This document shows positions 1-64,000 of a stretch of 64,000 bases of DNA, piece by piece. The stretch comes from an uncultured delta proteobacterium (GTDB taxonomy: Bacteria > Desulfobacterota > Desulfomonilia > UBA1062). The notes below the pieces were generated by a model that ran no database searches, was not told the DNA's origin, and saw only the letters and a program-made list of their open reading frames with translations. Both the position numbers and the translations under genes were made by a program. The stretch lies in NCBI GenBank assembly GCA_963798485.1, contig CAWCTR010000007.1, forward strand, positions 256,001-320,000, in the 5' to 3' direction. How positions within the stretch are numbered: position 1 is the stretch's first letter; every line of letters begins with the position of its first letter.

Positions 1-131
1 CGGATCTATTCTTCCACTGCTTTTTTCAACAGAAATATCGCAGCTAAATGAGACTCGAATGAAAGAACAACGTATTCTCAGCTTGTTCTTATGAATAGAA
101 ACGCTTATGCTCCACAGCTTCCACTATTTCA

Positions 132-1160
132 ATGAGGAGGCCTATCATGAAAAAGATGCTGTTCATTGTCACATCGATTTTATTGTTCAGCCTGCCCCTA
201 TGGGCAAAAGATGCCTACCGCATCGAGGTGCTTCAGGTTTCAAAGATCAACCCGTTTGACTGGTCATACGAGGGGTTTGTCGAGGAGCTTGCGAAAAACG
301 GCCTTGTCAAGGGGCAGAACCTTGTCATCAACCGGCATATCATCGATGCAGATGCAGATGCAGGCATATGGAAGAAGGTCGGAATCCTGATGAAGATAAA
401 AGGCACCGCAGGCGATATCATTGCGACCAAGCCGGATCTTGTGCTGACCATCAGCACGCCGGCAACCGAGTACAGCAAGGACAAGTTCATCAACGCGGGT
501 ATACCGGTGGTATTCACCGGGGTTGCCATGCCTCAGGCCGTTGGATGCGCATCATTAACCAAATCCGGGCCGGGTTTTACCGGGGCATCGTTGTATCTCG
601 ATCCGACAAGCGCCTTCAAGATAACCAAACTGGCCTTTCCCAAGCTCACGAAAATGGGGATCGTTCACAGCGATGACGACAATGCCGTCGCCTTTGTAAA
701 AGAGGCCAAGGCAAAGGCTGCAGCCCTTGGGATTACGGTGATAAGCAAACAGGTGGGGAAATCGGATAACCCCACGGCAGCTACGGAAGAACTGATAAGC
801 CAGGGGGCCCAGGCCTTCGGCATACCCATAGATGCCTACTTCGCACTCAGGAACTACGAGCCCCTAATGGAGCTGTTCAAAGTAACAGACCAGAAGAATA
901 TACCTGTTATTAGTTTCTGCCATGTAGGGTTCCAGGGAGGTATTCTCTATGTGGGCTCCGAGTTCAAGAAGATCGGTGCACTTTCCGGTACCCAGGCGGT
1001 GAAGATCCTCAAGGAAGGCGCAAAGCCTGAGAATCTGCCGGTCTTGATCCAGGATGATCTTAAGATCCTCGTGGATCTGAAGGCAGCCAAGAAAATGGGG
1101 ATTGAGTTGCCTATGGGGATTCTGCAGATAGCCAAGACTGTTGAGTCTGAGAGGAAGTAA
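132..1160 (+). CDS. ABC transporter substrate-binding protein (ABC_sub_bind family)
   Basis: Signal peptide; 'KPDLVLTISTPA', 'IPVVFTGV', 'GAKPENLPV...AAKKMGIELP' typical of this family. Confidence 0.8.
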   Translation: MRRPIMKKMLFIVTSILLFSLPLWAKDAYRIEVLQVSKINPFDWSYEGFVEELAKNGLVKGQNLVINRHIIDADADAGIWKKVGILMKIKGTAGDIIATKPDLVLTISTPATEYSKDKFINAGIPVVFTGVAMPQAVGCASLTKSGPGFTGASLYLDPTSAFKITKLAFPKLTKMGIVHSDDDNAVAFVKEAKAKAAALGITVISKQVGKSDNPTAATEELISQGAQAFGIPIDAYFALRNYEPLMELFKVTDQKNIPVISFCHVGFQGGILYVGSEFKKIGALSGTQAVKILKEGAKPENLPVLIQDDLKILVDLKAAKKMGIELPMGILQIAKTVESERK

Positions 1161-1191
1161 TGTAATCAAGAAAAATTAATGAGGCCATAGG

Positions 1192-1239
1192 GGGGCGTTT
1201 CTCTTTTTCTCTCTAGAGTGCTCACCGGAGATACGCCCC
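1192..1239. terminator. Hairpin between convergent genes, possible bidirectional terminator
   Basis: ggggcgtttctc ... gagatacgcccc inverted repeat between two convergent stop codons. Confidence 0.4.
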
Positions 1240-1261
1240 TGAATTTCACCCAGGAACAGTT

Positions 1262-1813
1262 TCATACCCCAGGTTTCTCCTGCTTAGATGCAGGCGACAC
1301 ATTAATATCCACATGCAGGTGACGCCCCACCTCTTGCAGGGCAGCCTCCCAGTTTTGGCCGGGCAGGTCGGGTGGCACGACAACCAGGGCGGTCATGGAA
1401 AACAACGGGGCGCCACTGTTCGGCGCCTGGGTGGTCACCGTATCCATGGACTCAATATTGATGCCGCATTTTGAAAGGGTCTGCGCAATCTTATGAATGA
1501 TTCCTTCGTGATCTGCGCCAAGGACTTCAATCTTGTAGGGCAGCCATCCCGCATGGGCTTCAGCATAGGTCTGTTCCGTCCTGCTGGTTGTTACCTTGAA
1601 TCCCTGGCTTTTCAGGGTCTGTGTGCTTTTCCCCAGGTTGGCCAGTTGAGTTTCAGGTATGGAGACCAGCATCAAAACTGCAAACTCGCCTCCCAACCTG
1701 GCCATGCGGCTGGTTTCCACATTGCCGCCAAGGTCGAGCAGTAATTTCGTAATCTCTTCCACGAGCCCTGTTCGATCAGTACCGGTGAGGGTGAAAACGA
1801 TGTTTTTACGCAT
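1262..1813 (-). CDS. GcvR-like tandem ACT-domain regulator
   Basis: Two ACT repeats: 'TLTGTDRTGLVEEIT...GGNVETSRMARLGGEFA' and 'VLGADHEGIIHKIA...GINIESM'. Confidence 0.8.
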   Translation of the reverse strand: MRKNIVFTLTGTDRTGLVEEITKLLLDLGGNVETSRMARLGGEFAVLMLVSIPETQLANLGKSTQTLKSQGFKVTTSRTEQTYAEAHAGWLPYKIEVLGADHEGIIHKIAQTLSKCGINIESMDTVTTQAPNSGAPLFSMTALVVVPPDLPGQNWEAALQEVGRHLHVDINVSPASKQEKPGV

Positions 1814-1868
1814 AATAATTTGTGTCCTTTCACTTTGCGGGCATCAGGCCCACCCCAATGGGAAAGAT

Positions 1869-2288
1869 TTATTTCTTCGGCGGGCTTGCCATGGCGTCGC
1901 CCTCCAGGATCTTTACACCGTCCTGGTTGACGCACCAGGTCTTCAGTTTCACCCGGTTCTTTTCCGTGTTGATCTCGGCTACCTCCACGTGGGCGGTAAC
2001 CGTATCGCCGATATGCACAGGGCCTAAAAACTTCAGCTCCTGGCTGATGTAGATAGTGCCCGGACCGGGCAGCTGCATGCCGATGGTAGAGGATACAAAG
2101 CCTGCGGCGAGCATGCCGTGGGCGATGCGGGTCTTGAAGAAGGTGTTCTTGGCATAGGCCTCATTCACGTGGGCCGGGTTGAAATCGCCCACAATACCTG
2201 CGAAGAGGTAGATGTCCGTTTCGGAGACGGTCTTTGAAAATTCTGCAAAATCACCGATCTTCATTTCATGAATGGACTTACCCAGCAT
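1869..2288 (-). CDS. phaJ: MaoC-family (R)-specific enoyl-CoA hydratase (PhaJ-like)
   Basis: 'FAGIVGDFNPAH...RIAHGML...LPGPGTIYISQELKFLGPV' hydratase motif; lies in phaEC cluster. Confidence 0.8.
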   Translation of the reverse strand: MLGKSIHEMKIGDFAEFSKTVSETDIYLFAGIVGDFNPAHVNEAYAKNTFFKTRIAHGMLAAGFVSSTIGMQLPGPGTIYISQELKFLGPVHIGDTVTAHVEVAEINTEKNRVKLKTWCVNQDGVKILEGDAMASPPKK

Positions 2289-2372
2289 GTGTCATCCTCC
2301 TTTATATTTTCATGTCAGATCTAGGAAGGTTTTTCCTCGGCGCATCTCCTAATTCTTCTTAATAATCACAGC

Positions 2373-3425
2373 TTAAAACCACGACCGGTGGCTCCAGATG
2401 TCATCCTTAAGGCACTGCATGTCCTGCTTCAGCAGTAGGTACATGGATGCGTTCTGGATGGCCAGACCGCCCAGGCCGGCAACGGCTTCTGCCAGCATGA
2501 CCTCGCCCTCGGTGAAATCCCTTTCTTCTGCGGTATAGTACCTCATGACGCCGATGACCTCGTCCTTGGCCTTGATGGGCACCGTAAGGATGGAGGTGAT
2601 ACCCTCCTTTTTTTTCTCATCCTTGTACTGAACCTCTTTGTTGCTCGTGGCGTCGTTGATGATCACGGTCTTTCCCTTGAGCGCCTCGGTGACGCTCTTC
2701 TCGATCCTCACCGGGCCCTTGTTCAGATACTTCTTGCTCAGGCCGTAACTGGCTACAAGCTCAAGGACCTGCTTGTCCTTATCGATGAGCCGTACGGAAA
2801 CCGCTTTGACCTCAAGGGCATGGGCCATGTCCACGGACAGACGCTCCATGATTATTTTTATATCCAGACTCTCGTTGAGCCCCTGGGCTATGTTGGTAAA
2901 GATGCGGATGTTCCGTGTGATCTGCATGACGAGACGGGCCCGCTCAATGGCCATTCCGCCCTGTTCGGCAAGCGCGGTGAGGAAAAGGATCTCGTCTTCG
3001 GAAAAGATCCGGGGCTTGTCGGTATACAGGGTGAGCACGCCCTTTACCCTCTCCTTTACGATGACCGGCACTACCAGGATGGATGCGATCCCTTCCTTCT
3101 TTTTGAGTTCGTGGGTCTTCACCCTCGGGTCTTTTGTGGCATCGTGGATGGCGACATATCCCTTTTTCATGATTTCTTCGGAAGCCCGCTTGGCCTCCCT
3201 GGGCTCGGCGTGGAGATAGCTCTTTGAGAGTCCTTTCTGGGCTATGGGGACAAAGATATCACTTTCTTTCTGCTCGTCTTCGAAGAAGAGGCATGCCGCC
3301 TTGCCATCCATGGTGTCAATGGCGCTCTGCACAATGAGGTCCAGCAGCTTTTCCTTTTTCAGCGTGGTGCCCAACGCCCTGCTCACCTTGCAGAATGTCT
3401 TGAAGTAATCGCTTTTCTCAGACAT
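2373..3425 (-). CDS. Tandem GAF-domain protein with no output domain
   Basis: Two repeats of 'EGIxSILxVP...GVL/M..YT...R.F.E.E'; overlaps phaC stop by 8 nt. Confidence 0.8.
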   Translation of the reverse strand: MSEKSDYFKTFCKVSRALGTTLKKEKLLDLIVQSAIDTMDGKAACLFFEDEQKESDIFVPIAQKGLSKSYLHAEPREAKRASEEIMKKGYVAIHDATKDPRVKTHELKKKEGIASILVVPVIVKERVKGVLTLYTDKPRIFSEDEILFLTALAEQGGMAIERARLVMQITRNIRIFTNIAQGLNESLDIKIIMERLSVDMAHALEVKAVSVRLIDKDKQVLELVASYGLSKKYLNKGPVRIEKSVTEALKGKTVIINDATSNKEVQYKDEKKKEGITSILTVPIKAKDEVIGVMRYYTAEERDFTEGEVMLAEAVAGLGGLAIQNASMYLLLKQDMQCLKDDIWSHRSWF

Positions 3426-4626
3426 TTTCTATCTCCTTTGAGCGTGTGGTATTCTTTGTCCTGGTCGTCCACGAGGCCTTTGCAGCCTTTTTCGGCGTCT
3501 TGCGGACAGGCTGTTTTTTCACGGTCGTTTCTTTTTTCGGCATGTCTCTGTCCGTAAGCCACTGTACGATCTTTGGGGTGAATTCCCTCTGGGTCTTGGA
3601 GCTTACGTATATGCCGATGTGGCCTGTATCAAGGCAGAGATCTTCCTTGTCCGTGCCCCCTACTGCGCCGGTGAGCTTGTCTGCAGCCCCGGGCGGCACG
3701 AGGTGGTCGTATTGGCCGTAGATATTGAGGAGCGGCATGGTTATCTTTTTGAGGTCTACGCGCTTGTCTCCCACTACCAGCTGGCTCTTTATAAGGAGGT
3801 TCTTCTGGTAGCAGTCCTTCACGAACTGCCGGAAGGTCTCGCCCGGCACATCCGGGCTGTCAAAGATCCACTTCTCCATGCGGATGAAGTTCTCCACAAA
3901 GACCTTGTTGTCCATGTTCTCCATAAAACCCACATACTTGTCGATCATGAGGCGCGCCGGGTTCAGCAGGAGGAAACCGAAGTTCATGATGTCACCAGGC
4001 ATGTTGCCGAAGGAATCGATCATCAGGTCCACATCCACGTTTTTCATCCAGATGTGCAGCAGTCCCTGGTCGGTGTCAAAGTTGGTGGGCGATACCGTGG
4101 TCACAAGGTTTCTGACCTTCTCGGGGTGAAGGGCCGAATAGATCACACAAAAGGTACCCCCCATGCAGATGCCCATGAGATTAACCTTGTCCGCCTTGCA
4201 CCTGACCCTTATGTGGTCCACAATGTCGTCCATGTAACCGTTCACGTGGTCGTCTATGGTAAGGAACTTATCCTTCCTGGAGGGATACCCCCAGTCGATC
4301 ATGTACAGGTCGATACCGGCCTGAAGAAAGTTCTTCACCACGCTGCGCTCTGGCTGGAGATCGAGCATGGTCTCACGGTTTATAAGGGCATAGACTACCA
4401 GCAGCGGGGTGGTGATCTCTTTTGACGGCTCGCGCATGGGCAGGTAATGCTTCAGCTTGACACGGTCCTGCTGGTAGATCACCTCGTACGGGGTGGTGGC
4501 TATTGCTGTTTCCAAAGGACCCAGCAGCACCTCGGAGGCCTTTTGGGCACGGTCCTGGACCTTGTCCGCATCCTCGGCAAGGTGCTTCAGGATTATGTCG
4601 ACCGGGATCTTTGGTTTTTCCTCCAT
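3418..4626 (-). CDS. phaC: Class III poly(hydroxyalkanoate) synthase subunit PhaC
   Basis: Lipase box 'GICMGG', 'VVYALIN', 'IDWGYP', 'MEKWIFDSPD', 'YDHLVPP', 'GHIG'. Confidence 0.93.
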   Translation of the reverse strand: MEEKPKIPVDIILKHLAEDADKVQDRAQKASEVLLGPLETAIATTPYEVIYQQDRVKLKHYLPMREPSKEITTPLLVVYALINRETMLDLQPERSVVKNFLQAGIDLYMIDWGYPSRKDKFLTIDDHVNGYMDDIVDHIRVRCKADKVNLMGICMGGTFCVIYSALHPEKVRNLVTTVSPTNFDTDQGLLHIWMKNVDVDLMIDSFGNMPGDIMNFGFLLLNPARLMIDKYVGFMENMDNKVFVENFIRMEKWIFDSPDVPGETFRQFVKDCYQKNLLIKSQLVVGDKRVDLKKITMPLLNIYGQYDHLVPPGAADKLTGAVGGTDKEDLCLDTGHIGIYVSSKTQREFTPKIVQWLTDRDMPKKETTVKKQPVRKTPKKAAKASWTTRTKNTTRSKEIENV

Positions 4627-4629
4627 AGT

Positions 4630-5412
4630 TTAGCCTCCGGATGCAGCCGACTTCTTGAGGTCCTTGTTCACCTTTTCCAGGTCCTTCACCCGTTTTTTGA
4701 GGTGATAGAGCTCGTCGTACAACTCGTCGAGGTCCTTGTTCGTGGGTATGGGCAATGACTGCAGGGCATCCGTAACGATCTGATTGCGGGCGCTCAGGTA
4801 GCCCTCATAGGAGCTCAGGGTATCGTTTAAGGTCTTGGTGTACTCGGACGTTTTGAACAGGGTCATGTAGTGGCCTTCGAGGATCTTCACCCATAATCGG
4901 TAGTACTCGTGGGGGTCTTCGGGGGTTTTGCCTTCCCGAATCTGTTCCTCGATCTTATCATGCAAAACCATGAATGCCTTCTCCATGGGGAGCATCAGGA
5001 CATGCATGAATTCGGCAAAGGCGGTGGAAAAGACATTGAACTTGTCAATGGTCTGGTAAAACCTTTCCTGATAAAAGCGCACCAGGCCGAGCTGGGGGAC
5101 CTTGAGGTACTGGCGTATCTCCTTGTCATAGAAGTCGGACCATACCTTGATGCTGTCCTGGTCCAAGTTTTCGAACCTATAGGCCTCGGTGCGTTTTCCA
5201 AGGTCCTTGAGTTTGTCTGCGGTCTGTTCATGGATCTTCAAAAAGCTCGACATGCCTGTCTGGAAGAATTTTGTCATGATGTCCGGCAGCGTTGCAAATC
5301 CACTTGCCAGGGCGCCTGCTGCGGACGGCTCGCTCATGGCGGAAGACAGGGTGCCCCAGGTTTTGATAATGGAGAGCAGGGCATCATTGGTATTCGATTG
5401 TTTCTCATCCAT
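4630..5412 (-). CDS. phaE: Class III PHA synthase subunit PhaE
   Basis: 'PQLGLVRFYQER', 'YRLWVKILE', 'LPIPTNKDLDELYDELYHLKKRV'; directly upstream of phaC. Confidence 0.88.
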   Translation of the reverse strand: MDEKQSNTNDALLSIIKTWGTLSSAMSEPSAAGALASGFATLPDIMTKFFQTGMSSFLKIHEQTADKLKDLGKRTEAYRFENLDQDSIKVWSDFYDKEIRQYLKVPQLGLVRFYQERFYQTIDKFNVFSTAFAEFMHVLMLPMEKAFMVLHDKIEEQIREGKTPEDPHEYYRLWVKILEGHYMTLFKTSEYTKTLNDTLSSYEGYLSARNQIVTDALQSLPIPTNKDLDELYDELYHLKKRVKDLEKVNKDLKKSAASGG

Positions 5413-5572
5413 AGTTCACCTCAAATCCGCTGCACTTCTGCCAGGGTTGAATCGATCATCCCAAAGGAGCGCTACTCCCTAGTACTACTTAGTAAGGTCA
5501 CAAAGGATTTTGTCAATGGAGATCTCTTTACCAAGGGATGGTAACATCAGGCCGTTGCAGGGGAATTGAGCC

Positions 5573-5601
5573 TTGACAAACAAAGGCCTCTTGCATATAA
5601 G
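5573..5601 (+). promoter_or_regulatory. sigma70 promoter of tRNA-Gly
   Basis: TTGACA (5573-5578), 17 bp, TATAAG (5596-5601), 10 nt before the tRNA. Confidence 0.75.
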
Positions 5602-5611
5602 TGGCGATGTC

Positions 5612-5686
5612 GCGGGAATAACTCAGTGGTAGAGTGTAACCTTGCCAAGGTTAAAGTCGCGGGTTCGAATCCCGTTTCCCGCTCCA
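5612..5686 (+). tRNA. tRNA-Gly (GCC)
   Basis: GCGGGAA acceptor stem / TTCCCGC-T-CCA, anticodon loop cttGCCaag, T-loop GTTCGAATC. Confidence 0.97.
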
Positions 5687-5710
5687 GCCTTTTTTCTTAA
5701 TCTCATCCCC

Positions 5711-5741
5711 CATCACTTCGGTTAATGAAGTGGTGTTTTTT
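5711..5741 (+). terminator. Intrinsic terminator after tRNA-Gly
   Basis: catcacttc...gaagtggtg hairpin followed by T-tract. Confidence 0.7.
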
Positions 5742-5790
5742 CTTTTTGGGCTGATACCCAAATGTGGTTTTGAGCATATGAAACGAATAG

Positions 5791-5888
5791 AGATTCTTCA
5801 CTTCGTTCAGAATGACAGTAAAATGATAAGTTAGGTTGTCATCCTGAGCCGAAGCCCTGAGCGAAGTGAAGGGGCAGCGAAGGATCTA
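5791..5888. repeat. Inverted pair of REP-like palindromes (agattcttc...tcagaatgaca / tgtcatcctgag...gaaggatct)
   Basis: Two imperfect palindromic units in inverted orientation; related unit agatttctccctgcggtcgaaatgaca at about 12760-12785. Confidence 0.6.
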
Positions 5889-5937
5889 TAAAACCAATGA
5901 GCATTTGGGCAACAGCCCGTTTTCAGAATACACATCA

Positions 5938-5975
5938 CCCCTCCCCTTCAAGGGGAGGTTTGGGTGGGGATGGGG
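5938..5975. repeat. REP-like palindrome (ccctccccttcaaggggagg...gggtgggg)
   Basis: ctcccctt/aaggggag hairpin with G-rich tail, a common extragenic palindrome type. Confidence 0.5.
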
Positions 5976-5982
5976 TTATCGG

Positions 5983-6186
5983 ATTATTGTCCCTTTCTTT
6001 TGGCGCCAAAAGAAAGGGACGAAAGAAAAGGCGCCCCGTGAACCCGCCCTTCGGGTCCGTTCGCTCGCTTGGAAAATCCGGGCCGCGGCTGAACTCGCTC
6101 CGTTTCACTCCGCTCAGACAGACGCCGCTGTTCCCCCGGATTTTCCCGCACTCGCTCACCGGGTTCAAGGGGACGAACAAAAACCC
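5983..6186 (+). repeat. Left copy of ~200-bp structured repeat (inverted relative to 12812-13015)
   Basis: Aligns base by base with reverse complement of 12812-13015 with about ten differences. Confidence 0.92.
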
Positions 6187-6349
6187 TGCATGAGCATCAC
6201 TTGCGAGCCGGACAATCAAGCCTCAGGGAAAAAACCTTTTAAGATTCTTTCCTTGATCAAATCCAGCCAATGAAGTAAGCTGTAATATGTGAAGTGCTAT
6301 AGGTTTCAGAGACATATCGTCTTCAGAATTTTCTGCAGTTTATCTGTAT

Positions 6350-6405
6350 TATGCCCTTATACAGAATTCTGCATTATCAATAATTCTGTATAGTAATTGT
6401 TGGGC
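6350..6405 (+). other. Putative attI-like site / first cassette core site
   Basis: GTTGGGC (6399-6405) is the exact complement of the cassette's R'' GCCCAAC (6897-6903); AT-rich upstream with inverted repeat TATACAGAATT (6358-6368)/AATTCTGTATA (6382-6392); no attC arms upstream. Confidence 0.55.
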
Positions 6406-6430
6406 CTTTATCAAGGAGGAGATAGCATCT

Positions 6431-6889
6431 ATGGATCTCAATCTAAGCTGGCACAAACATCTACCATTAACGGATGACTCAGAGAACAACGGCGTCTACA
6501 CAGTTGATCTCTCTCGTATTCCAAACTCCGCAGGTATCTATATGTTCTTTCGGGTCCACGGGGATTCGGCCAAGTGCCTCTATGTCGGAAAGGCAACAAA
6601 CCTGAAGGCCCGGATCAAGACGCAACTGAATAATTCGAAGCTAATGCAAGGCATCAAGAACTCGGCCACGGGAGCGCGGAGGTTGATATTCGGGGAGTTC
6701 ATCGCAAAACCCGGCCAACAAGAAGAGAGAAGTTTGTTGGCTATGGAACGCACACTGATTAGACACTACCTTTCGCTGGGTGAACAGTTGTTGAATATCA
6801 AAGGCACACGGATGGTAAAGAACTCAGTCACTTCTGACCGTCCAGAACTGAAGAGTTTCATCCCTCATGTGATTTACTTCGAGGAGTGA
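6431..6889 (+). CDS. GIY-YIG nuclease-family protein (integron gene cassette 1)
   Basis: 'IPNSAGIYMF...LYVGKATNLKARI...ERTLI...LNIKG' UvrC-N-like GIY-YIG motif; RBS AGGAGG; bounded by core site and attC. Confidence 0.8.
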   Translation: MDLNLSWHKHLPLTDDSENNGVYTVDLSRIPNSAGIYMFFRVHGDSAKCLYVGKATNLKARIKTQLNNSKLMQGIKNSATGARRLIFGEFIAKPGQQEERSLLAMERTLIRHYLSLGEQLLNIKGTRMVKNSVTSDRPELKSFIPHVIYFEE

Positions 6890-6896
6890 GTGCATG

Positions 6897-6991
6897 GCCC
6901 AACAAGGCGCTCCAGGCGGACCCCTGGGGCCGTCAGTCCTTGCAAAGTTTTCCGTTCACCTGCCCCAGGGGCCGCTGAGCTTGGCCGTTAT
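6897..6991 (+). other. attC site of cassette 1 (R' interrupted by group II intron after GTTAT)
   Basis: R'' GCCCAAC; arms ctcCagGcggAcccctggggc (6910-6930) / gccccaggggccgctgag (6962-6979) with extrahelical bases; R' GTT at 6987. Confidence 0.88.
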
Positions 6992-7635
6992 TCGCGATGC
7001 GAAGTTGCATAATCGAATGTGATTACAGGAGGATAGAGAAACTGGAAATCACCTGGTGTGTCTCCGCCAGTACCCTAGGACGGCATGCGTGCTGTGCGTT
7101 GTGCAGCGGGTGTGAAGCCCGTCCGACAATGTACCGAACCGGGAGGAAGCCGTGAGGTGGAATCCCATCCGAGAATCCCGCTCGGTTAAGGGCTAGGGTC
7201 AGGGCAATATGGCGAGAACAGGCAAAGGATTTCACGCGCCGTCAGACGAGCAACGGACCTACAGGGATTAAGAGGTCTAAGACGTGCTTCTCATGTGTTT
7301 GCACGTGTGGGGAGGTTGCAGGTTGCTAACGTACCTGCACGGGTCCTAATAAGCCACCGGCGTTCAAGTCCCGCCTACGTTGTCCACAATGGTCGATTAT
7401 GCAGAACGCAGTAACCCCACCCCTTCGCCCGGTGCAAGACCTGGCAGGCATTACCGTAAGGCGTGCTGTCGGAGCGGTGGGAAAGAGAGGTCGGAAGAAG
7501 CAAATGCCGCAGGTAACGCTACGGATAGGGCATGAGACATGGCCCGACGCGAAAACCGGGAGCATCAGCCCCGGTGAGAGCGTGCAGACGTCCGACCGGT
7601 GTCTTGGTGCGAGAGAACTTGGAGAACCTTTGGAG

Positions 7636-9135
7636 ATGGGAAGGCAAAAGACGGCTGATAAGGCTGGTGCACTCATCGCTGACGCGCAGAAGTGGAAATC
7701 CATTGACTGGAGAGACTTAAGGCGTCAGGTCAGAAGGCTGCAGGTACGTATCGCACAGGCTGTGAAGGAAACCAGGTGGAACAAGGTAAAGGTGCTTCAG
7801 TATCTGTTAACCCGCTCGTTATACGCCAAGCTGATGGCTGTGAAACGGGCGACCTCCAACAAGGGGAAGAATACCCCTGGCGTTGACGGCGTCTTGTGGC
7901 GAAGCGCCCGAGCCAAATGGCGGGCTGCGTGCAGCCTGCGCAGACGTGGCTACAAGCCTCAGCCGCTCAGGCGGATTTATATCCCGAAGAAGAATGGGAA
8001 GAGGAGACCTCTATCGATCCCAACCATGCAGGATCGGGCAATGCAGGCACTGTATAAACTGGCACTGGCCCCGGTAGCGGAAACAACTGCCGACAGAAAT
8101 TCCTACGGCTTCCGTGAAGGACGGTCGTGTGCCGATGCAGTAGCAGCAGCATTCAATGCCCTGTCCAAGCCGAACTCGGCAACCTGGGTGATGGAGGGAG
8201 ACATCGAAGGATGTTACGACAACATCTCCCATGACTGGATTCTCAGAAACATTCCGATGGATAAGACCGTGCTGCACAAGTGGCTGAAGGCAGGGTACGT
8301 GGAAGACAACAAAACGTATCCGACCCGCAGAGGAACACCGCAAGGAGGGATAATCAGCCCGACCATTGCAAACATGACGCTCGACGGTCTGGAGGAGGTC
8401 ATCCAACGTGCAGTCCCCCGTCGAAGCCGAGTCAACTTCATCCGCTATGCCGATGACTTCATCATAACAGGCAAATCAAAACGTCTGTTGGAAGAAGACA
8501 TCAAGCCTGCGGTGGAGATGTTTCTTGCGGAACGCGGTCTATCCTTATCACCAGCCAAGACTGCGATCACCTACATCAAGAACGGGTTTACGTTCCTCGG
8601 GCAAACTTTCCGAAAGCATGGACGGGTGCTGCACATCACTCCGGCAAAAGAGGGAGTCCTCGCCCTCGTACGGAAGTTGGGAACGATTATCCGCAAACAC
8701 GTCAGCGCGCCGATGCCGGTCCTGATCAAGGAGTTGAATCAGACACTCCGAGGCTGGGCCAATTACCACCGCCACGTGGTAGCGTCGGATGCCTTCTGTC
8801 GCATCGACACCTATGTCTTCGAACAGTTGTGGCGTATGGTGCACAGGCGTCATCAGAGCAAGCCCGTGAAATGGCTGATCAAGGAATACTGGACAGCCTC
8901 GGGTCTAAAACATATATTTGCAGTACGCTCGAAAGATGCCAAAGGTCGAGTAAAAGTATATCAGGTTCTCAGAGTATGCACCATAGGCATTCGAAGGCAT
9001 AGGAAGATCAAAGCAGACGCGAACCCTTACTTGCCGGAATACGCTGCTTACTACTGGCAGCGCAGGCATGAAAAGGAAAGCAAACTGCTTGCGGCCCTCT
9101 CTGCTCGACAGATTCGAGCGATGAAGGCCGCTTAG
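7636..9135 (+). CDS. ltrA: Group II intron reverse transcriptase/maturase (CL-like, no HNH endonuclease)
   Basis: RVT_N 'WKSIDW...VRRLQVRIAQA', 'TPGVDG', 'GTPQGGIISP', 'RYADDF'; ORF-track start 7399 lies inside ribozyme domains so a later start is used. Confidence 0.93.
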   Translation: MGRQKTADKAGALIADAQKWKSIDWRDLRRQVRRLQVRIAQAVKETRWNKVKVLQYLLTRSLYAKLMAVKRATSNKGKNTPGVDGVLWRSARAKWRAACSLRRRGYKPQPLRRIYIPKKNGKRRPLSIPTMQDRAMQALYKLALAPVAETTADRNSYGFREGRSCADAVAAAFNALSKPNSATWVMEGDIEGCYDNISHDWILRNIPMDKTVLHKWLKAGYVEDNKTYPTRRGTPQGGIISPTIANMTLDGLEEVIQRAVPRRSRVNFIRYADDFIITGKSKRLLEEDIKPAVEMFLAERGLSLSPAKTAITYIKNGFTFLGQTFRKHGRVLHITPAKEGVLALVRKLGTIIRKHVSAPMPVLIKELNQTLRGWANYHRHVVASDAFCRIDTYVFEQLWRMVHRRHQSKPVKWLIKEYWTASGLKHIFAVRSKDAKGRVKVYQVLRVCTIGIRRHRKIKADANPYLPEYAAYYWQRRHEKESKLLAALSARQIRAMKAA

Positions 9136-9226
9136 GAGGTATCACAGTCGGGCCGCTCCACAGGAGCTGCCTTCAAAGATGCTTGAGCCGTATGATGGGA
9201 AACTATCACGTACGGTTCTGAGGGGG

Positions 9227-11167
9227 TTGCGCCTTGAAGCGTTTGGAATACAGTGGTCTGAAATGACCACCTTGGTAAAGCCTAGCCAGCAGCCAAGTAC
9301 CGAGTCTTGCGTGGTGAGCGGTAACAATCACTGCGAAGCGTAGACAGGAAGGTGATAGGCCGGAATCGAAAGATGAAGAGGATAATTAGCCCCGAAATCG
9401 AACGTGTTTGAAGCAGTCGACCTTATCTCTCTATGGGGAAGACAACAATCTCATGGTCGCTTAATGGCAAGAACATGAGATTGCTTCCGGGGTACGAACC
9501 TACGGCATGTTACCAAAGGATTCCAAGTGAACAAGGGAGATCCGGCGAACCCAGGCGGAGCCTGTAGGAACAAACAAGCCTACAAAGCGAGGATGTTCCG
9601 ACGGTTTGTCGGAAGTCGGACTGGCTGATAGTACTCAGAGACAGGGAGAGCCTGTTACAAGGGGAAGCGGCCAGCGGGATTTGAGCTCTTCTAAGGAAAC
9701 ATGAGCTCCATACAAAGGGAGGATACGAGCCTTAATGCAAAGTAAGGATAACTCAGTCATGGGAACGGGATTAGAAGGGATAGCAGCAAAAGCTCGAAAG
9801 GAAACAAAGCTCAAGTTCACGACATTATGCCATCATGTCACCCGAGAGTTGATCTGGAAGAGTCTGAATAGCATTCCTAAACAATCGGCACCGGGAGTGG
9901 ATGGTATCAGCGTGGAGGAGACGAAGAAGACATTCGATGCATGGATAGACGAGATGCTAACATCCATACACCGAAAAGCCTACCATGCACCACCGGTAAG
10001 GCGGGTTTGGATACCCAAGCCTGGGAAGACCTCCAAGAGGCCTATAGGCGTACCTTGTATGGCGGACCGAGCACTGCAAAGAAGTGTTTCGGTGGTTCTG
10101 TCAAGTATTTATGAACAGGACTTTCTGCCGTGCTCATTTGGAGGCCGACCGAAACTGAGTGCCCATCATGCCCTATCCACACTCAATGAAATCATAGCGG
10201 GCAAGAAGGTCAGTTGGGTACTCGAAGCAGATCTAAAGAACTTCTTCGGTAGTTTGAACCATGGATGGATAGAACGGTTTGTTGAACATCGAGTCGGAGA
10301 CCCGAGGATTATAAGCTTGATAAGGCGATGGTTAAAGGCTGGCGTCCTGGAAGAGGGCGAGGTGAAACCGGTTGAAGAGGGGACTCCCCAAGGGGGGTCC
10401 ATCAGTGTACTGCTGAGCAATATATATCTCCATTACGTTTTGGATCTTTGGTTTGAAAGGGTGATAAAACCCAAACTGAAGGGAGAAGCCTATCTGGTAA
10501 GGTATATAGATGATTTTGTAGTATGCTTTCAGCTTAGGTCGGATGCGATCTTCTTCCAAAAGGTACTGGTAGAAAGACTTGAGAAGTTTAGCTTGGAATT
10601 AGAACCTGAGAAGACCCGGTTAGTGGAGTTCGGGCGCTTTGCCCAACGCGAGGCAAAGGAAAAGGGTAAGAGCCTGGAGACTATATACTTTCTGGGATTT
10701 ACCCATTACTGTACCCGCAACCGCAAGGGCAACTTTATGGTGGGTCGCAAGATAGAAAAGTCTCGATTCCGGCGGAGTGTTCAAAATTTACAGGCACTGA
10801 TGCGGGAAATCAGGCACTATTCCTTGGGAGAACAACTTGAGAAAATCAACCAAGTGCTGAGAGGCCACTATGCTTACTATGGAGTAGGTGGGAACGTTAA
10901 ATCATTGTTCAAGATTTACCGTATTGCCGAAAGATACTGGCGTAAGATGCTGAGTAGCCGGAGCCAGAAGAGCTACATAACCTGGGATAGATTCTGTTGC
11001 CTTAAGCAGGTGTTTCCGTTACAGCAGCCCAAGCTTTCTGTACCCTTCGGGAGGATGAAAGCACTCGCTGTGCTGTGAAACAAATTCTGAAGAGCGTAGT
11101 GCGGGAAATCCGCACGCTACGTTCTGTGGGGGTTGGGGCTGCCAATTTGCAGCCCCTTCTACCCGGC
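9227..11167 (+). mobile_element. Inner group II intron (bacterial class E-like) inserted between DV and DVI of the outer intron
   Basis: 5' ttgcg; conserved DI 'gagtcttgcgtgg...tgcgaagcgtagacag'; DV gagcgtagtgcgggaaatccgcacgctacgttc (11092-11124); DVI ends tacccggc; candidate EBS1 ctctct (9427-9432) pairs with exon aggggg (9221-9226). Confidence 0.87.
9735..11078 (+). CDS. ltrA: Group II intron reverse transcriptase/maturase (class E-like, no endonuclease)
   Basis: 'KFTTLCHHVT', 'APGVDG', 'LEADLKNFFGSLNH', 'GTPQGGSIS', 'RYIDDF', thumb 'LRGHYAYY'. Confidence 0.93.
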   Translation: MQSKDNSVMGTGLEGIAAKARKETKLKFTTLCHHVTRELIWKSLNSIPKQSAPGVDGISVEETKKTFDAWIDEMLTSIHRKAYHAPPVRRVWIPKPGKTSKRPIGVPCMADRALQRSVSVVLSSIYEQDFLPCSFGGRPKLSAHHALSTLNEIIAGKKVSWVLEADLKNFFGSLNHGWIERFVEHRVGDPRIISLIRRWLKAGVLEEGEVKPVEEGTPQGGSISVLLSNIYLHYVLDLWFERVIKPKLKGEAYLVRYIDDFVVCFQLRSDAIFFQKVLVERLEKFSLELEPEKTRLVEFGRFAQREAKEKGKSLETIYFLGFTHYCTRNRKGNFMVGRKIEKSRFRRSVQNLQALMREIRHYSLGEQLEKINQVLRGHYAYYGVGGNVKSLFKIYRIAERYWRKMLSSRSQKSYITWDRFCCLKQVFPLQQPKLSVPFGRMKALAVL

Positions 11168-11209
11168 GAACGGGGCGGTAACGCCCCCGACCTACCCGGT
11201 GAGTAAAAG

Positions 11210-12643
11210 GTGATGAGAACATTTTATAGATTTCGATCAACGCATACTTTGCTTGATGGCCGCCATGAGTTGGAGAACCAAGAGATTTATTTTGCATCAC
11301 CAGAAGAACTCAATGACCCCATGGAGGGCTTCAAAGACATTTATTGGCAAGGAGATGAGGTTGCATGGAAAAACCTTATGATTCATTATCTCCTCTGTCT
11401 GGAACACGTGTGTTCATTATTTATTGTTGGAGGTAATAGCGTTGCCATCAAGACAGGAGACATTCCTGTTTTCAAGACAGAAGAACAACTGCCTACTGTG
11501 CAATACAAAGGCTTGTTCAATGAAATAATGAATAAGTTCTTCGGAAATGAAATGATTAGTCAATGTATAAAGAATCTTTCGAGCAGGTCAAGCCCAGTAC
11601 GGCGAAGTGAGTTACTGACTTATATCAGAAGTTTTCATCCATATGCTCTGGAAACTATATTTGCTTTATACGAACGCCACCACCTAATTGATAAGCGTAA
11701 AGATACAGATCAAATTCGCCAGATTGCTGAAGAAACTTTGTCACACTCCCCGATCTTATTGGAACTTACAAATAAATTTGAAGAGGAGCATCCTGATGTA
11801 GAGCGTAGTGCGGATAAGCTTTTCTCTACTGCAGCGCATATAGCTTCACAACTCGGTTTGATTACGAGATACAATGTTTCACCTCCTAACGATGATAATA
11901 GAATATTCCTCCTTTTCGGCTTCCCCGATGGGTACATCCAAAGCATTGAGCGAATTGTGTATCCTGACTGGTATGCAGCCTGTTTCATGACAAAGTACAG
12001 CAACTCTTCCGTATGGGGAAATTATGGAAATAAGCATCAAGGTGTATGCCTATCTTTCAAAGCAGTGACCGATAATGATCGCGCTTATATCAAGCTTTAC
12101 GGAATAAATGGATGGGGTAGTTCTGGCCCAAGCTATGGGATAAGAGATCATACGTTCTATAAGATTGATTATGAAAAGAAACACGTCGAAGTCGATTTCT
12201 TTAGGTCTTTAGGTCGTCTTCCAAGCCCTGTATTGATGAAGTGTTGGTATACTAATGAAAACGGCTCAAGAAGTACTTGTGCTGACGACATTTTTAAATA
12301 CGAGGATCAGTGGAGGGAGAGATACTGGACAAAATTCTACCAAGGAATAACTACGAAGATTGTGGATTGGATGTATGAGGAGGAATACAGACTGATTCTG
12401 ACCGGTTCCATTTTGGATTATAGTGATCCTGAGAGCAGAAAGCTCAAGTTTGACTTCAATGACTTGGAAAGCATCACATTCGGGATAAAAACCTCAACAG
12501 AAGATAAACTAAAGATAATGAAAATAATTGAATCGAAATGTCGAAGCGAGAATCGGAAAGAATTCGATTTCTACCAAGCTCATTATTCCTGGCAAACAGG
12601 AACCATAGAACGTAGCAAAATGGATCTACTTTGCTTTGCATGA
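11210..12643 (+). CDS. DUF2971-like protein (integron gene cassette 2)
   Basis: 'FYRFR', 'YFASPEELNDPMEG', 'WGNYGNKHQGVCL', 'K..DW.YEEEYR', 'ITFG' motifs; AT-rich; followed by R'' box. Confidence 0.7.
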   Translation: MMRTFYRFRSTHTLLDGRHELENQEIYFASPEELNDPMEGFKDIYWQGDEVAWKNLMIHYLLCLEHVCSLFIVGGNSVAIKTGDIPVFKTEEQLPTVQYKGLFNEIMNKFFGNEMISQCIKNLSSRSSPVRRSELLTYIRSFHPYALETIFALYERHHLIDKRKDTDQIRQIAEETLSHSPILLELTNKFEEEHPDVERSADKLFSTAAHIASQLGLITRYNVSPPNDDNRIFLLFGFPDGYIQSIERIVYPDWYAACFMTKYSNSSVWGNYGNKHQGVCLSFKAVTDNDRAYIKLYGINGWGSSGPSYGIRDHTFYKIDYEKKHVEVDFFRSLGRLPSPVLMKCWYTNENGSRSTCADDIFKYEDQWRERYWTKFYQGITTKIVDWMYEEEYRLILTGSILDYSDPESRKLKFDFNDLESITFGIKTSTEDKLKIMKIIESKCRSENRKEFDFYQAHYSWQTGTIERSKMDLLCFA

Positions 12644-12646
12644 AAA

Positions 12647-12672
12647 TACTCATAACAAGCTAATCCAGCGGC
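12647..12672 (+). other. Truncated attC (R'' and L'' only) of cassette 2
   Basis: tactcATAAC-aagctaatccagcgg; no matching L'/R' arm visible downstream. Confidence 0.65.
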
Positions 12673-12811
12673 GGGTGGCCTTGGAATGAGAGGAAATCCT
12701 GGGTGACACGGGCGAAGCTCAAAGAGCTTGCCCGTGGGATAGGAAAGTTAAAGACGTAAGATTTCTCCCTGCGGTCGAAATGACAAATAGAAAGTAGTGA
12801 AGTGGTCTTTT

Positions 12812-13015
12812 GGGTTTTGTTGTTCCCCCCTTGAACCCGGTGAGCGAGTGCAGGAAAATCCGGGGGAAAGCGGCGTCTGTCTGAGCGGAGTGAAACGGAG
12901 CGAGTTCAGCCGCGGCCCGGATTTTTCAAGCGAGTGAACGTACCCGAAGGGCGGGTTCACGGGGCGCCTTTTCTTTCGTCACTTTCTTTTGGCACCAAAA
13001 GAAAGTGACAATAAT
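12812..13015 (-). repeat. Right copy of ~200-bp structured repeat (inverted relative to 5983-6186)
   Basis: Reverse complement matches 5983-6186; ends 4 nt from the asnS stop codon. Confidence 0.92.
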
Positions 13016-13019
13016 AATG

Positions 13020-14312
13020 TTACGGATATGCCCTATACATCATCCTCGGGAAGGGGATGGTCTCGCGAACGTGCTTGAGCCCGCATATCCACGACAGGGT
13101 CCGCTCGATGCCCAGGCCGAAGCCTGAATGAGGCACGCTGCCGTACTTCCTGAGGTCGAAGTACCACCCGTATCGCTCCGGGTCCAGACCATTATCGAGG
13201 ATGGACTTCATGAGGACCTCGGGGTCCTCTTCCCGCTGCGACCCGCCGATGATCTCGCCGTACCCTTCCGGAGCGAGCAGATCGGCGCACATGACCAGTT
13301 CAGGTCTTTCCGGGTGCTGCTTCATGTAGAAGGCCTTGACCTTCTTGGGATAGCACTCGATAAACACCGGCTTTTCAAAGAGCTGGGTGATGATGGTCTC
13401 GTCATCCCCGCCCAGGTCGGAACCCCATTCTATATCCGAGCCGTGCTTGCGCAGGATCTCGATGGCCTCGTCGTAGCTGACCCGGTGGAACGGCGGTACG
13501 ATCTTCTTCAAGGGCTCGATGTCACGTTCGAGCTTCTTCAACTCGTCGGCCATGTCACGGATCGTGTTCTGCACGATATAAGCCACAAAGTTCTCCTGGA
13601 GCTCCAGGTTGTCCTTGTGCTCGAAAAAGGCCATCTCTCCCTCCACCATCCAGAACTCGGTGAGGTGCCGCCTGGTCTTGGAGCGCTCGGCCCTGAAGGT
13701 GGGCCCCAGGCAGTAGACCTTGCCGAGGCCGAATATGGCGGCCTCGAGGTAGAGTTGGCCTGTCTGTGACAGGTAGGTCTTGCCCAGGTCGAAGTAGTCC
13801 ACGGAAAAGAGGTTGGATGAGTCTTCGCCCACGGTGGTGGTGAAGATGGGGGTGTCGATAAGGGTGAATCCGTTCTTGTAGAAGAACTCCCGCACATACC
13901 TGACCAGTGCATCGCGAACCCTCAAGATCGCGATCTGCCTGGGTGTACGCAGCCATAAATGGCGGATGCCCAGCAGGAAGTCGGGGCCGTGCTCTTTTTT
14001 GCCGATAGGGAACTCCTCTGACTTCTGGAGGATGTTCATGCCCGAGACATGCATTTCATAACCGCCCGGCGACCGGGCCTCTTCAACCACCTTTCCGGTG
14101 ACGATCACGGAGGACTCCAACGGCAGCTTCCTGATCTCTTCGTAGAAATCCCCCATGGCCTCTTTTTCGGCAATGGCCTGACAGATGCCTGAACCATCGC
14201 GTATGATCAGGAAAGATACCTTGCCGCTGGATCTCCTGTTGGCGACCCATCCCCTGATAGTCACCGTCTCGCCCACGTGCCGGGAAAAGCCTGATATCAA
14301 ATACTCACTCAT
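13020..14312 (-). CDS. asnS: Asparagine--tRNA ligase
   Basis: 'TIRGWV..RSSGK', 'YLSQTGQLYLE', 'FRAERSKTRRHLTEFWM', 'GSVPHSGFGLGIER'. Confidence 0.93.
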   Translation of the reverse strand: MSEYLISGFSRHVGETVTIRGWVANRRSSGKVSFLIIRDGSGICQAIAEKEAMGDFYEEIRKLPLESSVIVTGKVVEEARSPGGYEMHVSGMNILQKSEEFPIGKKEHGPDFLLGIRHLWLRTPRQIAILRVRDALVRYVREFFYKNGFTLIDTPIFTTTVGEDSSNLFSVDYFDLGKTYLSQTGQLYLEAAIFGLGKVYCLGPTFRAERSKTRRHLTEFWMVEGEMAFFEHKDNLELQENFVAYIVQNTIRDMADELKKLERDIEPLKKIVPPFHRVSYDEAIEILRKHGSDIEWGSDLGGDDETIITQLFEKPVFIECYPKKVKAFYMKQHPERPELVMCADLLAPEGYGEIIGGSQREEDPEVLMKSILDNGLDPERYGWYFDLRKYGSVPHSGFGLGIERTLSWICGLKHVRETIPFPRMMYRAYP

Positions 14313-14433
14313 GGAAGGCTCCGCGATATATAGTATTGAAAATATTTCATAACGCATTTGATATAGATAGATCAACTCCTATCAACAAGCACTGCACTTG
14401 AAAAGAACAGCGCCTTCATGGTATCTGTCTCCC

Positions 14434-14787
14434 ATGCATATAGCTTATAAAATTTGGATCGAATCCGGCGGCAAGGCGGTTTTCGGGATCGGGATATACC
14501 AACTCCTTATGCTGGTCCGCCAGACAGGTTCCCTCAAAAAGGCCGCCGAGGGCCTCAAGATGTCCTATAGGGCGGCGTGGGGCAAGGTGCGCGATTACGA
14601 GGCCCGGCTTGACATAAGACTGCTGGAGCAGGGCAGGCACGGCAGGACAGGCGCACATTTGACAGATGAAGGCAATGAAATAGTCGATCGATTTCACAAG
14701 ATCCTGGATAAGATGGATGCCGTTGTATCAGATAGCGCTATGATGGAGTTCATTGGCGAGATTGAGCACCTTAAAGGCGCGAGCTGA
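14434..14787 (+). CDS. ModE N-terminal-like winged-helix regulator
   Basis: 'KIWIE...VFG.G...LL...TGSLKKAA..LKMSYRAAW'; no TOBE domain. Confidence 0.8.
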   Translation: MHIAYKIWIESGGKAVFGIGIYQLLMLVRQTGSLKKAAEGLKMSYRAAWGKVRDYEARLDIRLLEQGRHGRTGAHLTDEGNEIVDRFHKILDKMDAVVSDSAMMEFIGEIEHLKGAS

Positions 14788-14796
14788 GTTTTATCT

Positions 14797-15255
14797 ATGC
14801 CCGGGATCGCCAGCAGAGTTATCGCCACCTTTTTCGGAACCGGATATTTCCCCAAGGCCCCCGGCACGTTTGCAACCCTTGCAACCCTGCCCCTGTACCT
14901 GATCCTCAGGCGTCTGCCGGCACCACTATACATCCTTTTTCTCACCAAGCTTATTGCCATTGGTGTCATCACGTCCGATATCATGGAGAAACAATGGGGC
15001 CACGACCCCTCCCGGGTGGTCATTGACGAGGTCTGCGGGCTGCTTGTCACGCTCATCTCAAGGCCCAAGGGTTTCAAGGAGATCGCACTGGGCACAGGGC
15101 TCTTCAGGCTTTTTGACATCATCAAACCGTTTCCGGTGGGCATCATCGATCGAAAGGTAAAGGGCGGCATCGGCATCATGGCGGATGACATCGCCGCAGG
15201 CGTCATGAGCGCCCTTATCCTGCTCTTTGTCCGCAAAAAAGGATGGCTTTCGTGA
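14797..15255 (+). CDS. pgpA: Phosphatidylglycerophosphatase A
   Basis: 'APGTFAT', 'DPSRVVIDEV', 'FRLFDIIKPFP', 'GIMADDIAAG'. Confidence 0.92.
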   Translation: MPGIASRVIATFFGTGYFPKAPGTFATLATLPLYLILRRLPAPLYILFLTKLIAIGVITSDIMEKQWGHDPSRVVIDEVCGLLVTLISRPKGFKEIALGTGLFRLFDIIKPFPVGIIDRKVKGGIGIMADDIAAGVMSALILLFVRKKGWLS

Positions 15256-16346
15256 AGGCATCGCTCGTCATCACCGGCAGCGAGATCATCACGGGAAGGC
15301 GCGTTGATGCCCTGGTACAGCCATTTGCAGCACAACTCACCGCGATCGGGACCACGGTTTGTGAGGTGAGGATGATCTCGGATGCACCGGACATGCTCTG
15401 CGGGGCCATTCTTGAGCTCATTGACACATCCGACCTGATCGTTGTCACCGGCGGGCTGGGCCTGACCCCTGACGATACGACCAGGCTCGCCATCGCCGCG
15501 TTGAAAAACCGCCGTCCGCCTTCTGCCGAGGCACAGATAGCAAACCCCGTAGGCTCTGCTTCAGGCATAGACCTCAGGTTCGGTACCTGCCGGGTGGTGT
15601 TTCTACCCGGCGTGCCGAGAGAATCTCATGCCATGTTCCCCCTTGTTCTTGATGGTGTAGCAGGAGAGATTCCCGCTACTGTCGAGATTCCGGTCTTCGG
15701 TTTGCGGGAGGTACAGATCGCCGAGCGCATCGGGCCATTGGCCGAAAGGTGCGGCTATCTGCCGAGCGAAATGGAGATCGCCCTGGTGGCGCCCGCCGAC
15801 CTGGAGGCTCAGATACGCTCTATCCTGGGCAGGCATGCCCTGGAAAGGAAAGGCCTGGCGCGCACGTTGGGTGAATTACTCAAGGCCAGGGGGCTGACCT
15901 GCGCTGCGGCCGAGTCCTGCACCGGCGGGCTCATCTCCCATCTCATCACCCAGGTGCCGGGCAGCTCGGAGTATTTCCTCGGATCAATCGTGTCTTACAG
16001 CAACGAGGTCAAGGCAGACGTCCTTAAGGTCAGCCGGGAGGACATCGAACGCTTCGGCGCGGTGAGCGAACAGGTGGCCCGGGCCATGCTCAAAGGGGCG
16101 CTCAGGCTTACCGGGGCGGATGTGGGCATGGCCGCTACGGGCATTGCAGGCCCGGACGGCGGCAGCGGCGAAAAGCCCGTTGGCACGGTGTGGATCTGCG
16201 TTGGCACGGCACAGAGTCAGGAGGCGCAGATGATGCGCTTTTCCTTTGACCGTGAAGGGAATAAGATGATCAGTGCCAAGACCGCGTTGTTTATGCTAAG
16301 AAACCTTATCCATGATCAGGACATTCATTGCGCTGACCATTCCTGA
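15243..16346 (+). CDS. cinA: CinA family nicotinamide-nucleotide amidohydrolase
   Basis: MoCF domain 'TGGLGLTPDD', PncC 'AESCTGG', 'GAVSEQVA', 'TGIAGP'. Confidence 0.88.
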   Translation: MAFVKASLVITGSEIITGRRVDALVQPFAAQLTAIGTTVCEVRMISDAPDMLCGAILELIDTSDLIVVTGGLGLTPDDTTRLAIAALKNRRPPSAEAQIANPVGSASGIDLRFGTCRVVFLPGVPRESHAMFPLVLDGVAGEIPATVEIPVFGLREVQIAERIGPLAERCGYLPSEMEIALVAPADLEAQIRSILGRHALERKGLARTLGELLKARGLTCAAAESCTGGLISHLITQVPGSSEYFLGSIVSYSNEVKADVLKVSREDIERFGAVSEQVARAMLKGALRLTGADVGMAATGIAGPDGGSGEKPVGTVWICVGTAQSQEAQMMRFSFDREGNKMISAKTALFMLRNLIHDQDIHCADHS

Positions 16347-16863
16347 AGAAGTCAAGGCCGCCCTCGTCACTGCCATGAATGAGCTCAGGGCAAAGAACCA
16401 TGCAGTGAGATGGGTGAAGCCCGCAGGGCTCCACATAACGCTCAAGTTCCTGGGCGATATTCCTGAAGAGACCGCCTTCCCTCTTGCCGCCGACCTCGAC
16501 AAGGCGGCGGCGCTGTGCCCGCCCCTTACGCTCGGGCTAAAAGGCTTCGGGGCATTTCCCAACGTAAGGCGGGCAAAAGTCGTATGGGTGGGGCTTGAAG
16601 GGGACATGCACGAGCTTTCCAAGCTGGCCTTGAATATTGACAAGATGTGCATCGCCTATGGGGTTGCAGGTGAGAAAAGGCCCTTTTCCGGACATATCAC
16701 CCTTGGTAGACTAAAGGCGCCGACTATGGTAGATCTTGCTATCAATCCCGTAAAGGGGTTGTTCAATGCATCACAGGTCCTGTTGTATCAAAGTGTATTG
16801 TTGCCCGGCGGCGCTCAGTATACCGTACTCCACAGAAGCAGCCTGGGAAGTAAAGGAGGATAG
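16312..16863 (+). CDS. thpR: RNA 2',3'-cyclic phosphodiesterase
   Basis: Two HxT motifs 'HITLKFLG' and 'HITLGR'. Confidence 0.88.
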
Positions 16864-16865
16864 AA

Positions 16866-17882
16866 ATGGAAGAAGGCAGAAAGAGGGCATTGGAAGAGGC
16901 CATATCCAAGATCGAGCGGTCATTCGGCAAGGGGTCCATCATGCGCATGGGCTCGGATGCCATAGGCAAGGGGGTGCCTGTCATCTCCACAGGGTCGCTC
17001 CTGCTCGACTTTGAGGCGCTTGCCATCGGCGGCATTCCCAGGGGCAGGGTGACCGAGATCTACGGCGCGGAATCCTCGGGAAAGACAACCCTATCGCTTC
17101 ACTGCATCGCATCCACCCAGGCGGCCGGCGGGGTGGCGGCGTTCATAGACGCGGAGCATGCCCTTGACGTGACCTATGCCCAGAAGCTGGGCGTCAACAT
17201 CGACGACCTCCTGGTCTCCCAGCCCGACTCGGGCGAGCAGGCGCTGGACATCGCAGAGACCCTGGTGAGATCCAATGCGGTAGATATCGTGGTGATCGAC
17301 TCGGTGGCGGCCCTGGTCCCCCGGGCGGAGATCGAGGGCGACATGGGCGATTCACACATGGGCCTGCAGGCCAGGCTCATGTCGCAGGCCCTGCGCAAAC
17401 TCTCCGGGGCTATCTCCAAGACCAAGACCACCGCAGTATTCATCAACCAGACGCGCCAGAAGATCGGTGTGGTCTATGGCAATCCCGAGACCACGACAGG
17501 CGGCAATGCGCTGAAGTTCTATGCCAGCGTCAGGCTCCAGATCAAGAACGTCGGCCCCATAAAGGACGGCGACAAGATCATCGGAAACAGGACCCGGGTG
17601 AAGGTGGTAAAAAACAAGATGGCGCCGCCCTTCAAAGAGGTGGAGTTCGATATCATGTTCGGTGAGGGGATATCGCGTTATGGTGAACTATTGGATGTGG
17701 CGAGTAATTCCGATAAGAACATCATTGAAAAGGCGGGCTCATGGTACACATACAACAAACAGCGTCTGGGCCAGGGCAGAGAGGCTGCCAAGACCTTCCT
17801 GAAAGAGCATCCCGAGATCTTCCAGGAGGTCAGCGAGGCTGTGAAAAAGAACTACATCGTGGCAAATGACGCCTTAGGTTAG
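16866..17882 (+). CDS. recA: Recombinase RecA
   Basis: 'GAESSGKTT', 'FIDAEHALD', '[12 protein letters not shown]', '[12 protein letters not shown]'. Confidence 0.98.
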
Positions 17883-17901
17883 CCTGCCTTAGGAGAGAGA
17901 G

Positions 17902-19083
17902 ATGGATATCAACCCCATACTGAAGACGGCAGTGGAAACCACGGCATCCGACGTACATATCAAGGTCGGCCTGCCCCCGGTAATCAGGCGGTTCGGCGCG
18001 CTGATCCCCATGCGCGACCAGAACAAGCTATCAAACGAAGACATCTATGCCATGGCGTACAGCATCATGAACCAGTATCAGCAGGCCAAGTTCGAGACCA
18101 CCAACGAGATCGACTTTGCCTACAGCCTCTCCCATGTGGCCAGGTTCAGGGTCAACTGCTTCAAGCAGAGGGGCAGCTATGGTATGGTATTCAGGATCGT
18201 GCCCACCGACCCCCCGCAACTTGAAGACCTGGGGCTGCCCGAGGTGCTCAAAAAGATCAGCCTCGAACGCAAGGGGCTCATCCTGGTTACCGGCACAACC
18301 GGTTCGGGCAAGTCCACCACGCTGGCCGCCATGGTTGACCACATCAACGCGAACCGGAATTGCCACGTGATCACCATCGAGGACCCCATCGAATTCCTCC
18401 ATAAGGACAGGAAATCCATCATCAACCAGCGGGAGGTGGGTTCGGACACGAACTCCTTTGCCATGGCTTTACGGGCCGCCTTAAGGCAGGACCCGGACGT
18501 TATCCTGGTGGGCGAGATGCGTGACCGCGAGACTATTGATATTGCACTCACCGCGGCGGAGACAGGCCACCTTGTGTTCTCCACCCTGCACACCCTGGAT
18601 GCGCAGGAGACCATCATGCGTATCGTCTCCCAGTACCCGCCCCACCAGCACCTGCAGATACGCCTTCAGCTCGCGGGTGTGCTGAAGGCAGCCATATCCC
18701 AGAGGCTGCTGCCCAAGATCGACGGACAGGGAGTTATACCAGCAGCCGAGATCCTGGTATCCACGGCCATGGTGCGGGAGTGTATCGTAGACGAACACAG
18801 GACATCAGAGATATCCGATGCAATAGCCGACGGCACCATATCTTATGGGATGCAGACCTTTGACCAGTCCCTCATGTCTCTGGTAAAGGAAGGCAAGGTC
18901 AGCTATCACGAGGCCATGCGCAACGCTACCAATCCCAACGACTTCGCACTGCGCATGAAGGGTATCCGCGGCACGTCCGACGGCAAGTGGGACCAGTTCG
19001 AAAAAGAGGAACCGGAAGGGGAGGACGATGCCTTTGCCAAGACGACCGTCTACCAGCAAGGCAAGTATCGCGACGTCGAGTGA
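17902..19083 (+). CDS. pilT: PilT/PilU-family pilus retraction ATPase
   Basis: 'GTTGSGKSTT', 'TIEDPIE', 'LRQDPDVILVGEMRD', 'AETGHLVFSTLHT', 'GMQTFDQ'. Confidence 0.9.
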   Translation: MDINPILKTAVETTASDVHIKVGLPPVIRRFGALIPMRDQNKLSNEDIYAMAYSIMNQYQQAKFETTNEIDFAYSLSHVARFRVNCFKQRGSYGMVFRIVPTDPPQLEDLGLPEVLKKISLERKGLILVTGTTGSGKSTTLAAMVDHINANRNCHVITIEDPIEFLHKDRKSIINQREVGSDTNSFAMALRAALRQDPDVILVGEMRDRETIDIALTAAETGHLVFSTLHTLDAQETIMRIVSQYPPHQHLQIRLQLAGVLKAAISQRLLPKIDGQGVIPAAEILVSTAMVRECIVDEHRTSEISDAIADGTISYGMQTFDQSLMSLVKEGKVSYHEAMRNATNPNDFALRMKGIRGTSDGKWDQFEKEEPEGEDDAFAKTTVYQQGKYRDVE

Positions 19084-19496
19084 CGGGGTGCGCTATGCAC
19101 TCTCAGTCATCTCAAGACGGGCCGTATCTTCCTTTGAGTTAAAAAAAAACTCCATGACAAGGGCGCCCCGGAAGGCGTGATCGAGGCTACCATAGGGCGT
19201 ATCAGGGAACTAGGCTACCTTGATGATAATGCCTATGCCGCCCGCAGGGCAGTGATCCTGGCGGAAAAGGGCTATGGGGACTTTGCCATCAGGGTTTTTC
19301 TGGAAGGCATCGGTTTGCCGGAATCCTTTGTGACAAGCGCCGTATCGGCCTTGCCCAAAGAGCTCGGTGAACGGGGAAGGATAAAAAAGATAATCAAAAA
19401 AAGGGGGGGCCTGCCAAGGGAAAGGCTTATCCGTTTCCTTGCAGGCAGGGGCTTCCCCATTGATCTTATACTTGATGAAACAGGCGGGGTTGATGC

Positions 19497-19500
<4 letters not shown>
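19028..19500 (+). pseudogene. recX: RecX, frameshifted in an A9 tract (19141-19149)
   Basis: Upstream frame 'YALSVISRRAVSSFELKK' joins 'LHDKGAPEGVIEATIGRIRELGYLDDNAYA...FLAGRGF' only if one A is added. Confidence 0.75.
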
Positions 19501-22150
<2,650 letters not shown>

Positions 22151-22154
<4 letters not shown>

Positions 22155-22729
22155 GAGAGGCCACTGTCACGAGAAAGACCAAGGAGACGGAGATCTCGGT
22201 AACCATCTGCCTTGATGGCGGGGAGTTCAAGGTGAACATACCCTCCGGGTTCCTTACGCACATGCTCGATGCCTTTGCCAAGCATGCAGGTATCGGGCTC
22301 AAGGTGGAGGCCAAAGGCGATGTGCATGTAGACCTGCACCACACGGTGGAGGATATCGGCATCGTGCTGGGCAAGGCCATCAAGGGCGCATTAGGCGAGA
22401 AGCGCGGGATTACCCGATACGGCCTGGCCAAGGTCCCCATGGACGAATCATTGGTAGAGGCATGCCTGGATATCTCGGGCAGGCCGTTCTTTGTTATCCA
22501 TGGGGGGGATGTCTTCCACGGCAAGGCGGGCGACCTTGACCTGGAACTCGTGCCTGAATTCTTCCGGTCGCTCACCTTCCAGGCAGGCATCACCCTGCAC
22601 ATGACCATCTTTGCCTCGGGCAACGGCCACCATCTGGCAGAGGCCTGTTTCAAGGCCTTTGCACGGGCCTTCAAGGAGGCGGCAGCCGTAACGGGCACGG
22701 ACATACCATCCACCAAGGCCCACTTATGA
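22151..22729 (+). CDS. hisB: Imidazoleglycerol-phosphate dehydratase
   Basis: 'RKTKETEI', 'DLHHTVEDIGI', 'PMDES', 'NGHHLAEACFKA'. Confidence 0.93.
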
Positions 22730-22983
22730 AATTCCACCCTGCCCGGGTGAAGACCTTTGACTGCCACAAACATCCGGGCCGGCCTGTCTCGTTCGATATG
22801 AGCGGAACAGGCATTGAGATCGAGGAAATCCTGGAACACTGGAGCGAGGCATATCAGGACCCGAGCTTTTTTCCTGACGAATATTATAAGATAAAGGCCT
22901 CTGACGGCCACGTGTATATCCTGAAATACTCCATCCTTTTCAAGAGTTGGTGGGTAAAGGAGTTCGAGGGGCTTATTGCATGA
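22726..22983 (+). CDS. Small hypothetical protein
   Basis: ATGA overlaps with both hisB and hisA (translational coupling); no family recognised. Confidence 0.6.
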   Translation: MKFHPARVKTFDCHKHPGRPVSFDMSGTGIEIEEILEHWSEAYQDPSFFPDEYYKIKASDGHVYILKYSILFKSWWVKEFEGLIA

Positions 22984-23705
22984 TTATTATACCGGCCATA
23001 GATCTGCACCAGGGCCAGGTGGTGAGGCTGAAGAAGGGAAAATTCGACGAGGTGACGGTATACAGCCGCTTTCCTGCCGATGTGGCGAAGTCTTTTGCCG
23101 ATGCAGGCGCCAAGCGCATACATGTGGTGGACCTCGACGGGTCGGTGGCGGGAAAGGGCATGAACGTGCAGGCCATCTCGTCGATCTGCTCTGCCGTGGG
23201 TGTTGAGGTGGAACTCGGCGGCGGCATCCGGAGTTTAGACGATGCCCGGCGCACGTTCGACCTCGGGGTCGGCTATGTCATCCTGGGCACCGTGGTGGCC
23301 AAGGACCCTAAGACCGCAGAGGCTATCATCAGCGCATGCCCGGGCAAGGTCGGCATCGGGATCGACGCCCTTAACGGCAAGGTGGCCGTGCAGGGCTGGA
23401 AGGAAGTCACGGGGCAGACCGCTGTAGACCTGGCACAGCACTATGAACGGTTCAACCCGGCCTTCATCGTGTATACCGACATCTCCCGAGACGGCATGCT
23501 CACAGGCCCGAACATCGTTGCCACTGCAGCCCTTGCCTCCGTGGTCAAAACCCCTGTTGTCGCATCCGGCGGTGTCGGCAGCATGGATGATATCAGGGCG
23601 CTCCTGCAGGCCGGAGGCCTCTACGGGGCCATTGTGGGCAAGGCCATCTATGAAGGCCGTGTAGATGTGAAACAGGCCGTTATCTTGGCACAAAACTACC
23701 TATAA
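22980..23705 (+). CDS. hisA: HisA ProFAR isomerase
   Basis: 'IPAIDL..GQVVRL', 'HVVDLDG', 'GGGIRS', 'YTDISRDGMLTGPN'. Confidence 0.95.
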   Translation: MIIIPAIDLHQGQVVRLKKGKFDEVTVYSRFPADVAKSFADAGAKRIHVVDLDGSVAGKGMNVQAISSICSAVGVEVELGGGIRSLDDARRTFDLGVGYVILGTVVAKDPKTAEAIISACPGKVGIGIDALNGKVAVQGWKEVTGQTAVDLAQHYERFNPAFIVYTDISRDGMLTGPNIVATAALASVVKTPVVASGGVGSMDDIRALLQAGGLYGAIVGKAIYEGRVDVKQAVILAQNYL

Positions 23706-23717
23706 CATGCAGGGAGG

Positions 23718-24059
23718 GTGAAGATGGACTGTATCTTCTGTAAGATCGTTAAGGGCGAGATCCCTTCCACCAGGGTATATGAGGATGACCTTGTCGTTGC
23801 ATTCGACGACATAGAGCCCCTTGCCCCGGTGCACGTCGTTGTTGTCCCCAAAAAACACATAGCATCCCTCAACGATATCAACGACAAAGATATCTGGTTC
23901 GCCATGCTCACAGCAGCCCAGCAGGTTGCCAAAAAGAAGGGCGTGGCCGAATCGGGCTACCGCATTGCAGTGAACTGCGGACACCACGGCACCCAGATCG
24001 TCATGCACCTCCACCTCCACGTTCTGGGCGGCAGGCAGCTCGAAGGTAAGATGGGCTGA
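23718..24059 (+). CDS. hinT: Histidine triad nucleotide-binding protein
   Basis: 'DCIFCKI', 'HLHLHVLGG'. Confidence 0.9.
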   Translation: MKMDCIFCKIVKGEIPSTRVYEDDLVVAFDDIEPLAPVHVVVVPKKHIASLNDINDKDIWFAMLTAAQQVAKKKGVAESGYRIAVNCGHHGTQIVMHLHLHVLGGRQLEGKMG

Positions 24060-24084
24060 AAAACGGAACGGCCGCGACCGTTCC

Positions 24085-25239
24085 CTACTCTACATACACT
24101 ACGAATCCGGCCTGGTGCATGCCCTGGGGGTGAGAGGGCAGAGAGGGGAAGTCCGCCCCCTGGGAAAGGGGCGAAAGTATCTTTGCCGTGCGGGACAGGC
24201 CCTGGGCGGCACGGCCGATGGCCTTGAGCAGCTCCACATAGCCGAACTGGGCCGTGACAGGCGCACAATAAAGGAGGATGCCGCCGGGTCTGAGCCGCGC
24301 CATGGAAAGTGCCACGGTCTTCCCATGCTCTTCATATTCATTGCTGAAGCCGGGGGCATCGCAGACCACCAGATCGAAGCTCCCCTGTTCATCGTTTAAG
24401 AACCTTGGCACATCGTCCCTCATGTGCCGCCAGACAAAGGGCCTGATCTTGTGGAGTTCCATGTTCTTCTTGAGCTGTACCTGGGCAGGCGCGGATGAGT
24501 CTATTGAGACAACCGATTTGGCCCCTGCATGTAGCGCGCACACCGAGAACGATCCGGTGTAGGAGAACAAGTCAAGCATGTCCTTATCTTTGGCATAGCG
24601 CATGATCTTCTGCCTTGTTTCCTTATGCTCCAGGTAAAACCCGGTGCGGTCGCCGGTGAAGATGTCCACTGCAAAGGCAATCCCTTGCTCCTTAACTACA
24701 AGGTCCCGGCTCTCAATATTTCCATGGAGCGGACCGGTGGAGGGCCTTAAGCCTTCGTTGTTGCGCGTCTTGGAGTCGGAACGCTCGAAGATGCTGCATT
24801 CGGACAGGACTGATTTCAGGATATCCACCAGGTCCTGCTTGATCTCTTCCATGAAGGGCGTGATGGCCTGCAGCACCAGCATGTCGTTATAGCGGTCAAC
24901 CACCAGGCCCGGCAGACGGTCTCCCTCGGCATTGATGAGGCGGTAGCAGGTGGTGTTTTCAGGGATGATCCGCCTGCGCAGGGCCAAGGCGTTCCTGATC
25001 CTTGCCTCGAAAAAGGCCTTGTCAATGGTTTCCTTGCCAAGGGTGAGCACGCGGACCGCCAGCTGCGAGATGGGGTTGTACGTGCCCTGGCAGACAAACT
25101 GGCCCCTGGCGCCCAGCACCCTGCAGAGGTGTTCCTGTTCCGGCTCACCCTGGACCTTGTCCACGGCGCCTGAATATATCCATGGGTGCCCGTGGATCAC
25201 GGGTACTTCCTTGTTGGCTTTCAGCGCTACGATCAGCAT
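24085..25239 (-). CDS. RlmI/RlmK-family SAM-dependent rRNA methyltransferase
   Basis: PUA 'GHPWIYSG', 'EGDRLPGLVVDRY', 'TGFYL', 'LDLFSYTGSFS'. Confidence 0.85.
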   Translation of the reverse strand: MLIVALKANKEVPVIHGHPWIYSGAVDKVQGEPEQEHLCRVLGARGQFVCQGTYNPISQLAVRVLTLGKETIDKAFFEARIRNALALRRRIIPENTTCYRLINAEGDRLPGLVVDRYNDMLVLQAITPFMEEIKQDLVDILKSVLSECSIFERSDSKTRNNEGLRPSTGPLHGNIESRDLVVKEQGIAFAVDIFTGDRTGFYLEHKETRQKIMRYAKDKDMLDLFSYTGSFSVCALHAGAKSVVSIDSSAPAQVQLKKNMELHKIRPFVWRHMRDDVPRFLNDEQGSFDLVVCDAPGFSNEYEEHGKTVALSMARLRPGGILLYCAPVTAQFGYVELLKAIGRAAQGLSRTAKILSPLSQGADFPSLPSHPQGMHQAGFVVYVE

Positions 25240-25414
25240 AGAGCAGAGCCTTTAACACAGTTTATTCAGCGAGGGAAGATGTGATTAGCCCCGTCTTTCA
25301 TGAAGCGTCACCCGGCTGATCTCTCCTGGGTGGCACAGGCACAGGCGCATGCGTGCCACCCAAGAAACACTATCTGCTATCCTTGCCACTCGCCGCTTAC
25401 GGAACCGGCAGAGA

Positions 25415-25927
25415 TTATCGGCTATGGCAGGTATGTTCCTCGATAAAGGAGGCAATGGCATCGATGTCTTCGAACCGGAACTGGGGGATGTCCGTATCAA
25501 GGGGCGCCTTGCTCACAATGGCCAGGAATCCTTGGCCCGGCTGTTCCACACACAAGGGCGTGGTGTAGTTCTCCCCATTGAAAACCTCGATTTTTCTGAA
25601 GGGACCGCTCTTGAATCCCTCCACAAGCACGATATCCACATCCTTTGATGCTATGGCATAGAGGTCGTCGGTTTCCGGGTGCATTGCCTCATACATGAGG
25701 AGCCCGTCGGGTGAGAACAGGATAACGCGGTCAGCCCCTCTCTGGGCGAACTTGAAGGTATCCTTGCCCTCAGGGTCAACGGCATGGCCGTGCATGGCAT
25801 GTTTCACTGCGGTTACCTTGCGGCCCCGCCTCTTCAACTCGGTTATGAGACGCTCTATGAGATATGTCTTTCCGCTGTTCGTTCCCTGGGCGATAAAGGA
25901 GATGACATTTCGGTATGGCGTGTCCAC
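25415..25927 (-). CDS. mobB: Molybdopterin-guanine dinucleotide biosynthesis protein B
   Basis: 'NSGKT', 'VKH', 'GKDT', 'DIVLVEGFK'. Confidence 0.88.
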   Translation of the reverse strand: MDTPYRNVISFIAQGTNSGKTYLIERLITELKRRGRKVTAVKHAMHGHAVDPEGKDTFKFAQRGADRVILFSPDGLLMYEAMHPETDDLYAIASKDVDIVLVEGFKSGPFRKIEVFNGENYTTPLCVEQPGQGFLAIVSKAPLDTDIPQFRFEDIDAIASFIEEHTCHSR

Positions 25928-26049
25928 CAGGTGATGTATAGTTCGTCATGATTGCATGAGTCAAGAAAAAGGCACAGGTAAAGACGCATAAGAAGCTGGG
26001 GAAATGAAAGGTGTTCCTTTTTTGTCACGAGCCGGAAGTCAATATCTAC

Positions 26050-26499
26050 TCACTGATTGGGTTGCGCCTGCTGTGCAGAAACCACCGGGTGCCGGTGCGA
26101 ATAGCTCTGCTTATCGCAGATGACCTGCATGGCGCTCCGGCTCTTGGCATTGATGATGATGGGCCCCAGAAGGTTAATGGTCATTCGCTTGGGGTCATTG
26201 CGGGGTATGGTAACGATGCAGACTACCTCAAGGTCGGCCTCCTGCTTGGCATCGAGCTCGTTCATGACGTTCTCATCCACGTCGATGGAGTAGTCGGCCT
26301 TTACGAGCTGCGGGTTCATGACCACAAAGGCCAGGTCGCCATTCTCAACACTCTGGAGCCAGAAGAAGGGTGAATCTTCACTATGGGGGAACAGGAGGTA
26401 TTGCTTGTTCTTGGCAAATCCCAGGATACCCCTTGGGAACGTTATTACCTTATCTTCCTGAACCGCTATCTTTCCGAAACGCAGCGTTTCAATTTCCAA
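26050..26499 (-). CDS. fliW: Flagellar assembly factor FliW
   Basis: 'FPRGILGF', 'PFFWLQS', 'MTINLLGPIIIN'; TTG start after AGGGGG. Confidence 0.92.
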   Translation of the reverse strand: MEIETLRFGKIAVQEDKVITFPRGILGFAKNKQYLLFPHSEDSPFFWLQSVENGDLAFVVMNPQLVKADYSIDVDENVMNELDAKQEADLEVVCIVTIPRNDPKRMTINLLGPIIINAKSRSAMQVICDKQSYSHRHPVVSAQQAQPNQ

Positions 26500-26509
26500 G
26501 ATTTTCCCC

Positions 26510-27619
26510 CTATGTGATGTAATCAACAAGACTCAAGCCAGTGATCATGGAGGCGCTCTTCAATGTCGCCTGGTAGATCGTCTGTTGGTTCTGCAGTGAG
26601 GTTATTGCCGAGGCATAGTCAAGGTCTTCAATGTTGGACACGCTCGACTGCGTATTTAGGGTTGAACTATCGAGGGCTGTTTTCGTGTCGTCGAGCTTGT
26701 TTAGAATGGCGCCGACCTTGGCGAGGTTGTTGTTAATGACCGTATCCGAGTTGTTGATGTTGGTGAGCTCTGCACTGATCCCAGCGACGTCATTGTCCCT
26801 CAGGGCCTTTTCAAGACTTAAGAGCGACATGTACACATTCCCTTGCTGGTTCGTGAAGACCTCACTGCCCGGGATATTGGTCTGTGCGGTACTCCCTTTG
26901 CCTATCTGCACGGAGAATGTGGAGTCATTGCCCTGGTAGATGTTTTTCCACTCTCCATTATTGAACACGTACATTGTATTCTTATCGCTTACCATCACCG
27001 CGGTACCTTCGGGAGGTGCGCCCTGGTCATCCCAGTTGGCGGTGGCGGCATTGTATTGCAAGATATGGTTTTGTGTGGCGCCTGCTGCAGTGCTGATGTA
27101 TCTGGCCCCATCAACCGGTGCGGCAGGTGCTGTTGTCGACATAGTGGCAACATCGTCCTGCCACTTGCTTACATCCACATCAAGGTATGGCTGGGTCTGG
27201 GTCCTGGTTCCGCTGAAGATGTACTTGTTCCCGTACTTGGCATTGGCGTTGCTCAGGACCTCCTCCCTGAGCTGCATGACTTCCTCGGCCGCATCAGTCC
27301 TTGTGTCGGCAGTGGCGGTGGAAGAGGCCATCTGAACGGCAATCTCATTGGCCCTGGCCAGGAGGTCGTCCGTATTCTGGAGGTTCGACTCCATATTATT
27401 AAGCCATCCCGTTGAGTAGTCGATTGCCTTCCCATATTGGGTATACGAGCTCAGTTCCGTCTGATAGCCCAGTACGCTCGAAAGACCTAATGGGTCATCA
27501 GAGGGAGTATTGATGCTTTTTCCCGAGGATATCTGGCCATTAAGCTTGTACAAAATCTCCGTGTTCTGTGAGAGATCCCTGCTGATCTGAGAATAGAGCA
27601 TGCTCGTGCTGATCTTCAT
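26510..27619 (-). CDS. flgL: Flagellar hook-associated protein FlgL
   Basis: 'SSGKSINTPSDDP', 'GNKYIFSG', 'IEDLDYASAI...LSLVDYI'. Confidence 0.92.
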   Translation of the reverse strand: MKISTSMLYSQISRDLSQNTEILYKLNGQISSGKSINTPSDDPLGLSSVLGYQTELSSYTQYGKAIDYSTGWLNNMESNLQNTDDLLARANEIAVQMASSTATADTRTDAAEEVMQLREEVLSNANAKYGNKYIFSGTRTQTQPYLDVDVSKWQDDVATMSTTAPAAPVDGARYISTAAGATQNHILQYNAATANWDDQGAPPEGTAVMVSDKNTMYVFNNGEWKNIYQGNDSTFSVQIGKGSTAQTNIPGSEVFTNQQGNVYMSLLSLEKALRDNDVAGISAELTNINNSDTVINNNLAKVGAILNKLDDTKTALDSSTLNTQSSVSNIEDLDYASAITSLQNQQTIYQATLKSASMITGLSLVDYIT

Positions 27620-27628
27620 ATTTTATCC

Positions 27629-27656
27629 TTATCGGCAAAATATTTGCTGCGCTTGA
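27629..27656 (-). promoter_or_regulatory. sigma28 (FliA)-type promoter for flgL
   Basis: Minus strand TCAA-N16-GCCGATAA. Confidence 0.6.
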
Positions 27657-27661
27657 TACAA

Positions 27662-27677
27662 AGCAAAGGTCTTGCCA
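27662..27677 (-). promoter_or_regulatory. sigma54 promoter for flgL
   Basis: Minus strand TGGCAAGACCTTTGCT, GG-N10-GC. Confidence 0.7.
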
Positions 27678-27758
27678 ATAAGACCCAGGCAGGAAGAGTG
27701 ATGGTCCGGGTTGCCCGGTCTGGGGAAAAGACTTCCCCTTATGAGGTATTCTTTTCCG

Positions 27759-29045
27759 TCAAGGCCTGCTGATGTGTTCCTGAATACAGCGGCATTCCTT
27801 AATCAGGGCCTCTTCATCCACGGTGAGCGATTTGGAATCTTTCACAATGATCCTGCCGTTAATGATCACGTCTTTCACGTTCCCCCCGGTGGCGGCATAA
27901 ATAATGTGGGAGACCGGGTTATGCACAGGGACCATGTTCGGGTCCTTGCCGTTAAGCACAACGATGTCCGCATGGCCGCCGGGCTCAATCCTCCCGCCGT
28001 TAAAATGCAGCGCTTTTGCGCCGTTTTCCGTCACAAGGGTCAAGGCAGTGCATTCATCGAGCACGGTTGGGTCCATGCAGGAGATCTTGTGCAGCTTTGC
28101 CACGGTTGAGATCTCGCCTATGATGTCGAGGTTGTTGTTGCTCGCGCATCCATCGGTGCCTATACAGACGTTCACCCCGGCCTTGATCATGGCGGGCACC
28201 GGGGCAATGCCGGATGCGAGCTTCATGTTGCTCTCGGCATTGTGTGCAACAGAGACCTTTCTTTTTGCCAGCAAAGCGATGTCTTTGTCGGTGACGACCA
28301 CACAATGGGCGGCCAGTGTCTGTTCCGAGAGGCAACCGACGGAGTCCAGGAACTCGACCGGGGTCATGTTGCAGCCCTGCCTGATCTGCTCCACCTCAGC
28401 GGCCGTTTCGCTCAGGTGGATCTGGTAGATGAGGCCATACTCTGCGGTAAGCTCAAATGCCTCTTTCAGGAGCTGGGGCGTGCAGGTATATATGGAATGG
28501 GGAAAAACGGATGGCCGTACCATCTCTTCGTCCAGCCAGCGGTTTATAAAGTTGCGGGCGTGTTCGATCGTCCGCTTGGGGTCTGAAAGGGATGGTGTAG
28601 GAAACTGGAGGATCCCCTCTCCGATCCATGCCCTGATGCCGATCTCCTTGGCAGCCCTGCCCACCTCATCTTCATAGAAATACCCGTCGCAGAAGGCCGT
28701 AGTTCCGGACCGGGTCATCTCCCAGGCTGCCAGGAGAGAGCCGATGTATACGAACTCCTTGTTTACGTATTTGGCCTCTGCAGGGAAGATGTGGTCCTGG
28801 AGCCACGTCATGAGGGGCATGTCATCGGCCATGCCCCTGAAAAGGGTCATGGGTGCATGGGTATGGGTGTTGATGAGCCCCGGCATGACGATATCATCAG
28901 GGCCGCCTAAGACCTCGGTGATGCCCTGGGGGAGATCCGGCGTGATTCCGGTTATTATTGAGTCATCCACAATGACATAATGGTCTTTGAGAACATCACG
29001 GGCCGTTTTTATGACATACCCGCCTTGCACGGCGAATTTACCCAT
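27759..29045 (-). CDS. Amidohydrolase, MTA/SAH deaminase-like
   Basis: 'PGLINTHTH', 'HLSET', 'AAHCV', 'SNMKLASG', 'GTDGCASNN'. Confidence 0.85.
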   Translation of the reverse strand: MGKFAVQGGYVIKTARDVLKDHYVIVDDSIITGITPDLPQGITEVLGGPDDIVMPGLINTHTHAPMTLFRGMADDMPLMTWLQDHIFPAEAKYVNKEFVYIGSLLAAWEMTRSGTTAFCDGYFYEDEVGRAAKEIGIRAWIGEGILQFPTPSLSDPKRTIEHARNFINRWLDEEMVRPSVFPHSIYTCTPQLLKEAFELTAEYGLIYQIHLSETAAEVEQIRQGCNMTPVEFLDSVGCLSEQTLAAHCVVVTDKDIALLAKRKVSVAHNAESNMKLASGIAPVPAMIKAGVNVCIGTDGCASNNNLDIIGEISTVAKLHKISCMDPTVLDECTALTLVTENGAKALHFNGGRIEPGGHADIVVLNGKDPNMVPVHNPVSHIIYAATGGNVKDVIINGRIIVKDSKSLTVDEEALIKECRCIQEHISRP

Positions 29046-29058
29046 CGATATCTCCTCT

Positions 29059-29673
29059 TTAGAAGTCCTTGATGTTCCGGCGGTAGCGCAAGGCGCTGGC
29101 AAGCGTCACCTGGTCCATATATTTCAGTTCCCCTCCCATAGGGACGCCGGAAGCGATCCTGCTCACCGTTACACTCAGGCCCGCATCATGGATTATCTTA
29201 TTGATGTAGTGGAACGTGCCTTCTCCCTCCACCGAGGGATTTGTGGCCACGATCACCTCGCTTACCGAAGGGTTCTTGAGCCTCTCAAGGAGCTCGGAGA
29301 GCTTGATGTCTTCAGGACCGATGCCGCTCATGGGCGACATGAGCCCGTGGAGCACATGGTAAAGGCCCTTATAGGTGTTTGCCGACTCCAGGGCCAACAC
29401 ATCGCTCGGCTCTTCGACTACACAGATCTGGGTCTGGTCCCGTGAGGGGTTGAGGCAGATGGAACATTTCTGACGATCCGTGAGGTTGAAACATACCGGA
29501 CAGAGCCTGATCTGCTCGCGAACCGTTTTCAAGGTCGCTGCAAGGTCCTCGGGCAGGTTCTTTCTGTCCGCCAGGATGAAGAGCGCCAGCCGGGTCGCTG
29601 TCTTTTCACCGATGCCGGGGAGGCGTTTGAGCTGGTTGATGAGGTCCCGCAGGGGCTTGGGGTAGGGGTCCAT
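29059..29673 (-). CDS. recR: Recombination mediator RecR
   Basis: 'LPGIGEKTA', C4 zinc finger, 'ATNPSVEGEGT'. Confidence 0.95.
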   Translation of the reverse strand: MDPYPKPLRDLINQLKRLPGIGEKTATRLALFILADRKNLPEDLAATLKTVREQIRLCPVCFNLTDRQKCSICLNPSRDQTQICVVEEPSDVLALESANTYKGLYHVLHGLMSPMSGIGPEDIKLSELLERLKNPSVSEVIVATNPSVEGEGTFHYINKIIHDAGLSVTVSRIASGVPMGGELKYMDQVTLASALRYRRNIKDF

Positions 29674-29674
29674 A

Positions 29675-29992
29675 TCAAAGCAGGTCAATGGGCAGGGGGA
29701 GGCCCCCGGTGATCTGCTTCAGCTCTTCTGCCGCGAGCTCGCGCGATCGGCGGATTCCCTGATTCACTGCAGTCAGGACAAGGTCTTCGAGCATGGGGAC
29801 ATCCCTTACATCCACGCACAGCGGGTCGAGCTTGATGGAGACGAGCTCCTGCCTGCCGTTTACCGTCACGCTCACCATGCCCCCGCCGGAATCAACGGTC
29901 ACGTTCTTGCGCGCAAGCTGTTCCTGAATCTCCTTGATACGGGACTGAAGCTGTTGAGCCTGTTTGACGAGTTCCTTAAAGTCGACTTCCAT
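29675..29992 (-). CDS. YbaB/EbfC nucleoid-associated protein
   Basis: 'SGGGMVSVTVNG', 'MLEDLVLTAVN'; adjacent to recR. Confidence 0.92.
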   Translation of the reverse strand: MEVDFKELVKQAQQLQSRIKEIQEQLARKNVTVDSGGGMVSVTVNGRQELVSIKLDPLCVDVRDVPMLEDLVLTAVNQGIRRSRELAAEELKQITGGLPLPIDLL

Positions 29993-30122
29993 GGGAAAAT
30001 ACGTTAACCGCGAAGCCTTCACCTGTCAAGAAGACGCTCATGCATGATACATACCCGTCTTGACAACGAATCCGAATGCCGCGTAAAAGTCCTTGCATAA
30101 AGAATGCATCGAAGGAGGCGCC

Positions 30123-30911
30123 ATGCCCAGGACCTTCATAGACCTGTCCATTGCCATTGAAAACAGCCTGCCTAGCGATCCGCCCATGATGATCCCCAAG
30201 GTAACGTATCTCGATCACAGGCTTGGGGCGGAGACCATGAAGCTCTTCTATCCCGGCCTTACGGAGAAGGACCTTCCCGGCGGCATGGGATGGGCTATCG
30301 AGATACTGGAGGTATCAACGCACGCAGGCACACACATGGATGCGCCCTGGCATTACCACCCAACCCAGGACAAAGGGGCGCCTGCGCTGACCATCGACCA
30401 GTTCCCCTTGGAATGGGCTGTCGGGAATGGTGTGAAAGTGGATTTTTCTGCAAAACCCGACGGGTATAATATCACCTCCGAGGACATCAGGAAGGAACTC
30501 GACGTAATAGGCTATTCGCTTCAGGAGGGAGATATCTTCCTTGCCCAGAGCGGGGCGGCCCCCTACTGGGGAAAACCCGAATACCTCGTGAAAGGCTCAG
30601 GATTCGGCCACGAGGCCACAATATGGCTTGTGGAGCAGGGTGTACACGTGGTGGGCACCGACGCCTGGAGCTGGGACAGGCCGTTGCCGTTCCAGGCACG
30701 GGATTTCGAGCGAACCAAAGATGCCTCCGTAATCTGGGAAGGTCATTTTGCAGGCATCGAAAAAGGGTACTTCCAGATCGAAAAGCTCACCAACCTGGAC
30801 AAGCTCCCGACAACCGGCTTTACCTTCTATTGCTTTCCCATTAAGGTCAAGGGGGCAAGCGCGGGGTGGGTCAGGGCGGTGGCTGAGATAAAATTGATAA
30901 GGGGGGCTTAA
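30123..30911 (+). CDS. Cyclase-family metal-dependent hydrolase
   Basis: 'HAGTHMDAPWH', 'VGTDAWSWD', 'QIEKLTNL'. Confidence 0.88.
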   Translation: MPRTFIDLSIAIENSLPSDPPMMIPKVTYLDHRLGAETMKLFYPGLTEKDLPGGMGWAIEILEVSTHAGTHMDAPWHYHPTQDKGAPALTIDQFPLEWAVGNGVKVDFSAKPDGYNITSEDIRKELDVIGYSLQEGDIFLAQSGAAPYWGKPEYLVKGSGFGHEATIWLVEQGVHVVGTDAWSWDRPLPFQARDFERTKDASVIWEGHFAGIEKGYFQIEKLTNLDKLPTTGFTFYCFPIKVKGASAGWVRAVAEIKLIRGA

Positions 30912-31193
30912 ATGACCAAGAGTAAGGGGTTCTGGTATATCATGATGGCTGGAGCGGTCTGCGGGTGGATCTTCACGGTCACCGGCCTTGTCAAGCCTTT
31001 CAAAAACGAGACGCTCAAGAAGCTCTGGAAATCGGTTGCCTTCACATGGCTCTTCGGTCATCCCCTTGAGCTTCTCATTTCGCGCGGCGTAGGTGCAGCG
31101 TCCGGTATCTCACCGAAGAGCACCCTCATCAAGACGCTCGTGTACGGCATCACCTGGTGGCTGCCTGTGAAACTCGGTGTGTTCAAGGACTAA
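30912..31193 (+). CDS. Small membrane protein
   Basis: Hydrophobic segments; starts immediately after cyclase stop. Confidence 0.6.
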   Translation: MTKSKGFWYIMMAGAVCGWIFTVTGLVKPFKNETLKKLWKSVAFTWLFGHPLELLISRGVGAASGISPKSTLIKTLVYGITWWLPVKLGVFKD

Positions 31194-31293
31194 AGAATGG
31201 GATGGAACGGCTATGAAGGCACTTTCATTTTTTACTACCCATATCCATTGATTTTCTTTTAGAATCTATTTATCCAAGGTGAGGGGCAAGTCT

Positions 31294-32454
31294 ATGAACA
31301 GCATGCTCTATATTGTCTATGGAATCGGGGCGGATTCAGTGGGGCTGGTGGGGGCCATTACCTCCCCTATCGCCCAGGTCAAGGGCAACATCGTGGATAT
31401 GCGCCAGGATGTGATGCATGGGCTCTTCACCATCTACCTTGTGGTGGACCTGGCCAAGGCAGAAGTCCCGGTCAAGGAATTCAGGGGCATCGTTGAGAAG
31501 ATATCGAGCGACACGGGCATCAAGCTCTCCATCGACAAATACACCCCCATCCCCCGCGGTGTGGACAGGAAGAACATGCTGGTCACGCTGGTGGGGAAAG
31601 ACAAGTCGGGCATCATTGCAGTCATCACCGAAAAGCTCGGCATGTACAACATCAACATCGAGGTCTCGGATGTGGTGGCCCGCGAGAACATCTTCCTCAT
31701 GGACCTCCTGTGCGACGTGAGCAAGGGGGCGCTACCCACGGAAAACTTGAAATCGGCCATCCGTGAGGCCATGCTCTCCATCCGGATCAACACCATGTTC
31801 CAGACCGAAGATGTGTTCAACAAGAAAAAGAAGATTGTCATGTTCGATATCGCGCAGAGTTTCATGGAAGCCGCCTTCATGCGCGAGATCATGAAACACG
31901 CCGGTATAAAGCCTGAAGCCCTCGATAAGACAACCCCCGGGCAGACCGACCTTGCATACATGCATGCAACGGCAAGCCTGCTGGAAGGCCTGCCCCTATC
32001 GGTCATCGATACGGTCATGAACGCAATCGAGATCACCCGTGGCACATTGGAGCTTTTGCAGACGCTCAAGATCATGGGCTACAAGATCGGGCTCATCGCA
32101 AACGGCTTCTCTTTCTTCACCAATGCAATCAAGTCGCGCATCGGCATCGACTATGCCTTTGGCTTCGAGCTCCCCGTGGACGACGATACCCAGGCCATTG
32201 TCGGCGACCTGCCCGTAGGCCTGATGCACCCCCTGGAGCGCCCAAAGATCATTGCGAGCATCATGAGGGCAGAGCGCATCGAGGAGGAGGACATCACCAT
32301 AATCTCGGACACGGACATCGACTATCCCACAACACCGGGCATCCGCCTGACTTTCAACATGAAGGTGCTCCTCGACCTGGTGAACCAGCACGCGCTGAGC
32401 CGCGAATCGCTCACCGGCCTGCTCCGAAGCTTCGGACTCCCCAGGCTCTCATAG
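31294..32454 (+). CDS. ACT-ACT-HAD protein, SerB-like with degenerate catalytic motifs
   Basis: Two ACT domains then HAD-like 'IVMFDIAQSF' and 'LKIMGYKIGLIANGF'. Confidence 0.7.
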   Translation: MNSMLYIVYGIGADSVGLVGAITSPIAQVKGNIVDMRQDVMHGLFTIYLVVDLAKAEVPVKEFRGIVEKISSDTGIKLSIDKYTPIPRGVDRKNMLVTLVGKDKSGIIAVITEKLGMYNINIEVSDVVARENIFLMDLLCDVSKGALPTENLKSAIREAMLSIRINTMFQTEDVFNKKKKIVMFDIAQSFMEAAFMREIMKHAGIKPEALDKTTPGQTDLAYMHATASLLEGLPLSVIDTVMNAIEITRGTLELLQTLKIMGYKIGLIANGFSFFTNAIKSRIGIDYAFGFELPVDDDTQAIVGDLPVGLMHPLERPKIIASIMRAERIEEEDITIISDTDIDYPTTPGIRLTFNMKVLLDLVNQHALSRESLTGLLRSFGLPRLS

Positions 32455-32478
32455 GAAAGGCGTTGGTAAGGGAATGGC

Positions 32479-34098
32479 ATGAAATCCGATATTGAGATAG
32501 CCCAGGGCATAGAGCTCAAACCTATTGCCGAGATCGCCGCATCCCTGGGCCTGAGCGGGGATGACCTTGTCCCCTACGGCAGGTACGTGGCCAAGATCCC
32601 CATCTCCGTCATGGACCGTTATCAGGAAGCACCGGACGGCAAGGTGATCCTGGTGACCGCCATGTCGCCCACCTCCATGGGCGAGGGAAAGACAACCACC
32701 ACTATCGGGTTAGGCCAAGCCCTGAATCAGATCGGCAAAAAGGCCGTCATGGCCATCCGCGAGCCTTCGCTGGGACCGTGCATGGGGCTTAAGGGCGGGG
32801 CCGCGGGCGGCGGATACTCCCAGGTGCTGCCCATGGAGGACATCAACCTCCACTTCACCGGCGACTTCCACGCTATCACCACGGCCCACAACCTATTAGC
32901 CGCCGTGGTGGACAACCACCTCCACCACAGGCACACCCCTGAGGTGAACCCCCGCCACGTGGTCTGGAAGCGGGTCATCGACATGAATGACCGGTCGTTG
33001 CGCAGCATCATCCTAGGGCTTGAGGACAAGGGCATCAACGGCGTCATGCGCGAGGACGGCTTCGAAATCACCGCGGCCTCCGAGGTCATGGCCATCCTGT
33101 GCCTGTCACAGAATCTCAAAGAGCTCAAGGCGCGCCTCAATAAGGTCATCGTGGGGTATGACTATCTGCGCAAGCCTGTCTTTGCCAAAGACATCGGCTG
33201 CAGCGGCGCCATGACGGCGCTACTGAAACACGCCATCAACCCCAATCTGGTGCAGACCGTGGAAGGCTGCCCGGTGCTGGTGCACGGCGGGCCCTTCGCC
33301 AACATAGCGCACGGCTGCAACACCATTGCGGCAACCAGGATGGCGCGCAAGCTCGCCGACTATGTGGTCACCGAGGCAGGCTTCGGGGCCGATCTGGGGG
33401 CCGAGAAGTTCTTCCACATCAAGTGCCGCACCGCCAGGATCACGCCGGCGGCTGCCGTGCTCGTGGTCACTCACAGGGCCTTTGTCCTGCATGGGATAGA
33501 TAATATAAAGAAGCACTTGGACACGCTCTCCCGATTCGGGGTGCCTGCGGTCATCTCCATCAACCGGTTCTTGAGCGATCCCGAGGACGACCTCGCTACG
33601 CTCAAGAGGCAATGTGAGGCCCTGGGTGCCATCGCCGTAATCACCGACTTCCGCGAGGCAGGCGGGGCGGGGGGCCTGGAGCTGGCCGAACAGGTGGTCC
33701 AGGTGTGCGAGAGGCCGGGTGACTTCCGCATGCTCTACGACCTAGAGCTGCCCATTACCGACAAGGTGCGCACCGTTGCCTCCGCTGTCTACGGCGCCTC
33801 CAGCGTGGAGTTCACTACCCAGGCGGCAACAGAGATTAAAAACATCGAAAACATGGGCTATGGCACCCTGCCGGTGTGCATCGCCAAGACCCAGTCTTCG
33901 CTCACCGACAACCCCAAGGTCCCGGGCTTTCCCAAACAGCCCTTCTCTATCACCGTATCATCCGCCCGCGTGTCGGCCGGTGCCGGATTCGTGGTGATCT
34001 ACACGGGCAAGATCCTGGCCATGCCGGGCCTTCCCAAGACCCCGGCGGCCCTAGCCATTGACGTGGACGAGGACGGTACTATCAGCGGGCTGTTCTAG
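32479..34098 (+). CDS. fhs: Formate--tetrahydrofolate ligase
   Basis: 'GEGKTTT', 'KGGAAGGGYSQV', 'HGGPFANIAHG', 'MPGLPK'. Confidence 0.96.
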   Translation: MKSDIEIAQGIELKPIAEIAASLGLSGDDLVPYGRYVAKIPISVMDRYQEAPDGKVILVTAMSPTSMGEGKTTTTIGLGQALNQIGKKAVMAIREPSLGPCMGLKGGAAGGGYSQVLPMEDINLHFTGDFHAITTAHNLLAAVVDNHLHHRHTPEVNPRHVVWKRVIDMNDRSLRSIILGLEDKGINGVMREDGFEITAASEVMAILCLSQNLKELKARLNKVIVGYDYLRKPVFAKDIGCSGAMTALLKHAINPNLVQTVEGCPVLVHGGPFANIAHGCNTIAATRMARKLADYVVTEAGFGADLGAEKFFHIKCRTARITPAAAVLVVTHRAFVLHGIDNIKKHLDTLSRFGVPAVISINRFLSDPEDDLATLKRQCEALGAIAVITDFREAGGAGGLELAEQVVQVCERPGDFRMLYDLELPITDKVRTVASAVYGASSVEFTTQAATEIKNIENMGYGTLPVCIAKTQSSLTDNPKVPGFPKQPFSITVSSARVSAGAGFVVIYTGKILAMPGLPKTPAALAIDVDEDGTISGLF

Positions 34099-34150
34099 CA
34101 GGAAACGGGCTCATAGCCCGGTTTGAAAAAGATGATATTATCTCATCGCC

Positions 34151-34279
34151 CTCAAGAAAGGCGATAAGGTCACTTTAATAGGATTTGGAACCTTCGATGT
34201 AGCCAAAAGAGCAGCCAGAGAAGGTGTAAATCCTCAGGCCAGAAAGAAGATAATGAAAAACATACCTTATTCTACCTAA
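34151..34279 (+). pseudogene. HU/IHF histone-like protein gene remnant
   Basis: Translates '[29 protein letters not shown]' but lacks in-frame start, N-terminal helices and normal C-terminus. Confidence 0.75.
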
Positions 34280-34382
34280 AACAGGGAATATATTTATACA
34301 ATAATAGCAAATTATTTCATATATTGTCAAGATGATGTATAATTAATTCCTCTAACTGTTTGAAATCATTATATAGGATTAA

Positions 34383-34398
34383 TGGCATTGAGATTGCT
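34383..34398 (+). promoter_or_regulatory. sigma54 promoter
   Basis: TGGCATTGAGATTGCT, GG-N10-GC, about 125 nt upstream of the lipoprotein gene. Confidence 0.6.
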
Positions 34399-34521
34399 TG
34401 ATGATCTTTGGTTAATTCTATCAAGTGATCAACATCTGATCTACTAGGTAGACCTTGAGCAACAGTGATTCAAAGCATCTGAGGTGCTTGAATCCATAAC
34501 ATATTGCGAGGAGAATTATTT

Positions 34522-37398
34522 ATGGATATATTCGTTATCCGGGGCATCATCTTTCGGTCAATCACGATTCTTTCCATACTCATTCTCCTGTCGGGTTGCC
34601 ATCACAGCAGTGGCGGAAGCAGTTCTGCGGTCAACAGTGAGAATGCCGACCTCACCAATCTGGTATTGTCATCAGGGACACTGTCTCCCCAGTTTGATGT
34701 CGACACGACATCATACACCGCTCAGGTTGCTAACAATGTCTCGTCAATAACGGCAATGATGACAACTGCCGATTCAAACTTCCCTATTACCGTGAATGGA
34801 CAAGCAGTGAGTTCTGGTAAGGCCTCTCAATCCATTAATCTCTCGGTAGGTGCTAATACCATCACCATTGTGGTGACGGCACAGGATGGGACAACAACGA
34901 AGACCTATACTGTAGTGATAAAACGACTTGCGAGTAACAACGCCAATCTAGCCGCACTCAGCCTGTCTACAGGAAGCGCATTATCGCCGGTCTTTACCCC
35001 CGCCACGACAGGATACACCGCTCAGGTTGCTAACACTGTCTCGTCAATAACAATAACGCCGACAGCTGCCGATTCAACCTCCACTATTGCCGTGAATGGT
35101 GTAACAGTGAGTTCTGGCGCGGCCTCTCAATCCATTAATCTCTCGGAAGGTGCTAATAGCATCACCATTGTGGTGACGGCACAGGATAAGACAACAACGA
35201 TGACCTATGCTGCAGTAATATCAAGGCTTTCTGCGGCTAACAGCGCCAATCTAACCGGACTCAGCCTGTCTACAGGAAGCGCATTATCGCCGGTCTTTAC
35301 CCCCGCCACGACAGGATACACTGCTCAGGTTGCTTACATTATCTCGTCAATAAAAATAACGCCGACAGCTGCCGATTCAAACTCCACTCTTACCGTGAAT
35401 GGACAAGCAGTGAGTTCTGGTGCGGCCTCTCAATCCATTAATCTCTCGGTGGGTGCTAATACCATCACCATTGTGGTGACGGCACCGGATAAGATAACAA
35501 CGATGACCTATGCTGTAGTGATATCACGGCTTGCTGCGAGTAACAACGCCAATCTAGCCGCACTTAGCCTGTCTACAGGAGGCGCATTATCGCCGGTCTT
35601 TACCCCCAACACGACATCATACACCGCTCAGGTTGTTTACACTATCTCGTCAATAAAAATAACGCCGACAGCTGCCGATTTAAACTCCACTATTACCGTA
35701 AATGGACAAGCAGTGAGTTCTAGTTCGGTCTCTCAATCCATTAATCTCTTGGTAGGTGCTAATCCCATCACCATTGTGGTGAAGGCACAGGATAAGACAA
35801 CAACGAAGACTTATACTGTAGTGATATCACGGATTGCTGCGAGTAATAACGCCAATCTAGCCGGACTCAGCCTGTCTACAGGATGCACCTTGTCCCCGGT
35901 CTTTACCACCAATACGACATCATACACCGGTTATGTTCCTAGCAATATCACATCAATAACAATAACGCCGACAGCTGCCGTTTCAACCTCCGCTATTACC
36001 GTGAATGGACAAGCAGTGAGCTCTGCTGCGGCCTCTCAATCCATTAATCTCTTGGTAGGTGCTAATACCATCACCATTGTGGTTACGGCACAGGATGGGA
36101 CAACAACGAAGACCTATACCGTTAGCACAGTAAGAATTCGTCCTTTCTTGTGGAAATCCGGGGATAAAATAATCAACCAGAGCGGTGTCTATAGCGATCC
36201 TGTACCTGCGAATAATAAACCAGGGGCGCGGGAGGGCAGCGTAAGTTGGAGAGACATCAACGGGACGACTCTCTGGCTCTTCGGCGGATATGGATATGAC
36301 AGCGCAGGGAATTTGGGTGACCTCAACGACCTATGGAAATTTAGTGGTGGCAACTGGACCTGGGTATCAGGGAGTAGTGCAGTTAATCAGAGCGGGATCT
36401 ATGATCCTACTAAAGGAACTGTGCGACCGGGTGGTCGTGATGGCAGCGTAAGCTGGATAGACAGCAGCGGGACTCTCTGGCTCTTCGGCGGGTATGGATA
36501 TGACAGCGTGGTGAACGAGAATGGTTACCTCAATGACCTGTGGAAATTCGACAGTACCAACTTGACCTGGACCTGGGTATCCGGGAGTAATACAGTTAAC
36601 GTGAGCGGGGTCTATGGTGCTACTAAAGGGGTTGCTGGTGGAGGTCCGGGTAGTCGTGCTTACAGCGTAAGCTGGATAGACATCAGCGGGACCCTCTGGC
36701 TCTTCGGTGGGTGGGGATATGATGGCATAGGGGAATTGGGTGACCTCAACGACCTGTGGAAATTCGACAGTACCAACTTGACCTGGACCTGGGTATCCGG
36801 GAGTAATGCAGTCAACGTGAGCGGGGGCTATGGTGCTACTAAAGGAACTATTGGAGTACCGGGTGGTCGTGATAGCAGCATAAGCTGGATAGGCAGCAAC
36901 GGGACGACTCTCTGGCTCTTCGGTGGGAGGGTATATAGCAGCGCAGGGATTATTCTGGGTATGCTCAACGACCTGTGGAAATTCGACGGCACCAACTGGA
37001 CCTGGGTATCCGGGGATAACATAATCAACCAAATAGGTGTCTACTATAGCAGTTCTGCATCTGCGAATAAACCAGGGGCGCGGTGGGGCAGCGTAAGCTG
37101 GAGAGATAGCGTTGGGAATCTCTGGCTCTTCGGTGGTTCAGGATATGACAGCGCAGGGAATGAGGGTTACCTCAACGACCTGTGGAAATTTGACAGTACC
37201 AATTGGACCTGGGTATATGGGAGTAATACAGTTAACCAGAGCGGGGTCTATGGCGGTGCTACATCTCTGAATATACCGGGTGGTCGTGATAGCAGTGTAA
37301 GCTGGATAGACAGCAGCGGGACTCTTTGGTTCTTCGGCGGGTATGGATATGACAGCGCAGGGAATTTGGGTTACCTCAACGACCTGTGGCAATACTAA
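34522..37398 (+). CDS. Surface lipoprotein: five cadherin-like beta-sandwich repeats plus kelch-type beta-propeller
   Basis: Lipobox 'LSGC'; 5x 'NANL..LSLS...LSPVF...TITIVVTAQD.TT.TY'; 6x 'SVSW.D..G.LWLFGG.GY...LNDLW'. Confidence 0.85.
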   Translation: MDIFVIRGIIFRSITILSILILLSGCHHSSGGSSSAVNSENADLTNLVLSSGTLSPQFDVDTTSYTAQVANNVSSITAMMTTADSNFPITVNGQAVSSGKASQSINLSVGANTITIVVTAQDGTTTKTYTVVIKRLASNNANLAALSLSTGSALSPVFTPATTGYTAQVANTVSSITITPTAADSTSTIAVNGVTVSSGAASQSINLSEGANSITIVVTAQDKTTTMTYAAVISRLSAANSANLTGLSLSTGSALSPVFTPATTGYTAQVAYIISSIKITPTAADSNSTLTVNGQAVSSGAASQSINLSVGANTITIVVTAPDKITTMTYAVVISRLAASNNANLAALSLSTGGALSPVFTPNTTSYTAQVVYTISSIKITPTAADLNSTITVNGQAVSSSSVSQSINLLVGANPITIVVKAQDKTTTKTYTVVISRIAASNNANLAGLSLSTGCTLSPVFTTNTTSYTGYVPSNITSITITPTAAVSTSAITVNGQAVSSAAASQSINLLVGANTITIVVTAQDGTTTKTYTVSTVRIRPFLWKSGDKIINQSGVYSDPVPANNKPGAREGSVSWRDINGTTLWLFGGYGYDSAGNLGDLNDLWKFSGGNWTWVSGSSAVNQSGIYDPTKGTVRPGGRDGSVSWIDSSGTLWLFGGYGYDSVVNENGYLNDLWKFDSTNLTWTWVSGSNTVNVSGVYGATKGVAGGGPGSRAYSVSWIDISGTLWLFGGWGYDGIGELGDLNDLWKFDSTNLTWTWVSGSNAVNVSGGYGATKGTIGVPGGRDSSISWIGSNGTTLWLFGGRVYSSAGIILGMLNDLWKFDGTNWTWVSGDNIINQIGVYYSSSASANKPGARWGSVSWRDSVGNLWLFGGSGYDSAGNEGYLNDLWKFDSTNWTWVYGSNTVNQSGVYGGATSLNIPGGRDSSVSWIDSSGTLWFFGGYGYDSAGNLGYLNDLWQY
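34640..36125 (+). repeat. Five intragenic ~300-nt tandem repeats
   Basis: Near-identical DNA units (e.g. tctcaatccattaatctc recurs about every 300 nt). Confidence 0.85.
36170..37395 (+). repeat. Six intragenic kelch-coding repeats (~200 nt)
   Basis: Recurring ctctggctcttcgg ... ctcaacgacctgtgg units. Confidence 0.8.
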
Positions 37399-37882
37399 TA
37401 GGCAAGTGAAACCTATCGAGTGACCGTTAGGACCACGGGTTAAGATTTTATGTTTTACCAAATAAGAACAAGGAGAGACTATCAAAACACGATGTATGAG
37501 TGAAAGTTCAAGGAGGCTCTTGTCTTGCAGAACTTGAAAAATAGTGATCTGCAGGAGATATCTTCACAATAAACTGTTTATCTCAAATTCCATAGATTGG
37601 TACGTAAACTATCAAAAACAACCTCTTCCCAGAGTAATGATCTTGTGCCAAACTGTGGAGTTTGAAATAAGATGCCCTTTGAGCCCCTTGCAAAACTCAC
37701 AGTTTGCGATAATATTGCAAAAATCAAGATAACTAGTTGATATAATGAAGAGAATGCTCTATTCTCTTTTTGTAGCGAGCAAGAAGAGAGGAGTAAAGAT
37801 GAGCAATCTCTTCGACATCTGGCATAGCACACAGACGAGACTTTTTCCATGGTGAGAAGAGATGCTTTAATGATTTACACGA

Positions 37883-38596
37883 GTGCCATCTATGATTGAA
37901 TTGAACGCCGTAACCAAACGATACGGTTCCCTTGCAGCCGTCGACAATGTCTCCTTCTCTGTCAAGACAGGCGAGTATTTCGCTCTGCTTGGACCCAATG
38001 GTGCAGGGAAGACGACGGTCGTCAAGATGCTGCTCGACTTTACACGGCCAACATCGGGAAATTTATCGATAAAAGGCCTTTCAAGTACCCATGCCACCTG
38101 CCGAACCGCAGTCGGCTATCTGGCTGAAAACCACCATATCCCCCCATACCTTTCCGGATGGGAGTACCTGCAACGCTGCTCGGAGCTATTGGATATAAGC
38201 CGGTCCGAGGCCATGGATCAATGCAGGCGCATTGTCGAGTTGATAGGCATGCAAGGCAGGGAATACACCGAGGTAAACACCTATTCCAAGGGCATGATTC
38301 AACGGTTCGGGCTTGGCGCTGCACTCTTAGGAAATCCGAAGCTGTTAATTCTCGATGAGCCCACCTCCGGCCTTGATCCCATCGGTATCAGAGAGATACG
38401 CCTGCTTTTAGAGTCGTTGAAACAACAAGGGATGACTATCTTCCTGAATTCACACCTGCTGTCGGAAGTTGAAAAAATATGTGATACCGCTGCGATCATT
38501 AATCGCGGCAGGCTTCTGGTGAAAGACTCGATTTCCGTTATCGTCAAGGACGGTGATACACTGGAAGATGTGTTTGTAAGGCTTGTAAAAGGTTGA
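37883..38596 (+). CDS. ABC transporter ATP-binding protein
   Basis: 'GPNGAGKTT', 'YSKGM', 'LDEPTSGLDP'. Confidence 0.92.
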   Translation: MPSMIELNAVTKRYGSLAAVDNVSFSVKTGEYFALLGPNGAGKTTVVKMLLDFTRPTSGNLSIKGLSSTHATCRTAVGYLAENHHIPPYLSGWEYLQRCSELLDISRSEAMDQCRRIVELIGMQGREYTEVNTYSKGMIQRFGLGAALLGNPKLLILDEPTSGLDPIGIREIRLLLESLKQQGMTIFLNSHLLSEVEKICDTAAIINRGRLLVKDSISVIVKDGDTLEDVFVRLVKG

Positions 38597-38597
38597 C

Positions 38598-39446
38598 ATG
38601 AAAATGCCGAAAGCCCTTGCCCCCATCATCAAGATTGCCAAATATACGCTTACCGATGAAGTACGGCAGAAAAGTTTCATCGTCATGTTCGTTATCTGCT
38701 CCATATTCGTGTTTCTTGTTCGCGGCTGTTATCATGGAAATTACATGGTTAATGGGCAGGTGCTCGATACCAGAACCGCTGCCTTGACAGTATCGAAAGT
38801 AACCTTCCATGTCATCGCCGCAGGAATGATGCTGATAACGGCTTTACTTTCGATGCGGATATTCAAGCGCGATCGGGATGAGGGGATGCAATCGTGCATT
38901 CTGTCAAAACCGATAACTCGGCGGCAGTACGTTATGGGTAAGATCCTAGGGTTGTGGTCATTATCGGTGCTCTTCATGTTTATCCTGCATAGCATTGTGT
39001 TCTTAATTACCTCCATAAATTTAAATGTTGTTATGCCCGAATACCTCGCTGCCTCACTCCTTTGCTCTTTCAACCTGCTCTTTGTGGTTGTTACCGTGCT
39101 TCTTTTAACGCTTCTTATGCCAGACATCGTCGCTTTTCTTTGTGTTATGGGTATCGCAGTCATCGGCTCTGTGGCCGACGGGATATACGCCATAAACCAA
39201 AGCCGGATGGCGCAGATGATGCTGCTGCAACAAGGCCCCCACCCGCATTCGGGCTTAACATTGTGGAAAGTTGTCTATTATTTGTGGCCGAAACTCTCAG
39301 ATACACAACATCTGGCTTCTTCATTGATCGGCAGCGAAGGATTTCAAGGAATTGGATCAGTATATCCACTCATCAATGTCCTTCTTTATTGCCTTATTCT
39401 TGGTGCATTGTTGTTTCGGTGTTTCAAGAACGAGGAGATAATTTGA
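38598..39446 (+). CDS. ABC-2 type transporter permease
   Basis: Multiple TM segments, 'ILSKPITRRQYVMGKILG'. Confidence 0.85.
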   Translation: MKMPKALAPIIKIAKYTLTDEVRQKSFIVMFVICSIFVFLVRGCYHGNYMVNGQVLDTRTAALTVSKVTFHVIAAGMMLITALLSMRIFKRDRDEGMQSCILSKPITRRQYVMGKILGLWSLSVLFMFILHSIVFLITSINLNVVMPEYLAASLLCSFNLLFVVVTVLLLTLLMPDIVAFLCVMGIAVIGSVADGIYAINQSRMAQMMLLQQGPHPHSGLTLWKVVYYLWPKLSDTQHLASSLIGSEGFQGIGSVYPLINVLLYCLILGALLFRCFKNEEII

Positions 39447-39512
39447 TAGAGATGAGTGGCCAGTCGTAACCTCACCATGATTAATTCTTTAGAACCCGTC
39501 CATGATAAATAC

Positions 39513-39938
39513 TCATGGATCCTCATGCACCACGGTATGCCGCATCCCTTTCTTTGCAGCCATCTTGCGCTTCGATTCCAGGCGCTGGATCCGCGATGAT
39601 GCGCTTGGCCGTGTTCTGATCCTGTGCCTGGGTTTTTGGGCGGCCTCTGCAATGATCTCCTGCAGGCGTTCAAGTGCATCGGCTCGGTTGCGTTCCTGGG
39701 ACCTGAAGCGCTGGGCCTTGATGATGAGCACGCCCTCCGTGGTCATGCGTTTGCCGGCAATCCGGATCAGGCGCTCCTTGATTTCCAGGGGCAGGGAGGC
39801 ACAGCCTGAAACATCGAACCTGAGCTGGACTGCGGTTGCGACCTTGTTGACATTTTGACCGCCGGGCCCGCTTGAACGCACAAAGTCCCAGCGAAGGTCG
39901 TCTTCTTCAATGGTAATGTAACGGTTAATCCGTATCAT
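39513..39938 (-). CDS. arfB: Alternative ribosome rescue peptidyl-tRNA hydrolase ArfB
   Basis: 'RSSGPGGQNVNKV', 'RSQERNR', basic tail. Confidence 0.92.
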   Translation of the reverse strand: MIRINRYITIEEDDLRWDFVRSSGPGGQNVNKVATAVQLRFDVSGCASLPLEIKERLIRIAGKRMTTEGVLIIKAQRFRSQERNRADALERLQEIIAEAAQKPRHRIRTRPSASSRIQRLESKRKMAAKKGMRHTVVHEDP

Positions 39939-40007
39939 AAGTATGAAATGCCGGGGCACTAAGAAGGTCCCCGGCATGATGCCCCGGGGCACCCCCCCGG
40001 GAAATTC

Positions 40008-40766
40008 TTACATCATGGCCATCACGAACTCGATGGCCCCTCTCACGTCCTTGTCAAAGAAACACTTGAAGCCGTCTTTCCAATTCTCTTCAACAACCCG
40101 CTTCCTGATCCTGTCCGCTGTGGGTTTCTTCAGACCTTCCTTCAGTCTGATGAATGCCCTGCCCGGATGATCGATCCATGTTTTCACGATCTCCTTTGCC
40201 CTGGGGATGAGGTCGGCCTCTTCAACGATCTCGTCCACAATGCCATATTCCTTTGCTCCGTTGATGTCGAGCATCTTTCCGAAGTACATGAGGTCGCGGA
40301 ATTTTTTGTCGCTGTCATAACCGAACCGCATGACCTCGGACTGGGCAATGGTAAGCGACAATCCCAGCCTGATCTCTGACATGCCGATGGTGATCTTTGG
40401 GTGGTTTTTTACAATACGGTAGTCGCTTGCCATGGCAAAGATCAGTCCGCCTGCAATGGCATGCCCGTTCAAGGCGGAGACAACCGGTTTATGACACTCA
40501 AAAAGCTCTACAAGGATCTCTTCCTCTTCATCAAAAAAATCAATGACCTGTTTAATATCCTTGAACCCCATGAACGTGGGGAGGTCGAACCCGCTGCAGA
40601 AGGACCTGCCGGCGCCCGTGAGGATGATGCCCTTGATGGCATCTTCTTCATTGGCCCTTTTTACCATGCCCCTCAATGTCCTCAGCATATCCATGGTAAG
40701 GGAATTCGTCTTTCCGTATTCGAACGTCGCGATGATAATCCCGTCTTCGATCCTCTCGTTCAGCAT
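40008..40766 (-). CDS. Enoyl-CoA hydratase/isomerase family protein
   Basis: 'FCSGFDL', 'KPVVSALNGHAIAGG', 'SDYRI', 'SEIRLG'. Confidence 0.88.
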   Translation of the reverse strand: MLNERIEDGIIIATFEYGKTNSLTMDMLRTLRGMVKRANEEDAIKGIILTGAGRSFCSGFDLPTFMGFKDIKQVIDFFDEEEEILVELFECHKPVVSALNGHAIAGGLIFAMASDYRIVKNHPKITIGMSEIRLGLSLTIAQSEVMRFGYDSDKKFRDLMYFGKMLDINGAKEYGIVDEIVEEADLIPRAKEIVKTWIDHPGRAFIRLKEGLKKPTADRIRKRVVEENWKDGFKCFFDKDVRGAIEFVMAMM

Positions 40767-40937
40767 TGTCTCCTCCTGCTTGGTATGAAATATAGGGCAA
40801 CCCGGTTACAGGGCTACCCTTGTGATATAGCGTATTTTGGAACGGATGTCATGATACAATCAAGGGGATTACATAGGCATAGAGGAATTGAACGGATCAG
40901 TTTTTTCGTGCCTAACTCCGTGTTTCTTAAATAGTCA

Positions 40938-41095
40938 GTAGGTTAGGTTAAGGAACCAAACCCAACACATCCGAGTCAGCATGCAAAAAGTGGCTGAATC
41001 AAGGCGCATACGGGTCAATCAGGGTGTTTTATTTTTACATGATACCATGATGAAACTTGGTATTGTTGGGTGTCGCTTCGCTCAACCCAACCTAC
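40938..41095. repeat. Inverted pair of GTAG-type REP sequences (REPIN-like)
   Basis: gtaggttaggtt...cccaaca (40938-40967) and tgttggg...aacccaacctac (41064-41095). Confidence 0.65.
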
Positions 41096-41134
41096 AATGC
41101 TTGTATGAACCTTGGCTCCATATCATGCTGTCCG

Positions 41135-41776
41135 TTATGAAAGCGAAAGGGCTTTATTTATCCCGCTCCAGGCAAAGTAGACTGCAAGAAGAAGCAGGAA
41201 AACCGCACAAGTGCCTATGAGTGCCCGGTAATGGTTGTCGCTCAGGAACCTTCTCCCCTGTGCAATAGCCAGCGATACGGCGCTGTACCAGGCGAGATCA
41301 CCCAGGCCGTGTCCTATAAAGAAAAACACGATTCCTGAAATGCCGAATTGAGCGGAGAACAGGACATACCCGAGCCCTATGGTCGCCCACCATAGGCTCC
41401 AGTATGGGCTGGATATGCTGACGAGCATTCCCGTGAAAACGAGGTGAGGTCCGCCCTTGGTCTGCATGTCGGAGCGGATGCTCAGAGACGGGATGGACCG
41501 GAGCATTTGGGTACCCATCCAGGCAAGCATGACGCCCCCGATAATTGCTATTGCCGCAAAGACCCATTCCTGTTTGAGAAAAGGGGCCAGACCGAACATG
41601 AGCAGGACCACCAGTGCAAGCTCAAGCAGAAGGTGCCCCAGGACAAGGAGCGGTCCTGAGATAAAGCCCCTTTTCGTGCTCTCGCTTATGGTAACGCTCA
41701 TCAGAGGCCCAGGCATTGCCGCACCCGAGAGGGCAATGACAAAGGAGGTGACAAGGATGGTGATGAGTGTCAGCAC
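41135..41776 (-). CDS. LysE-family transporter
   Basis: 'ALSGAAMPGP', 'LGHLLLE', 'SPYWSLWWATIG'. Confidence 0.85.
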   Translation of the reverse strand: MLTLITILVTSFVIALSGAAMPGPLMSVTISESTKRGFISGPLLVLGHLLLELALVVLLMFGLAPFLKQEWVFAAIAIIGGVMLAWMGTQMLRSIPSLSIRSDMQTKGGPHLVFTGMLVSISSPYWSLWWATIGLGYVLFSAQFGISGIVFFFIGHGLGDLAWYSAVSLAIAQGRRFLSDNHYRALIGTCAVFLLLLAVYFAWSGINKALSLS

Positions 41777-41855
41777 TTATCTTCAAACCGGTGTGGCTTC
41801 CGTTTCTTCTTTACCTTTATACCAGGTCCGGGTTGCTTTCAAGGATATATTCTTT

Positions 41856-42893
41856 TTAGGGTGCAAGGGCGGGGTCGAACCATCTGAGGATGGCGTCGTT
41901 CTCCTCGCGCGGGTATGCATGGGAGAGGTCTGGCACGACCTTGAGCCTCACCTCCGCTCCTGCCGAAGAGATTTCTTTGCATGCCTTCATGGCCCGGCTC
42001 ACCGGGAACATCCAGTCTTGTGCGCCATGCACCCAGTAGACACGCCTGTCTTTGGCAAGTTCGAGGCTGGCAGGCGGCAGCACGCAGGAAACCGGCGCGA
42101 TGGCCTTTGCCGGGCAATCTCTCTGAAACCCGAAGCCCAGGGCAAAGGTCCCGCCGTCGGATATGCCGGTCATGAGTATGAGGGTTCTGTTAATGGTAAA
42201 GCGGGAGCATACCTCTTCCATATGCCGGATCAACTGCTTCGCATCCATGGATATATCCGCGATTGACCAGGTCCTTCCAAGGGAGGATGGAGCCATAAGG
42301 ATAAAACCCCTGCTTCTGGCCTCGCGAAGCCAGGTCCAGAGGAAGTCCCTGCCGTGGCCATAGCCCCCATGCAGGGCCACGACCAGTGGCAGGGGATGAT
42401 CAGGGCTGTAGGATTCCGGCGCAAAGAGGGAATAACCGCCCCGGGCATAGGGGTCTTGGATGGAGTGAAATAGCTGCGTTTTACCGGGCTGGTATGGTAC
42501 TACTCCTGGGACTGACTCCTCTTCGAGGAAGTACCGGTTGATCTGGGGGAAACCATCACAGAGATCAAAGAGCACTTCCTGGGCCTGGCAATGTTTTCTC
42601 ATGGCCCTGAGAACAGACATGAAGGCCTGGATGGCATCGTCGCCCGTGCCGAAGATCCTGATGGAATCCAGAATGAGCGTATAGGCATGTGTGAAGATCT
42701 GCCGGGTATGCTCATCCATAACAGGGCTGTCATGAGCCAGGAGAACATGCCGTACTGTCTCAAGGGGATCTTCATGTGCAAGGAGCTGTTTCTTAAGCGC
42801 AGGTATGGCAAGGGGGTGGAGTTGTCGCATCGCCTTTTCCATGGATGTCATTGCCTTGACAAGGGTGGATGGAACGGCTGAGAGGTCTGTCAT
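41856..42893 (-). CDS. Alpha/beta hydrolase (phospholipase/carboxylesterase-like)
   Basis: 'LVVALHGG', 'GISDGG', 'HGAQDWMFP', 'SHAYP'. Confidence 0.8.
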   Translation of the reverse strand: MTDLSAVPSTLVKAMTSMEKAMRQLHPLAIPALKKQLLAHEDPLETVRHVLLAHDSPVMDEHTRQIFTHAYTLILDSIRIFGTGDDAIQAFMSVLRAMRKHCQAQEVLFDLCDGFPQINRYFLEEESVPGVVPYQPGKTQLFHSIQDPYARGGYSLFAPESYSPDHPLPLVVALHGGYGHGRDFLWTWLREARSRGFILMAPSSLGRTWSIADISMDAKQLIRHMEEVCSRFTINRTLILMTGISDGGTFALGFGFQRDCPAKAIAPVSCVLPPASLELAKDRRVYWVHGAQDWMFPVSRAMKACKEISSAGAEVRLKVVPDLSHAYPREENDAILRWFDPALAP

Positions 42894-44035
42894 GGGCGTG
42901 CCCTTTTCCGGGTAATTTTTCCCTTGAGCACTTTTGGATAGTAGATGCCCATATCATCCAAGATCCTGTCTTTGTCCGTGGTGTTCACTGCATAGGTGAA
43001 GGCCAGATCCGCACCAATGAAGGCCTTGTGGGCCTTGCCTGCATACAGGAACAGCCCGGGCCTGTTCTTTTCAGGAGGTTGGTAGATGCACGTCGGGTCA
43101 GACCACGGTCCTGAAAGCCTGGCGGAAGAACGCACTGCCACACAGGAGTCCATGAGACTCAGAGTCTGGACCTGCAGATAACCCTTGATGCGCGGTTCAT
43201 AGTGAACCGTAAACTCCACCTGGGCGGCTTTGATGACCGGCACCGGCTTCAGGTCTGCAGGCTTTGCATCCATCCAGCCGGCCGCTGTTCCCATCCACCA
43301 CTGGGGCCTTGCAAGGTCGCCCCTGGAAACATCCTTAAGGGGCCACCTGAGGAGATATGCCGAATTGTCCTTCCAGCTTGTGCTGAAGGCATAGAGGAAT
43401 CCATCCCTGATAAGTATGCTCGACGACCCGACGAGGATCTCCCCGGTGGCTGGACAGGCAAGATCGTGAGATTTCCAGGCACCGGGATCTTTGAGCGGAT
43501 CAGCGACCAATACGGCCTTCCACCCGTCAGGGGTGAACCCGAGTTCGCGCTTCGATGCACGGACCTTTACCAGGAAGATGATCAGCGCCCTCTTAAGAAG
43601 TGTCCCTGAGCCCGGCCAGAACCACTCATCTCCCTCTTCAGGGAAAAAGGATGCAGGAATGCCACTCTTTGTCTTCCAGGCGAATCTCATGGATGCCTTT
43701 GCCGGGTTCCTGCCCGACTGGACAGCGATGCTGTTCCTCACCAGCACGGCATCCCGCCTGGAAGGAGAGCCCTTTGTGCCGATGAAGCTGTCGCCGAAGA
43801 GCCACAGCGATTTTCGAGCGCCCAGATCGATTGATGATGCCCCGTCACCGCCCAGCCAGCAGGGGTCGCTCCTGAAGAGATTCTCCGCCTCCTCCCAGTG
43901 CCCCACATCGATGTGGAATCCCGGTCCTTCCGGCTTCCGGCCTGCCTGGAGCAGGGCTGGGAGCCACGCGAACAGGGTGCACAGAAAGACAAATGTAAGG
44001 ATAGATTTCCGAATGTATCTCTGTGTCGATCTCAC
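42890..44035 (-). CDS. Secreted DUF4185/DUF5005-like beta-propeller protein
   Basis: Signal peptide, 'WLGGDGASS', 'LWLFGDSF', 'YAGKAH'. Confidence 0.6.
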   Translation of the reverse strand: MRSTQRYIRKSILTFVFLCTLFAWLPALLQAGRKPEGPGFHIDVGHWEEAENLFRSDPCWLGGDGASSIDLGARKSLWLFGDSFIGTKGSPSRRDAVLVRNSIAVQSGRNPAKASMRFAWKTKSGIPASFFPEEGDEWFWPGSGTLLKRALIIFLVKVRASKRELGFTPDGWKAVLVADPLKDPGAWKSHDLACPATGEILVGSSSILIRDGFLYAFSTSWKDNSAYLLRWPLKDVSRGDLARPQWWMGTAAGWMDAKPADLKPVPVIKAAQVEFTVHYEPRIKGYLQVQTLSLMDSCVAVRSSARLSGPWSDPTCIYQPPEKNRPGLFLYAGKAHKAFIGADLAFTYAVNTTDKDRILDDMGIYYPKVLKGKITRKRARP

Positions 44036-44040
44036 CTGTT

Positions 44041-44916
44041 TCAGGTGATCCTCACCCGGTACTTCCTGACGAATCCTGTCGGGTTGTAGGAAAGCTTGGC
44101 CTTGCGCAGACCTTCATCACCCAGGTCCTGCTCCCTGTTCACCAGGGAATAAGACCGGTTATGTTCAAGAAACATCTGGTTAATGGCCTGATATATACCG
44201 GTATATTCAGGCAGACCTTTCTCGAAATGGATGAGCAGCACATCTTCTCTGAACACCTCTGCAACCGTGAACGCTGCAGGATTGGCATTAACATGAATAA
44301 TCGCACCCTTTATACCTGATAACTCACCCCAGGCCTCCAACACCCGCTTGATGCAACGGTTTTCTGCAGCCAGCAGTTCAGTTGACTCGCAGTCCCGCCA
44401 GGCGCACCATTCTTCCTGCATTGCAAGGACAGTGTGTATATGAGATGGCGTGATGTCCTGATACCCGAAGGGGTACTTCTTCTTGAACTGGTTTAACAGG
44501 TTCTTCTTGCGGTGGAACTTGTTGCCTGAAAGGTCCACGAGTTCGGATACGGTATAGAGATAGTCCCAAAGCTCCCGGGCCTCTTCTGCCCGTACCCTGC
44601 CGGGCAGCGTTGCAACCCATTGGAAAAGGAGTTCTTCAGGGACCCGGATAAACCCAAGCTCATACATTTCAGGATTATTGAAGACTCCGGCCCATGAAAC
44701 GCCATCCCAAGGTCCGATCGGCGCCCACAAACAAGGCCCATGCCTGGTTTGTTTTATCCATACGAGCCCGTTGTCCCATGCCCAGGAAAGGCCATATTCT
44801 TCAGCCCATGCCCATAAATTGATGAAGCTGTAATCGGATGCTGTCACGCTCGATGCCGATATGAGCTCGAGATATTCTTGCTGCCGGGAAAGTGAAATCG
44901 GTTCAAAGGCCAGCAT
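44041..44916 (-). CDS. DUF2156 / aminoacyl-phosphatidylglycerol synthase C-terminal-like protein
   Basis: 'SDYSFINL', 'DYLY...L.GNKFHRKKN', 'HFEKG', 'NREQDLG..GLRKAKLSY'. Confidence 0.85.
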   Translation of the reverse strand: MLAFEPISLSRQQEYLELISASSVTASDYSFINLWAWAEEYGLSWAWDNGLVWIKQTRHGPCLWAPIGPWDGVSWAGVFNNPEMYELGFIRVPEELLFQWVATLPGRVRAEEARELWDYLYTVSELVDLSGNKFHRKKNLLNQFKKKYPFGYQDITPSHIHTVLAMQEEWCAWRDCESTELLAAENRCIKRVLEAWGELSGIKGAIIHVNANPAAFTVAEVFREDVLLIHFEKGLPEYTGIYQAINQMFLEHNRSYSLVNREQDLGDEGLRKAKLSYNPTGFVRKYRVRIT

Positions 44917-45000
44917 GGGTTCTCCTCACTGCCGGGAGCATAATGTGACTATATGTCTGAAGTGTTGGATAAAGATCAATAGGGAATAGGTCTTTCCTGA

Positions 45001-46029
45001 TCACTGGGTTGTCTTATCCACGTATTCGGCGATCTGACCCATGATTGCAGTCATATCATCAGTCTTGAGCCTTAAAATGGTCATGGCATCTTTGTGCATA
45101 TGATACAGCATCCCGTCTATCCCTGAGCCGATACCGCTCATCATTGCAATGGCATCGGCCATATGCACTATGAAAGAGAGAATATCGCCCTTAGCCGGGG
45201 TAGGGTCATGGTGATGCCTGATGGCAAATGAAATCTGTGCCGGGATATGCCACTGCTCGCAGGCCTCCGAAGCAAGCTCGGCATGATCGAACCCGAGGAC
45301 GTTCTTTTCAGCATTCAGAAAGCTTTCTTTCCCCTCATTCACAAAGGCCTTGAAGGTGTCTTTGCGCTCTTCGATATAAGGGTCGAGGATGATCTTGCCG
45401 GCATCATGGATCAACCCGGCTGAGAATGCATCCTGCTCCAGAGAAGGGTTCACCTTGCGCGCAATGATCTGAGACCCGGCTGCTACGGCCAGGGAATGCG
45501 CCCAGAGCTCGCCGGCATCAAGGTCATAACCGGTTAATGTCTTTCCGAGGATCTCGGAGGAGCACGCGAGATTGAGGATCTCCATGAGGGTCTTTACCCC
45601 CAGTACAACTGAAGCGTGCTGTACCGAAGACACCTTTCCCGAAAGGCCATAGTAGGGGGAGTTGGCGATCTTCAGGATACGCGTGACAATGGCCTGGTCC
45701 GTCTCGATGACCTTGGCGAGATCAGAAAAGCTTGAAGAAGGGTTGGCTATAATCTCTCTTGCCTTCTGGGCCACCTGCGGCATGGGCGGCAGGTCTTTCA
45801 ATGATCCTAATATTCGTTTTTTGAGGTCTGCGCTGTCGGAAGGGGTGATATCCGGGGTTGATCCCCGATCTTTGTCCTTATCTGCCGGGGCCTGGGTTTG
45901 CTTATTCGGTTTCAGGATAATTGAACCTTTGCAGTTTGGGCAGGGTATGGTTACGCTTTGTGTTATACCTTGAAGGCGTTCATCAGGGATTATGTATTCT
46001 TTTGAACATTTAGGGCAGCGAATCTTCAT
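45001..46029 (-). CDS. Zinc-ribbon plus HDOD domain protein
   Basis: 'CPKC...CPNC', 'LPPMP', 'LKIANSPYYG', 'HSL', 'LIHDAGK'. Confidence 0.88.
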   Translation of the reverse strand: MKIRCPKCSKEYIIPDERLQGITQSVTIPCPNCKGSIILKPNKQTQAPADKDKDRGSTPDITPSDSADLKKRILGSLKDLPPMPQVAQKAREIIANPSSSFSDLAKVIETDQAIVTRILKIANSPYYGLSGKVSSVQHASVVLGVKTLMEILNLACSSEILGKTLTGYDLDAGELWAHSLAVAAGSQIIARKVNPSLEQDAFSAGLIHDAGKIILDPYIEERKDTFKAFVNEGKESFLNAEKNVLGFDHAELASEACEQWHIPAQISFAIRHHHDPTPAKGDILSFIVHMADAIAMMSGIGSGIDGMLYHMHKDAMTILRLKTDDMTAIMGQIAEYVDKTTQ

Positions 46030-46180
46030 CTGATATACCCTCCGATGTCTTGTTCCCTCACCGGCTTTGCATACCGGGAAGGCAAATCCGGCGTATTATC
46101 AGTATGTCCGGTGATTCCTGGGATCATTCCATTGGTCATAGCATCTATCCCTGAGAATTTAATCATTTTGTCTGCGTGCA

Positions 46181-46618
46181 TCACGAAATTTTAATCTTGC
46201 CCTCGTCCACATTCAGGATCATGGTGCGAAGCTTGGTTCCGCCTATGTTTTCTATCTTTACGTCGAGTTTTTTGTCCGCAAGGATCTCCTTCACCTGAAT
46301 AATAAGCCCGGCACCTACATCGTTCTGATCATTCGATGAAAGCAATGAAGCCCCTCCGGCAATGGCTACCGACACCTTCAGCGGGATGCTTCTTTTCATA
46401 AATTCCTGGACGGCATATTCTATGACCGTATCGGCGAAGTACGCAGGGTTATCCGCCCGTTGCCCTTTTGATTTCCCCCTCAGCACATGGAACCCTGCTG
46501 CAAATTTGTGCTGGGGGTTATAGAGGATGACGCCCACCCCGGTGGCGATCTTGTCGATCCACAAGACCCCCTCGTCGGCGAATTCACATCTCATGGGTTT
46601 TACTGCTGTTGTCTTCAT
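46181..46618 (-). CDS. CheD-like protein (catalytic Cys absent)
   Basis: 'FADT', 'IAGGA', 'IGG...RT' CheD pattern; 'IATGVGV' where CheD has 'LGSCV'. Confidence 0.7.
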   Translation of the reverse strand: MKTTAVKPMRCEFADEGVLWIDKIATGVGVILYNPQHKFAAGFHVLRGKSKGQRADNPAYFADTVIEYAVQEFMKRSIPLKVSVAIAGGASLLSSNDQNDVGAGLIIQVKEILADKKLDVKIENIGGTKLRTMILNVDEGKIKIS

Positions 46619-46940
46619 ACCTTTTCTGGTACCTTCCTGTATCTTAACATCTTAAAATACCATTCAGTATTCAGAGCTATCACATATCAATTCGGGAGAC
46701 AAATTTTATTTAACCATAGATGGAATAGAGCAGGTCGGTTACATACTTGATGTCGATCCGGCGGAATTTCTTTTCGTCCCTGGAGAGATACATAAAGCTC
46801 TTTTTGCACGTAACGACAAACTGTTCTTTCACACCCATAAATCTTGACTTGACCCATGCCCATCGATACTATGGTATTCAAGCATCATGATATTTTCAGC
46901 GCTCCGGAATTGCAGTGATATTCATAACGAGGGGGGATAT

Positions 46941-47573
46941 ATGACCGAATCTTCAGCCAAGGCACTTTCAATCCTCAGGGACCCGTCCCAATTCCAGTGG
47001 TACCTTATCCCGCTGCTGCTCATCATCATCTACATCTATCACAACGAGGCACGGCACAAGAACTTTAACTCCATCTTTGCCGGCCTCGCCCTGTGGGGCT
47101 GCGACTGGTTCAACGAGATCTGGAATGCGCTTGTTTTCCACTTTACCCAGTTTGCCCCTGTATGGGGGGCGCCTGCCAAGACGGCATACCTCATCCTCAT
47201 CGGGCTCAATATCGAGATCTGCATGATGTTCTCTATTATGGGGGTCGCCACCACCATCATGCTGCCTGAAGACAAGGACATGAAGATCCTGGGCCTGCCG
47301 AACCGCTGGTTTTTCATGATCGCCTTCACAACCCTTTCCGTCATTGTTGAGATCATCCTGAATGCCATCGGCGCGCTCACGTGGGACTACTCCTGGTGGA
47401 ATGCCAAGGCGCCCTGGCTCATCTGGATCGCAGGGTACTTCTACTTCTACTTCGTGGCCTACTGGGTCTACGACATGAAGACCATCAAGGCCAAGGCCAT
47501 CACCGTCGGAGCCATCCTGGGTTTTGACCTCGCCTTGCTCATCGTGTTCATGGGCATACTAAAGTGGATATAG
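46941..47573 (+). CDS. Conserved integral membrane protein
   Basis: Several TM helices, RBS GAGGGG, host-like codon usage. Confidence 0.7.
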   Translation: MTESSAKALSILRDPSQFQWYLIPLLLIIIYIYHNEARHKNFNSIFAGLALWGCDWFNEIWNALVFHFTQFAPVWGAPAKTAYLILIGLNIEICMMFSIMGVATTIMLPEDKDMKILGLPNRWFFMIAFTTLSVIVEIILNAIGALTWDYSWWNAKAPWLIWIAGYFYFYFVAYWVYDMKTIKAKAITVGAILGFDLALLIVFMGILKWI

Positions 47574-47679
47574 AAATTTAGGTTCACTCATAATAGTGCT
47601 TAAGCTAATCCGGATTATGTCGAAGAGTATAATAGGTTCTTCAAGTAATTCCCCATAGAACCTCCTCATTTTACAGGCC

Positions 47680-50613
47680 TTAACCGGCCTGTTTTTTTTC
47701 ATAATATACTGCGGCTCGCGCTACTGACTCGATCGCAATGGCCGCTACTGCCGCTCCATAGTCAAGATCAATATTGGACATGTTGTCCTGAGTGTCGTGG
47801 TAGCCTACTCGACTAATGTCATAATCCTCCATAAAGAGCACCACCGGAATTCCCACATCAGAAAAGATCTGACCATCAGTGTTAAAAAGCGAACTACGCA
47901 TATCACGCGGAAGACGGACTTCTCCATGCAAGCGCGGGTGCTGGGCAAGCGCCGGAATAGTTAGGCCGTCGGAACTGCGATACCCGGGTCCGCTCTTGCG
48001 GCGCTCAAAGCGTCTGTTCCACTTTTCTATTCCCGTGTTCCATATCATATTTGCTTGGTGCGCCTGATATGCCAAGCTGAAAGATTGCGGACTAAGGCCG
48101 GGCGAAATCTGAAAAACATAGTGGTCATGATCACGGTTGTGGGCGATCATGTCGAGCACATAAATACCTTCGACCTTCACCCTCGATAGATCAACTGATT
48201 TTTGACCTGGAATACGCAACCTCAGGGAACGTTCCATCAATCCCTGTGCAAGGTGTCTTGCCCCTAAACAATCCGATGGGAACTCTTCGCCGGTCAGGTG
48301 CACCAGCCAGATGTCGCAATTTAATTGCCCGGCCTGGCTGAGCTGCATGAAAACCGGTGCTGAGAGCATGAGTGCAGCGGTTGCGGAGTGATTGTCATCC
48401 GCACCGGCAGAGGCGATGCGGGCAAGTGTGCCCCCGAGCTTTTTATAATAAAGATCTTCCATATAAGCCGTGTCGTAGTGATCGGCCATTATTACTGCGT
48501 GTCCGCGATCCTTTCCCGGGATCGTAATCAACAGATTGCGCTCATACTCTTTACCCGATTGATTGGCTGTCCAACCACCCATCCATGAAAAATCGAAATC
48601 AGTATGCCACTGAAATGGCAAATCACCTGCCAGGGCTTTGCCTTGCATCCCGTATTTGATGATGATCCTTCGATAGTAGGAAAGAAGCCAGTCACCAAGT
48701 GCACCCAGATCACGTTTCTTGTGCTTAAGTAGCCTTTGCGATGCTGAATCGGTTATGCAATCAGCAGTGTCTTTGTTGATGAAGCGACCTCTTGCCAGCT
48801 TGGCGATAGTCTTCCAGTATTCGACCTCAAAGGCGCGCTTTGCCGTGTATTGAAAAGTTATCGGTTCGGGCAATGAATGCAAAGACGTGTCGTCTTGAGA
48901 AGCAATGATCCTGCGCAAGGTGTTCTGCAGCAGGTCCCCATATGCATTCGGGCTGTTCCCTGCAGCTACCTGATCAAGCCACTCTTTGATGGTTTGATCC
49001 TTCGGGATATTCAGAATAGCCCTTGCAAAATCACTGGGCAATTCACTTCGACCCAAAAAATCAGAGACCTCCATGAGCTTGTGGACATTCAGTGCAACCT
49101 GGTGTTCGTGATGATCATAAGCCTTCTCATAACCGCGCATAGTTGCCAGATACTCCGGGCGATGTAACAACTCGGGCCAGAGCTCAACAGGCCTCGCCAA
49201 GCCGGGTTTATCGCTGTTATAAGCCGTAAGATATCCTGATGGCGCATCATTCAGCAGTTGAGGTTTGCGCGACCTTGGGCCAAGAAAGGCCACCAGGGGG
49301 AGATGCCAGAAAACCTCGTATTTTCCCACCCGCATCGGTGGGAAATAAAAACGGTAGCCGAACCTGCCACCTTTGCGCAATGCCTGGGCAGCGTTGATCA
49401 GCTCTTTACGGCCGGCGCGTGGCCCATCCAGAAGCAGTTCATACTGCTCGTTCCAGATCTGGGAGTTCCGTGCCATGGGCTTGCCGTAAAGTTCTACAAC
49501 CCCCGGGTCAGAGCTGAACAGCACATGTGCTAGACGGTCTTCTCCTTCGGATACAGCAAGATCATCCTGGAAGCGTTCAACGCGCTCCCAGCGATGGGTC
49601 CGCCGATAGGTGTTGCGCAACTTATCCTGAATTTGCCCTAACTCGGATTTATCGATTCGCGGTTCGTGCAACCAGCCTGACTGCGGAATTCGTAACCCGC
49701 GCAGTGCTTCATGACGTTCGCAGACGTTGAGCAGGGGGATCTGCATTGCCAATGGAAGTTCTCGCTGCAACTTTATAAAAGGGGGAGTACCCCAAAAGAT
49801 CAGGCTTTTGGGGCAGGGGAGAAGATGAAGATCACCTGCTAAATAAGCCTTCCGAACCTTTTGCGGCAAAGTCCCGAATGGCCGGAAGGTAAGGAGGTAT
49901 TTCACCCCCGTAAGAGATTCCCGCTCCTTGAACAGGAATGGTTTTGTCCAACTTGGCAAGGGGTCTTGCCGCCAGAGCCTGCAGTCCGTTTCTCCTGAGC
50001 CTTCCATGACACGGAAGCCTGTGCGGTGCAGATCGGTCAGCTGCTCTTTCGTCTCTTGGTATGCAGCCTGCAGTAACCGGCGCACGAAATCCAGGGCATA
50101 ATCGACAGGTCGTTCCCGGCCGGGAGCGTAATAGAAGCTCTTCCAGAAGGCGCGATCCGGTCCTTGCTCACTACTGCCAAAGAACGTCCAGCGCACGCGC
50201 CCCTTGTCATCTTGTGTTTTCGAGAGGGCCAGCGGCAAGAGGATCACATTCCGTTCATGTGGGAGATTATCAGATTGCCCGGCCAGCTCCTTAGGCCAGT
50301 AACAGTTCCCTTCGAGTTTGGTTCGGTTGATGCCATATGCCGGCTGTTCCTGTTCGAGATGTTGTAAAACGTGCAATACCTCTCCTGCTATGGACTGGAG
50401 ACCCGGTGTCAACTCAAGGGCCTGTTCACGTTCACTCACCAGCCAGTTAAAAGGGTTTTCGGGATTACGCGGCGCACGATGGTTCATTCCATATGGGCGC
50501 CACCCAATGCGCGGCGGCGGCATGAATTCGGAATAAGCCATGATTTGGGAATGCCCTTTCAAGCGATCATAGGGGACATCACTCAATATCTTTTCCCAGC
50601 CTTGCTTGGGCAT
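47680..50613 (-). CDS. Large M28-family metallopeptidase (977 aa) with uncharacterised N-terminal region
   Basis: C-terminal 'DHYDT', 'GADDNHSA', 'TGEEF', 'LDMI', 'YHDTQD'; RBS GAGGAGG before ATG 50613. Confidence 0.75.
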   Translation of the reverse strand: MPKQGWEKILSDVPYDRLKGHSQIMAYSEFMPPPRIGWRPYGMNHRAPRNPENPFNWLVSEREQALELTPGLQSIAGEVLHVLQHLEQEQPAYGINRTKLEGNCYWPKELAGQSDNLPHERNVILLPLALSKTQDDKGRVRWTFFGSSEQGPDRAFWKSFYYAPGRERPVDYALDFVRRLLQAAYQETKEQLTDLHRTGFRVMEGSGETDCRLWRQDPLPSWTKPFLFKERESLTGVKYLLTFRPFGTLPQKVRKAYLAGDLHLLPCPKSLIFWGTPPFIKLQRELPLAMQIPLLNVCERHEALRGLRIPQSGWLHEPRIDKSELGQIQDKLRNTYRRTHRWERVERFQDDLAVSEGEDRLAHVLFSSDPGVVELYGKPMARNSQIWNEQYELLLDGPRAGRKELINAAQALRKGGRFGYRFYFPPMRVGKYEVFWHLPLVAFLGPRSRKPQLLNDAPSGYLTAYNSDKPGLARPVELWPELLHRPEYLATMRGYEKAYDHHEHQVALNVHKLMEVSDFLGRSELPSDFARAILNIPKDQTIKEWLDQVAAGNSPNAYGDLLQNTLRRIIASQDDTSLHSLPEPITFQYTAKRAFEVEYWKTIAKLARGRFINKDTADCITDSASQRLLKHKKRDLGALGDWLLSYYRRIIIKYGMQGKALAGDLPFQWHTDFDFSWMGGWTANQSGKEYERNLLITIPGKDRGHAVIMADHYDTAYMEDLYYKKLGGTLARIASAGADDNHSATAALMLSAPVFMQLSQAGQLNCDIWLVHLTGEEFPSDCLGARHLAQGLMERSLRLRIPGQKSVDLSRVKVEGIYVLDMIAHNRDHDHYVFQISPGLSPQSFSLAYQAHQANMIWNTGIEKWNRRFERRKSGPGYRSSDGLTIPALAQHPRLHGEVRLPRDMRSSLFNTDGQIFSDVGIPVVLFMEDYDISRVGYHDTQDNMSNIDLDYGAAVAAIAIESVARAAVYYEKKQAG

Positions 50614-51145
50614 TAAATACCTCCTCAGTACATGGGCTGACAGACTCCATATAATAATATGATTTTTGAATTTCAGGATCTTGCAGTCCAGGTTCCTGAT
50701 AGCCAGATGTATTGGAAAGTTTATTAACATCCACGATGTAGATGAGACGAACCGGGGCCTTAGCTCCAAAATTCGCCTGGCCGTGACCAATTGCCAGGTC
50801 GCGCAGATCACCCGCAACAACTGGAACCAGCCTGTGATGAAACGCATCATATAATAAAATCCCTTCCTGCATGGCAACATAAAGATCAATTTCCTGTGAG
50901 TTACTTGCTGACGCAGCAGTTCTTCCAGGAATTCCAAATGGGCCTTTTTTACGGTTTACCCCACATGCTGCCCAGAGGAGATTTGAAAGCACTTGCAAAG
51001 AAAGTTTTTTATCACTCATTTCACGGATAGTTTTTCTTTGCTGTAATGCTTTTAATACTGATTTACCACGATCAAGTGTGGGTCTCGGTAGTTCGATCGA
51101 TAGCAGATTCTGTGAAGAACTTCTACCTAACGTTGTGTAATCCAT
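50579..51145 (-). pseudogene. Nitroreductase-family (SagB/ThcOx-like) gene, apparently 3'-truncated
   Basis: 'ALQQRKTIRE', 'LSNLLWAA.GVNR', 'RTAASASNSQEI'; similarity stops after 'QKSYYY' and frame runs into the peptidase start. Confidence 0.6.
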
Positions 51146-51199
51146 AATTGATTCTCCTGATGTCGGGTGGAATGAACCGAAATCAAAGAAGTCCGAATT

Positions 51200-51943
51200 T
51201 CATTGAATATCATCCAGGCTGTCAACAACCACATCCATATGCTCTTGAAGTACTTCTTTCGGAACGATACCGGGTAGGCCGATGGTGAGCATGACGCCGG
51301 AATTCTTCCCCAGCACTGCATCCATCACGGTATCGCCGATGAGCACTGCCGAGGATGGTTCCACCTGGAAGTGTTCGCAGATCTTGTTAATCATATCCGG
51401 GGCCGGCTTGGAGTTCTCGACGCTATCGGCCCCCACTACGATATCGATGTAATAAGCCGCGCCGATTGCCATCATGTCTGAGCCGGCGTCGGCGGCCTTG
51501 TCGTTGGTTGCTATGGCAGTATGGATACCTTTGTCCTTCAGCCGGGACAAGAGTGCAATGGCACCCTGTACGGGCCTGATACTCCTGTTTCTTGCATCCG
51601 ATCGGAAGACCTCATCCCCAACCTTTCGCACGATGTCCTGGGCCTTATCCCAACTGATGCCCTCCCGGTAGAGGCAGTAGGCCAGCAAGGCGTCGCACTC
51701 GATAAAGGTGCCCATGGCAAGCGGCCCGGAGCCGTCTATGGTGCCGTCATCTACCGAGATGCCAAGTGCTTCCTGAACCCTTAACCGTAAGGGTTCAGTC
51801 ATGGGGACATATTCCCCAAAAGTCTTTATGAGATTGGCAATGATCTCGATCCATGTAAGTCTGAAGTCGATTAACGTCCCGTCCTTATCAAAGATGACAA
51901 GCCCTGTTGTATATTCTTTTTCCAATATCCGCATGGTTGCCAC
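51200..51943 (-). CDS. HAD-family hydrolase
   Basis: 'FDKDGTL', 'ATND', 'KPAPD', 'IGDTVMD'. Confidence 0.88.
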   Translation of the reverse strand: MATMRILEKEYTTGLVIFDKDGTLIDFRLTWIEIIANLIKTFGEYVPMTEPLRLRVQEALGISVDDGTIDGSGPLAMGTFIECDALLAYCLYREGISWDKAQDIVRKVGDEVFRSDARNRSIRPVQGAIALLSRLKDKGIHTAIATNDKAADAGSDMMAIGAAYYIDIVVGADSVENSKPAPDMINKICEHFQVEPSSAVLIGDTVMDAVLGKNSGVMLTIGLPGIVPKEVLQEHMDVVVDSLDDIQ

Positions 51944-52043
51944 CTGGATCCTCCTAATGGTTTTGCATAAAGGAACTTTTGGGATTGATTGGATACCATA
52001 CTTCCGTGATATATACTACCGGCTTTGCTAAGAAGGAGAGATC

Positions 52044-53279
52044 ATGACAGGAGTGTGCCATGCAATGAAGACTAAGCGAACCTTTGCCTACCTCATTATC
52101 ATTGTTACCGGGATATCAATTTGCTGCAGCCGCAACATACAGGCCGAGAATAATGAGGTCTCCGGACCCCAGTCGGGGGGGGCGGTAAAAATAGGTGTCT
52201 GCATGCCCATGGCGGGTCCATTGACAGAGGTTGCCAAGATACAGTCCGAGGGTATCCAGATGGCCCACGATATGGAAAAAGGCAAGGGGGGCATCCACGT
52301 TGAACTTGTATTCAAGGATTCCGGCGCGTCATCGCTGGATCTTTCCCAGGCCCTTCAGAGGCTGTTGGTGGACGATAAGGTATCAGGTATCATTTCGGCC
52401 GTGCCGGCTGATCTCATTGCTAAGGCCGGCGGTATCATGAAACAAAGGCCCGTTCCGTATATAGCAACGTCTTCGGCCAGGCGTGACTGGAAGACAAAAG
52501 AGGGACTGTCGGTGATCCGATTATGTACGAGCCTTGAGGATCAGGCCTATGCATGCGCCAGGTTCATGACGGATGTGATTCATGCCCGCAGGATAGGGCT
52601 TATCATTAACGACCGGGACGAAAGCTGTGTCAGGCTTGCCAGCCTGTTCTCCGCGGCTGTGGTAAAGGCAGGCGGCAGGATAGAGGATATTGCATATATA
52701 AAAGAGAGAGAAGACCCGGCATCCGCCATAACACACCTCATGGGCCGGAAGCCCGATGCTGTTTATATCCCTTTTTCCTGGGCGAACACCAGGGCAACGC
52801 TGAAAAAGATCCGCTCTTTTGATGCATCAAAACCCATCCTGGTGGGCAGTATTCAGCCTGAGGAGTCATTCCTGAGTGAGGTGGATAAGTCTCTGGAGGG
52901 TGTCTATATCCAGTCGAATTATATAGAAGAGAAGGTAACATCAGCAAAAGGCAAGGAATTCATTGAGTACTACTCAAAGCATGCCCGGAAAGGGTCTTGT
53001 CTCGGCTCAAGTATTGCTACCGGGGCTGATGCCTATTTTCTGATGCTTGACATGATATCGGCCCAGCAAAAGGCCAAACCTCATGAGGTGATTGCAGCCC
53101 CCTCCTCATGGAAGCCCTCGCTCCTGGGGATAACCCTCATAACAACCGCCGGCGATGCACAGAATCACCTGTCTTTCGGACAGATTAAGAGGAATTTCTT
53201 AGGTGGCGCCACGCTCAAGTATGTGGCATCAATCGTCGTTAACCGCTCAGATCCTGTCGCTAATGTTAGGGCTCAATAG
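52044..53279 (+). CDS. LivK-like periplasmic substrate-binding protein
   Basis: 'VKIGVCMPMAGP', 'ELVFKDS', 'KPDAVYIP'. Confidence 0.7.
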   Translation: MTGVCHAMKTKRTFAYLIIIVTGISICCSRNIQAENNEVSGPQSGGAVKIGVCMPMAGPLTEVAKIQSEGIQMAHDMEKGKGGIHVELVFKDSGASSLDLSQALQRLLVDDKVSGIISAVPADLIAKAGGIMKQRPVPYIATSSARRDWKTKEGLSVIRLCTSLEDQAYACARFMTDVIHARRIGLIINDRDESCVRLASLFSAAVVKAGGRIEDIAYIKEREDPASAITHLMGRKPDAVYIPFSWANTRATLKKIRSFDASKPILVGSIQPEESFLSEVDKSLEGVYIQSNYIEEKVTSAKGKEFIEYYSKHARKGSCLGSSIATGADAYFLMLDMISAQQKAKPHEVIAAPSSWKPSLLGITLITTAGDAQNHLSFGQIKRNFLGGATLKYVASIVVNRSDPVANVRAQ

Positions 53280-53564
53280 CTTATCCGCCACTGCAGTAAG
53301 ATCAGGCTTGTAGGTGCCGTTTTCGATCTTTGTCTCGACCTCATTGACCTTGCCGGTACGGATATCAGGAGATTCTTTGACCGCAGTAAGTATGTCCTTC
53401 ATCAGACTCGCAGTGCTTGAAATGTTCACCCTATCGGCAGTCGGGGCGGCATTCGGTTTTGCAGCATTTGCAATTTCTTTGTCTTTATTGTTGAGTTGAA
53501 CACCTTGAGCCGATTGCGATGTATATGCCTTGAGGGCATCAGTGTTCGTAGTATTAATTTTCAT
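53247..53564 (-). CDS. flgM: Anti-sigma28 factor FlgM
   Basis: 'DRVNISS', 'PDIRTGKV...IENGTYK'. Confidence 0.88.
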   Translation of the reverse strand: MKINTTNTDALKAYTSQSAQGVQLNNKDKEIANAAKPNAAPTADRVNISSTASLMKDILTAVKESPDIRTGKVNEVETKIENGTYKPDLTAVADKLLSPNISDRI

Positions 53565-53775
53565 CGATTAGCACCTCGTTCAATCCTTTCTGTAAACTGC
53601 TTTCCATAATATCCCTGAAAAGCCTTTTGCTCGCACGCTGGGATATCGTGACGGAATCCGCATCAAGCTCGCTGCCGGACTTTTCCACCCCATGTCTCAT
53701 GCTCGAAGACGCATTCTGTTTCTCATAGGTCCTCATGATGAGATTCATGAAGAGGCTTTTAACCTCCATACACAC
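53554..53775 (-). CDS. Small FlgM-associated protein
   Basis: 'MRTYEKQ', 'DSVTISQ'; upstream of and overlapping flgM. Confidence 0.55.
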   Translation of the reverse strand: MCMEVKSLFMNLIMRTYEKQNASSSMRHGVEKSGSELDADSVTISQRASKRLFRDIMESSLQKGLNEVLIDEN

Positions 53776-53807
53776 TCCTTGTGTTTAATCAGCCGTCCGT
53801 AACTTAA

Positions 53808-53834
53808 TTATCGGATTCTCACCGGAAATCTTTA
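53808..53834 (-). promoter_or_regulatory. sigma28 promoter for the flgM unit
   Basis: Minus strand TAAA-N15-TCCGATAA. Confidence 0.7.
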
Positions 53835-53960
53835 ACTTTATTTCTACAGGTGACCGGCGTCAGGCGCAAGGCTTTAAATGTCGGATCAGTCTTGAAGCAC
53901 CTGGAAAAAATTGCCTGTCTCGCAAGATAAGAAGCATGGACCAGAGCCGTTTTTATGGAT

Positions 53961-53976
53961 TGGCATCCCATTTGCT
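53961..53976 (+). promoter_or_regulatory. sigma54 promoter for flgF operon
   Basis: TGGCATCCCATTTGCT, GG-N10-GC, 25 nt before flgF. Confidence 0.75.
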
Positions 53977-54001
53977 CAAATGAACCCAGAAAGGAGCACG
54001 T

Positions 54002-54745
54002 ATGGATCAGGGTATTTACACAGCGGCGGCAGGGGCGATTGCAATGGAGGAGAGGCTCAATATCATCTCCAACAACATTGCCAATCTGAACACTACCGGA
54101 TTCAAGAAAGACCAGATGAGCTTTGAACAGTATATGAAGCAACTGGACACGTCTTCGCTGTACCCCGGCCAGTACAGTACAGTGCCTATTGATGTCGTCG
54201 CGGTCAGCAGCTCCATTGACCTGACGCCAGGGACCCCTGTGAAAACAGGGAACCCCCTCGACGTTGCCCTGACGGGGGACGGATTCTTTGCGGTCAATAC
54301 CGGAAACGGCACCCGATACACCAGGGCAGGTTCGTTCCAGCTCAGTACGGATAATACGCTGATTACGCCGCGGGGAGATACCGTCCAAGGGCAGAGCGGG
54401 GACATCACGATTGATCCGGATAAAACCCAGATAGTGATCAGCCCCGAAGGGCAGGTCAGCCAGGATGGTGACGCGATCGGTACCCTTCAGGTGGTAAAGA
54501 TACCGGCCGATGCGCTTGTCCGGGAGGGTAACAACCTATTTTCCGTCAAAGACGGGGTTGCTCCGGAGACTGTTGATACCCCGGATGTCGTCCAAGGCAG
54601 CTTGGAGACGGCCAATGTGAATCCGATCACGGAGATGGTTGAGATGATCGCCGCTCAAAGGGCTTATGATGTCTTTCAGAAGGTGATCACGTCTGCAAAC
54701 CAAGCATATTCATACTCGATGCAAAATGTCGGTACTACAGCATAA
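54002..54745 (+). CDS. flgF: Flagellar basal-body rod protein FlgF
   Basis: 'SNNIANLNTTGFK', 'TGNPLDVA', 'YTRAG'. Confidence 0.9.
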   Translation: MDQGIYTAAAGAIAMEERLNIISNNIANLNTTGFKKDQMSFEQYMKQLDTSSLYPGQYSTVPIDVVAVSSSIDLTPGTPVKTGNPLDVALTGDGFFAVNTGNGTRYTRAGSFQLSTDNTLITPRGDTVQGQSGDITIDPDKTQIVISPEGQVSQDGDAIGTLQVVKIPADALVREGNNLFSVKDGVAPETVDTPDVVQGSLETANVNPITEMVEMIAAQRAYDVFQKVITSANQAYSYSMQNVGTTA

Positions 54746-54762
54746 CAAAAGGAGGAAAGATT

Positions 54763-55545
54763 ATGATTCGAGCCATGTGGACCGCTGCTACGGGCATGAA
54801 TGCCCAGGAGCTCATGGTCAATACCATTGCCAATAACCTGGCGAACGCGAATACCACAAGCTTCAAGAAGAGCAGGGTGGATTTTGAGGATCTTTATTAT
54901 GCCATATATAATCAACCGGGCAGTCAAACCCCTGCCGGAGGAACCGTGCCTGTGGGGATTCAGGTGGGCATGGGCGTGCAGGCGGCTGCCATCGAGAAGG
55001 TCTTTACACAGGGCGACTACTCTGAAACAGGTAATAACCTGGATATGGCCATCCAGGGCAACGGGTTTTTCCACCTCGTTTCGAACGGGACCGATGTCTA
55101 TACACGGGACGGTTCTTTCCAGATGGACTCAGAAGGTTATATTGTGGATTCCATGGGAGACCGGTTGCAGCCCGATTTCAAAGTGCCCCAGCAGACCTCC
55201 AACATAACGGTTTCCAATACGGGACAGATCAACTGCCTGTCGAGCAGCGGCACAGTTCTGGCCACAGGGAACATCCCCACCTACATCTTCCCTAACACGG
55301 CAGGCCTGCAATCCATCGGCATGAATCAGTATATACCGACCCCTGCATCAGGGGATGCCATTGAGGGAACACCGGGTACATATAACTTCGGCACCATCTC
55401 ACAGGGTAACCTGGAGATGTCCAATGTGGATGCCATTACGGAAATGGTCGGCATGATTGCGGCCCAGAGGGCATATGAACTTAACTCCAAATGCATTACC
55501 GTCTCGGATGAAATGCTTCAGACGGCCTCAGGTATTGTGAGATAG
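54763..55545 (+). CDS. flgG: Flagellar basal-body rod protein FlgG
   Basis: 'ANNLANANT', 'FEDLYY', 'QRAYELNSK'. Confidence 0.93.
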   Translation: MIRAMWTAATGMNAQELMVNTIANNLANANTTSFKKSRVDFEDLYYAIYNQPGSQTPAGGTVPVGIQVGMGVQAAAIEKVFTQGDYSETGNNLDMAIQGNGFFHLVSNGTDVYTRDGSFQMDSEGYIVDSMGDRLQPDFKVPQQTSNITVSNTGQINCLSSSGTVLATGNIPTYIFPNTAGLQSIGMNQYIPTPASGDAIEGTPGTYNFGTISQGNLEMSNVDAITEMVGMIAAQRAYELNSKCITVSDEMLQTASGIVR

Positions 55546-55551
55546 AACCAG

Positions 55552-56499
55552 ATGCAAAGGCTTATCATGACAGTATGTCTCGTCTGCGGACTTTCTCTGC
55601 CGCTCACCGCATTTGCCGACACGGTGGTGGATCTTAAAAGGGAGGTTGCGGTTGCCGGGAAGACCGTGATGCTTTCAGACTTAGCCGAGATAAACGGAGA
55701 GGATGCATCACTGCTCGGTAGCATTGCCATTGTCAAGCCCCCTACTGGCTCCTTTGACTTGTATATCTCGGCCAAAACCGTTGCCGACACGGTACGCTCC
55801 CATTACCTGGGCGTGATAGTTTTCACCGGTGCATCCAAAACGCATGCCGTTTCGTGCACGGTGGAGGTGCCTGAAGATGCTATGAAGAAGGTCTTTGTCG
55901 AAGAGATCATCAAGAACAGCCCCTGGAATAATTCAGGCAGGATAGAGGTGTCCTACGTAAGGGTATCCCGGCTTCCGAAGGTTCTTCAGGTAGATTCGAA
56001 CACCATACAGGCAAAATTTTCCTCCCACGAAAGGTATCTCGGATTCGTAACGGCGACCATGCTTATCGGTAGCGGACCATTCCCTGCGATGGTGACCGTA
56101 ACCGGAAAGGTCAAACTTATAGCAGATATCCCCGTGGTAAAGACAAAGGTCGCCTCAGGTAAGATCATTGCGCCGGGTGATCTTGTGATGAGGTCTTTGG
56201 ATATCTCATCATGTCCCTATGCCTATACCAGCCTTGAAGACTGTGTGGGCAAGCGGTCAAGGGTGACGCTGCTGGAGGGCAACCCCATACTGCCTTCGCA
56301 GGTGCAGCGAAAACCGGATGTATGTTCCGGAGAGATAGTCTCCATCGAGGTCAGGGTGAATGACCTTGTGGTCAGGGATAAGGGTGTGGCCATGAAGGAC
56401 GGGTATCAGGGTGATGCGATCCCCGTAAAGAACATCTCTTCGGGTCGACAAGTAATTGGCACCATTATTGCTGCGTCACTGGTGCAGGTTGAGCTGTAG
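55552..56499 (+). CDS. flgA: P-ring formation chaperone FlgA
   Basis: Signal peptide, SAF-like C-terminus 'DGYQGDAIPVKNISSG'; synteny. Confidence 0.85.
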   Translation: MQRLIMTVCLVCGLSLPLTAFADTVVDLKREVAVAGKTVMLSDLAEINGEDASLLGSIAIVKPPTGSFDLYISAKTVADTVRSHYLGVIVFTGASKTHAVSCTVEVPEDAMKKVFVEEIIKNSPWNNSGRIEVSYVRVSRLPKVLQVDSNTIQAKFSSHERYLGFVTATMLIGSGPFPAMVTVTGKVKLIADIPVVKTKVASGKIIAPGDLVMRSLDISSCPYAYTSLEDCVGKRSRVTLLEGNPILPSQVQRKPDVCSGEIVSIEVRVNDLVVRDKGVAMKDGYQGDAIPVKNISSGRQVIGTIIAASLVQVEL

Positions 56500-56507
56500 G
56501 AGGCGAA

Positions 56508-57173
56508 ATGAAGGCACATCAGAACCTAATACTTTTTATTGTAGCGGCTGTTCTAAGCGCATGTTCACATACTCCCAAAGACTTCGATCGTACCGATGAT
56601 GAGTTGTCGATGCCCATCGGAGATCAGGTCGAATACACGCAGAGCCCAGGTTCCCTGTGGGCGCCGACCGCCAAATATTCGGATATGTATAGCGACCATA
56701 AGGCACGGCAGGTCGGGGACCTTGTCATTATCAATATATCCGAGAGCTCGTCAGCGGATAAACAGGCAAAGACCGATACCTCGAAGGACAGTAGTATAGC
56801 CGCCTCGGTAACGGACTTTCTTGGCTTTCATACACACCCCCAGGTACAGACCGGCAGCGCTTCAACGTTTACCGGGGATGGGGAGACCTCACGGAGCGGC
56901 ACCCTGACTGCAGTCGTATCTGCCCGTATAGTAAGGGTCCTTCCTGATGGAAACTTCGTCATCAGGGGCAAGAAACAGATCAGGGTGAACGATGAGTCTC
57001 AGTACATAACGGTCTCCGGGATCATCAGACTTGATGACATACAAAGTGATAATTCTGTCGCGTCGGCCAATGTAGCAGATTTGAAAGTCGATTATTATGG
57101 GAAAGGTATTCTTGGCGACCAGCAGGATAAGGGCTTCCTAGCAAAGGCTTTCGACAAAGTATGGCCGTTTTAG
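56508..57173 (+). CDS. flgH: L-ring protein FlgH
   Basis: Lipobox 'LSAC', 'GSLW', 'KARQVGD', 'VLPDGNF'. Confidence 0.92.
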   Translation: MKAHQNLILFIVAAVLSACSHTPKDFDRTDDELSMPIGDQVEYTQSPGSLWAPTAKYSDMYSDHKARQVGDLVIINISESSSADKQAKTDTSKDSSIAASVTDFLGFHTHPQVQTGSASTFTGDGETSRSGTLTAVVSARIVRVLPDGNFVIRGKKQIRVNDESQYITVSGIIRLDDIQSDNSVASANVADLKVDYYGKGILGDQQDKGFLAKAFDKVWPF

Positions 57174-57182
57174 AGGTGGATC

Positions 57183-58277
57183 ATGAAGAAGATAACCCTA
57201 GCTATTGTTAGTATACTCTTTGCGGCACAACCACTCCTGGCAGTACGCGTGAAGGACCTTGTCGAGATCCAAGGGGTGAGGGAGAACAAGTTGTCAGGGT
57301 ACGGGTTGGTAATGGGTCTGAACGGTACCGGGGACAAGGCCGGAACAGGCAATGAGTATACTATCTATTCCGTAACAAACATGCTCCGGAATATGGGTAT
57401 CAAGGTCAACGCCACTGACCTGAAGATGAAGAACATAGCGGCGGTCATCGTCACATCGTCGCTTCCACCGTTTGCCAAGAGTTCCCAAAAAATTGATTGC
57501 ACGGTCTCTTCCATGGGTGATGCAACCTCCATAGCAGGCGGCACCCTTATCTCTACACCGCTCTATGGCCCTGACGGAAAGGTCTATGCCCTGGCCCAGG
57601 GTCCTATATCGGTCGGCGGCTTTGCGGTGAGCGGGGCCTCGGGATCCGGGGTGACTAAAAACTTTCCTACTGCGGGAATGATCCCGGGTGGTGCCATTGT
57701 TGAGCGTTCGCTCGAACTGAGCATGGGCCCGCAGATGACACTGGTCATGAATAATCCTGATTTCACAACCGCGGGCAGACTCGTACGATCAATCAACGAA
57801 AAACTGGGTGCCCAGGTGGCCAATGCCCAAGACCTTTCCACCATCCGGCTTGATGTGCCGGCCTCCTACCAGAACAGGCTTGTTGACTTCGTAGAGATTA
57901 TCGAGGCGGTCGATGTGACGCCGGACAACCGGGCAAGAGTCATTGTGAACGAACGGACCGGTACCGTGGTCATGGGTGGCGATGTGAAGATCTCCACCGT
58001 GGCTATCGCACATGGTAATCTGAGTATCAAGGTTTCCGAGCGTCCACAGGTATCGCAGCCCCTGGCGTTATCGCAAGGCACTACCACCGTAGTCCCGCAG
58101 ACCGGGGTCCAGGTGGAAGAGGGTGGCAAAAGGCTTATTTTGCTTAAGAGCGGGGTCAGCATAAGCGACCTTGTAGCTTCATTAAATGCCGTCGGGGTAT
58201 CACCGAGAGACCTTATCACCATCATACAGGCTATCAAGCGGGCAGGTGCCTTGTACGCCGACCTGGAGGTCATATGA
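57183..58277 (+). CDS. flgI: P-ring protein FlgI
   Basis: 'RVKDL', 'GYGLVMGLNGTGD', 'NERTGTVVMG'. Confidence 0.95.
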   Translation: MKKITLAIVSILFAAQPLLAVRVKDLVEIQGVRENKLSGYGLVMGLNGTGDKAGTGNEYTIYSVTNMLRNMGIKVNATDLKMKNIAAVIVTSSLPPFAKSSQKIDCTVSSMGDATSIAGGTLISTPLYGPDGKVYALAQGPISVGGFAVSGASGSGVTKNFPTAGMIPGGAIVERSLELSMGPQMTLVMNNPDFTTAGRLVRSINEKLGAQVANAQDLSTIRLDVPASYQNRLVDFVEIIEAVDVTPDNRARVIVNERTGTVVMGGDVKISTVAIAHGNLSIKVSERPQVSQPLALSQGTTTVVPQTGVQVEEGGKRLILLKSGVSISDLVASLNAVGVSPRDLITIIQAIKRAGALYADLEVI

Positions 58278-58600
58278 TCGGCGATGTCAACATGCCCGGT
58301 GAAATGAAGCAGAGCAACTCTGTAAAGGCATTGGATAAGGTCTGCAAGGAGTTTGAGACCCTGTTTGTCCACCAGCTTTTGAAGACCATGACCGAATCCG
58401 TGCCGAAAGGTTCGTTGGAGGAAGGTCCCGGAGAAGATATTTACAAGGATATGTTCAATCAGGAACTTGCAAAGAGCATCGGACAGTCCGGGGCGTTAGG
58501 TATTGCGGATATCATCAAGAAGCACATACAGCAGCATTTCGGCGAGGACGGAAAGACAAGGCAGGGTAACGTTCACAAGGAAAATGATAATGACCGATAA
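58274..58600 (+). CDS. flgJ: FlgJ rod-binding domain only
   Basis: 'CKEFETLFVHQLLKTM', 'YKDMFNQELA'; no muramidase domain. Confidence 0.82.
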   Translation: MIGDVNMPGEMKQSNSVKALDKVCKEFETLFVHQLLKTMTESVPKGSLEEGPGEDIYKDMFNQELAKSIGQSGALGIADIIKKHIQQHFGEDGKTRQGNVHKENDNDR

Positions 58601-58634
58601 AGATAATGAAGATGGACAAGACCAGGGGGTCGAT

Positions 58635-59057
58635 ATGACATATACGGATTTTATCCAAAGGCTTCAACTGGAAAAAGAGCTTGTGGAAAGGCTTAATGCA
58701 CATTTACAAAGGGAGCTCGATCTCATCACGGAAGGTAATGTCCAGACACTCGAAGAATCCATGCCCTTTAAGCAGAAGCTTTTAAAGGGTATAGCAGATA
58801 ACCGCCAAGGCCACGAGGAACCGCAAGGAGAGCCTTGGCCTGAGCAGGCACAAAGAATGCGGGCACTCCAAAAAGATCTGGTCGGGCTCTGGAAAAAGGC
58901 AAGTGGGCTTAATGAGATTTCCAAGAAGCTTGTAAAACAGCGGATCTTTGAGATTAATGACCAGCTCGAGATATTCTTTGCAGGCCTGAAGGACGGATAC
59001 ACCAGGGATGGCAAAAAATCTGCCGTTTCTTTGCATACCATAAAGACAGGAGCCTGA
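58635..59057 (+). CDS. flgN: Flagellar export chaperone FlgN
   Basis: Coiled-coil protein between flgJ and flgK ending 'GYTRDG'. Confidence 0.7.
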   Translation: MTYTDFIQRLQLEKELVERLNAHLQRELDLITEGNVQTLEESMPFKQKLLKGIADNRQGHEEPQGEPWPEQAQRMRALQKDLVGLWKKASGLNEISKKLVKQRIFEINDQLEIFFAGLKDGYTRDGKKSAVSLHTIKTGA

Positions 59058-59058
59058 T

Positions 59059-60858
59059 ATGGCGGGTATAAGCGGAGCAATGGATATTGCCGCAGGGGCA
59101 ATGTTTACTTCCCAGCTCTCCATGGAGGTAACATCGAATAACATTGCCAATGCCAACACACAAGGGTATTCCAAACAGAATTTAGTGCTCCAGGCAAACA
59201 ACCCCATCACTATGGTCCCTGGGCAGCTCGGGACAGGGGTAAAGGCTACGGAGGTGACGAGGCAGTATAATGCCTTTCTCAATTCCCAAGTGGTACAGAA
59301 GCAATCAGATTATTCCTATTGGAGTACCCAGAACGACGCCATGACCCAGGTCGAAAGCATCTTCAATGAGACCGACGACAATGGGCTTAACGCCATGATG
59401 AGCGATTTCTGGAATTCCTGGAGCGATCTTGAAAACAATCCGGATGGCACCCCTGAGAGGACTTCCTTGCTGGAAAATACCGACAACCTGATATCCACGG
59501 TCCAGAGCATGGATACAAACCTGACGGCCAATCAGACGAACCTTGATGCCAACATTGTCGGCGCTGTAACCGATGTGAACAATATTCTTAAGCAAATTGC
59601 CACCCTGAACACCGAAATATCCAATGTAGAGGTCAAAGGCACGACCAATGCCAACGACCTGCGGGATCAAAGAGACCTGCTCTTGCAAAACCTTTCTAAA
59701 CACATTGATATCACCTCTTATGAGGATAGTTCTAACGGCCAGGTCAATGTATTCATCATGGGGGGAACCCCGCTTGTTCTTGGACAAAACGCATACAGTT
59801 TGAGTACGGCTAAAAACACTACTACCGGCTTCTCAGATGTTTTTTGGGATGATGCATCAGGGAGGACTGTCAACCTCACCAGCCCCAGCATTAAGCTCAA
59901 GGGTGGTGATATCGCGGGTATGGTGAATGTAAGGGATACACAGATCGGTTCATACCTGGATTCTTTAAACACGCTCACCAAGGCGATCGTATGGCAGGTG
60001 AACTCCCTGCATAGCGAAGGCACAGGGCTTCAGAGTGTCAGCAGTATGGCCGGCACGGTCCAAACCACAGGGGATAAAGACCTTTCTTCCGATTTTCTCT
60101 TCAGTGATGGGTATAACCCGACCGGCACCTTCGACATCACGGTAAACGATGCGAACGGCAATCCGACAAACTACACAATCGATACCGCTGCCTATGGAAC
60201 CGAGCACGGGACATCTGGTACCACGGTCAACGACCTCATCGGAGCGATCAATGAACAAACCGGGGGAAATATCACTGCCGGCCTGGATGCTGCCGGTCAT
60301 TTCCAGATGGCTGCATCCAGCGGTGAAACCTTTAACGTTAATCCAAGCTCCACCGGTTCGTCGAGCAACGCCCTGGCCATCCTCGGAGTGAATACGTTCT
60401 TTTCTTGGACAGAAACAGCGGGTCAGCCGGTCCAAGACATAACCGAAACCGTTGATGTCAATCCGGCCCTCAGTGCAAATCCCAATCTCATTTCATCCGG
60501 ATATCTTGATAGTGACAATATGGTGGCGCCCGGTGCAAACGATGTCGCCAGCGCCATAGCCGCACTCCAGGACAAGGCTATACCCAATATAGGAGGCCCC
60601 GGGGTGAGTACCACCATGGATGCCTACTACAATTCCCTGGTGGCACAGGTTGGTATTGATTCACAGAATGCAAGTCAAAACGAAAAGTTCAACGACACCT
60701 TATTAAGTCAGTACACGCAGAGCCAACAGTCGGTTTCCGGTGTAAACCTGGATGATGAGATGACTGATCTCTTGAAAAATCAACAACTTTACCAGGCCTC
60801 TGCGAAGCTGATATCCATCTGTGATGATATGATGCAGTCATTGCTTTCAATAACATAA
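59059..60858 (+). CDS. flgK: Flagellar hook-associated protein FlgK
   Basis: 'SNNIANANTQGYSKQ', 'NDLRDQRD', 'SGVNLDDEM'. Confidence 0.94.
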   Translation: MAGISGAMDIAAGAMFTSQLSMEVTSNNIANANTQGYSKQNLVLQANNPITMVPGQLGTGVKATEVTRQYNAFLNSQVVQKQSDYSYWSTQNDAMTQVESIFNETDDNGLNAMMSDFWNSWSDLENNPDGTPERTSLLENTDNLISTVQSMDTNLTANQTNLDANIVGAVTDVNNILKQIATLNTEISNVEVKGTTNANDLRDQRDLLLQNLSKHIDITSYEDSSNGQVNVFIMGGTPLVLGQNAYSLSTAKNTTTGFSDVFWDDASGRTVNLTSPSIKLKGGDIAGMVNVRDTQIGSYLDSLNTLTKAIVWQVNSLHSEGTGLQSVSSMAGTVQTTGDKDLSSDFLFSDGYNPTGTFDITVNDANGNPTNYTIDTAAYGTEHGTSGTTVNDLIGAINEQTGGNITAGLDAAGHFQMAASSGETFNVNPSSTGSSSNALAILGVNTFFSWTETAGQPVQDITETVDVNPALSANPNLISSGYLDSDNMVAPGANDVASAIAALQDKAIPNIGGPGVSTTMDAYYNSLVAQVGIDSQNASQNEKFNDTLLSQYTQSQQSVSGVNLDDEMTDLLKNQQLYQASAKLISICDDMMQSLLSIT

Positions 60859-60900
60859 TCATGTAATACTTCACTCAAAGTACACTCCATGGGGGTTTCA

Positions 60901-61137
60901 TTGCTGATATTGACAAGGAAAGTCGGCGAATCTGTAGCCATCGGCGATGATATCCAGGTATCCGTGGTTGAGATCAAGGGAACCCAGGTCAAGCTTGGTA
61001 TACGAGCTCCCAAGGATGTTACGGTGCACCGTGAAGAGATATATCTGAAGATCCAGGAAGAGAACAGGAGGGCCTCCCAGGTGTCGACAGATGCCCTGGG
61101 GTCAGTAGAGGATCTGATCTTAAAGAAAGAATCATGA
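60901..61137 (+). CDS. csrA: Carbon storage regulator CsrA
   Basis: '[17 protein letters not shown]...VHREEIY'. Confidence 0.95.
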
Positions 61138-61193
61138 ACTAAAAAGTCGTACTGAACGCCAAGAATAAATAATCAAACAGGAGGTATAAAACC

Positions 61194-61445
61194 ATGCGCT
61201 TTCTTTTTAATCTCATAACATCGATTATCCTGGCCCCCTTCAAGATAATCAAATTCATCGTGTCCGATGTCCTTATCTTCGGCATCATCGGAGGGATAGC
61301 CTCCATGATCAGATCGGTAGTCAAGACAACCATCAGGCTTATCTTTAGGCCTTTCACCCTTCTTCTGCTTGCAGGCGGAGCCGCGGCCTTCTATCTCGCC
61401 ACCGATGAACAGAAGAAGAAGGTCAAGGCCTTAATGGGGATGTAG
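61194..61445 (+). CDS. Small hydrophobic hypothetical protein
   Basis: RBS AGGAGG, hydrophobic 83-aa ORF. Confidence 0.6.
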   Translation: MRFLFNLITSIILAPFKIIKFIVSDVLIFGIIGGIASMIRSVVKTTIRLIFRPFTLLLLAGGAAAFYLATDEQKKKVKALMGM

Positions 61446-61454
61446 GAACAAGAT

Positions 61455-61496
61455 AAAAGAGGGGACCTCGATTAGAGTGTCCCCCTCTTTGTTTTT
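61455..61496. terminator. Bidirectional intrinsic terminator
   Basis: aaagaggggac...gtccccctcttt with A and T flanks between convergent genes. Confidence 0.7.
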
Positions 61497-61537
61497 GTAC
61501 TTGTTTTAGTACTTGCCGGATATCCGTTAATTTTTTT

Positions 61538-61891
61538 CTACAGACCCATGTACTTGATGAAGGGGTTTGCATAGAGCAAGATGAGCTCTATAACCAGCGC
61601 ATAGATGGCAAGGGACTCGATCATGGCCAGGCCAAGAATGAGCGCGGTCAGGATCTTGCCGGATGCCTCAGGGTTGCGTGCAATACCGTCGCAGGCACCC
61701 TGAACACCATGGCCCTGGCCGATGCCGGTTCCAAACGCAGCTAGGGCCATACCGATGCCCGCAGCCACAGAGGCCCAGGAGAAATACTGGATTGCTTCAG
61801 GGCTTGCCTGACCTCCTGCTGCTAACACCAGCGAAGAGAAACCCAGGACCAAGAATACTGAAACTCCTGATAAGCATAAAAATTTCTTCAT
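61538..61891 (-). CDS. atpE: F0 ATP synthase subunit c with N-terminal extension
   Basis: 'GIGQG', 'ARNPEA', 'IESLAIYAL'. Confidence 0.95.
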
Positions 61892-62039
61892 ACAATCCTC
61901 CAACTATTTTATTGTATTCTTACCAAAGGCGGCCAGGATTGTATCCTACCCGGCTTTCCTGGTAGCCGTCAACATTGTTGTCCGGCATGCAATATTAAAA
62001 CAGAATGGCTTCCGCAGGCCCGCCTGTTTTAATATTCTC

Positions 62040-62747
62040 TTAGTGACCCTCCTCCATCGCCCCGCTTATGTACATCATGGCTAGCAGGGTAAATACAAAG
62101 GCCTGCAGTATTGACGTGAACATCATGAGTACGAGCATGGGCATGGGAAGGAGGAATGGAACCAGTGCCAGAAGAACCACGAGTACGAGGTCTTCTCCGA
62201 AGATGTTCCCGAAGAGACGCATGGTGAGCGAGAGCGGCCGCGCCATGTGGCCGATGAGTTCCACCGGGAGCATGATAGGCGCCATCCACCATACCGGGCC
62301 CAAAAAATGTTTGAGATATTTAATGCCGTGGATTTTAACCCCTACAATATGTGTCAGTAAGAATACCGTAAGCGCCATGGACAGGTTGGTGTTGAGGTTT
62401 GCCGTGGGTGAGTAGAAGCCCGGGATAATGCCGGCCATATTGCAGGTGAAGATGAACAGCGCAATGGTGGCTATAAGGGGGAAGAACCTCATCCCATGTT
62501 CTCCCATTGTGTCGACCAGCAGGGACTTCAGCCCGCCGATGACAACTTCCAGAAAGTTCTGAAGCTTGCCGGGGACCATCTTCAGGCTCCTGGATACAAT
62601 TATCGACATGATGATGAGCGCAATCATGTACAGCCATGTAAAGGTGACCTGTTGGAAGTGGTTCCCGTCTGTAAGTCCGAAGGTTTCATGAAGGAATTCA
62701 TAAAGGGGGTGGGTGATGAAATCTAAAATGAGGTACCCGTGGTCCAT
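62040..62747 (-). CDS. atpB: F0 ATP synthase subunit a
   Basis: 'QNFLE', 'RPLSLTMRLFGNI', 'LQAFVF'. Confidence 0.95.
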   Translation of the reverse strand: MDHGYLILDFITHPLYEFLHETFGLTDGNHFQQVTFTWLYMIALIIMSIIVSRSLKMVPGKLQNFLEVVIGGLKSLLVDTMGEHGMRFFPLIATIALFIFTCNMAGIIPGFYSPTANLNTNLSMALTVFLLTHIVGVKIHGIKYLKHFLGPVWWMAPIMLPVELIGHMARPLSLTMRLFGNIFGEDLVLVVLLALVPFLLPMPMLVLMMFTSILQAFVFTLLAMMYISGAMEEGH

Positions 62748-62748
62748 A

Positions 62749-63132
62749 CTAATCTCCTCCTGCGCAGATGTAGGTGTAGCATGCGTAGCTCATGATGCCG
62801 AACATGATGATTGACAGGCCCAGAAGCAGCCCGAGTATATCGACGTGCAGCATCGCGATAAGCACATAGAGTGCGGCCCCCGTGATTGCGAGCCGGAGTA
62901 TATAGCGTTTTATCATAAAGGCTTTACCCTGCTTTGCAGCAAGGGTGACCGATGATGCGGCATGCCGCCAGAGCATGTAATAATTCGCCATGCAGACCGT
63001 ACCGCCAAGAAGTACGCCCAGAGCGAATTTTGGCCCCAGCAGGGGCAGGCTGATAATGCATAGGGATGCCCACAGCGCAAAGGCAATGAACTCAATCCTT
63101 TTTTGCACCGGGTCCTTACTTACGCTTTTCAC
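62749..63132 (-). CDS. atpI: ATP synthase protein I
   Basis: 4-TM protein upstream of atpB. Confidence 0.75.
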   Translation of the reverse strand: MKSVSKDPVQKRIEFIAFALWASLCIISLPLLGPKFALGVLLGGTVCMANYYMLWRHAASSVTLAAKQGKAFMIKRYILRLAITGAALYVLIAMLHVDILGLLLGLSIIMFGIMSYACYTYICAGGD

Positions 63133-63367
63133 CTGACTTATCCTCGCTGAAAAACCGCATGTAGGTCTTGTACATCATCCTGAAGCCTGCCATGATGCCG
63201 CCAAAGAGAAAGACAAAGGTGAAAATCGGATCGGTGCCGAACCGGCGATCGAGGTATACCCCTGCAACCAGCCCGAGGACGATGGACAGGACCATGGCAA
63301 ACCCCATGGTGCTCAGATCGGCCACCGTGAGGTACATCTTTTTCTTTTCCTTGTCGTCATCCGTCAT
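63116..63367 (-). CDS. AtpZ/AtpI-family (ATPase gene 1) protein
   Basis: 'GVYLDRRFGTDP...GIMAGF'. Confidence 0.8.
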   Translation of the reverse strand: MTDDDKEKKKMYLTVADLSTMGFAMVLSIVLGLVAGVYLDRRFGTDPIFTFVFLFGGIMAGFRMMYKTYMRFFSEDKSGEKRK

Positions 63368-63581
63368 CGTGAAGGCCTACCCCTTGGAATAGTCTCAAAC
63401 CATATTACTGAATCACGATTCATAATGCAAGGACGTTTTTGGCCGAGGTATTCCACGTGTAAAATGGCTTCTGATCAGGGTTTTGACTTTCTTGAGAAAA
63501 CGGCATTTTTTTCTTGCTCTGTGAAAACATATCAGGTAAAGATAACGAGTTTGAGCACATGACTACACTACAGAGTGAACT

Positions 63582-64000
63582 ATGGGCGGTACACAAAGTA
63601 ACAAGGGTCAGATGCGAAGACTCACGGTTGTTTCGGTGTGTTTTTTGGCTTCATTGATAGGGGCAGCCTTAATACCAACCAAGGTGGTCACCGGCAGGAG
63701 TACGCTTCAAGCCGTACCCTCGCAGAGTCCGGCCATCGAATATCAATATACCGTGAGTTTGCAGGACCGGCTTGCACAGATCAATGACGTGCAGGAAAGA
63801 AAGCAGTGCCTTATCAAGGTGCTGCTGCCGCTTGTGCTCCATGCGAACGAGACAATCAGACGGCAACGGATGGTTGTAGAACAACTGAGACTTAATCTGC
63901 CATATCTGACTCCGCTTGAAAAACAAACCCTTATCTCGCTTTCTCAGATATATCTTGTTGAGGGCAACTCCTATGAAGAGATGATACAGGAACTCCTCAA
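63582..64000 (+). CDS. Bax-like glucosaminidase-domain protein, N-terminal part (runs off window)
   Basis: Open frame not in ORF track: TM/signal then 'ERKQCLIKVLLPLVLHANETIRRQR'. Confidence 0.6.
   Translation, partial: MGGTQSNKGQMRRLTVVSVCFLASLIGAALIPTKVVTGRSTLQAVPSQSPAIEYQYTVSLQDRLAQINDVQERKQCLIKVLLPLVLHANETIRRQRMVVEQLRLNLPYLTPLEKQTLISLSQIYLVEGNSYEEMIQELL

Follow-up and report, generated by a model that had tools for sequence, protein, structure and literature searches.

A very probable group II twintron in an integron attC site, and the target patterns of its outer and inner intron lineages

In the 64,000-nt stretch of DNA from an uncultured delta proteobacterium analysed here (the window), about 4.2 kb of sequence interrupts an integron attC site within its R' box, which raises the question of what kind of element is lodged there and how it recognised such a position. 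A sequence-only reading had described it as a single chloroplast-like (CL) group II intron homing to the attC R' core. We consider it very probable that positions 6992-11200 hold a group II twintron, whose outer intron belongs to a lineage that pairs its EBS1 with the R' core, while the inner intron belongs to a lineage that targets domain VI of its hosts. All parts of the element and its cassettes described below lie on the + strand.

In regard to the target, cassette 1 (6400-6987) starts with TTGGGCC after G6399 and ends at the G of the GTT of the first attC site, and its ORF (6431-6889) matches the Pfam family GIY-YIG (E=6.2e-5). This site, attC1 (6896-6991), has GGCCCAAC as its R'' box, with AAC at 6901-6903, and an R' box in which GTT (6987-6989) is followed by AT and which resumes at 11201, beyond the twintron. 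The TTGGGCC at the start of the cassette (6400-6406) complements GGCCCAAC (6896-6903), and the L''/L' arms are imperfect, the 5' one having additional bases. Inverted R''/R' cores, imperfect arms and mutually complementary cassette ends together mark the target as an attC site. Its arm-duplex energy is -20.3 kcal/mol, compared to a minimum of -18.3 among 600 CGTT sites drawn at random from this genome; as single-stranded DNA it folds no better than its shuffles (weak z-scores of -1.4 and -0.9). These energies come from our own arm-duplex score with a positive control, and the method picks up the control, an array beside IntI on contig C5. On the other side of the element, the rest of cassette 2 (11201-12736) begins with the GAGTA (11201-11205) that completes the R' box, and contains an ORF (11210-12643) with no Pfam family and a second site, attC2 (12647-12736), whose final triplet is GTG, not GTT. 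The R'' box of attC2, TACTCATAAC, has a single occurrence in the window, at 12647, and follows the stop of that ORF by 4 nt. As originally claimed, excision of 6992-11200 joins GTTAT (6987-6991) to GAGTA, and the rejoined GTTATGAGTA is an exact 10/10 complement of TACTCATAAC. No integrase was found among the neighbours within the window, so the array is not a complete integron but an integrase-less two-attC cluster (CALIN-like); three integron integrases above the TIGR02249 cut-off are present in the genome, with all IntI genes on other contigs.

The interpretation of the element as one intron had to be abandoned. The interval contains two D1-D4 regions (Rfam RF02012 at 7052-7193, 91.2 bits, in the outer intron, and RF02005 at 9261-9502, 144.3 bits, in the inner one), two domain V/VI regions (9183-9276 and 11090-11167) and two RT/maturase ORFs. 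A second genomic copy of the outer intron (L002), 97% identical and located at the same position of another attC site, joins 9226 directly to 11168, and the same joint is found on one contig of run X4. A complete intron therefore lies within another intron whose uninterrupted form is known. The clean attC rejoined by the outer boundaries alone could also be expected from a single chloroplast-like intron of 4.2 kb that carries a long insertion, the second RT being a passenger gene. Such an explanation retains next to no credence, given the second full set of D1-D4, D5 and D6 inside, the exact absence of 9227-11167 from the X4 contig and from L002, which refutes it, the recurrence of this 1941-nt unit in domain VI of further introns, with a 100% identical copy on C18 and an 89% identical one on C3, and the EBS1-IBS1 covariation that the unit has of its own.

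The outer intron of the twintron thus consists of a 5' part (6992-9226), which starts with UCGCG and covers domains I-V together with the start of domain VI, and a 3' part (11168-11200), which holds the rest of domain VI and ends with ...CCCGGU. Similarity to L002 begins at TCGCG and stops at ...CCCGGT, so that both outer ends are set independently. The relatives have GUGCG..AU or U[U/C]GCG..GU ends, the latter form corresponding to the UCGCG..GU of the outer intron, and co-variation of the first and the penultimate intron bases (U..G or G..A in 53/55 relatives) supports the boundaries further. The intron matches Rfam type D1D4-7. Its domain V (9185-9218) is recognised by RF00029 (60.8 bits), by the domain V test and in the fold of the uninterrupted copy, where D5-D6 take the canonical form (-39.4 kcal/mol, z=-3.96), including a bulged A; the remainder of domain VI in the window forms a GNRA-capped helix with this bulged A at 11194. 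Domain V with its catalytic triad, a domain VI with bulged A, an RT/maturase ORF in domain IV, a GUGYG-like 5' and an AY-like 3' end and an EBS1-IBS1 pairing, the features of a group II intron, are all present. The RT/maturase (7639-9135) has 498 aa counted from the ATG at 7639, in a frame open from 7399, and its homologues at 75-92% identity have 492-557 aa. It carries the Pfam domains RVT_N, RVT_1 and GIIM and a YADD motif, and no endonuclease domain was found in it by Pfam. The chloroplast-like character of this RT, already proposed, is upheld by similarity to one solved RT, PDB 6me0_C (6me0 being presumably TeI4h), with 546 bits over its residues 13-485 of 562, compared to at most 139 bits for ML and class C RTs (LtrA, GsI-IIC and E.r.). 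The intron is probably chloroplast-like, an assignment drawn from this similarity and from Pfam RVT_N, and would be of IIB1 type.

The inner intron (9227-11167; 1941 nt) is unrelated to the outer one. It starts with UUGCG, ends with CUACCCGGC and interrupts the basal helix of outer domain VI in its 5' strand, with outer domain V forming a hairpin 8 nt upstream of the insertion point. In addition to RF02005, it matches RF00029 with 45.9 bits. Its RT/maturase (9735-11078) is a 447-aa frame with Pfam RVT_1 and GIIM domains and a YIDD motif; translation probably starts at a conserved Met at residue 9, the relatives being 439 aa long. Compared with the solved RT classes, this RT scores 98-127 bits with none preferred (class C 120-127, LtrA 118.5). 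The inner domain V has an AGC triad, while class C domain V has CGC. The EBS1 loop (9424-9432; AUCUCUCUA) displays CUCUC, which pairs with GGGGG in the window through G-U pairs and perfectly with GAGAG in the C18 copy.

How the outer intron finds its target may be deduced in part from its relatives. A hairpin with tgcaggt and acctgca arms is present at 7317-7339, as first reported, and its loop (7324-7332; UGCUAACGU) carries CUAACG, which forms 5 of 6 pairs with CGUUAU of the 5' exon; in both copies of the genome, position -1 is mismatched to EBS1 (U-C and A-C). Among the 79 outer-lineage loci taken, the 5' start could be recognised in 60, which represent 55 unique sites. GTT lies within 9 nt of the junction in 52 of these and is missing in 3, and C precedes it in 46/52. 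At the homologous loop, EBS1 pairing is 6/6 in 23 and 5/6 in 28 of 56 sites (at least 5/6 in 51/56), compared to 19% and 47%, respectively, with permuted exons. Where the register of the loop is displaced by 1 nt, the insertion point is displaced by 1 nt as well, and compensatory pairs are found in GTAATG/CATTAC (L022), CGTTGG/CCAACG (L087) and GGTTAT/CTAACC (L017). By such covariation with its targets, CUAACG does occupy the EBS1 position, and the (N)NUAAC(G) loop of the lineage would pair with the (C)GTTRR(R) core that is conserved in R'. Inspection of 5' flanks among the homologues, as proposed in the sequence-only reading, places the relatives after ...CGTTRN in attC-type hairpins. Arm energies of 50 sites differ from those of the 600 random CGTT sites (Mann-Whitney p=1e-16), with 30/50 at or below their 5th percentile and 11/50 below their minimum, while 20/50 do not pass the test.

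These last 20 sites would be compatible with an outer lineage that homes to CGTTAR alone, attC being an incidental target due to hexamer enrichment or local spread within arrays. EBS1-IBS1 is also the only pairing detected, no EBS2-IBS2 signal having been found in the outer lineage, and a few non-GTT sites still match EBS1 (e.g. L022, L025 and L030). We nevertheless regard such homing as unlikely. A 6-mer is expected about every 4 kb; nevertheless, 30/50 sites, which span many genomes and phyla, adjoin attC-type inverted repeats at their 3' foot. Moreover, one genome carries near-identical introns at different sites on six of its contigs (L026-L031, L060, L063, L064, L070, L079, L081), and the rejoined junction matches the R'' of the next cassette, as a downstream complement of at least 8 nt, in 12/46 sites compared to 73/1892 in the control. 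Since most copies are directly preceded by a hairpin, this hairpin could also be considered a 5' extension of the mobile element itself, not a pre-existing attC. This possibility is very improbable, as the upstream hairpins differ between the two copies of this genome and between near-identical copies of one other genome, while similarity between copies begins at the first intron base, except for the conserved CGTTA. Likewise, the cassette-end complementarity spans the intron, and IntI adjoins two of the 79 loci (L070 and L027), on the same strand and no more than 4 kb upstream.

For homing to attC sites themselves, a further attC-marking feature must add specificity beyond EBS1 pairing, and the most likely candidates are the hairpin or the exposure of the top strand as single-stranded DNA during replication. 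With an RT incapable of second-strand cutting, a single-stranded top-strand target would be expected. The outer intron lies on the top strand, flanked by TTAT and GAGTA; it has the orientation of the cassettes and lies 4 nt beyond the G|TT crossover, both as formerly noted. Given this position 3' of the crossover, the element is part of the downstream cassette, so that both introns would travel with cassette 2 and leave the GTT and the hairpin of attC1 intact.

The inner lineage shows a different target. In 30 of its 44 unique sites, and in 3 more recognised by eye, a domain-V hairpin ends 8-9 nt before the junction, and the 3' flanks continue as domain VI; 11/44 sites lie outside domain VI, and a minority of relatives is placed after terminator-like hairpins. 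Rfam places host D5/6 directly before inner D1 in L004 and L141, and the hosts represent at least three Rfam D1-D4 types. A perfect 5-nt EBS1 complement to the own 5' exon is present in 41 of 49 relatives, compared to 12.9 with shuffled exons at the same alignment column. Judged from these sequences, the inner lineage inserts into many different group II introns. Its 5-nt EBS1 would pair with the start of host domain VI, and host domain V probably acts as the upstream stem-loop landmark, in the way terminators do for class C introns. The inner-lineage RT was found in 0/79 outer-lineage loci, and the pairing of outer and inner intron is so far unique to the window.

As the element is a twintron and not one intron, its removal from array transcripts would take two ordered splicing steps; no RNA run was found to contain the stretch. 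If both introns are active, the inner one would splice first and rebuild outer domain VI, and subsequent splicing of the outer intron would rejoin GTTAT|GAGTA just upstream of the gene start of cassette 2.

In a broader sense, a CL lineage distributed over many phyla could home to the top-strand R' core of attC (possibly also attI) and ride with the downstream cassette, while a separate lineage parasitises other introns via domain V/VI, both specificities being undescribed and three layers of mobile DNA being stacked in the window; we consider the chances of this whole proposal evenly balanced. No description of lineage-wide attC targeting by such introns, or of domain-VI homing, was found in the publications consulted. 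If the proposal is true, twintrons would be a common occurrence in environmental bacteria, not an extreme rarity, and the inner lineage suggests that domain-VI intron-in-intron parasitism is common in sediments and soils. In the available parts of two reports, attC targeting by group II introns is held to be a bottom-strand speciality of class C (PMC4424553, PMC3001079); top-strand CL targeting via the most conserved R' bases would then represent a second, mechanistically different solution. In sense orientation, the outer intron could be spliced from cassette transcripts, spares the recombination site and moves with the cassette. Both expression and annotation of integron arrays would be affected, as such introns add 2-4 kb "cassettes". 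Furthermore, IIB1 introns underlie targetrons, which would give practical interest to an intron that needs only 5-6 bp to recognise a structured site. The inner lineage could offer a natural system in which one ribozyme controls whether another can splice.

Among known systems, the closest to the outer intron is UHB.I2, an IIB1/CL1 intron from a cassette array of a soda-lake metagenome (Sonbol and Siam, 2021; PMC7923331). According to the accessible text of that report, it has a CL1-type RT without endonuclease domain, lies in cassette orientation immediately after an attC and has unusual 5'-UUGCG..GU-3' ends, like the outer lineage. The proposal of an integron-targeting lineage is supported by the attC-type targets across relatives, but with UHB.I2 described its novelty is smaller than assumed. 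In the same text, UHB.I2 is a single case, the flanking exons of its homologues are poorly conserved, and the authors only speculate on the role of the hairpin; beyond this intron, the outer lineage adds the CGTTRN target, EBS1/R' covariation and an exact R'-box position. Group IIC-attC introns, such as S.ma.I2, are likewise specialised on attC sites (Leon et al., 2010, PMC3001079; Zimmerly and Semper, 2015, PMC4424553). As far as these sources were available, they share with the outer intron the attC specialisation, an endonuclease-less RT and a DNA hairpin beside the insertion point, but they are class C, with a IIC RNA, and use the bottom strand, so that they run against the direction of cassette transcription. 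The outer intron was ruled out as a IIC-attC intron by its CL-like RT and its location on the R''->R' strand, the same as that of both cassette ORFs.

TeI4h/EcI5-type IIB1 introns include the solved RT with the greatest similarity (PDB 6me0; 546 bits across 473 residues) and, in the text available, likewise have their EBS1 in the loop of a hairpin of domain I (Mohr et al., 2010; PMC2882425). They recognise long sequence-defined sites through EBS1, EBS2 and EBS3, whereas the outer lineage uses a structured recombination site with no EBS2-IBS2 signal found, and the 6me0 chain extends ~77 residues further at the C-terminus than the RT of the outer intron. Regarding the inner intron, the consulted portions of earlier reports describe TeI3 in the TeI4 twintron of T. 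elongatus (PMC2882425), M.a.I5, P.l.I2 and B.th.I3, which home into YADD codons of other intron RTs (PMC2504315), and Trichodesmium twintrons (PMC4649490). Like the window, they represent site-specific intron-in-intron homing that makes ordered splicing necessary, but there the insertions are in domain IV or the RT ORF, while the inner lineage uses domain VI, 8-9 nt after domain V. Finally, although its RT is no closer to class C RTs than to LtrA, the inner intron resembles class C (IIC) introns, which, in the available text of two sources, insert after terminator stem-loops, in having a short IBS1 directly after a stem-loop (PMC1702495, PMC4424553).

The region between 6987 and 11205, read from the sequence alone as one chloroplast-like (CL) intron, consists of two group II introns, one nested in the other. 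Two sets of domains are recognized by Rfam, with D1-D4 matches at 7052-7193 (RF02012, 91 bits) and 9261-9502 (RF02005, 144 bits) and domain V/VI matches at 9183-9276 and 11090-11167. Two RT/maturase ORFs are also present, RT1 at 7399/7639-9135 (Pfam RVT_N, RVT_1, GIIM) and RT2 at 9735-11078 (RVT_1, GIIM). The window corresponds to C7:256001-320000 of a 4.3-Mb assembly, and a search of this genome revealed a second copy of the outer intron (L002; C7:635779-638017, minus strand, 97% identity), where the base corresponding to 9226 is joined straight to that corresponding to 11168. Because of this joint, the outer intron is placed at 6992-9226 plus 11168-11200 and the inner intron at 9227-11167, the latter starting with UUGCG and ending with CUACCCGGC. 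In L002, where nothing interrupts D5-D6, the fold (-39.4 kcal/mol, z=-3.96) comprises a canonical domain V followed by a domain VI that is GNRA-capped and has its bulged A 6 nt from the end. The inner intron occupies the basal helix of this domain VI, in its 5′ strand, 8 nt past domain V. The single-intron anatomy was thus corrected to a twintron on the grounds of the paired Rfam domain sets, the two RT ORFs and the L002 joint. Among public contigs of four DNA sequencing runs, the joint of 9226 to 11168 occurs in one contig of run X4 and contigs of run X1 stop at 6992 and 9226, and the exon-exon joint of 6991 to 11201 was not found in contigs of these four runs. No RNA run was listed as covering window positions 6300-12800.

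In regard to the insertion site, GTTAT (6987-6991) and GAGTA (11201-11205) flank the element, as originally noticed. An integron cassette opens with TT..., bases that finish the R′ box ahead of it and that pair with the R″ in the attC of the same cassette. Cassette 1, upstream of the twintron, obeys this rule, with TTGGGCC at 6400 complementing GGCCCAAC at 6896. For the downstream cassette 2, the rejoined GTTATGAGTA complements R″ of its own attC at 10/10 positions, and TACTCATAAC is found once, at 12647, directly after the ORF at 11210-12643.

Relatives of the outer intron were collected by scanning one genome per species, and the best 79 of the 137 loci found (64-80% identity) were used. Hosts of these best 79 loci are mostly Desulfobacterota MAGs, accompanied by Acidobacteriota, Lentisphaerae, Chlorobiaceae, Bacteroidota, KSB1, WOR-3, Verrucomicrobia and further groups. 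The 5′ start is present in 60 loci, which correspond to 55 unique sites having 30 nt or more of flanking sequence. In agreement with the proposed attC core target, GTT lies within 9 nt of the junction in 52 of these 55 sites, preceded by C in 46 of the 52 and followed by A or G in 48. Among the 55 loci with both ends, introns of the U(U/C)GCG...GU sub-type mostly follow GTTNN (24 loci, with 4 after GTTNNN), and those of the GUGCG...AU sub-type mostly follow GTTNNN (17 loci). Covariation between the first intron base and the penultimate one holds in 53 of 55 (28 U..G, 25 G..A, 2 exceptions), which supports the intron boundaries. A U start paired with a penultimate G instead of A is frequent in both the outer and the inner lineages and represents a natural covariation.

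Secondary structure at these sites was examined with an arm-duplex test, in which the 27 nt after the upstream AAC are paired with the 27 nt ending in GTT, with 600 random CGTT sites of the window's genome as a control. It replaced a constrained-MFE test, dropped as poorly specific because its controls contained downstream attC sites. Of 50 sites, 30 ranked no higher than the 5th percentile of the control, 21 no higher than the 1st and 11 under the control minimum (p=1e-16), and the duplex arms hold extra bases in the R″-L″ arm, as is typical of attC. Furthermore, the rejoined R′ has a perfect downstream complement of at least 8 nt in 12/46 sites, compared to 73/1892 in a mismatched-pair control, and these complements resemble R″-L″ sequences. 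At two loci (L070:2256-3500 and L027:1407-3500), an IntI gene 52-56% identical to IntI of this genome occurs upstream, on the strand of the intron and at most 4 kb away, with intI preceding intron and cassettes in an "inverted integrase" layout. At L070 the intron is found about 240 nt past intI, and the site hit there may be attI or the first attC. The L002 copy is located at the 3′ base of an attC-like site that comes after a gene, AGCTAAC...GAGCTTTAACGTTAA, the intron following as TCGCG; downstream of this copy, no other attC can be seen.

The hairpin at 7317-7339 with the CUAACG loop, proposed as EBS1, is present, and comparison with relatives bears out its assignment. The loop homologous to 7324-7332 reads (N)CUAACG in U-type introns and NNUAAC in G-type introns, a register difference of 1 nt that parallels the insertion point, which is likewise displaced by 1 nt. 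Of 56 sites, 23 pair 6/6 with the last six bases of the exon, 28 pair 5/6 and 5 pair 4/6, against 19%, 47% and 32%, respectively, with permuted exons. The assignment is supported by compensatory pairs (GTAATG/CAUUAC in L022, CGTTGG/CCAACG in L087 and GGTTAT/CUAACC in L017), and in the relatives L014, L018 and L065 EBS1 matches the exon exactly. No EBS2-IBS2 signal emerged, as the scan gave no column above the shuffled level, and near-identical introns in one genome follow differing sequences at -7 to -12. Since 5-6 bp are too few to explain the restriction to attC, an extra cue would be needed, candidates being the hairpin of the top strand, a single-stranded state at the fork and the RT. Recognition of a structural cue, splicing and mobility are all predictions for the twintron. 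GC skew along contig C7 was too noisy to tell the leading from the lagging strand.

RT1 gives 546 bits over 473 residues to PDB 6me0_C, which we take to be the TeI4h RNP, and at most 139 bits to LtrA, GsI-IIC and the E. rectale and R. intestinalis RTs. It ends about 77 residues before the end of the 6me0_C chain and has no HNH domain in Pfam, and is thus without an endonuclease. Judged by sequence, RT1 is an endonuclease-less, chloroplast-like RT, the CL assignment being based on scores against solved RTs as a proxy for class phylogeny. TeI4h itself has been described as an EcI5-like IIB1 intron (PMC2882425).

The array hosting the twintron comprises two cassettes, the first with a GIY-YIG ORF and the second with a 477-aa ORF without a Pfam family, flanked by a tRNA with PHA-synthase genes on one side and an aminoacyl-tRNA synthetase gene on the other. 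No integrase gene is present in its neighbourhood within the window. Three integron integrases above the TIGR02249 cut-off (437-460 bits) are encoded elsewhere in the genome, at C5:12795-13733, C19:228-1175 and C12:6524-7471, and the arrays of these three loci hold no group II introns. Beside the C5 integrase lies an attC array of about 12 sites (C5:800-10100), with a second tyrosine recombinase gene between integrase and array. A genome-wide search for attC sites by a loose regular expression returned mostly noise, and only three already known sites looked real. The last attC of the window array (12647-12736) ends with ...GAGCTTGCCCGTG, GTG replacing GTT. The array begins after ...GTAATTG, with TTGGGCC as its first bases, and upstream of it lies an AT-rich stretch containing ACAGAATTCTG-type repeats (6340-6400). 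The GTG end and the AT-rich start could represent an attI remnant, or cassettes inserted at a secondary genomic site. The two cassettes are also bracketed by an inverted pair of a ~200-nt repeat (5980-6190 and 12812-13015, 94% identical), of which about nine more full or partial copies (80-91%) occur on C4, C7, C9, C11, C13, C15 and C30, and which may be MITE-like.

The inner intron represents a different lineage, with RT2 about equidistant from all solved RT classes (98-127 bits). Further copies in the genome, 100% identical on contig C18 and 89% on C3, each reside in domain VI of another, different intron. A metagenome scan found 581 relatives, 80 of which were used. They include 44 unique sites whose flank spans 60 nt or more, and a strict test for a domain V hairpin whose end lies 8-9 nt ahead of the junction was passed by 30 of these sites. 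Three more (L093, L111, L114) show the same arrangement by eye, and the remaining 11 often come after other hairpins. The 3′ flanks run on as the rest of domain VI (...CCCTACCGCGA and similar), and at least three Rfam D1-D4 types are represented among the hosts. The inner EBS1 loop (at window position 9424-9432) is a perfect 5-nt exon complement in 41/49 relatives, compared to 12.9 when the exons are shuffled, with many compensatory pairs, such as GAGCG/CGCUC, GUCGG/CCGAC and GAUGA/UCAUC. In the window, EBS1 CUCUC pairs perfectly with GAGAG of the C18 host and only through G-U pairs with GGGGG of the outer intron. This fit, the identity to the C18 copy, and the invasion of only one of the two outer copies (L002 being free of it) suggest that the outer intron was recently invaded from a C18-type donor. 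An RT2-like gene was found in none of the best 79 outer-lineage loci.

Hosts of the inner lineage are sometimes short and apparently ORF-less (L118:202-1056, L141:32-879), the invaded host in L141 being of the D1D4-2 type and ~600 nt long. In L118, 620 nt separate two D1D4-6 regions, suggesting that the inner lineage invades its own members too. Relatives of the outer intron carry other insertions. An extra 1.9 kb in L021 (5571-7454) was ruled out as a twintron: the D5-D6 linker there is interrupted by a transposase element of the IS4/Tn5 family, which has terminal inverted repeats and a target duplication of 9 bp. L064 carries a ~1.35-kb insertion (5257-6605) close to the 3′ end of the RT ORF.

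Reviews have presented attC targeting as a class C trait, in which introns insert in the bottom strand, antisense to transcription (PMC4424553, PMC3001079). The original observation proved real, and the sequence comparisons support homing to the attC top strand by a CL lineage, with the anatomy revised to a twintron. The only match for CL introns at attC in the literature searched is UHB.I2 (contig LFIK01005957), a single IIB1/CL1 intron with ends 5′-UUGCG..GU-3′, lying in cassette orientation directly after attC (Sonbol and Siam 2021, PMC7923331). Its authors found the exons not to be conserved among homologues and raised a role of the hairpin only as speculation. Compared by description, the outer intron very probably belongs to the UHB.I2 lineage, and what is added here is the target shared across the lineage, its precise position in R′ and its pairing with EBS1. 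The novelty raised at the outset is thus lowered by one published precedent and widened by the inner, intron-targeting lineage. Bacterial twintrons have been called extremely rare (PMC4649490), and a domain-VI-homing lineage was not found described in the literature searched, whose reach excludes much subscription literature. Known intron-homing introns, as characterized in PMC2882425 and PMC2504315, insert in domain IV or in YADD codons, whereas the inner lineage inserts in domain VI.

What the first reader, a model, noticed from the sequence alone, without database searches (positions are those of the whole stretch)
9185..11200. Twintron: class E-like intron inserted between catalytic DV and branch-point DVI of the outer intron
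Seen: outer DV, then tgaggggg, then a complete second intron (9227-11167), then the rest of outer DVI gaacggggcggtaacgcccccgacctacccggt. The inner EBS1 candidate CUCUCU pairs fully (two G-U) with AGGGGG before the junction, and the inner intron's own DV-DVI linker is similar (tgtggggg). Inference: an intron specialised on the conserved DV-DVI linker of other introns, forcing ordered splicing (inner, then outer) before cassette 2 mRNA is restored: intron in intron in attC in a repeat-bounded island.
Basis: partly seen in the sequence, partly recalled or inferred. Interest (0 to 1): 0.75.

Follow-up and report, generated by a model that had tools for sequence, protein, structure and literature searches.

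The report
Intron that parasitises other introns' core
A self-splicing mobile intron sits inside the branch-point hairpin of another such intron, and it belongs to a widespread bacterial lineage that almost always inserts at this same conserved spot of other introns, a parasite-of-parasites habit I could not find described.

Summary
The twintron is real. The inner group II intron (9227-11167) splits the 5' strand of domain VI of an outer intron (about 6992-9226 plus 11168-11200). A second, empty copy of the outer intron in the same genome reads exactly ...GAGGGGG|GAACGGGG.... Two more copies of the inner intron in this genome also follow another intron's domain V.

Among relatives (reverse transcriptase 63-87% identical) from many phyla, 55 of 66 assessable insertion sites lie 4-9 nt after a domain V hairpin. 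Of these, 49 passed a strict detector whose background was 479 of 40000. Of 8 more distant relatives, 0 did.

EBS1 (CUCUCU, 9427-9432) covaries with the last exon bases. Hosts fall in five Rfam D1-D4 families.

- The site is inside domain VI, 1-2 bp above the branch adenosine, not in the linker.
- The outer intron is intergenic, so no reading frame is restored.
- "Class E" and ordered splicing are untested.

Known relatives of the idea are introns that home into the RT YADD motif or domain IV of other introns. Ten literature searches found no domain V/VI homing lineage, but key older papers were not readable. The scan noted a similar ORF-less case before (e1-3915472).

The parts
6895..6991 (+). 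attC-like imperfect inverted repeat ending in GTTAT, directly before the outer intron
   Evidence: Read. The second outer copy and two relatives have a different repeat with similar ends and the same ...CGTTA before the intron. The DNA fold is not better than shuffles (z -1.49), so attC identity is not shown.
6992..9226 (+). Outer (host) group II intron, 5' part: 5' end about 6992 (+/-1; U[C/U]GCG), D1-D4, IEP ORF, DV, linker and the first 5 nt of DVI
   Evidence: RF02012 at 7052-7193 and RF00029 from 9183. The 5' boundary comes from comparing 4 copies.
7399..9135 (+). Outer intron IEP ORF (RVT_N, RVT_1, GIIM). The true start may be the ATG at 7639.
   Evidence: The second copy is 94.6% identical over 578 aa.
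9185..9218 (+). Outer domain V (34 nt)
   Evidence: RF00029 alignment; fold of the identical empty-site copy.
9215..9220 (+). Probable IBS2 of the inner intron (GUUCUG: last 4 nt of outer DV plus 2 nt of linker)
   Evidence: Pairs 5 of 6 with UCGAAC at 9398-9403. Exon -11 covaries with the fifth base of that motif (33 of 42 paired, 0 of 5000 shuffles). Exon -8 pairs in only 6 of 42.
9221..9226 (+). IBS1 of the inner intron (AGGGGG: last linker base plus the 5' strand of the outer DVI basal helix)
   Evidence: 6 of 6 pairs with CUCUCU. Covariation at exon -2 and -4 across 33 distinct combinations.
9227..11167 (+). Inner group II intron, 1941 nt, 5'-UUGCG...GGC-3'
   Evidence: Boundaries fixed by the empty site. 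A 100% identical copy lies at G000:C18:3107-5047 and an 89% decayed copy at C3:1935-3908.
9261..9502 (+). Inner intron D1-D4 core
   Evidence: RF02005, 144.3 bits, full length.
9398..9403 (+). Candidate EBS2 (UCGAAC) in an internal loop of D1
   Evidence: moderate support only.
9427..9432 (+). EBS1 (CUCUCU) in a D1 hairpin loop
   Evidence: Loop position in the RF02005 alignment; covariation with the 5' exon.
9735..11078 (+). Inner intron IEP ORF, 447 aa, RVT_1 + GIIM, YIDD motif, no En domain found
11092..11167 (+). Inner DV (11092-11124), linker UGU, DVI with bulged A at 11161, 3' end at 11167
   Evidence: RF00029, 45.9 bits; fold.
11168..11200 (+). Rest of the outer DVI (upper hairpin, bulged A at 11194) and the outer 3' end ...CCCGGU
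   Evidence: The flanks of the two outer copies diverge after 11200.
11210..12643 (+). Downstream ORF (477 aa, no Pfam match) starting 9 nt after the outer intron

Best explanation
The region is a genuine bacterial twintron.

The inner element is an intact, recently mobile group II intron. Its ribozyme recognises, by base pairing, a 12-nt site made of three parts of another intron:
- the last bases of the host's domain V;
- the 3-nt DV-DVI linker;
- the first 5 nt of the host's domain VI.
EBS1 (CUCUCU) pairs with AGGGGG. A probable EBS2 (UCGAAC) pairs with GUUCUG.

This stretch is among the most conserved sequences of group II ribozymes. The lineage can therefore retrohome into DNA copies of introns of several structural classes, including its own. 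It lands 1-2 bp above the branch-point adenosine on the opposite strand.

The IEP has no endonuclease domain. By analogy with other En-less introns, integration is inferred to depend on reverse splicing into transiently single-stranded DNA and host-primed cDNA synthesis.

Consequences, all inferred:
- While the inner intron is unspliced, its EBS1 holds the 5' strand of the host branch helix. Lariat formation by the host should therefore wait for inner splicing.
- Host lariats made after inner splicing give daughter host copies that are empty, as the second outer copy is. The inner intron must re-invade each new host copy.

What is shown: the anatomy, the empty site, the target preference across the lineage, and EBS1 covariation. 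What is inferred: the mobility pathway, the splicing order, and the effect on the host intron.
For: 1. Empty site and boundaries. The second outer copy reads GAGGGGG|GAACGG and folds into canonical DV plus DVI with a bulged A.

2. Own genome. All 3 of 3 inner copies follow DV plus a linker plus GAGAG, GAGGG or GGGGG of different hosts. The window host and the C18 host share about 31% RT identity and fall in different Rfam D1-D4 families, RF02012 and RF01999. The C7 and C18 inner copies are 100% identical over 1941 nt, while the two outer copies are 97% identical, as expected for recent separate invasions.

3. Lineage-wide sampling. Of 570 relatives found in species-representative genomes, the best 80 (79 loci) were kept.
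- 66 junctions were assessable, counting the 3 own copies.
- 49 have a strict DV hairpin ending 4-9 nt upstream. Background at random positions of the same loci was 479 of 40000.
- 5 more have a degenerate DV and 1 has a half DV.
- Rfam RF00029 at its curated threshold independently calls the host DV in 15 of the first 59 junctions.
- The DV-junction sites among those 59 come from 35 assemblies in at least 9 phyla, including complete genomes.
- 2 of 2 Sinorhizobium plasmid copies examined fit.

4. Negative control. 0 of 8 introns with RT 38-45% identical have a DV upstream.

5. Phylogeny. The lineage is one clade (SH-aLRT 99) with DV-junction sites throughout.

6. EBS1/IBS1 covariation. Exon -2 with intron 202 pairs in 31 of 33 distinct combinations. 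Exon -4 with intron 204 pairs in 29 of 33. Each was reached by 0 of 2000 shuffles.

7. Off-target copies. Five non-intron sites mimic the target (for example ggatctgagggag), as expected for sequence-guided retrotransposition.

8. Exon ligation restores DVI. Joined exons fold into a DVI helix with a 1-2 nt bulge ending in A at 31 of 36 distinct DV sites and at 0 of 4 ectopic sites (long DVI of RF02003-type hosts).

9. Host range. Host D1-D4 hits fall in five Rfam families: RF02012, RF01999, RF02001+RF01998, RF02003 and RF02005.
Against: - There are no RNA data. Neither splicing of either intron nor its order has been observed.
- EBS2 is only moderately supported. Exon -8 pairs in 6 of 42, and an alternative candidate (CGGAAUCG, 9361-9368) is conserved even in the off-target member L055.
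- 9 of 66 junctions are outside introns: L007, L024, L050, L076, L077, L055, L042, and less surely L060 and L072. Two more lie directly behind another copy (L011, L069).
- Only the best 80 of 570 relatives were seen. 13 loci could not be assessed: 9 run off the contig and 4 have no 5' end.
- Many junctions share an assembly or a host family, so they are not independent events.
- The DV detector is home-made. Rfam at its gathering score finds only 15 host DVs, because the DVI half of that model is interrupted.
- For L021 and L023-L025 the 5' end used lies 1.7-2.3 kb upstream of the RT, so those copies may be interrupted or separate.
- A stricter test for a single bulged A passed only 20 of 36 sites. 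A motif test for the branch helix did not beat its controls.
Confidence: 0.82

Rival explanations
1. Recognition is mainly structural, as in class C (IIC) introns that insert after terminator or attC hairpins. On this view the lineage reads the DV hairpin formed in single-stranded DNA, and base pairing with EBS1 or EBS2 only fine-tunes the site.
For: A stable 34-nt hairpin always lies 4-9 nt upstream. The IEP lacks an En domain, like IIC introns. Support for EBS2 is weak. One ectopic site, L050, has a CCCGCC...GGGCGG stem upstream.
Against: The other ectopic sites (L007, L024, L076, L077) share the 12-13 nt sequence but no evident hairpin. EBS1 is 6 nt and covaries with the exon, unlike the 3-4 nt IBS1 recalled for IIC introns. 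Exon -11 covaries with the intron loop base. The proposed IBS2 lies in the DV 3' strand, which would be hidden if the hairpin formed.
Confidence: 0.1
2. This is a one-off accident: an ordinary intron happened to retrotranspose into another intron, with no specialisation.
For: Group II introns do occasionally land in ectopic sites. The IBS1 match here has two G-U pairs.
Against: 3 of 3 copies in this genome, and 55 of 66 junctions overall, are at the same host position. 0 of 8 sister-lineage introns are.
Confidence: 0.02
3. The upstream DV and downstream DVI piece belong to the same element as the 'inner' intron, for example as spare DV/DVI modules for alternative splicing like C.te.I1 of Clostridium tetani. 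Alternatively, the arrangement is an assembly chimera.
For: Repeated DV/DVI modules exist in C.te.I1 (review PMC4424553, passages read). The inner intron is a multi-copy repeat, and one contig (C10) breaks right after a host DV.
Against: The outer element has its own D1-D4, its own intact RT and an empty-site copy. The hosts differ in class. The same junction type occurs in 35 assemblies, including complete chromosomes and plasmids.
Confidence: 0.02

Closest known systems
YADD-homing group II introns M.a.I5, UA.I3, P.l.I2 and B.th.I3 (Tourasse and Kolsto 2008, PMC2504315, section 13 passage read; Dai and Zimmerly 2003 not readable)
   Same: An En-less intron lineage whose IBS1/IBS2 lie in a motif conserved among retroelements. 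Members therefore home into other group II introns and create twintrons.
   Different: Their target is the protein-coding RT active site (RYADD) in domain IV. Here the target is the ribozyme core (DV 3' strand, linker, DVI 5' strand), so ORF-less hosts and hosts of several RNA classes are hit and the branch helix is split. Sequence relatedness between the two lineages was not tested.
Thermosynechococcus elongatus twintrons (ORF-less TeI3/F3 introns in TeI4/F1 introns; Mohr, Ghanem and Lambowitz 2010, PMC2882425, passages read)
   Same: Independent recent insertions of identical inner copies into diverged outer copies. The conserved site in another mobile intron acts as a route of proliferation.
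   Different: There the inner intron is ORF-less, closely related to its host, and sits between two start codons in DIV. Here the inner intron carries the RT, sits in DVI, and its hosts are often unrelated or ORF-less.
Euglena chloroplast twintrons, e.g. psbF with the internal intron in domain V (as summarised in the review PMC4424553; position recalled)
   Same: The inner intron interrupts a core ribozyme domain, so inner splicing is expected to come first.
   Different: Those are organellar, ORF-less, non-mobile relics at single gene positions, not a mobile lineage with a defined intron target.
Trichodesmium twintron (Pfreundt and Hess 2015, PMC4649490, passages read)
   Same: A bacterial twintron for which sequential splicing was shown experimentally.
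   Different: That inner intron lies in domain I of the host, in a protein-coding gene. No lineage-wide targeting was described in the passages read.
UHB.I2, a group IIB intron in a soda-lake cassette array (Sonbol and Siam 2021, PMC7923331, sections 7 and 12 read): closest to the OUTER intron
   Same: Inserted immediately after an attC-type site in the orientation of the cassettes, with ends 5'-UUGCG...GU-3' and an En-less IEP. The outer intron here has U[C/U]GCG...GU and follows ...CGTTA in 4 of 4 copies.
   Different: attC identity of the site here is not demonstrated.

Membership tests
Group II intron (inner element) | Six-domain ribozyme: D1-D4 core, catalytic DV, DVI with a bulged adenosine | tested here: met
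   RF02005 full length at 144.3 bits and RF00029 at 45.9 bits, both above the curated cut-offs. The fold shows DV and a DVI with bulged A at 11161.
Group II intron (inner element) | Intron-encoded RT/maturase in domain IV | tested here: met
   RVT_1 6.4e-31 and GIIM 1e-05. YIDD is present and the ORF is open.
Group II intron (inner element) | Consensus ends 5'-GUGYG...AY-3' (recalled consensus; also quoted in PMC7923331) | tested here: not met
   The ends are 5'-UUGCG...GC-3', fixed by the empty site. First and penultimate bases change together across the lineage: U...G in most members, G...A in L041, L042, L049 and L055. This is a variant, not a disqualification.
Twintron | A complete intron lies inside another intron, and its removal restores the host intron | tested here: met
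   An empty-site copy of the host has the exact junction. The host has its own D1-D4, RT and DV.
Twintron | Sequential splicing, inner first | not testable with these tools
   No RNA data. Inferred only from the overlap of IBS1 with the host DVI 5' strand.
[quoted passage not shown] | IEP groups with class E reference IEPs in a phylogeny | not tested
   No class E reference sequence could be fetched. The lineage has members on Sinorhizobium plasmids, and a class E intron, S.me.I4, is reported in S. meliloti (PMC5894124, passage), but identity with it was not checked.
[quoted passage not shown] | IEP without D/En domain | tested here: met
   447 aa with only RVT_1 and GIIM found by Pfam. This is shared with classes A, C, D and F (PMC3552965), so it is not diagnostic.
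YADD-homing twintron-forming lineage (M.a.I5 group) | 5' exon (IBS2-IBS1) is the RT active-site coding motif of the host | tested here: not met
   The 5' exon is DV 3' strand, linker and DVI.
Class C (IIC) introns | Insertion after a hairpin, with short IBS1 and no EBS2 (recalled; 'no EBS2-IBS2 pairing in class C' in PMC2504315) | tested here: inconclusive
   A hairpin (DV) is always upstream. However, EBS1 is 6 nt and covaries, a candidate EBS2 exists, and the RNA matches RF02005, not the RF02001/RF01998 pair seen in the CGC-triad hosts.
attC-associated IIB introns (UHB.I2-like), for the outer intron | Inserted directly after an attC in cassette orientation, with 5'-U...GU-3' ends | tested here: inconclusive
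   4 of 4 close copies follow ...CGTTA preceded by imperfect inverted repeats, and they end in GU. The attC fold is not significant. The pattern search found only one such motif in the window, with total matches at chance level. No integrase was seen among the ORFs scanned.

The most novel reading that the evidence does not exclude
The lineage is a true hyperparasite of group II introns, with consequences beyond a safe landing site.
- By splitting the branch helix it makes host lariat formation, and hence host retromobility, depend on its own splicing.
- It has entered a division of labour with ORF-less hosts. About half of the hosts with a detected D1-D4 are only about 500-750 nt from D1 to the insertion site (11 short against 12 long). 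These hosts may be spliced or mobilised by the inner intron's RT. That would make a composite element in which the protein gene rides in DVI, inside a second ribozyme, instead of in DIV.
- A bolder variant is that invasion can occur at the RNA level, by reverse splicing into host intron RNA, and is then fixed by host retrohoming.
Probability: 0.2. Interest if true: 0.85.

Novelty: new variant of a known kind. Interest (0 to 1): 0.72.

Why it matters
Group II introns are the presumed ancestors of spliceosomal introns and are used as gene-targeting tools.

A lineage whose natural homing site is the catalytic DV / branch-point DVI junction of other introns would matter in several ways:
- It shows that the ribozyme core itself can serve as a conserved, cross-class 'address'. 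That adds a second kind of intron-on-intron parasitism to the known RT-motif homers.
- It gives a natural system for testing how interruption of the branch helix affects branching versus hydrolysis, and host intron mobility.
- It may explain some nested arrays, and the persistence or decay of ORF-less introns in bacteria.
- It flags a systematic blind spot. Intron-finding pipelines drop or mis-call nested copies (PMC4028801 and PMC8919778, passages).

The lineage is not rare. There were 570 matching stretches in one-genome-per-species collections, and members occur on plasmids of well-studied rhizobia.

Tried and rejected
1. My first DV detector was too loose (background 614 of 3000) and was replaced by a strict one. 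One search timed out.

2. CGGAAUCG (9361-9368) was considered as EBS2. It gives an 8-bp match, but the motif is conserved in all members, including L055 with an unrelated target, so it was rejected.

3. A general covariation scan did not find EBS2. The UCGAWC loop was found only on inspection and remains tentative.

4. A motif test for the host branch helix in the 3' exon did not beat its controls. Shuffled partners gave 46% and reversed exons 15 of 40, so it was dropped. A strict single-A-bulge fold test passed 20 of 36 sites; a relaxed one passed 31 of 36.

5. The attC reading was checked. The fold z-score was -1.49. The R''-like motif gave 11 matches against 13.3 expected, with only one good match. 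It remains unproven.

6. The extra 1.2-1.8 kb between D1 and the RT in L021 and L023-L025 was looked at. The ORFs there gave no informative Pfam match, so it is unexplained.

7. Literature. Four papers are not held: Simon et al. 2008 (PMC2525955), Dai and Zimmerly 2003 (PMC1370365) and Dai and Zimmerly 2002 (PMC101233). Michel et al. 2007 and Toro et al. 2002 were not looked up, because I assumed they were not held. Any of these could already describe the lineage. No supplements were read.

8. Earlier notes of this scan were searched by sequence and by place and gave nothing for this genome.
Full report
**Observation**

- The outer domain V is 9185-9218, followed by UGA and GGGGG (9219-9226).
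- A complete intron follows at 9227-11167.
- The remainder of the outer domain VI is 11168-11200.

Rfam, at its curated thresholds, finds two sets of group II intron parts in series:
- RF02012 at 7052-7193;
- RF00029 from 9183 (60.8 bits);
- RF02005 at 9261-9502 (144.3 bits);
- RF00029 at 11090-11167 (45.9 bits).

Both intron ORFs are open and have RT and maturase domains. The inner one keeps YIDD.

The same genome holds a second copy of the outer intron, 97% identical, without the insert. It reads ...CGGTTCTGAGGGGG|GAACGGGGCGGTAACGCCCCCGACCTACCCGGT.

Folding the empty copy gives a canonical DV and a DVI whose basal helix uses those G residues. The insertion is therefore inside DVI, two base pairs above the bulged adenosine on the opposite strand, and not in the DV-DVI linker.

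**Other copies in the same genome**

The inner intron occurs twice more:
- a 100% identical copy on contig C18;
- an 89% identical copy on C3, decayed by frameshifts.

Both are again preceded by another intron's DV plus ctgaGAGAG| or ctgtGAGGG|, and both are followed by the rest of a DVI.

The C18 host is unrelated to the window host. RT identity is about 31%, and the hosts match RF01999 and RF02012 respectively. Its site, AGAGAG, is a perfect Watson-Crick match to CUCUCU. The window site needs two G-U pairs.

Two further introns of the genome, on C17 and C2, have DVI 5' strands that mismatch CUCUCU, and they are unoccupied. Contig C10 ends right after the DV of a twin of the C18 host.

**Test across relatives**

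The inner RT found 570 related stretches in the one-genome-per-species collection. The best 80 (79 loci, 63-87% identity) were returned.

I located 63 intron 5' ends, counting the 3 own copies. Of these, 59 had at least 50 nt upstream.

A strict hairpin detector used the DV geometry of the Rfam model, allowed at most one mismatch, and required the hairpin to end 4-9 nt upstream. It was positive at 45 of the 59. At random positions of the same loci it was positive at 479 of 40000.

The 14 negatives, inspected by eye:

| Kind | Count | Loci |
|---|---|---|
| Visibly decayed DV | 5 | L013, L015, L067, L078, L080 |
| Half a DV | 1 | L018 |
| Directly behind another copy of the lineage | 2 | L011, L069 |
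| Non-intron site resembling the 12-13 nt target | 5 | L007, L024, L050, L076, L077 |
| Unrelated target that nevertheless matches its own EBS1 6 of 6 | 1 | L055 |

I then went back to the 20 loci I had dropped:
- 4 more are strict positives (L033, L041, L045, L049);
- 3 are not in a DV (L042, and less surely L060 and L072);
- 4 have no 5' end;
- 9 run off their contig.

The total is 55 of 66 assessable junctions in a DV-DVI site, 49 of them strict.

Rfam itself calls the host DV at its gathering score in 15 of the first 59 junctions, even though the DVI half of its model is interrupted there.

The DV-junction sites among the first 59 junctions come from 35 assemblies in at least nine phyla, including complete chromosomes. 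Two Sinorhizobium plasmid copies that I opened show the same arrangement, with two adjacent 'ltrA' genes annotated.

As a control, I examined introns whose RT is only 38-45% identical, found in a 401-genome sample of the window's phylum. All begin with GUGCG and none is preceded by a DV, 0 of 8.

In an RT tree the lineage is one clade (SH-aLRT 99) with DV-junction sites throughout. The off-target members are nested inside it or are identical to on-target copies.

**How the site is read**

The loop that Rfam's alignment places as the D1 hairpin holding EBS1 (window 9427-9432) covaries with the last bases of the 5' exon:
- exon -2 pairs in 31 of 33 distinct combinations;
- exon -4 pairs in 29 of 33.

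Four and three pair types occur at these positions, and no shuffle out of 2000 reached either value.

Upstream, exon -12 to -7 (GWUCKR, the end of DV plus linker) can pair with an internal-loop motif UCGAWC (9398-9403). Its fifth base covaries with exon -11 (33 of 42 paired, 0 of 5000 shuffles). Exon -8, however, pairs in only 6 of 42. I therefore call this a probable EBS2 only.

The ectopic sites keep the sequence but not an obvious hairpin. This favours sequence recognition over structure recognition, and I keep the latter as a rival.

The first and penultimate intron bases change together:
- U...G in most members;
- G...A in L041, L042, L049 and L055.

This supports the boundary calls.

**What excision restores**

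Joining the flanks in a script and folding them gives a DVI helix with a 1-2 nt bulge ending in A at the following rates:
- 31 of 36 distinct DV-class sites;
- 3 of 4 decayed-DV sites;
- 0 of 4 ectopic sites.

The insertion lies 1-2 bp above that bulge. Hosts of the RF02003 type have a long (about 100 nt) DVI with the same geometry.

Two stricter or alternative tests were weaker and are reported under Tried and rejected.

**Hosts**

Where a host D1-D4 match lay within the stored flank, it fell in one of five Rfam families:
- RF02012: 1;
- RF01999: 6;
- RF02001 with RF01998, with CGC-triad DVs: 3;
- RF02003: 7;
- RF02005, the inner intron's own type: 7.

There is also self-nesting up to three deep in one Vicinamibacterales genome (L048, L051).

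Eleven of these hosts are short, about 490-750 nt from D1 to the insertion, so presumably ORF-less. Twelve are full-size. One (L031) is a fragment.

Among 10 relatives of the outer intron in other genomes, none is occupied.

**Mechanism, and what is inferred**

Shown:
- the nested anatomy;
- the empty site;
- a lineage-wide preference for one position of other introns;
- a covarying EBS1.

Inferred from established knowledge of En-less group II introns: retrohoming by reverse splicing into DNA, with host-primed cDNA synthesis.

Inferred from the overlap of IBS1 with the host branch helix:
- The host cannot branch until the inner intron has spliced.
- Host copies made from spliced RNA are empty, which fits the empty second copy.
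- The inner intron must therefore re-invade.

Hydrolytic splicing of the outer intron with the inner one still in place is not excluded.

**Context**

The outer intron is intergenic. It follows an attC-like imperfect repeat ending in GTTAT and ends 9 nt before the next ORF. Splicing therefore restores no reading frame.

Four of four close copies of the outer intron follow ...CGTTA, and its ends are U[C/U]GCG...GU. This resembles UHB.I2 (PMC7923331, sections 7 and 12 read). attC identity is not demonstrated.

The island lies between tRNA-Gly (5612-5686) and an aminoacyl-tRNA synthetase gene.

**Comparison and novelty**

Introns that home into other introns are known:
- the YADD-motif homers (PMC2504315, passage read);
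- the T. elongatus DIV twintrons (PMC2882425, passages read);
- nested arrays in Methanosarcina (review PMC4424553, passages read).

A Trichodesmium twintron has its inner intron in domain I (PMC4649490, passages read).

None of the ten searches produced a description of a lineage targeting the DV-DVI junction. The 2018 review of S. meliloti introns does not contain the word twintron.

Several key older papers could not be read, so prior description cannot be excluded.

Another note (e1-4064418, unchecked) reports attC-inserting introns near UHB.I2.

I rate this a new variant of a known kind.

Noticed in passing
window 6895-6996; L105 (second outer copy); L095, L097: The outer intron and its close relatives (72-97% RT identity) all sit right after ...CGTTA preceded by an imperfect inverted repeat. 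They have ends U[C/U]GCG...GU and lie in the orientation of the flanking ORFs. This looks like an attC-following IIB lineage like UHB.I2.
   Followed up: partly
L113 about 590, L122 (reverse strand) about 919, L127 about 1004: Three sister-lineage introns (RT about 38-42% identical) start with GUGCGCC immediately after GGAGG...ATGA. That is just past a ribosome-binding site and start codon, and it recalls start-codon-targeting introns noted elsewhere in this scan (e1-2078249).
   Followed up: no
G000:C17:74189-76300 (L088, L128): Two introns of the RF02005 type lie head to tail. The second starts (GUGCGCC) right after the 3' end of the first.
   Followed up: no
G000:C10:125350-125410 (L090): Contig C10 ends exactly after the DV (...cgtccggttctg) of a twin of the C18 host intron. 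The assembly breaks at the insertion site, so occupied and empty versions, or the repeat itself, may coexist.
   Followed up: no
L048 and L051 (one Vicinamibacterales chromosome); L011: Self-nesting of the lineage. Up to three DVI remainders (CCGGAGGCGGGTGACCGCCTCCGGCGACCCGGT) follow one another after the innermost copy. L011 shows a more complex tandem or nested arrangement that I did not resolve.
   Followed up: partly
L021, L023, L024, L025 (Terriglobia): The lineage's 5' end and D1 lie 1.7-2.3 kb upstream of the RT, instead of about 0.5 kb. The extra DNA has long ORFs without informative Pfam matches. It could be an insertion or two separate partial copies.
   Followed up: partly
window 5612-12700: A small island next to tRNA-Gly(GCC). 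It holds an ORF without a family (5866-6273), a GIY-YIG domain ORF (6431-6889), the twintron, and a 477-aa ORF without a family (11210-12643). It is flanked by PHA synthase genes and an aminoacyl-tRNA synthetase gene.
   Followed up: partly
L011 4330-4409: A c-di-GMP-I-GGC riboswitch match (RF03167, 71.9 bits) lies downstream of one relative. It is unrelated to the finding.
   Followed up: no
plasmid collection: 4394 plasmid records, mostly Klebsiella, carry an RT less than 60% identical to the inner IEP. This is a different, very common plasmid intron and was not examined.
   Followed up: no
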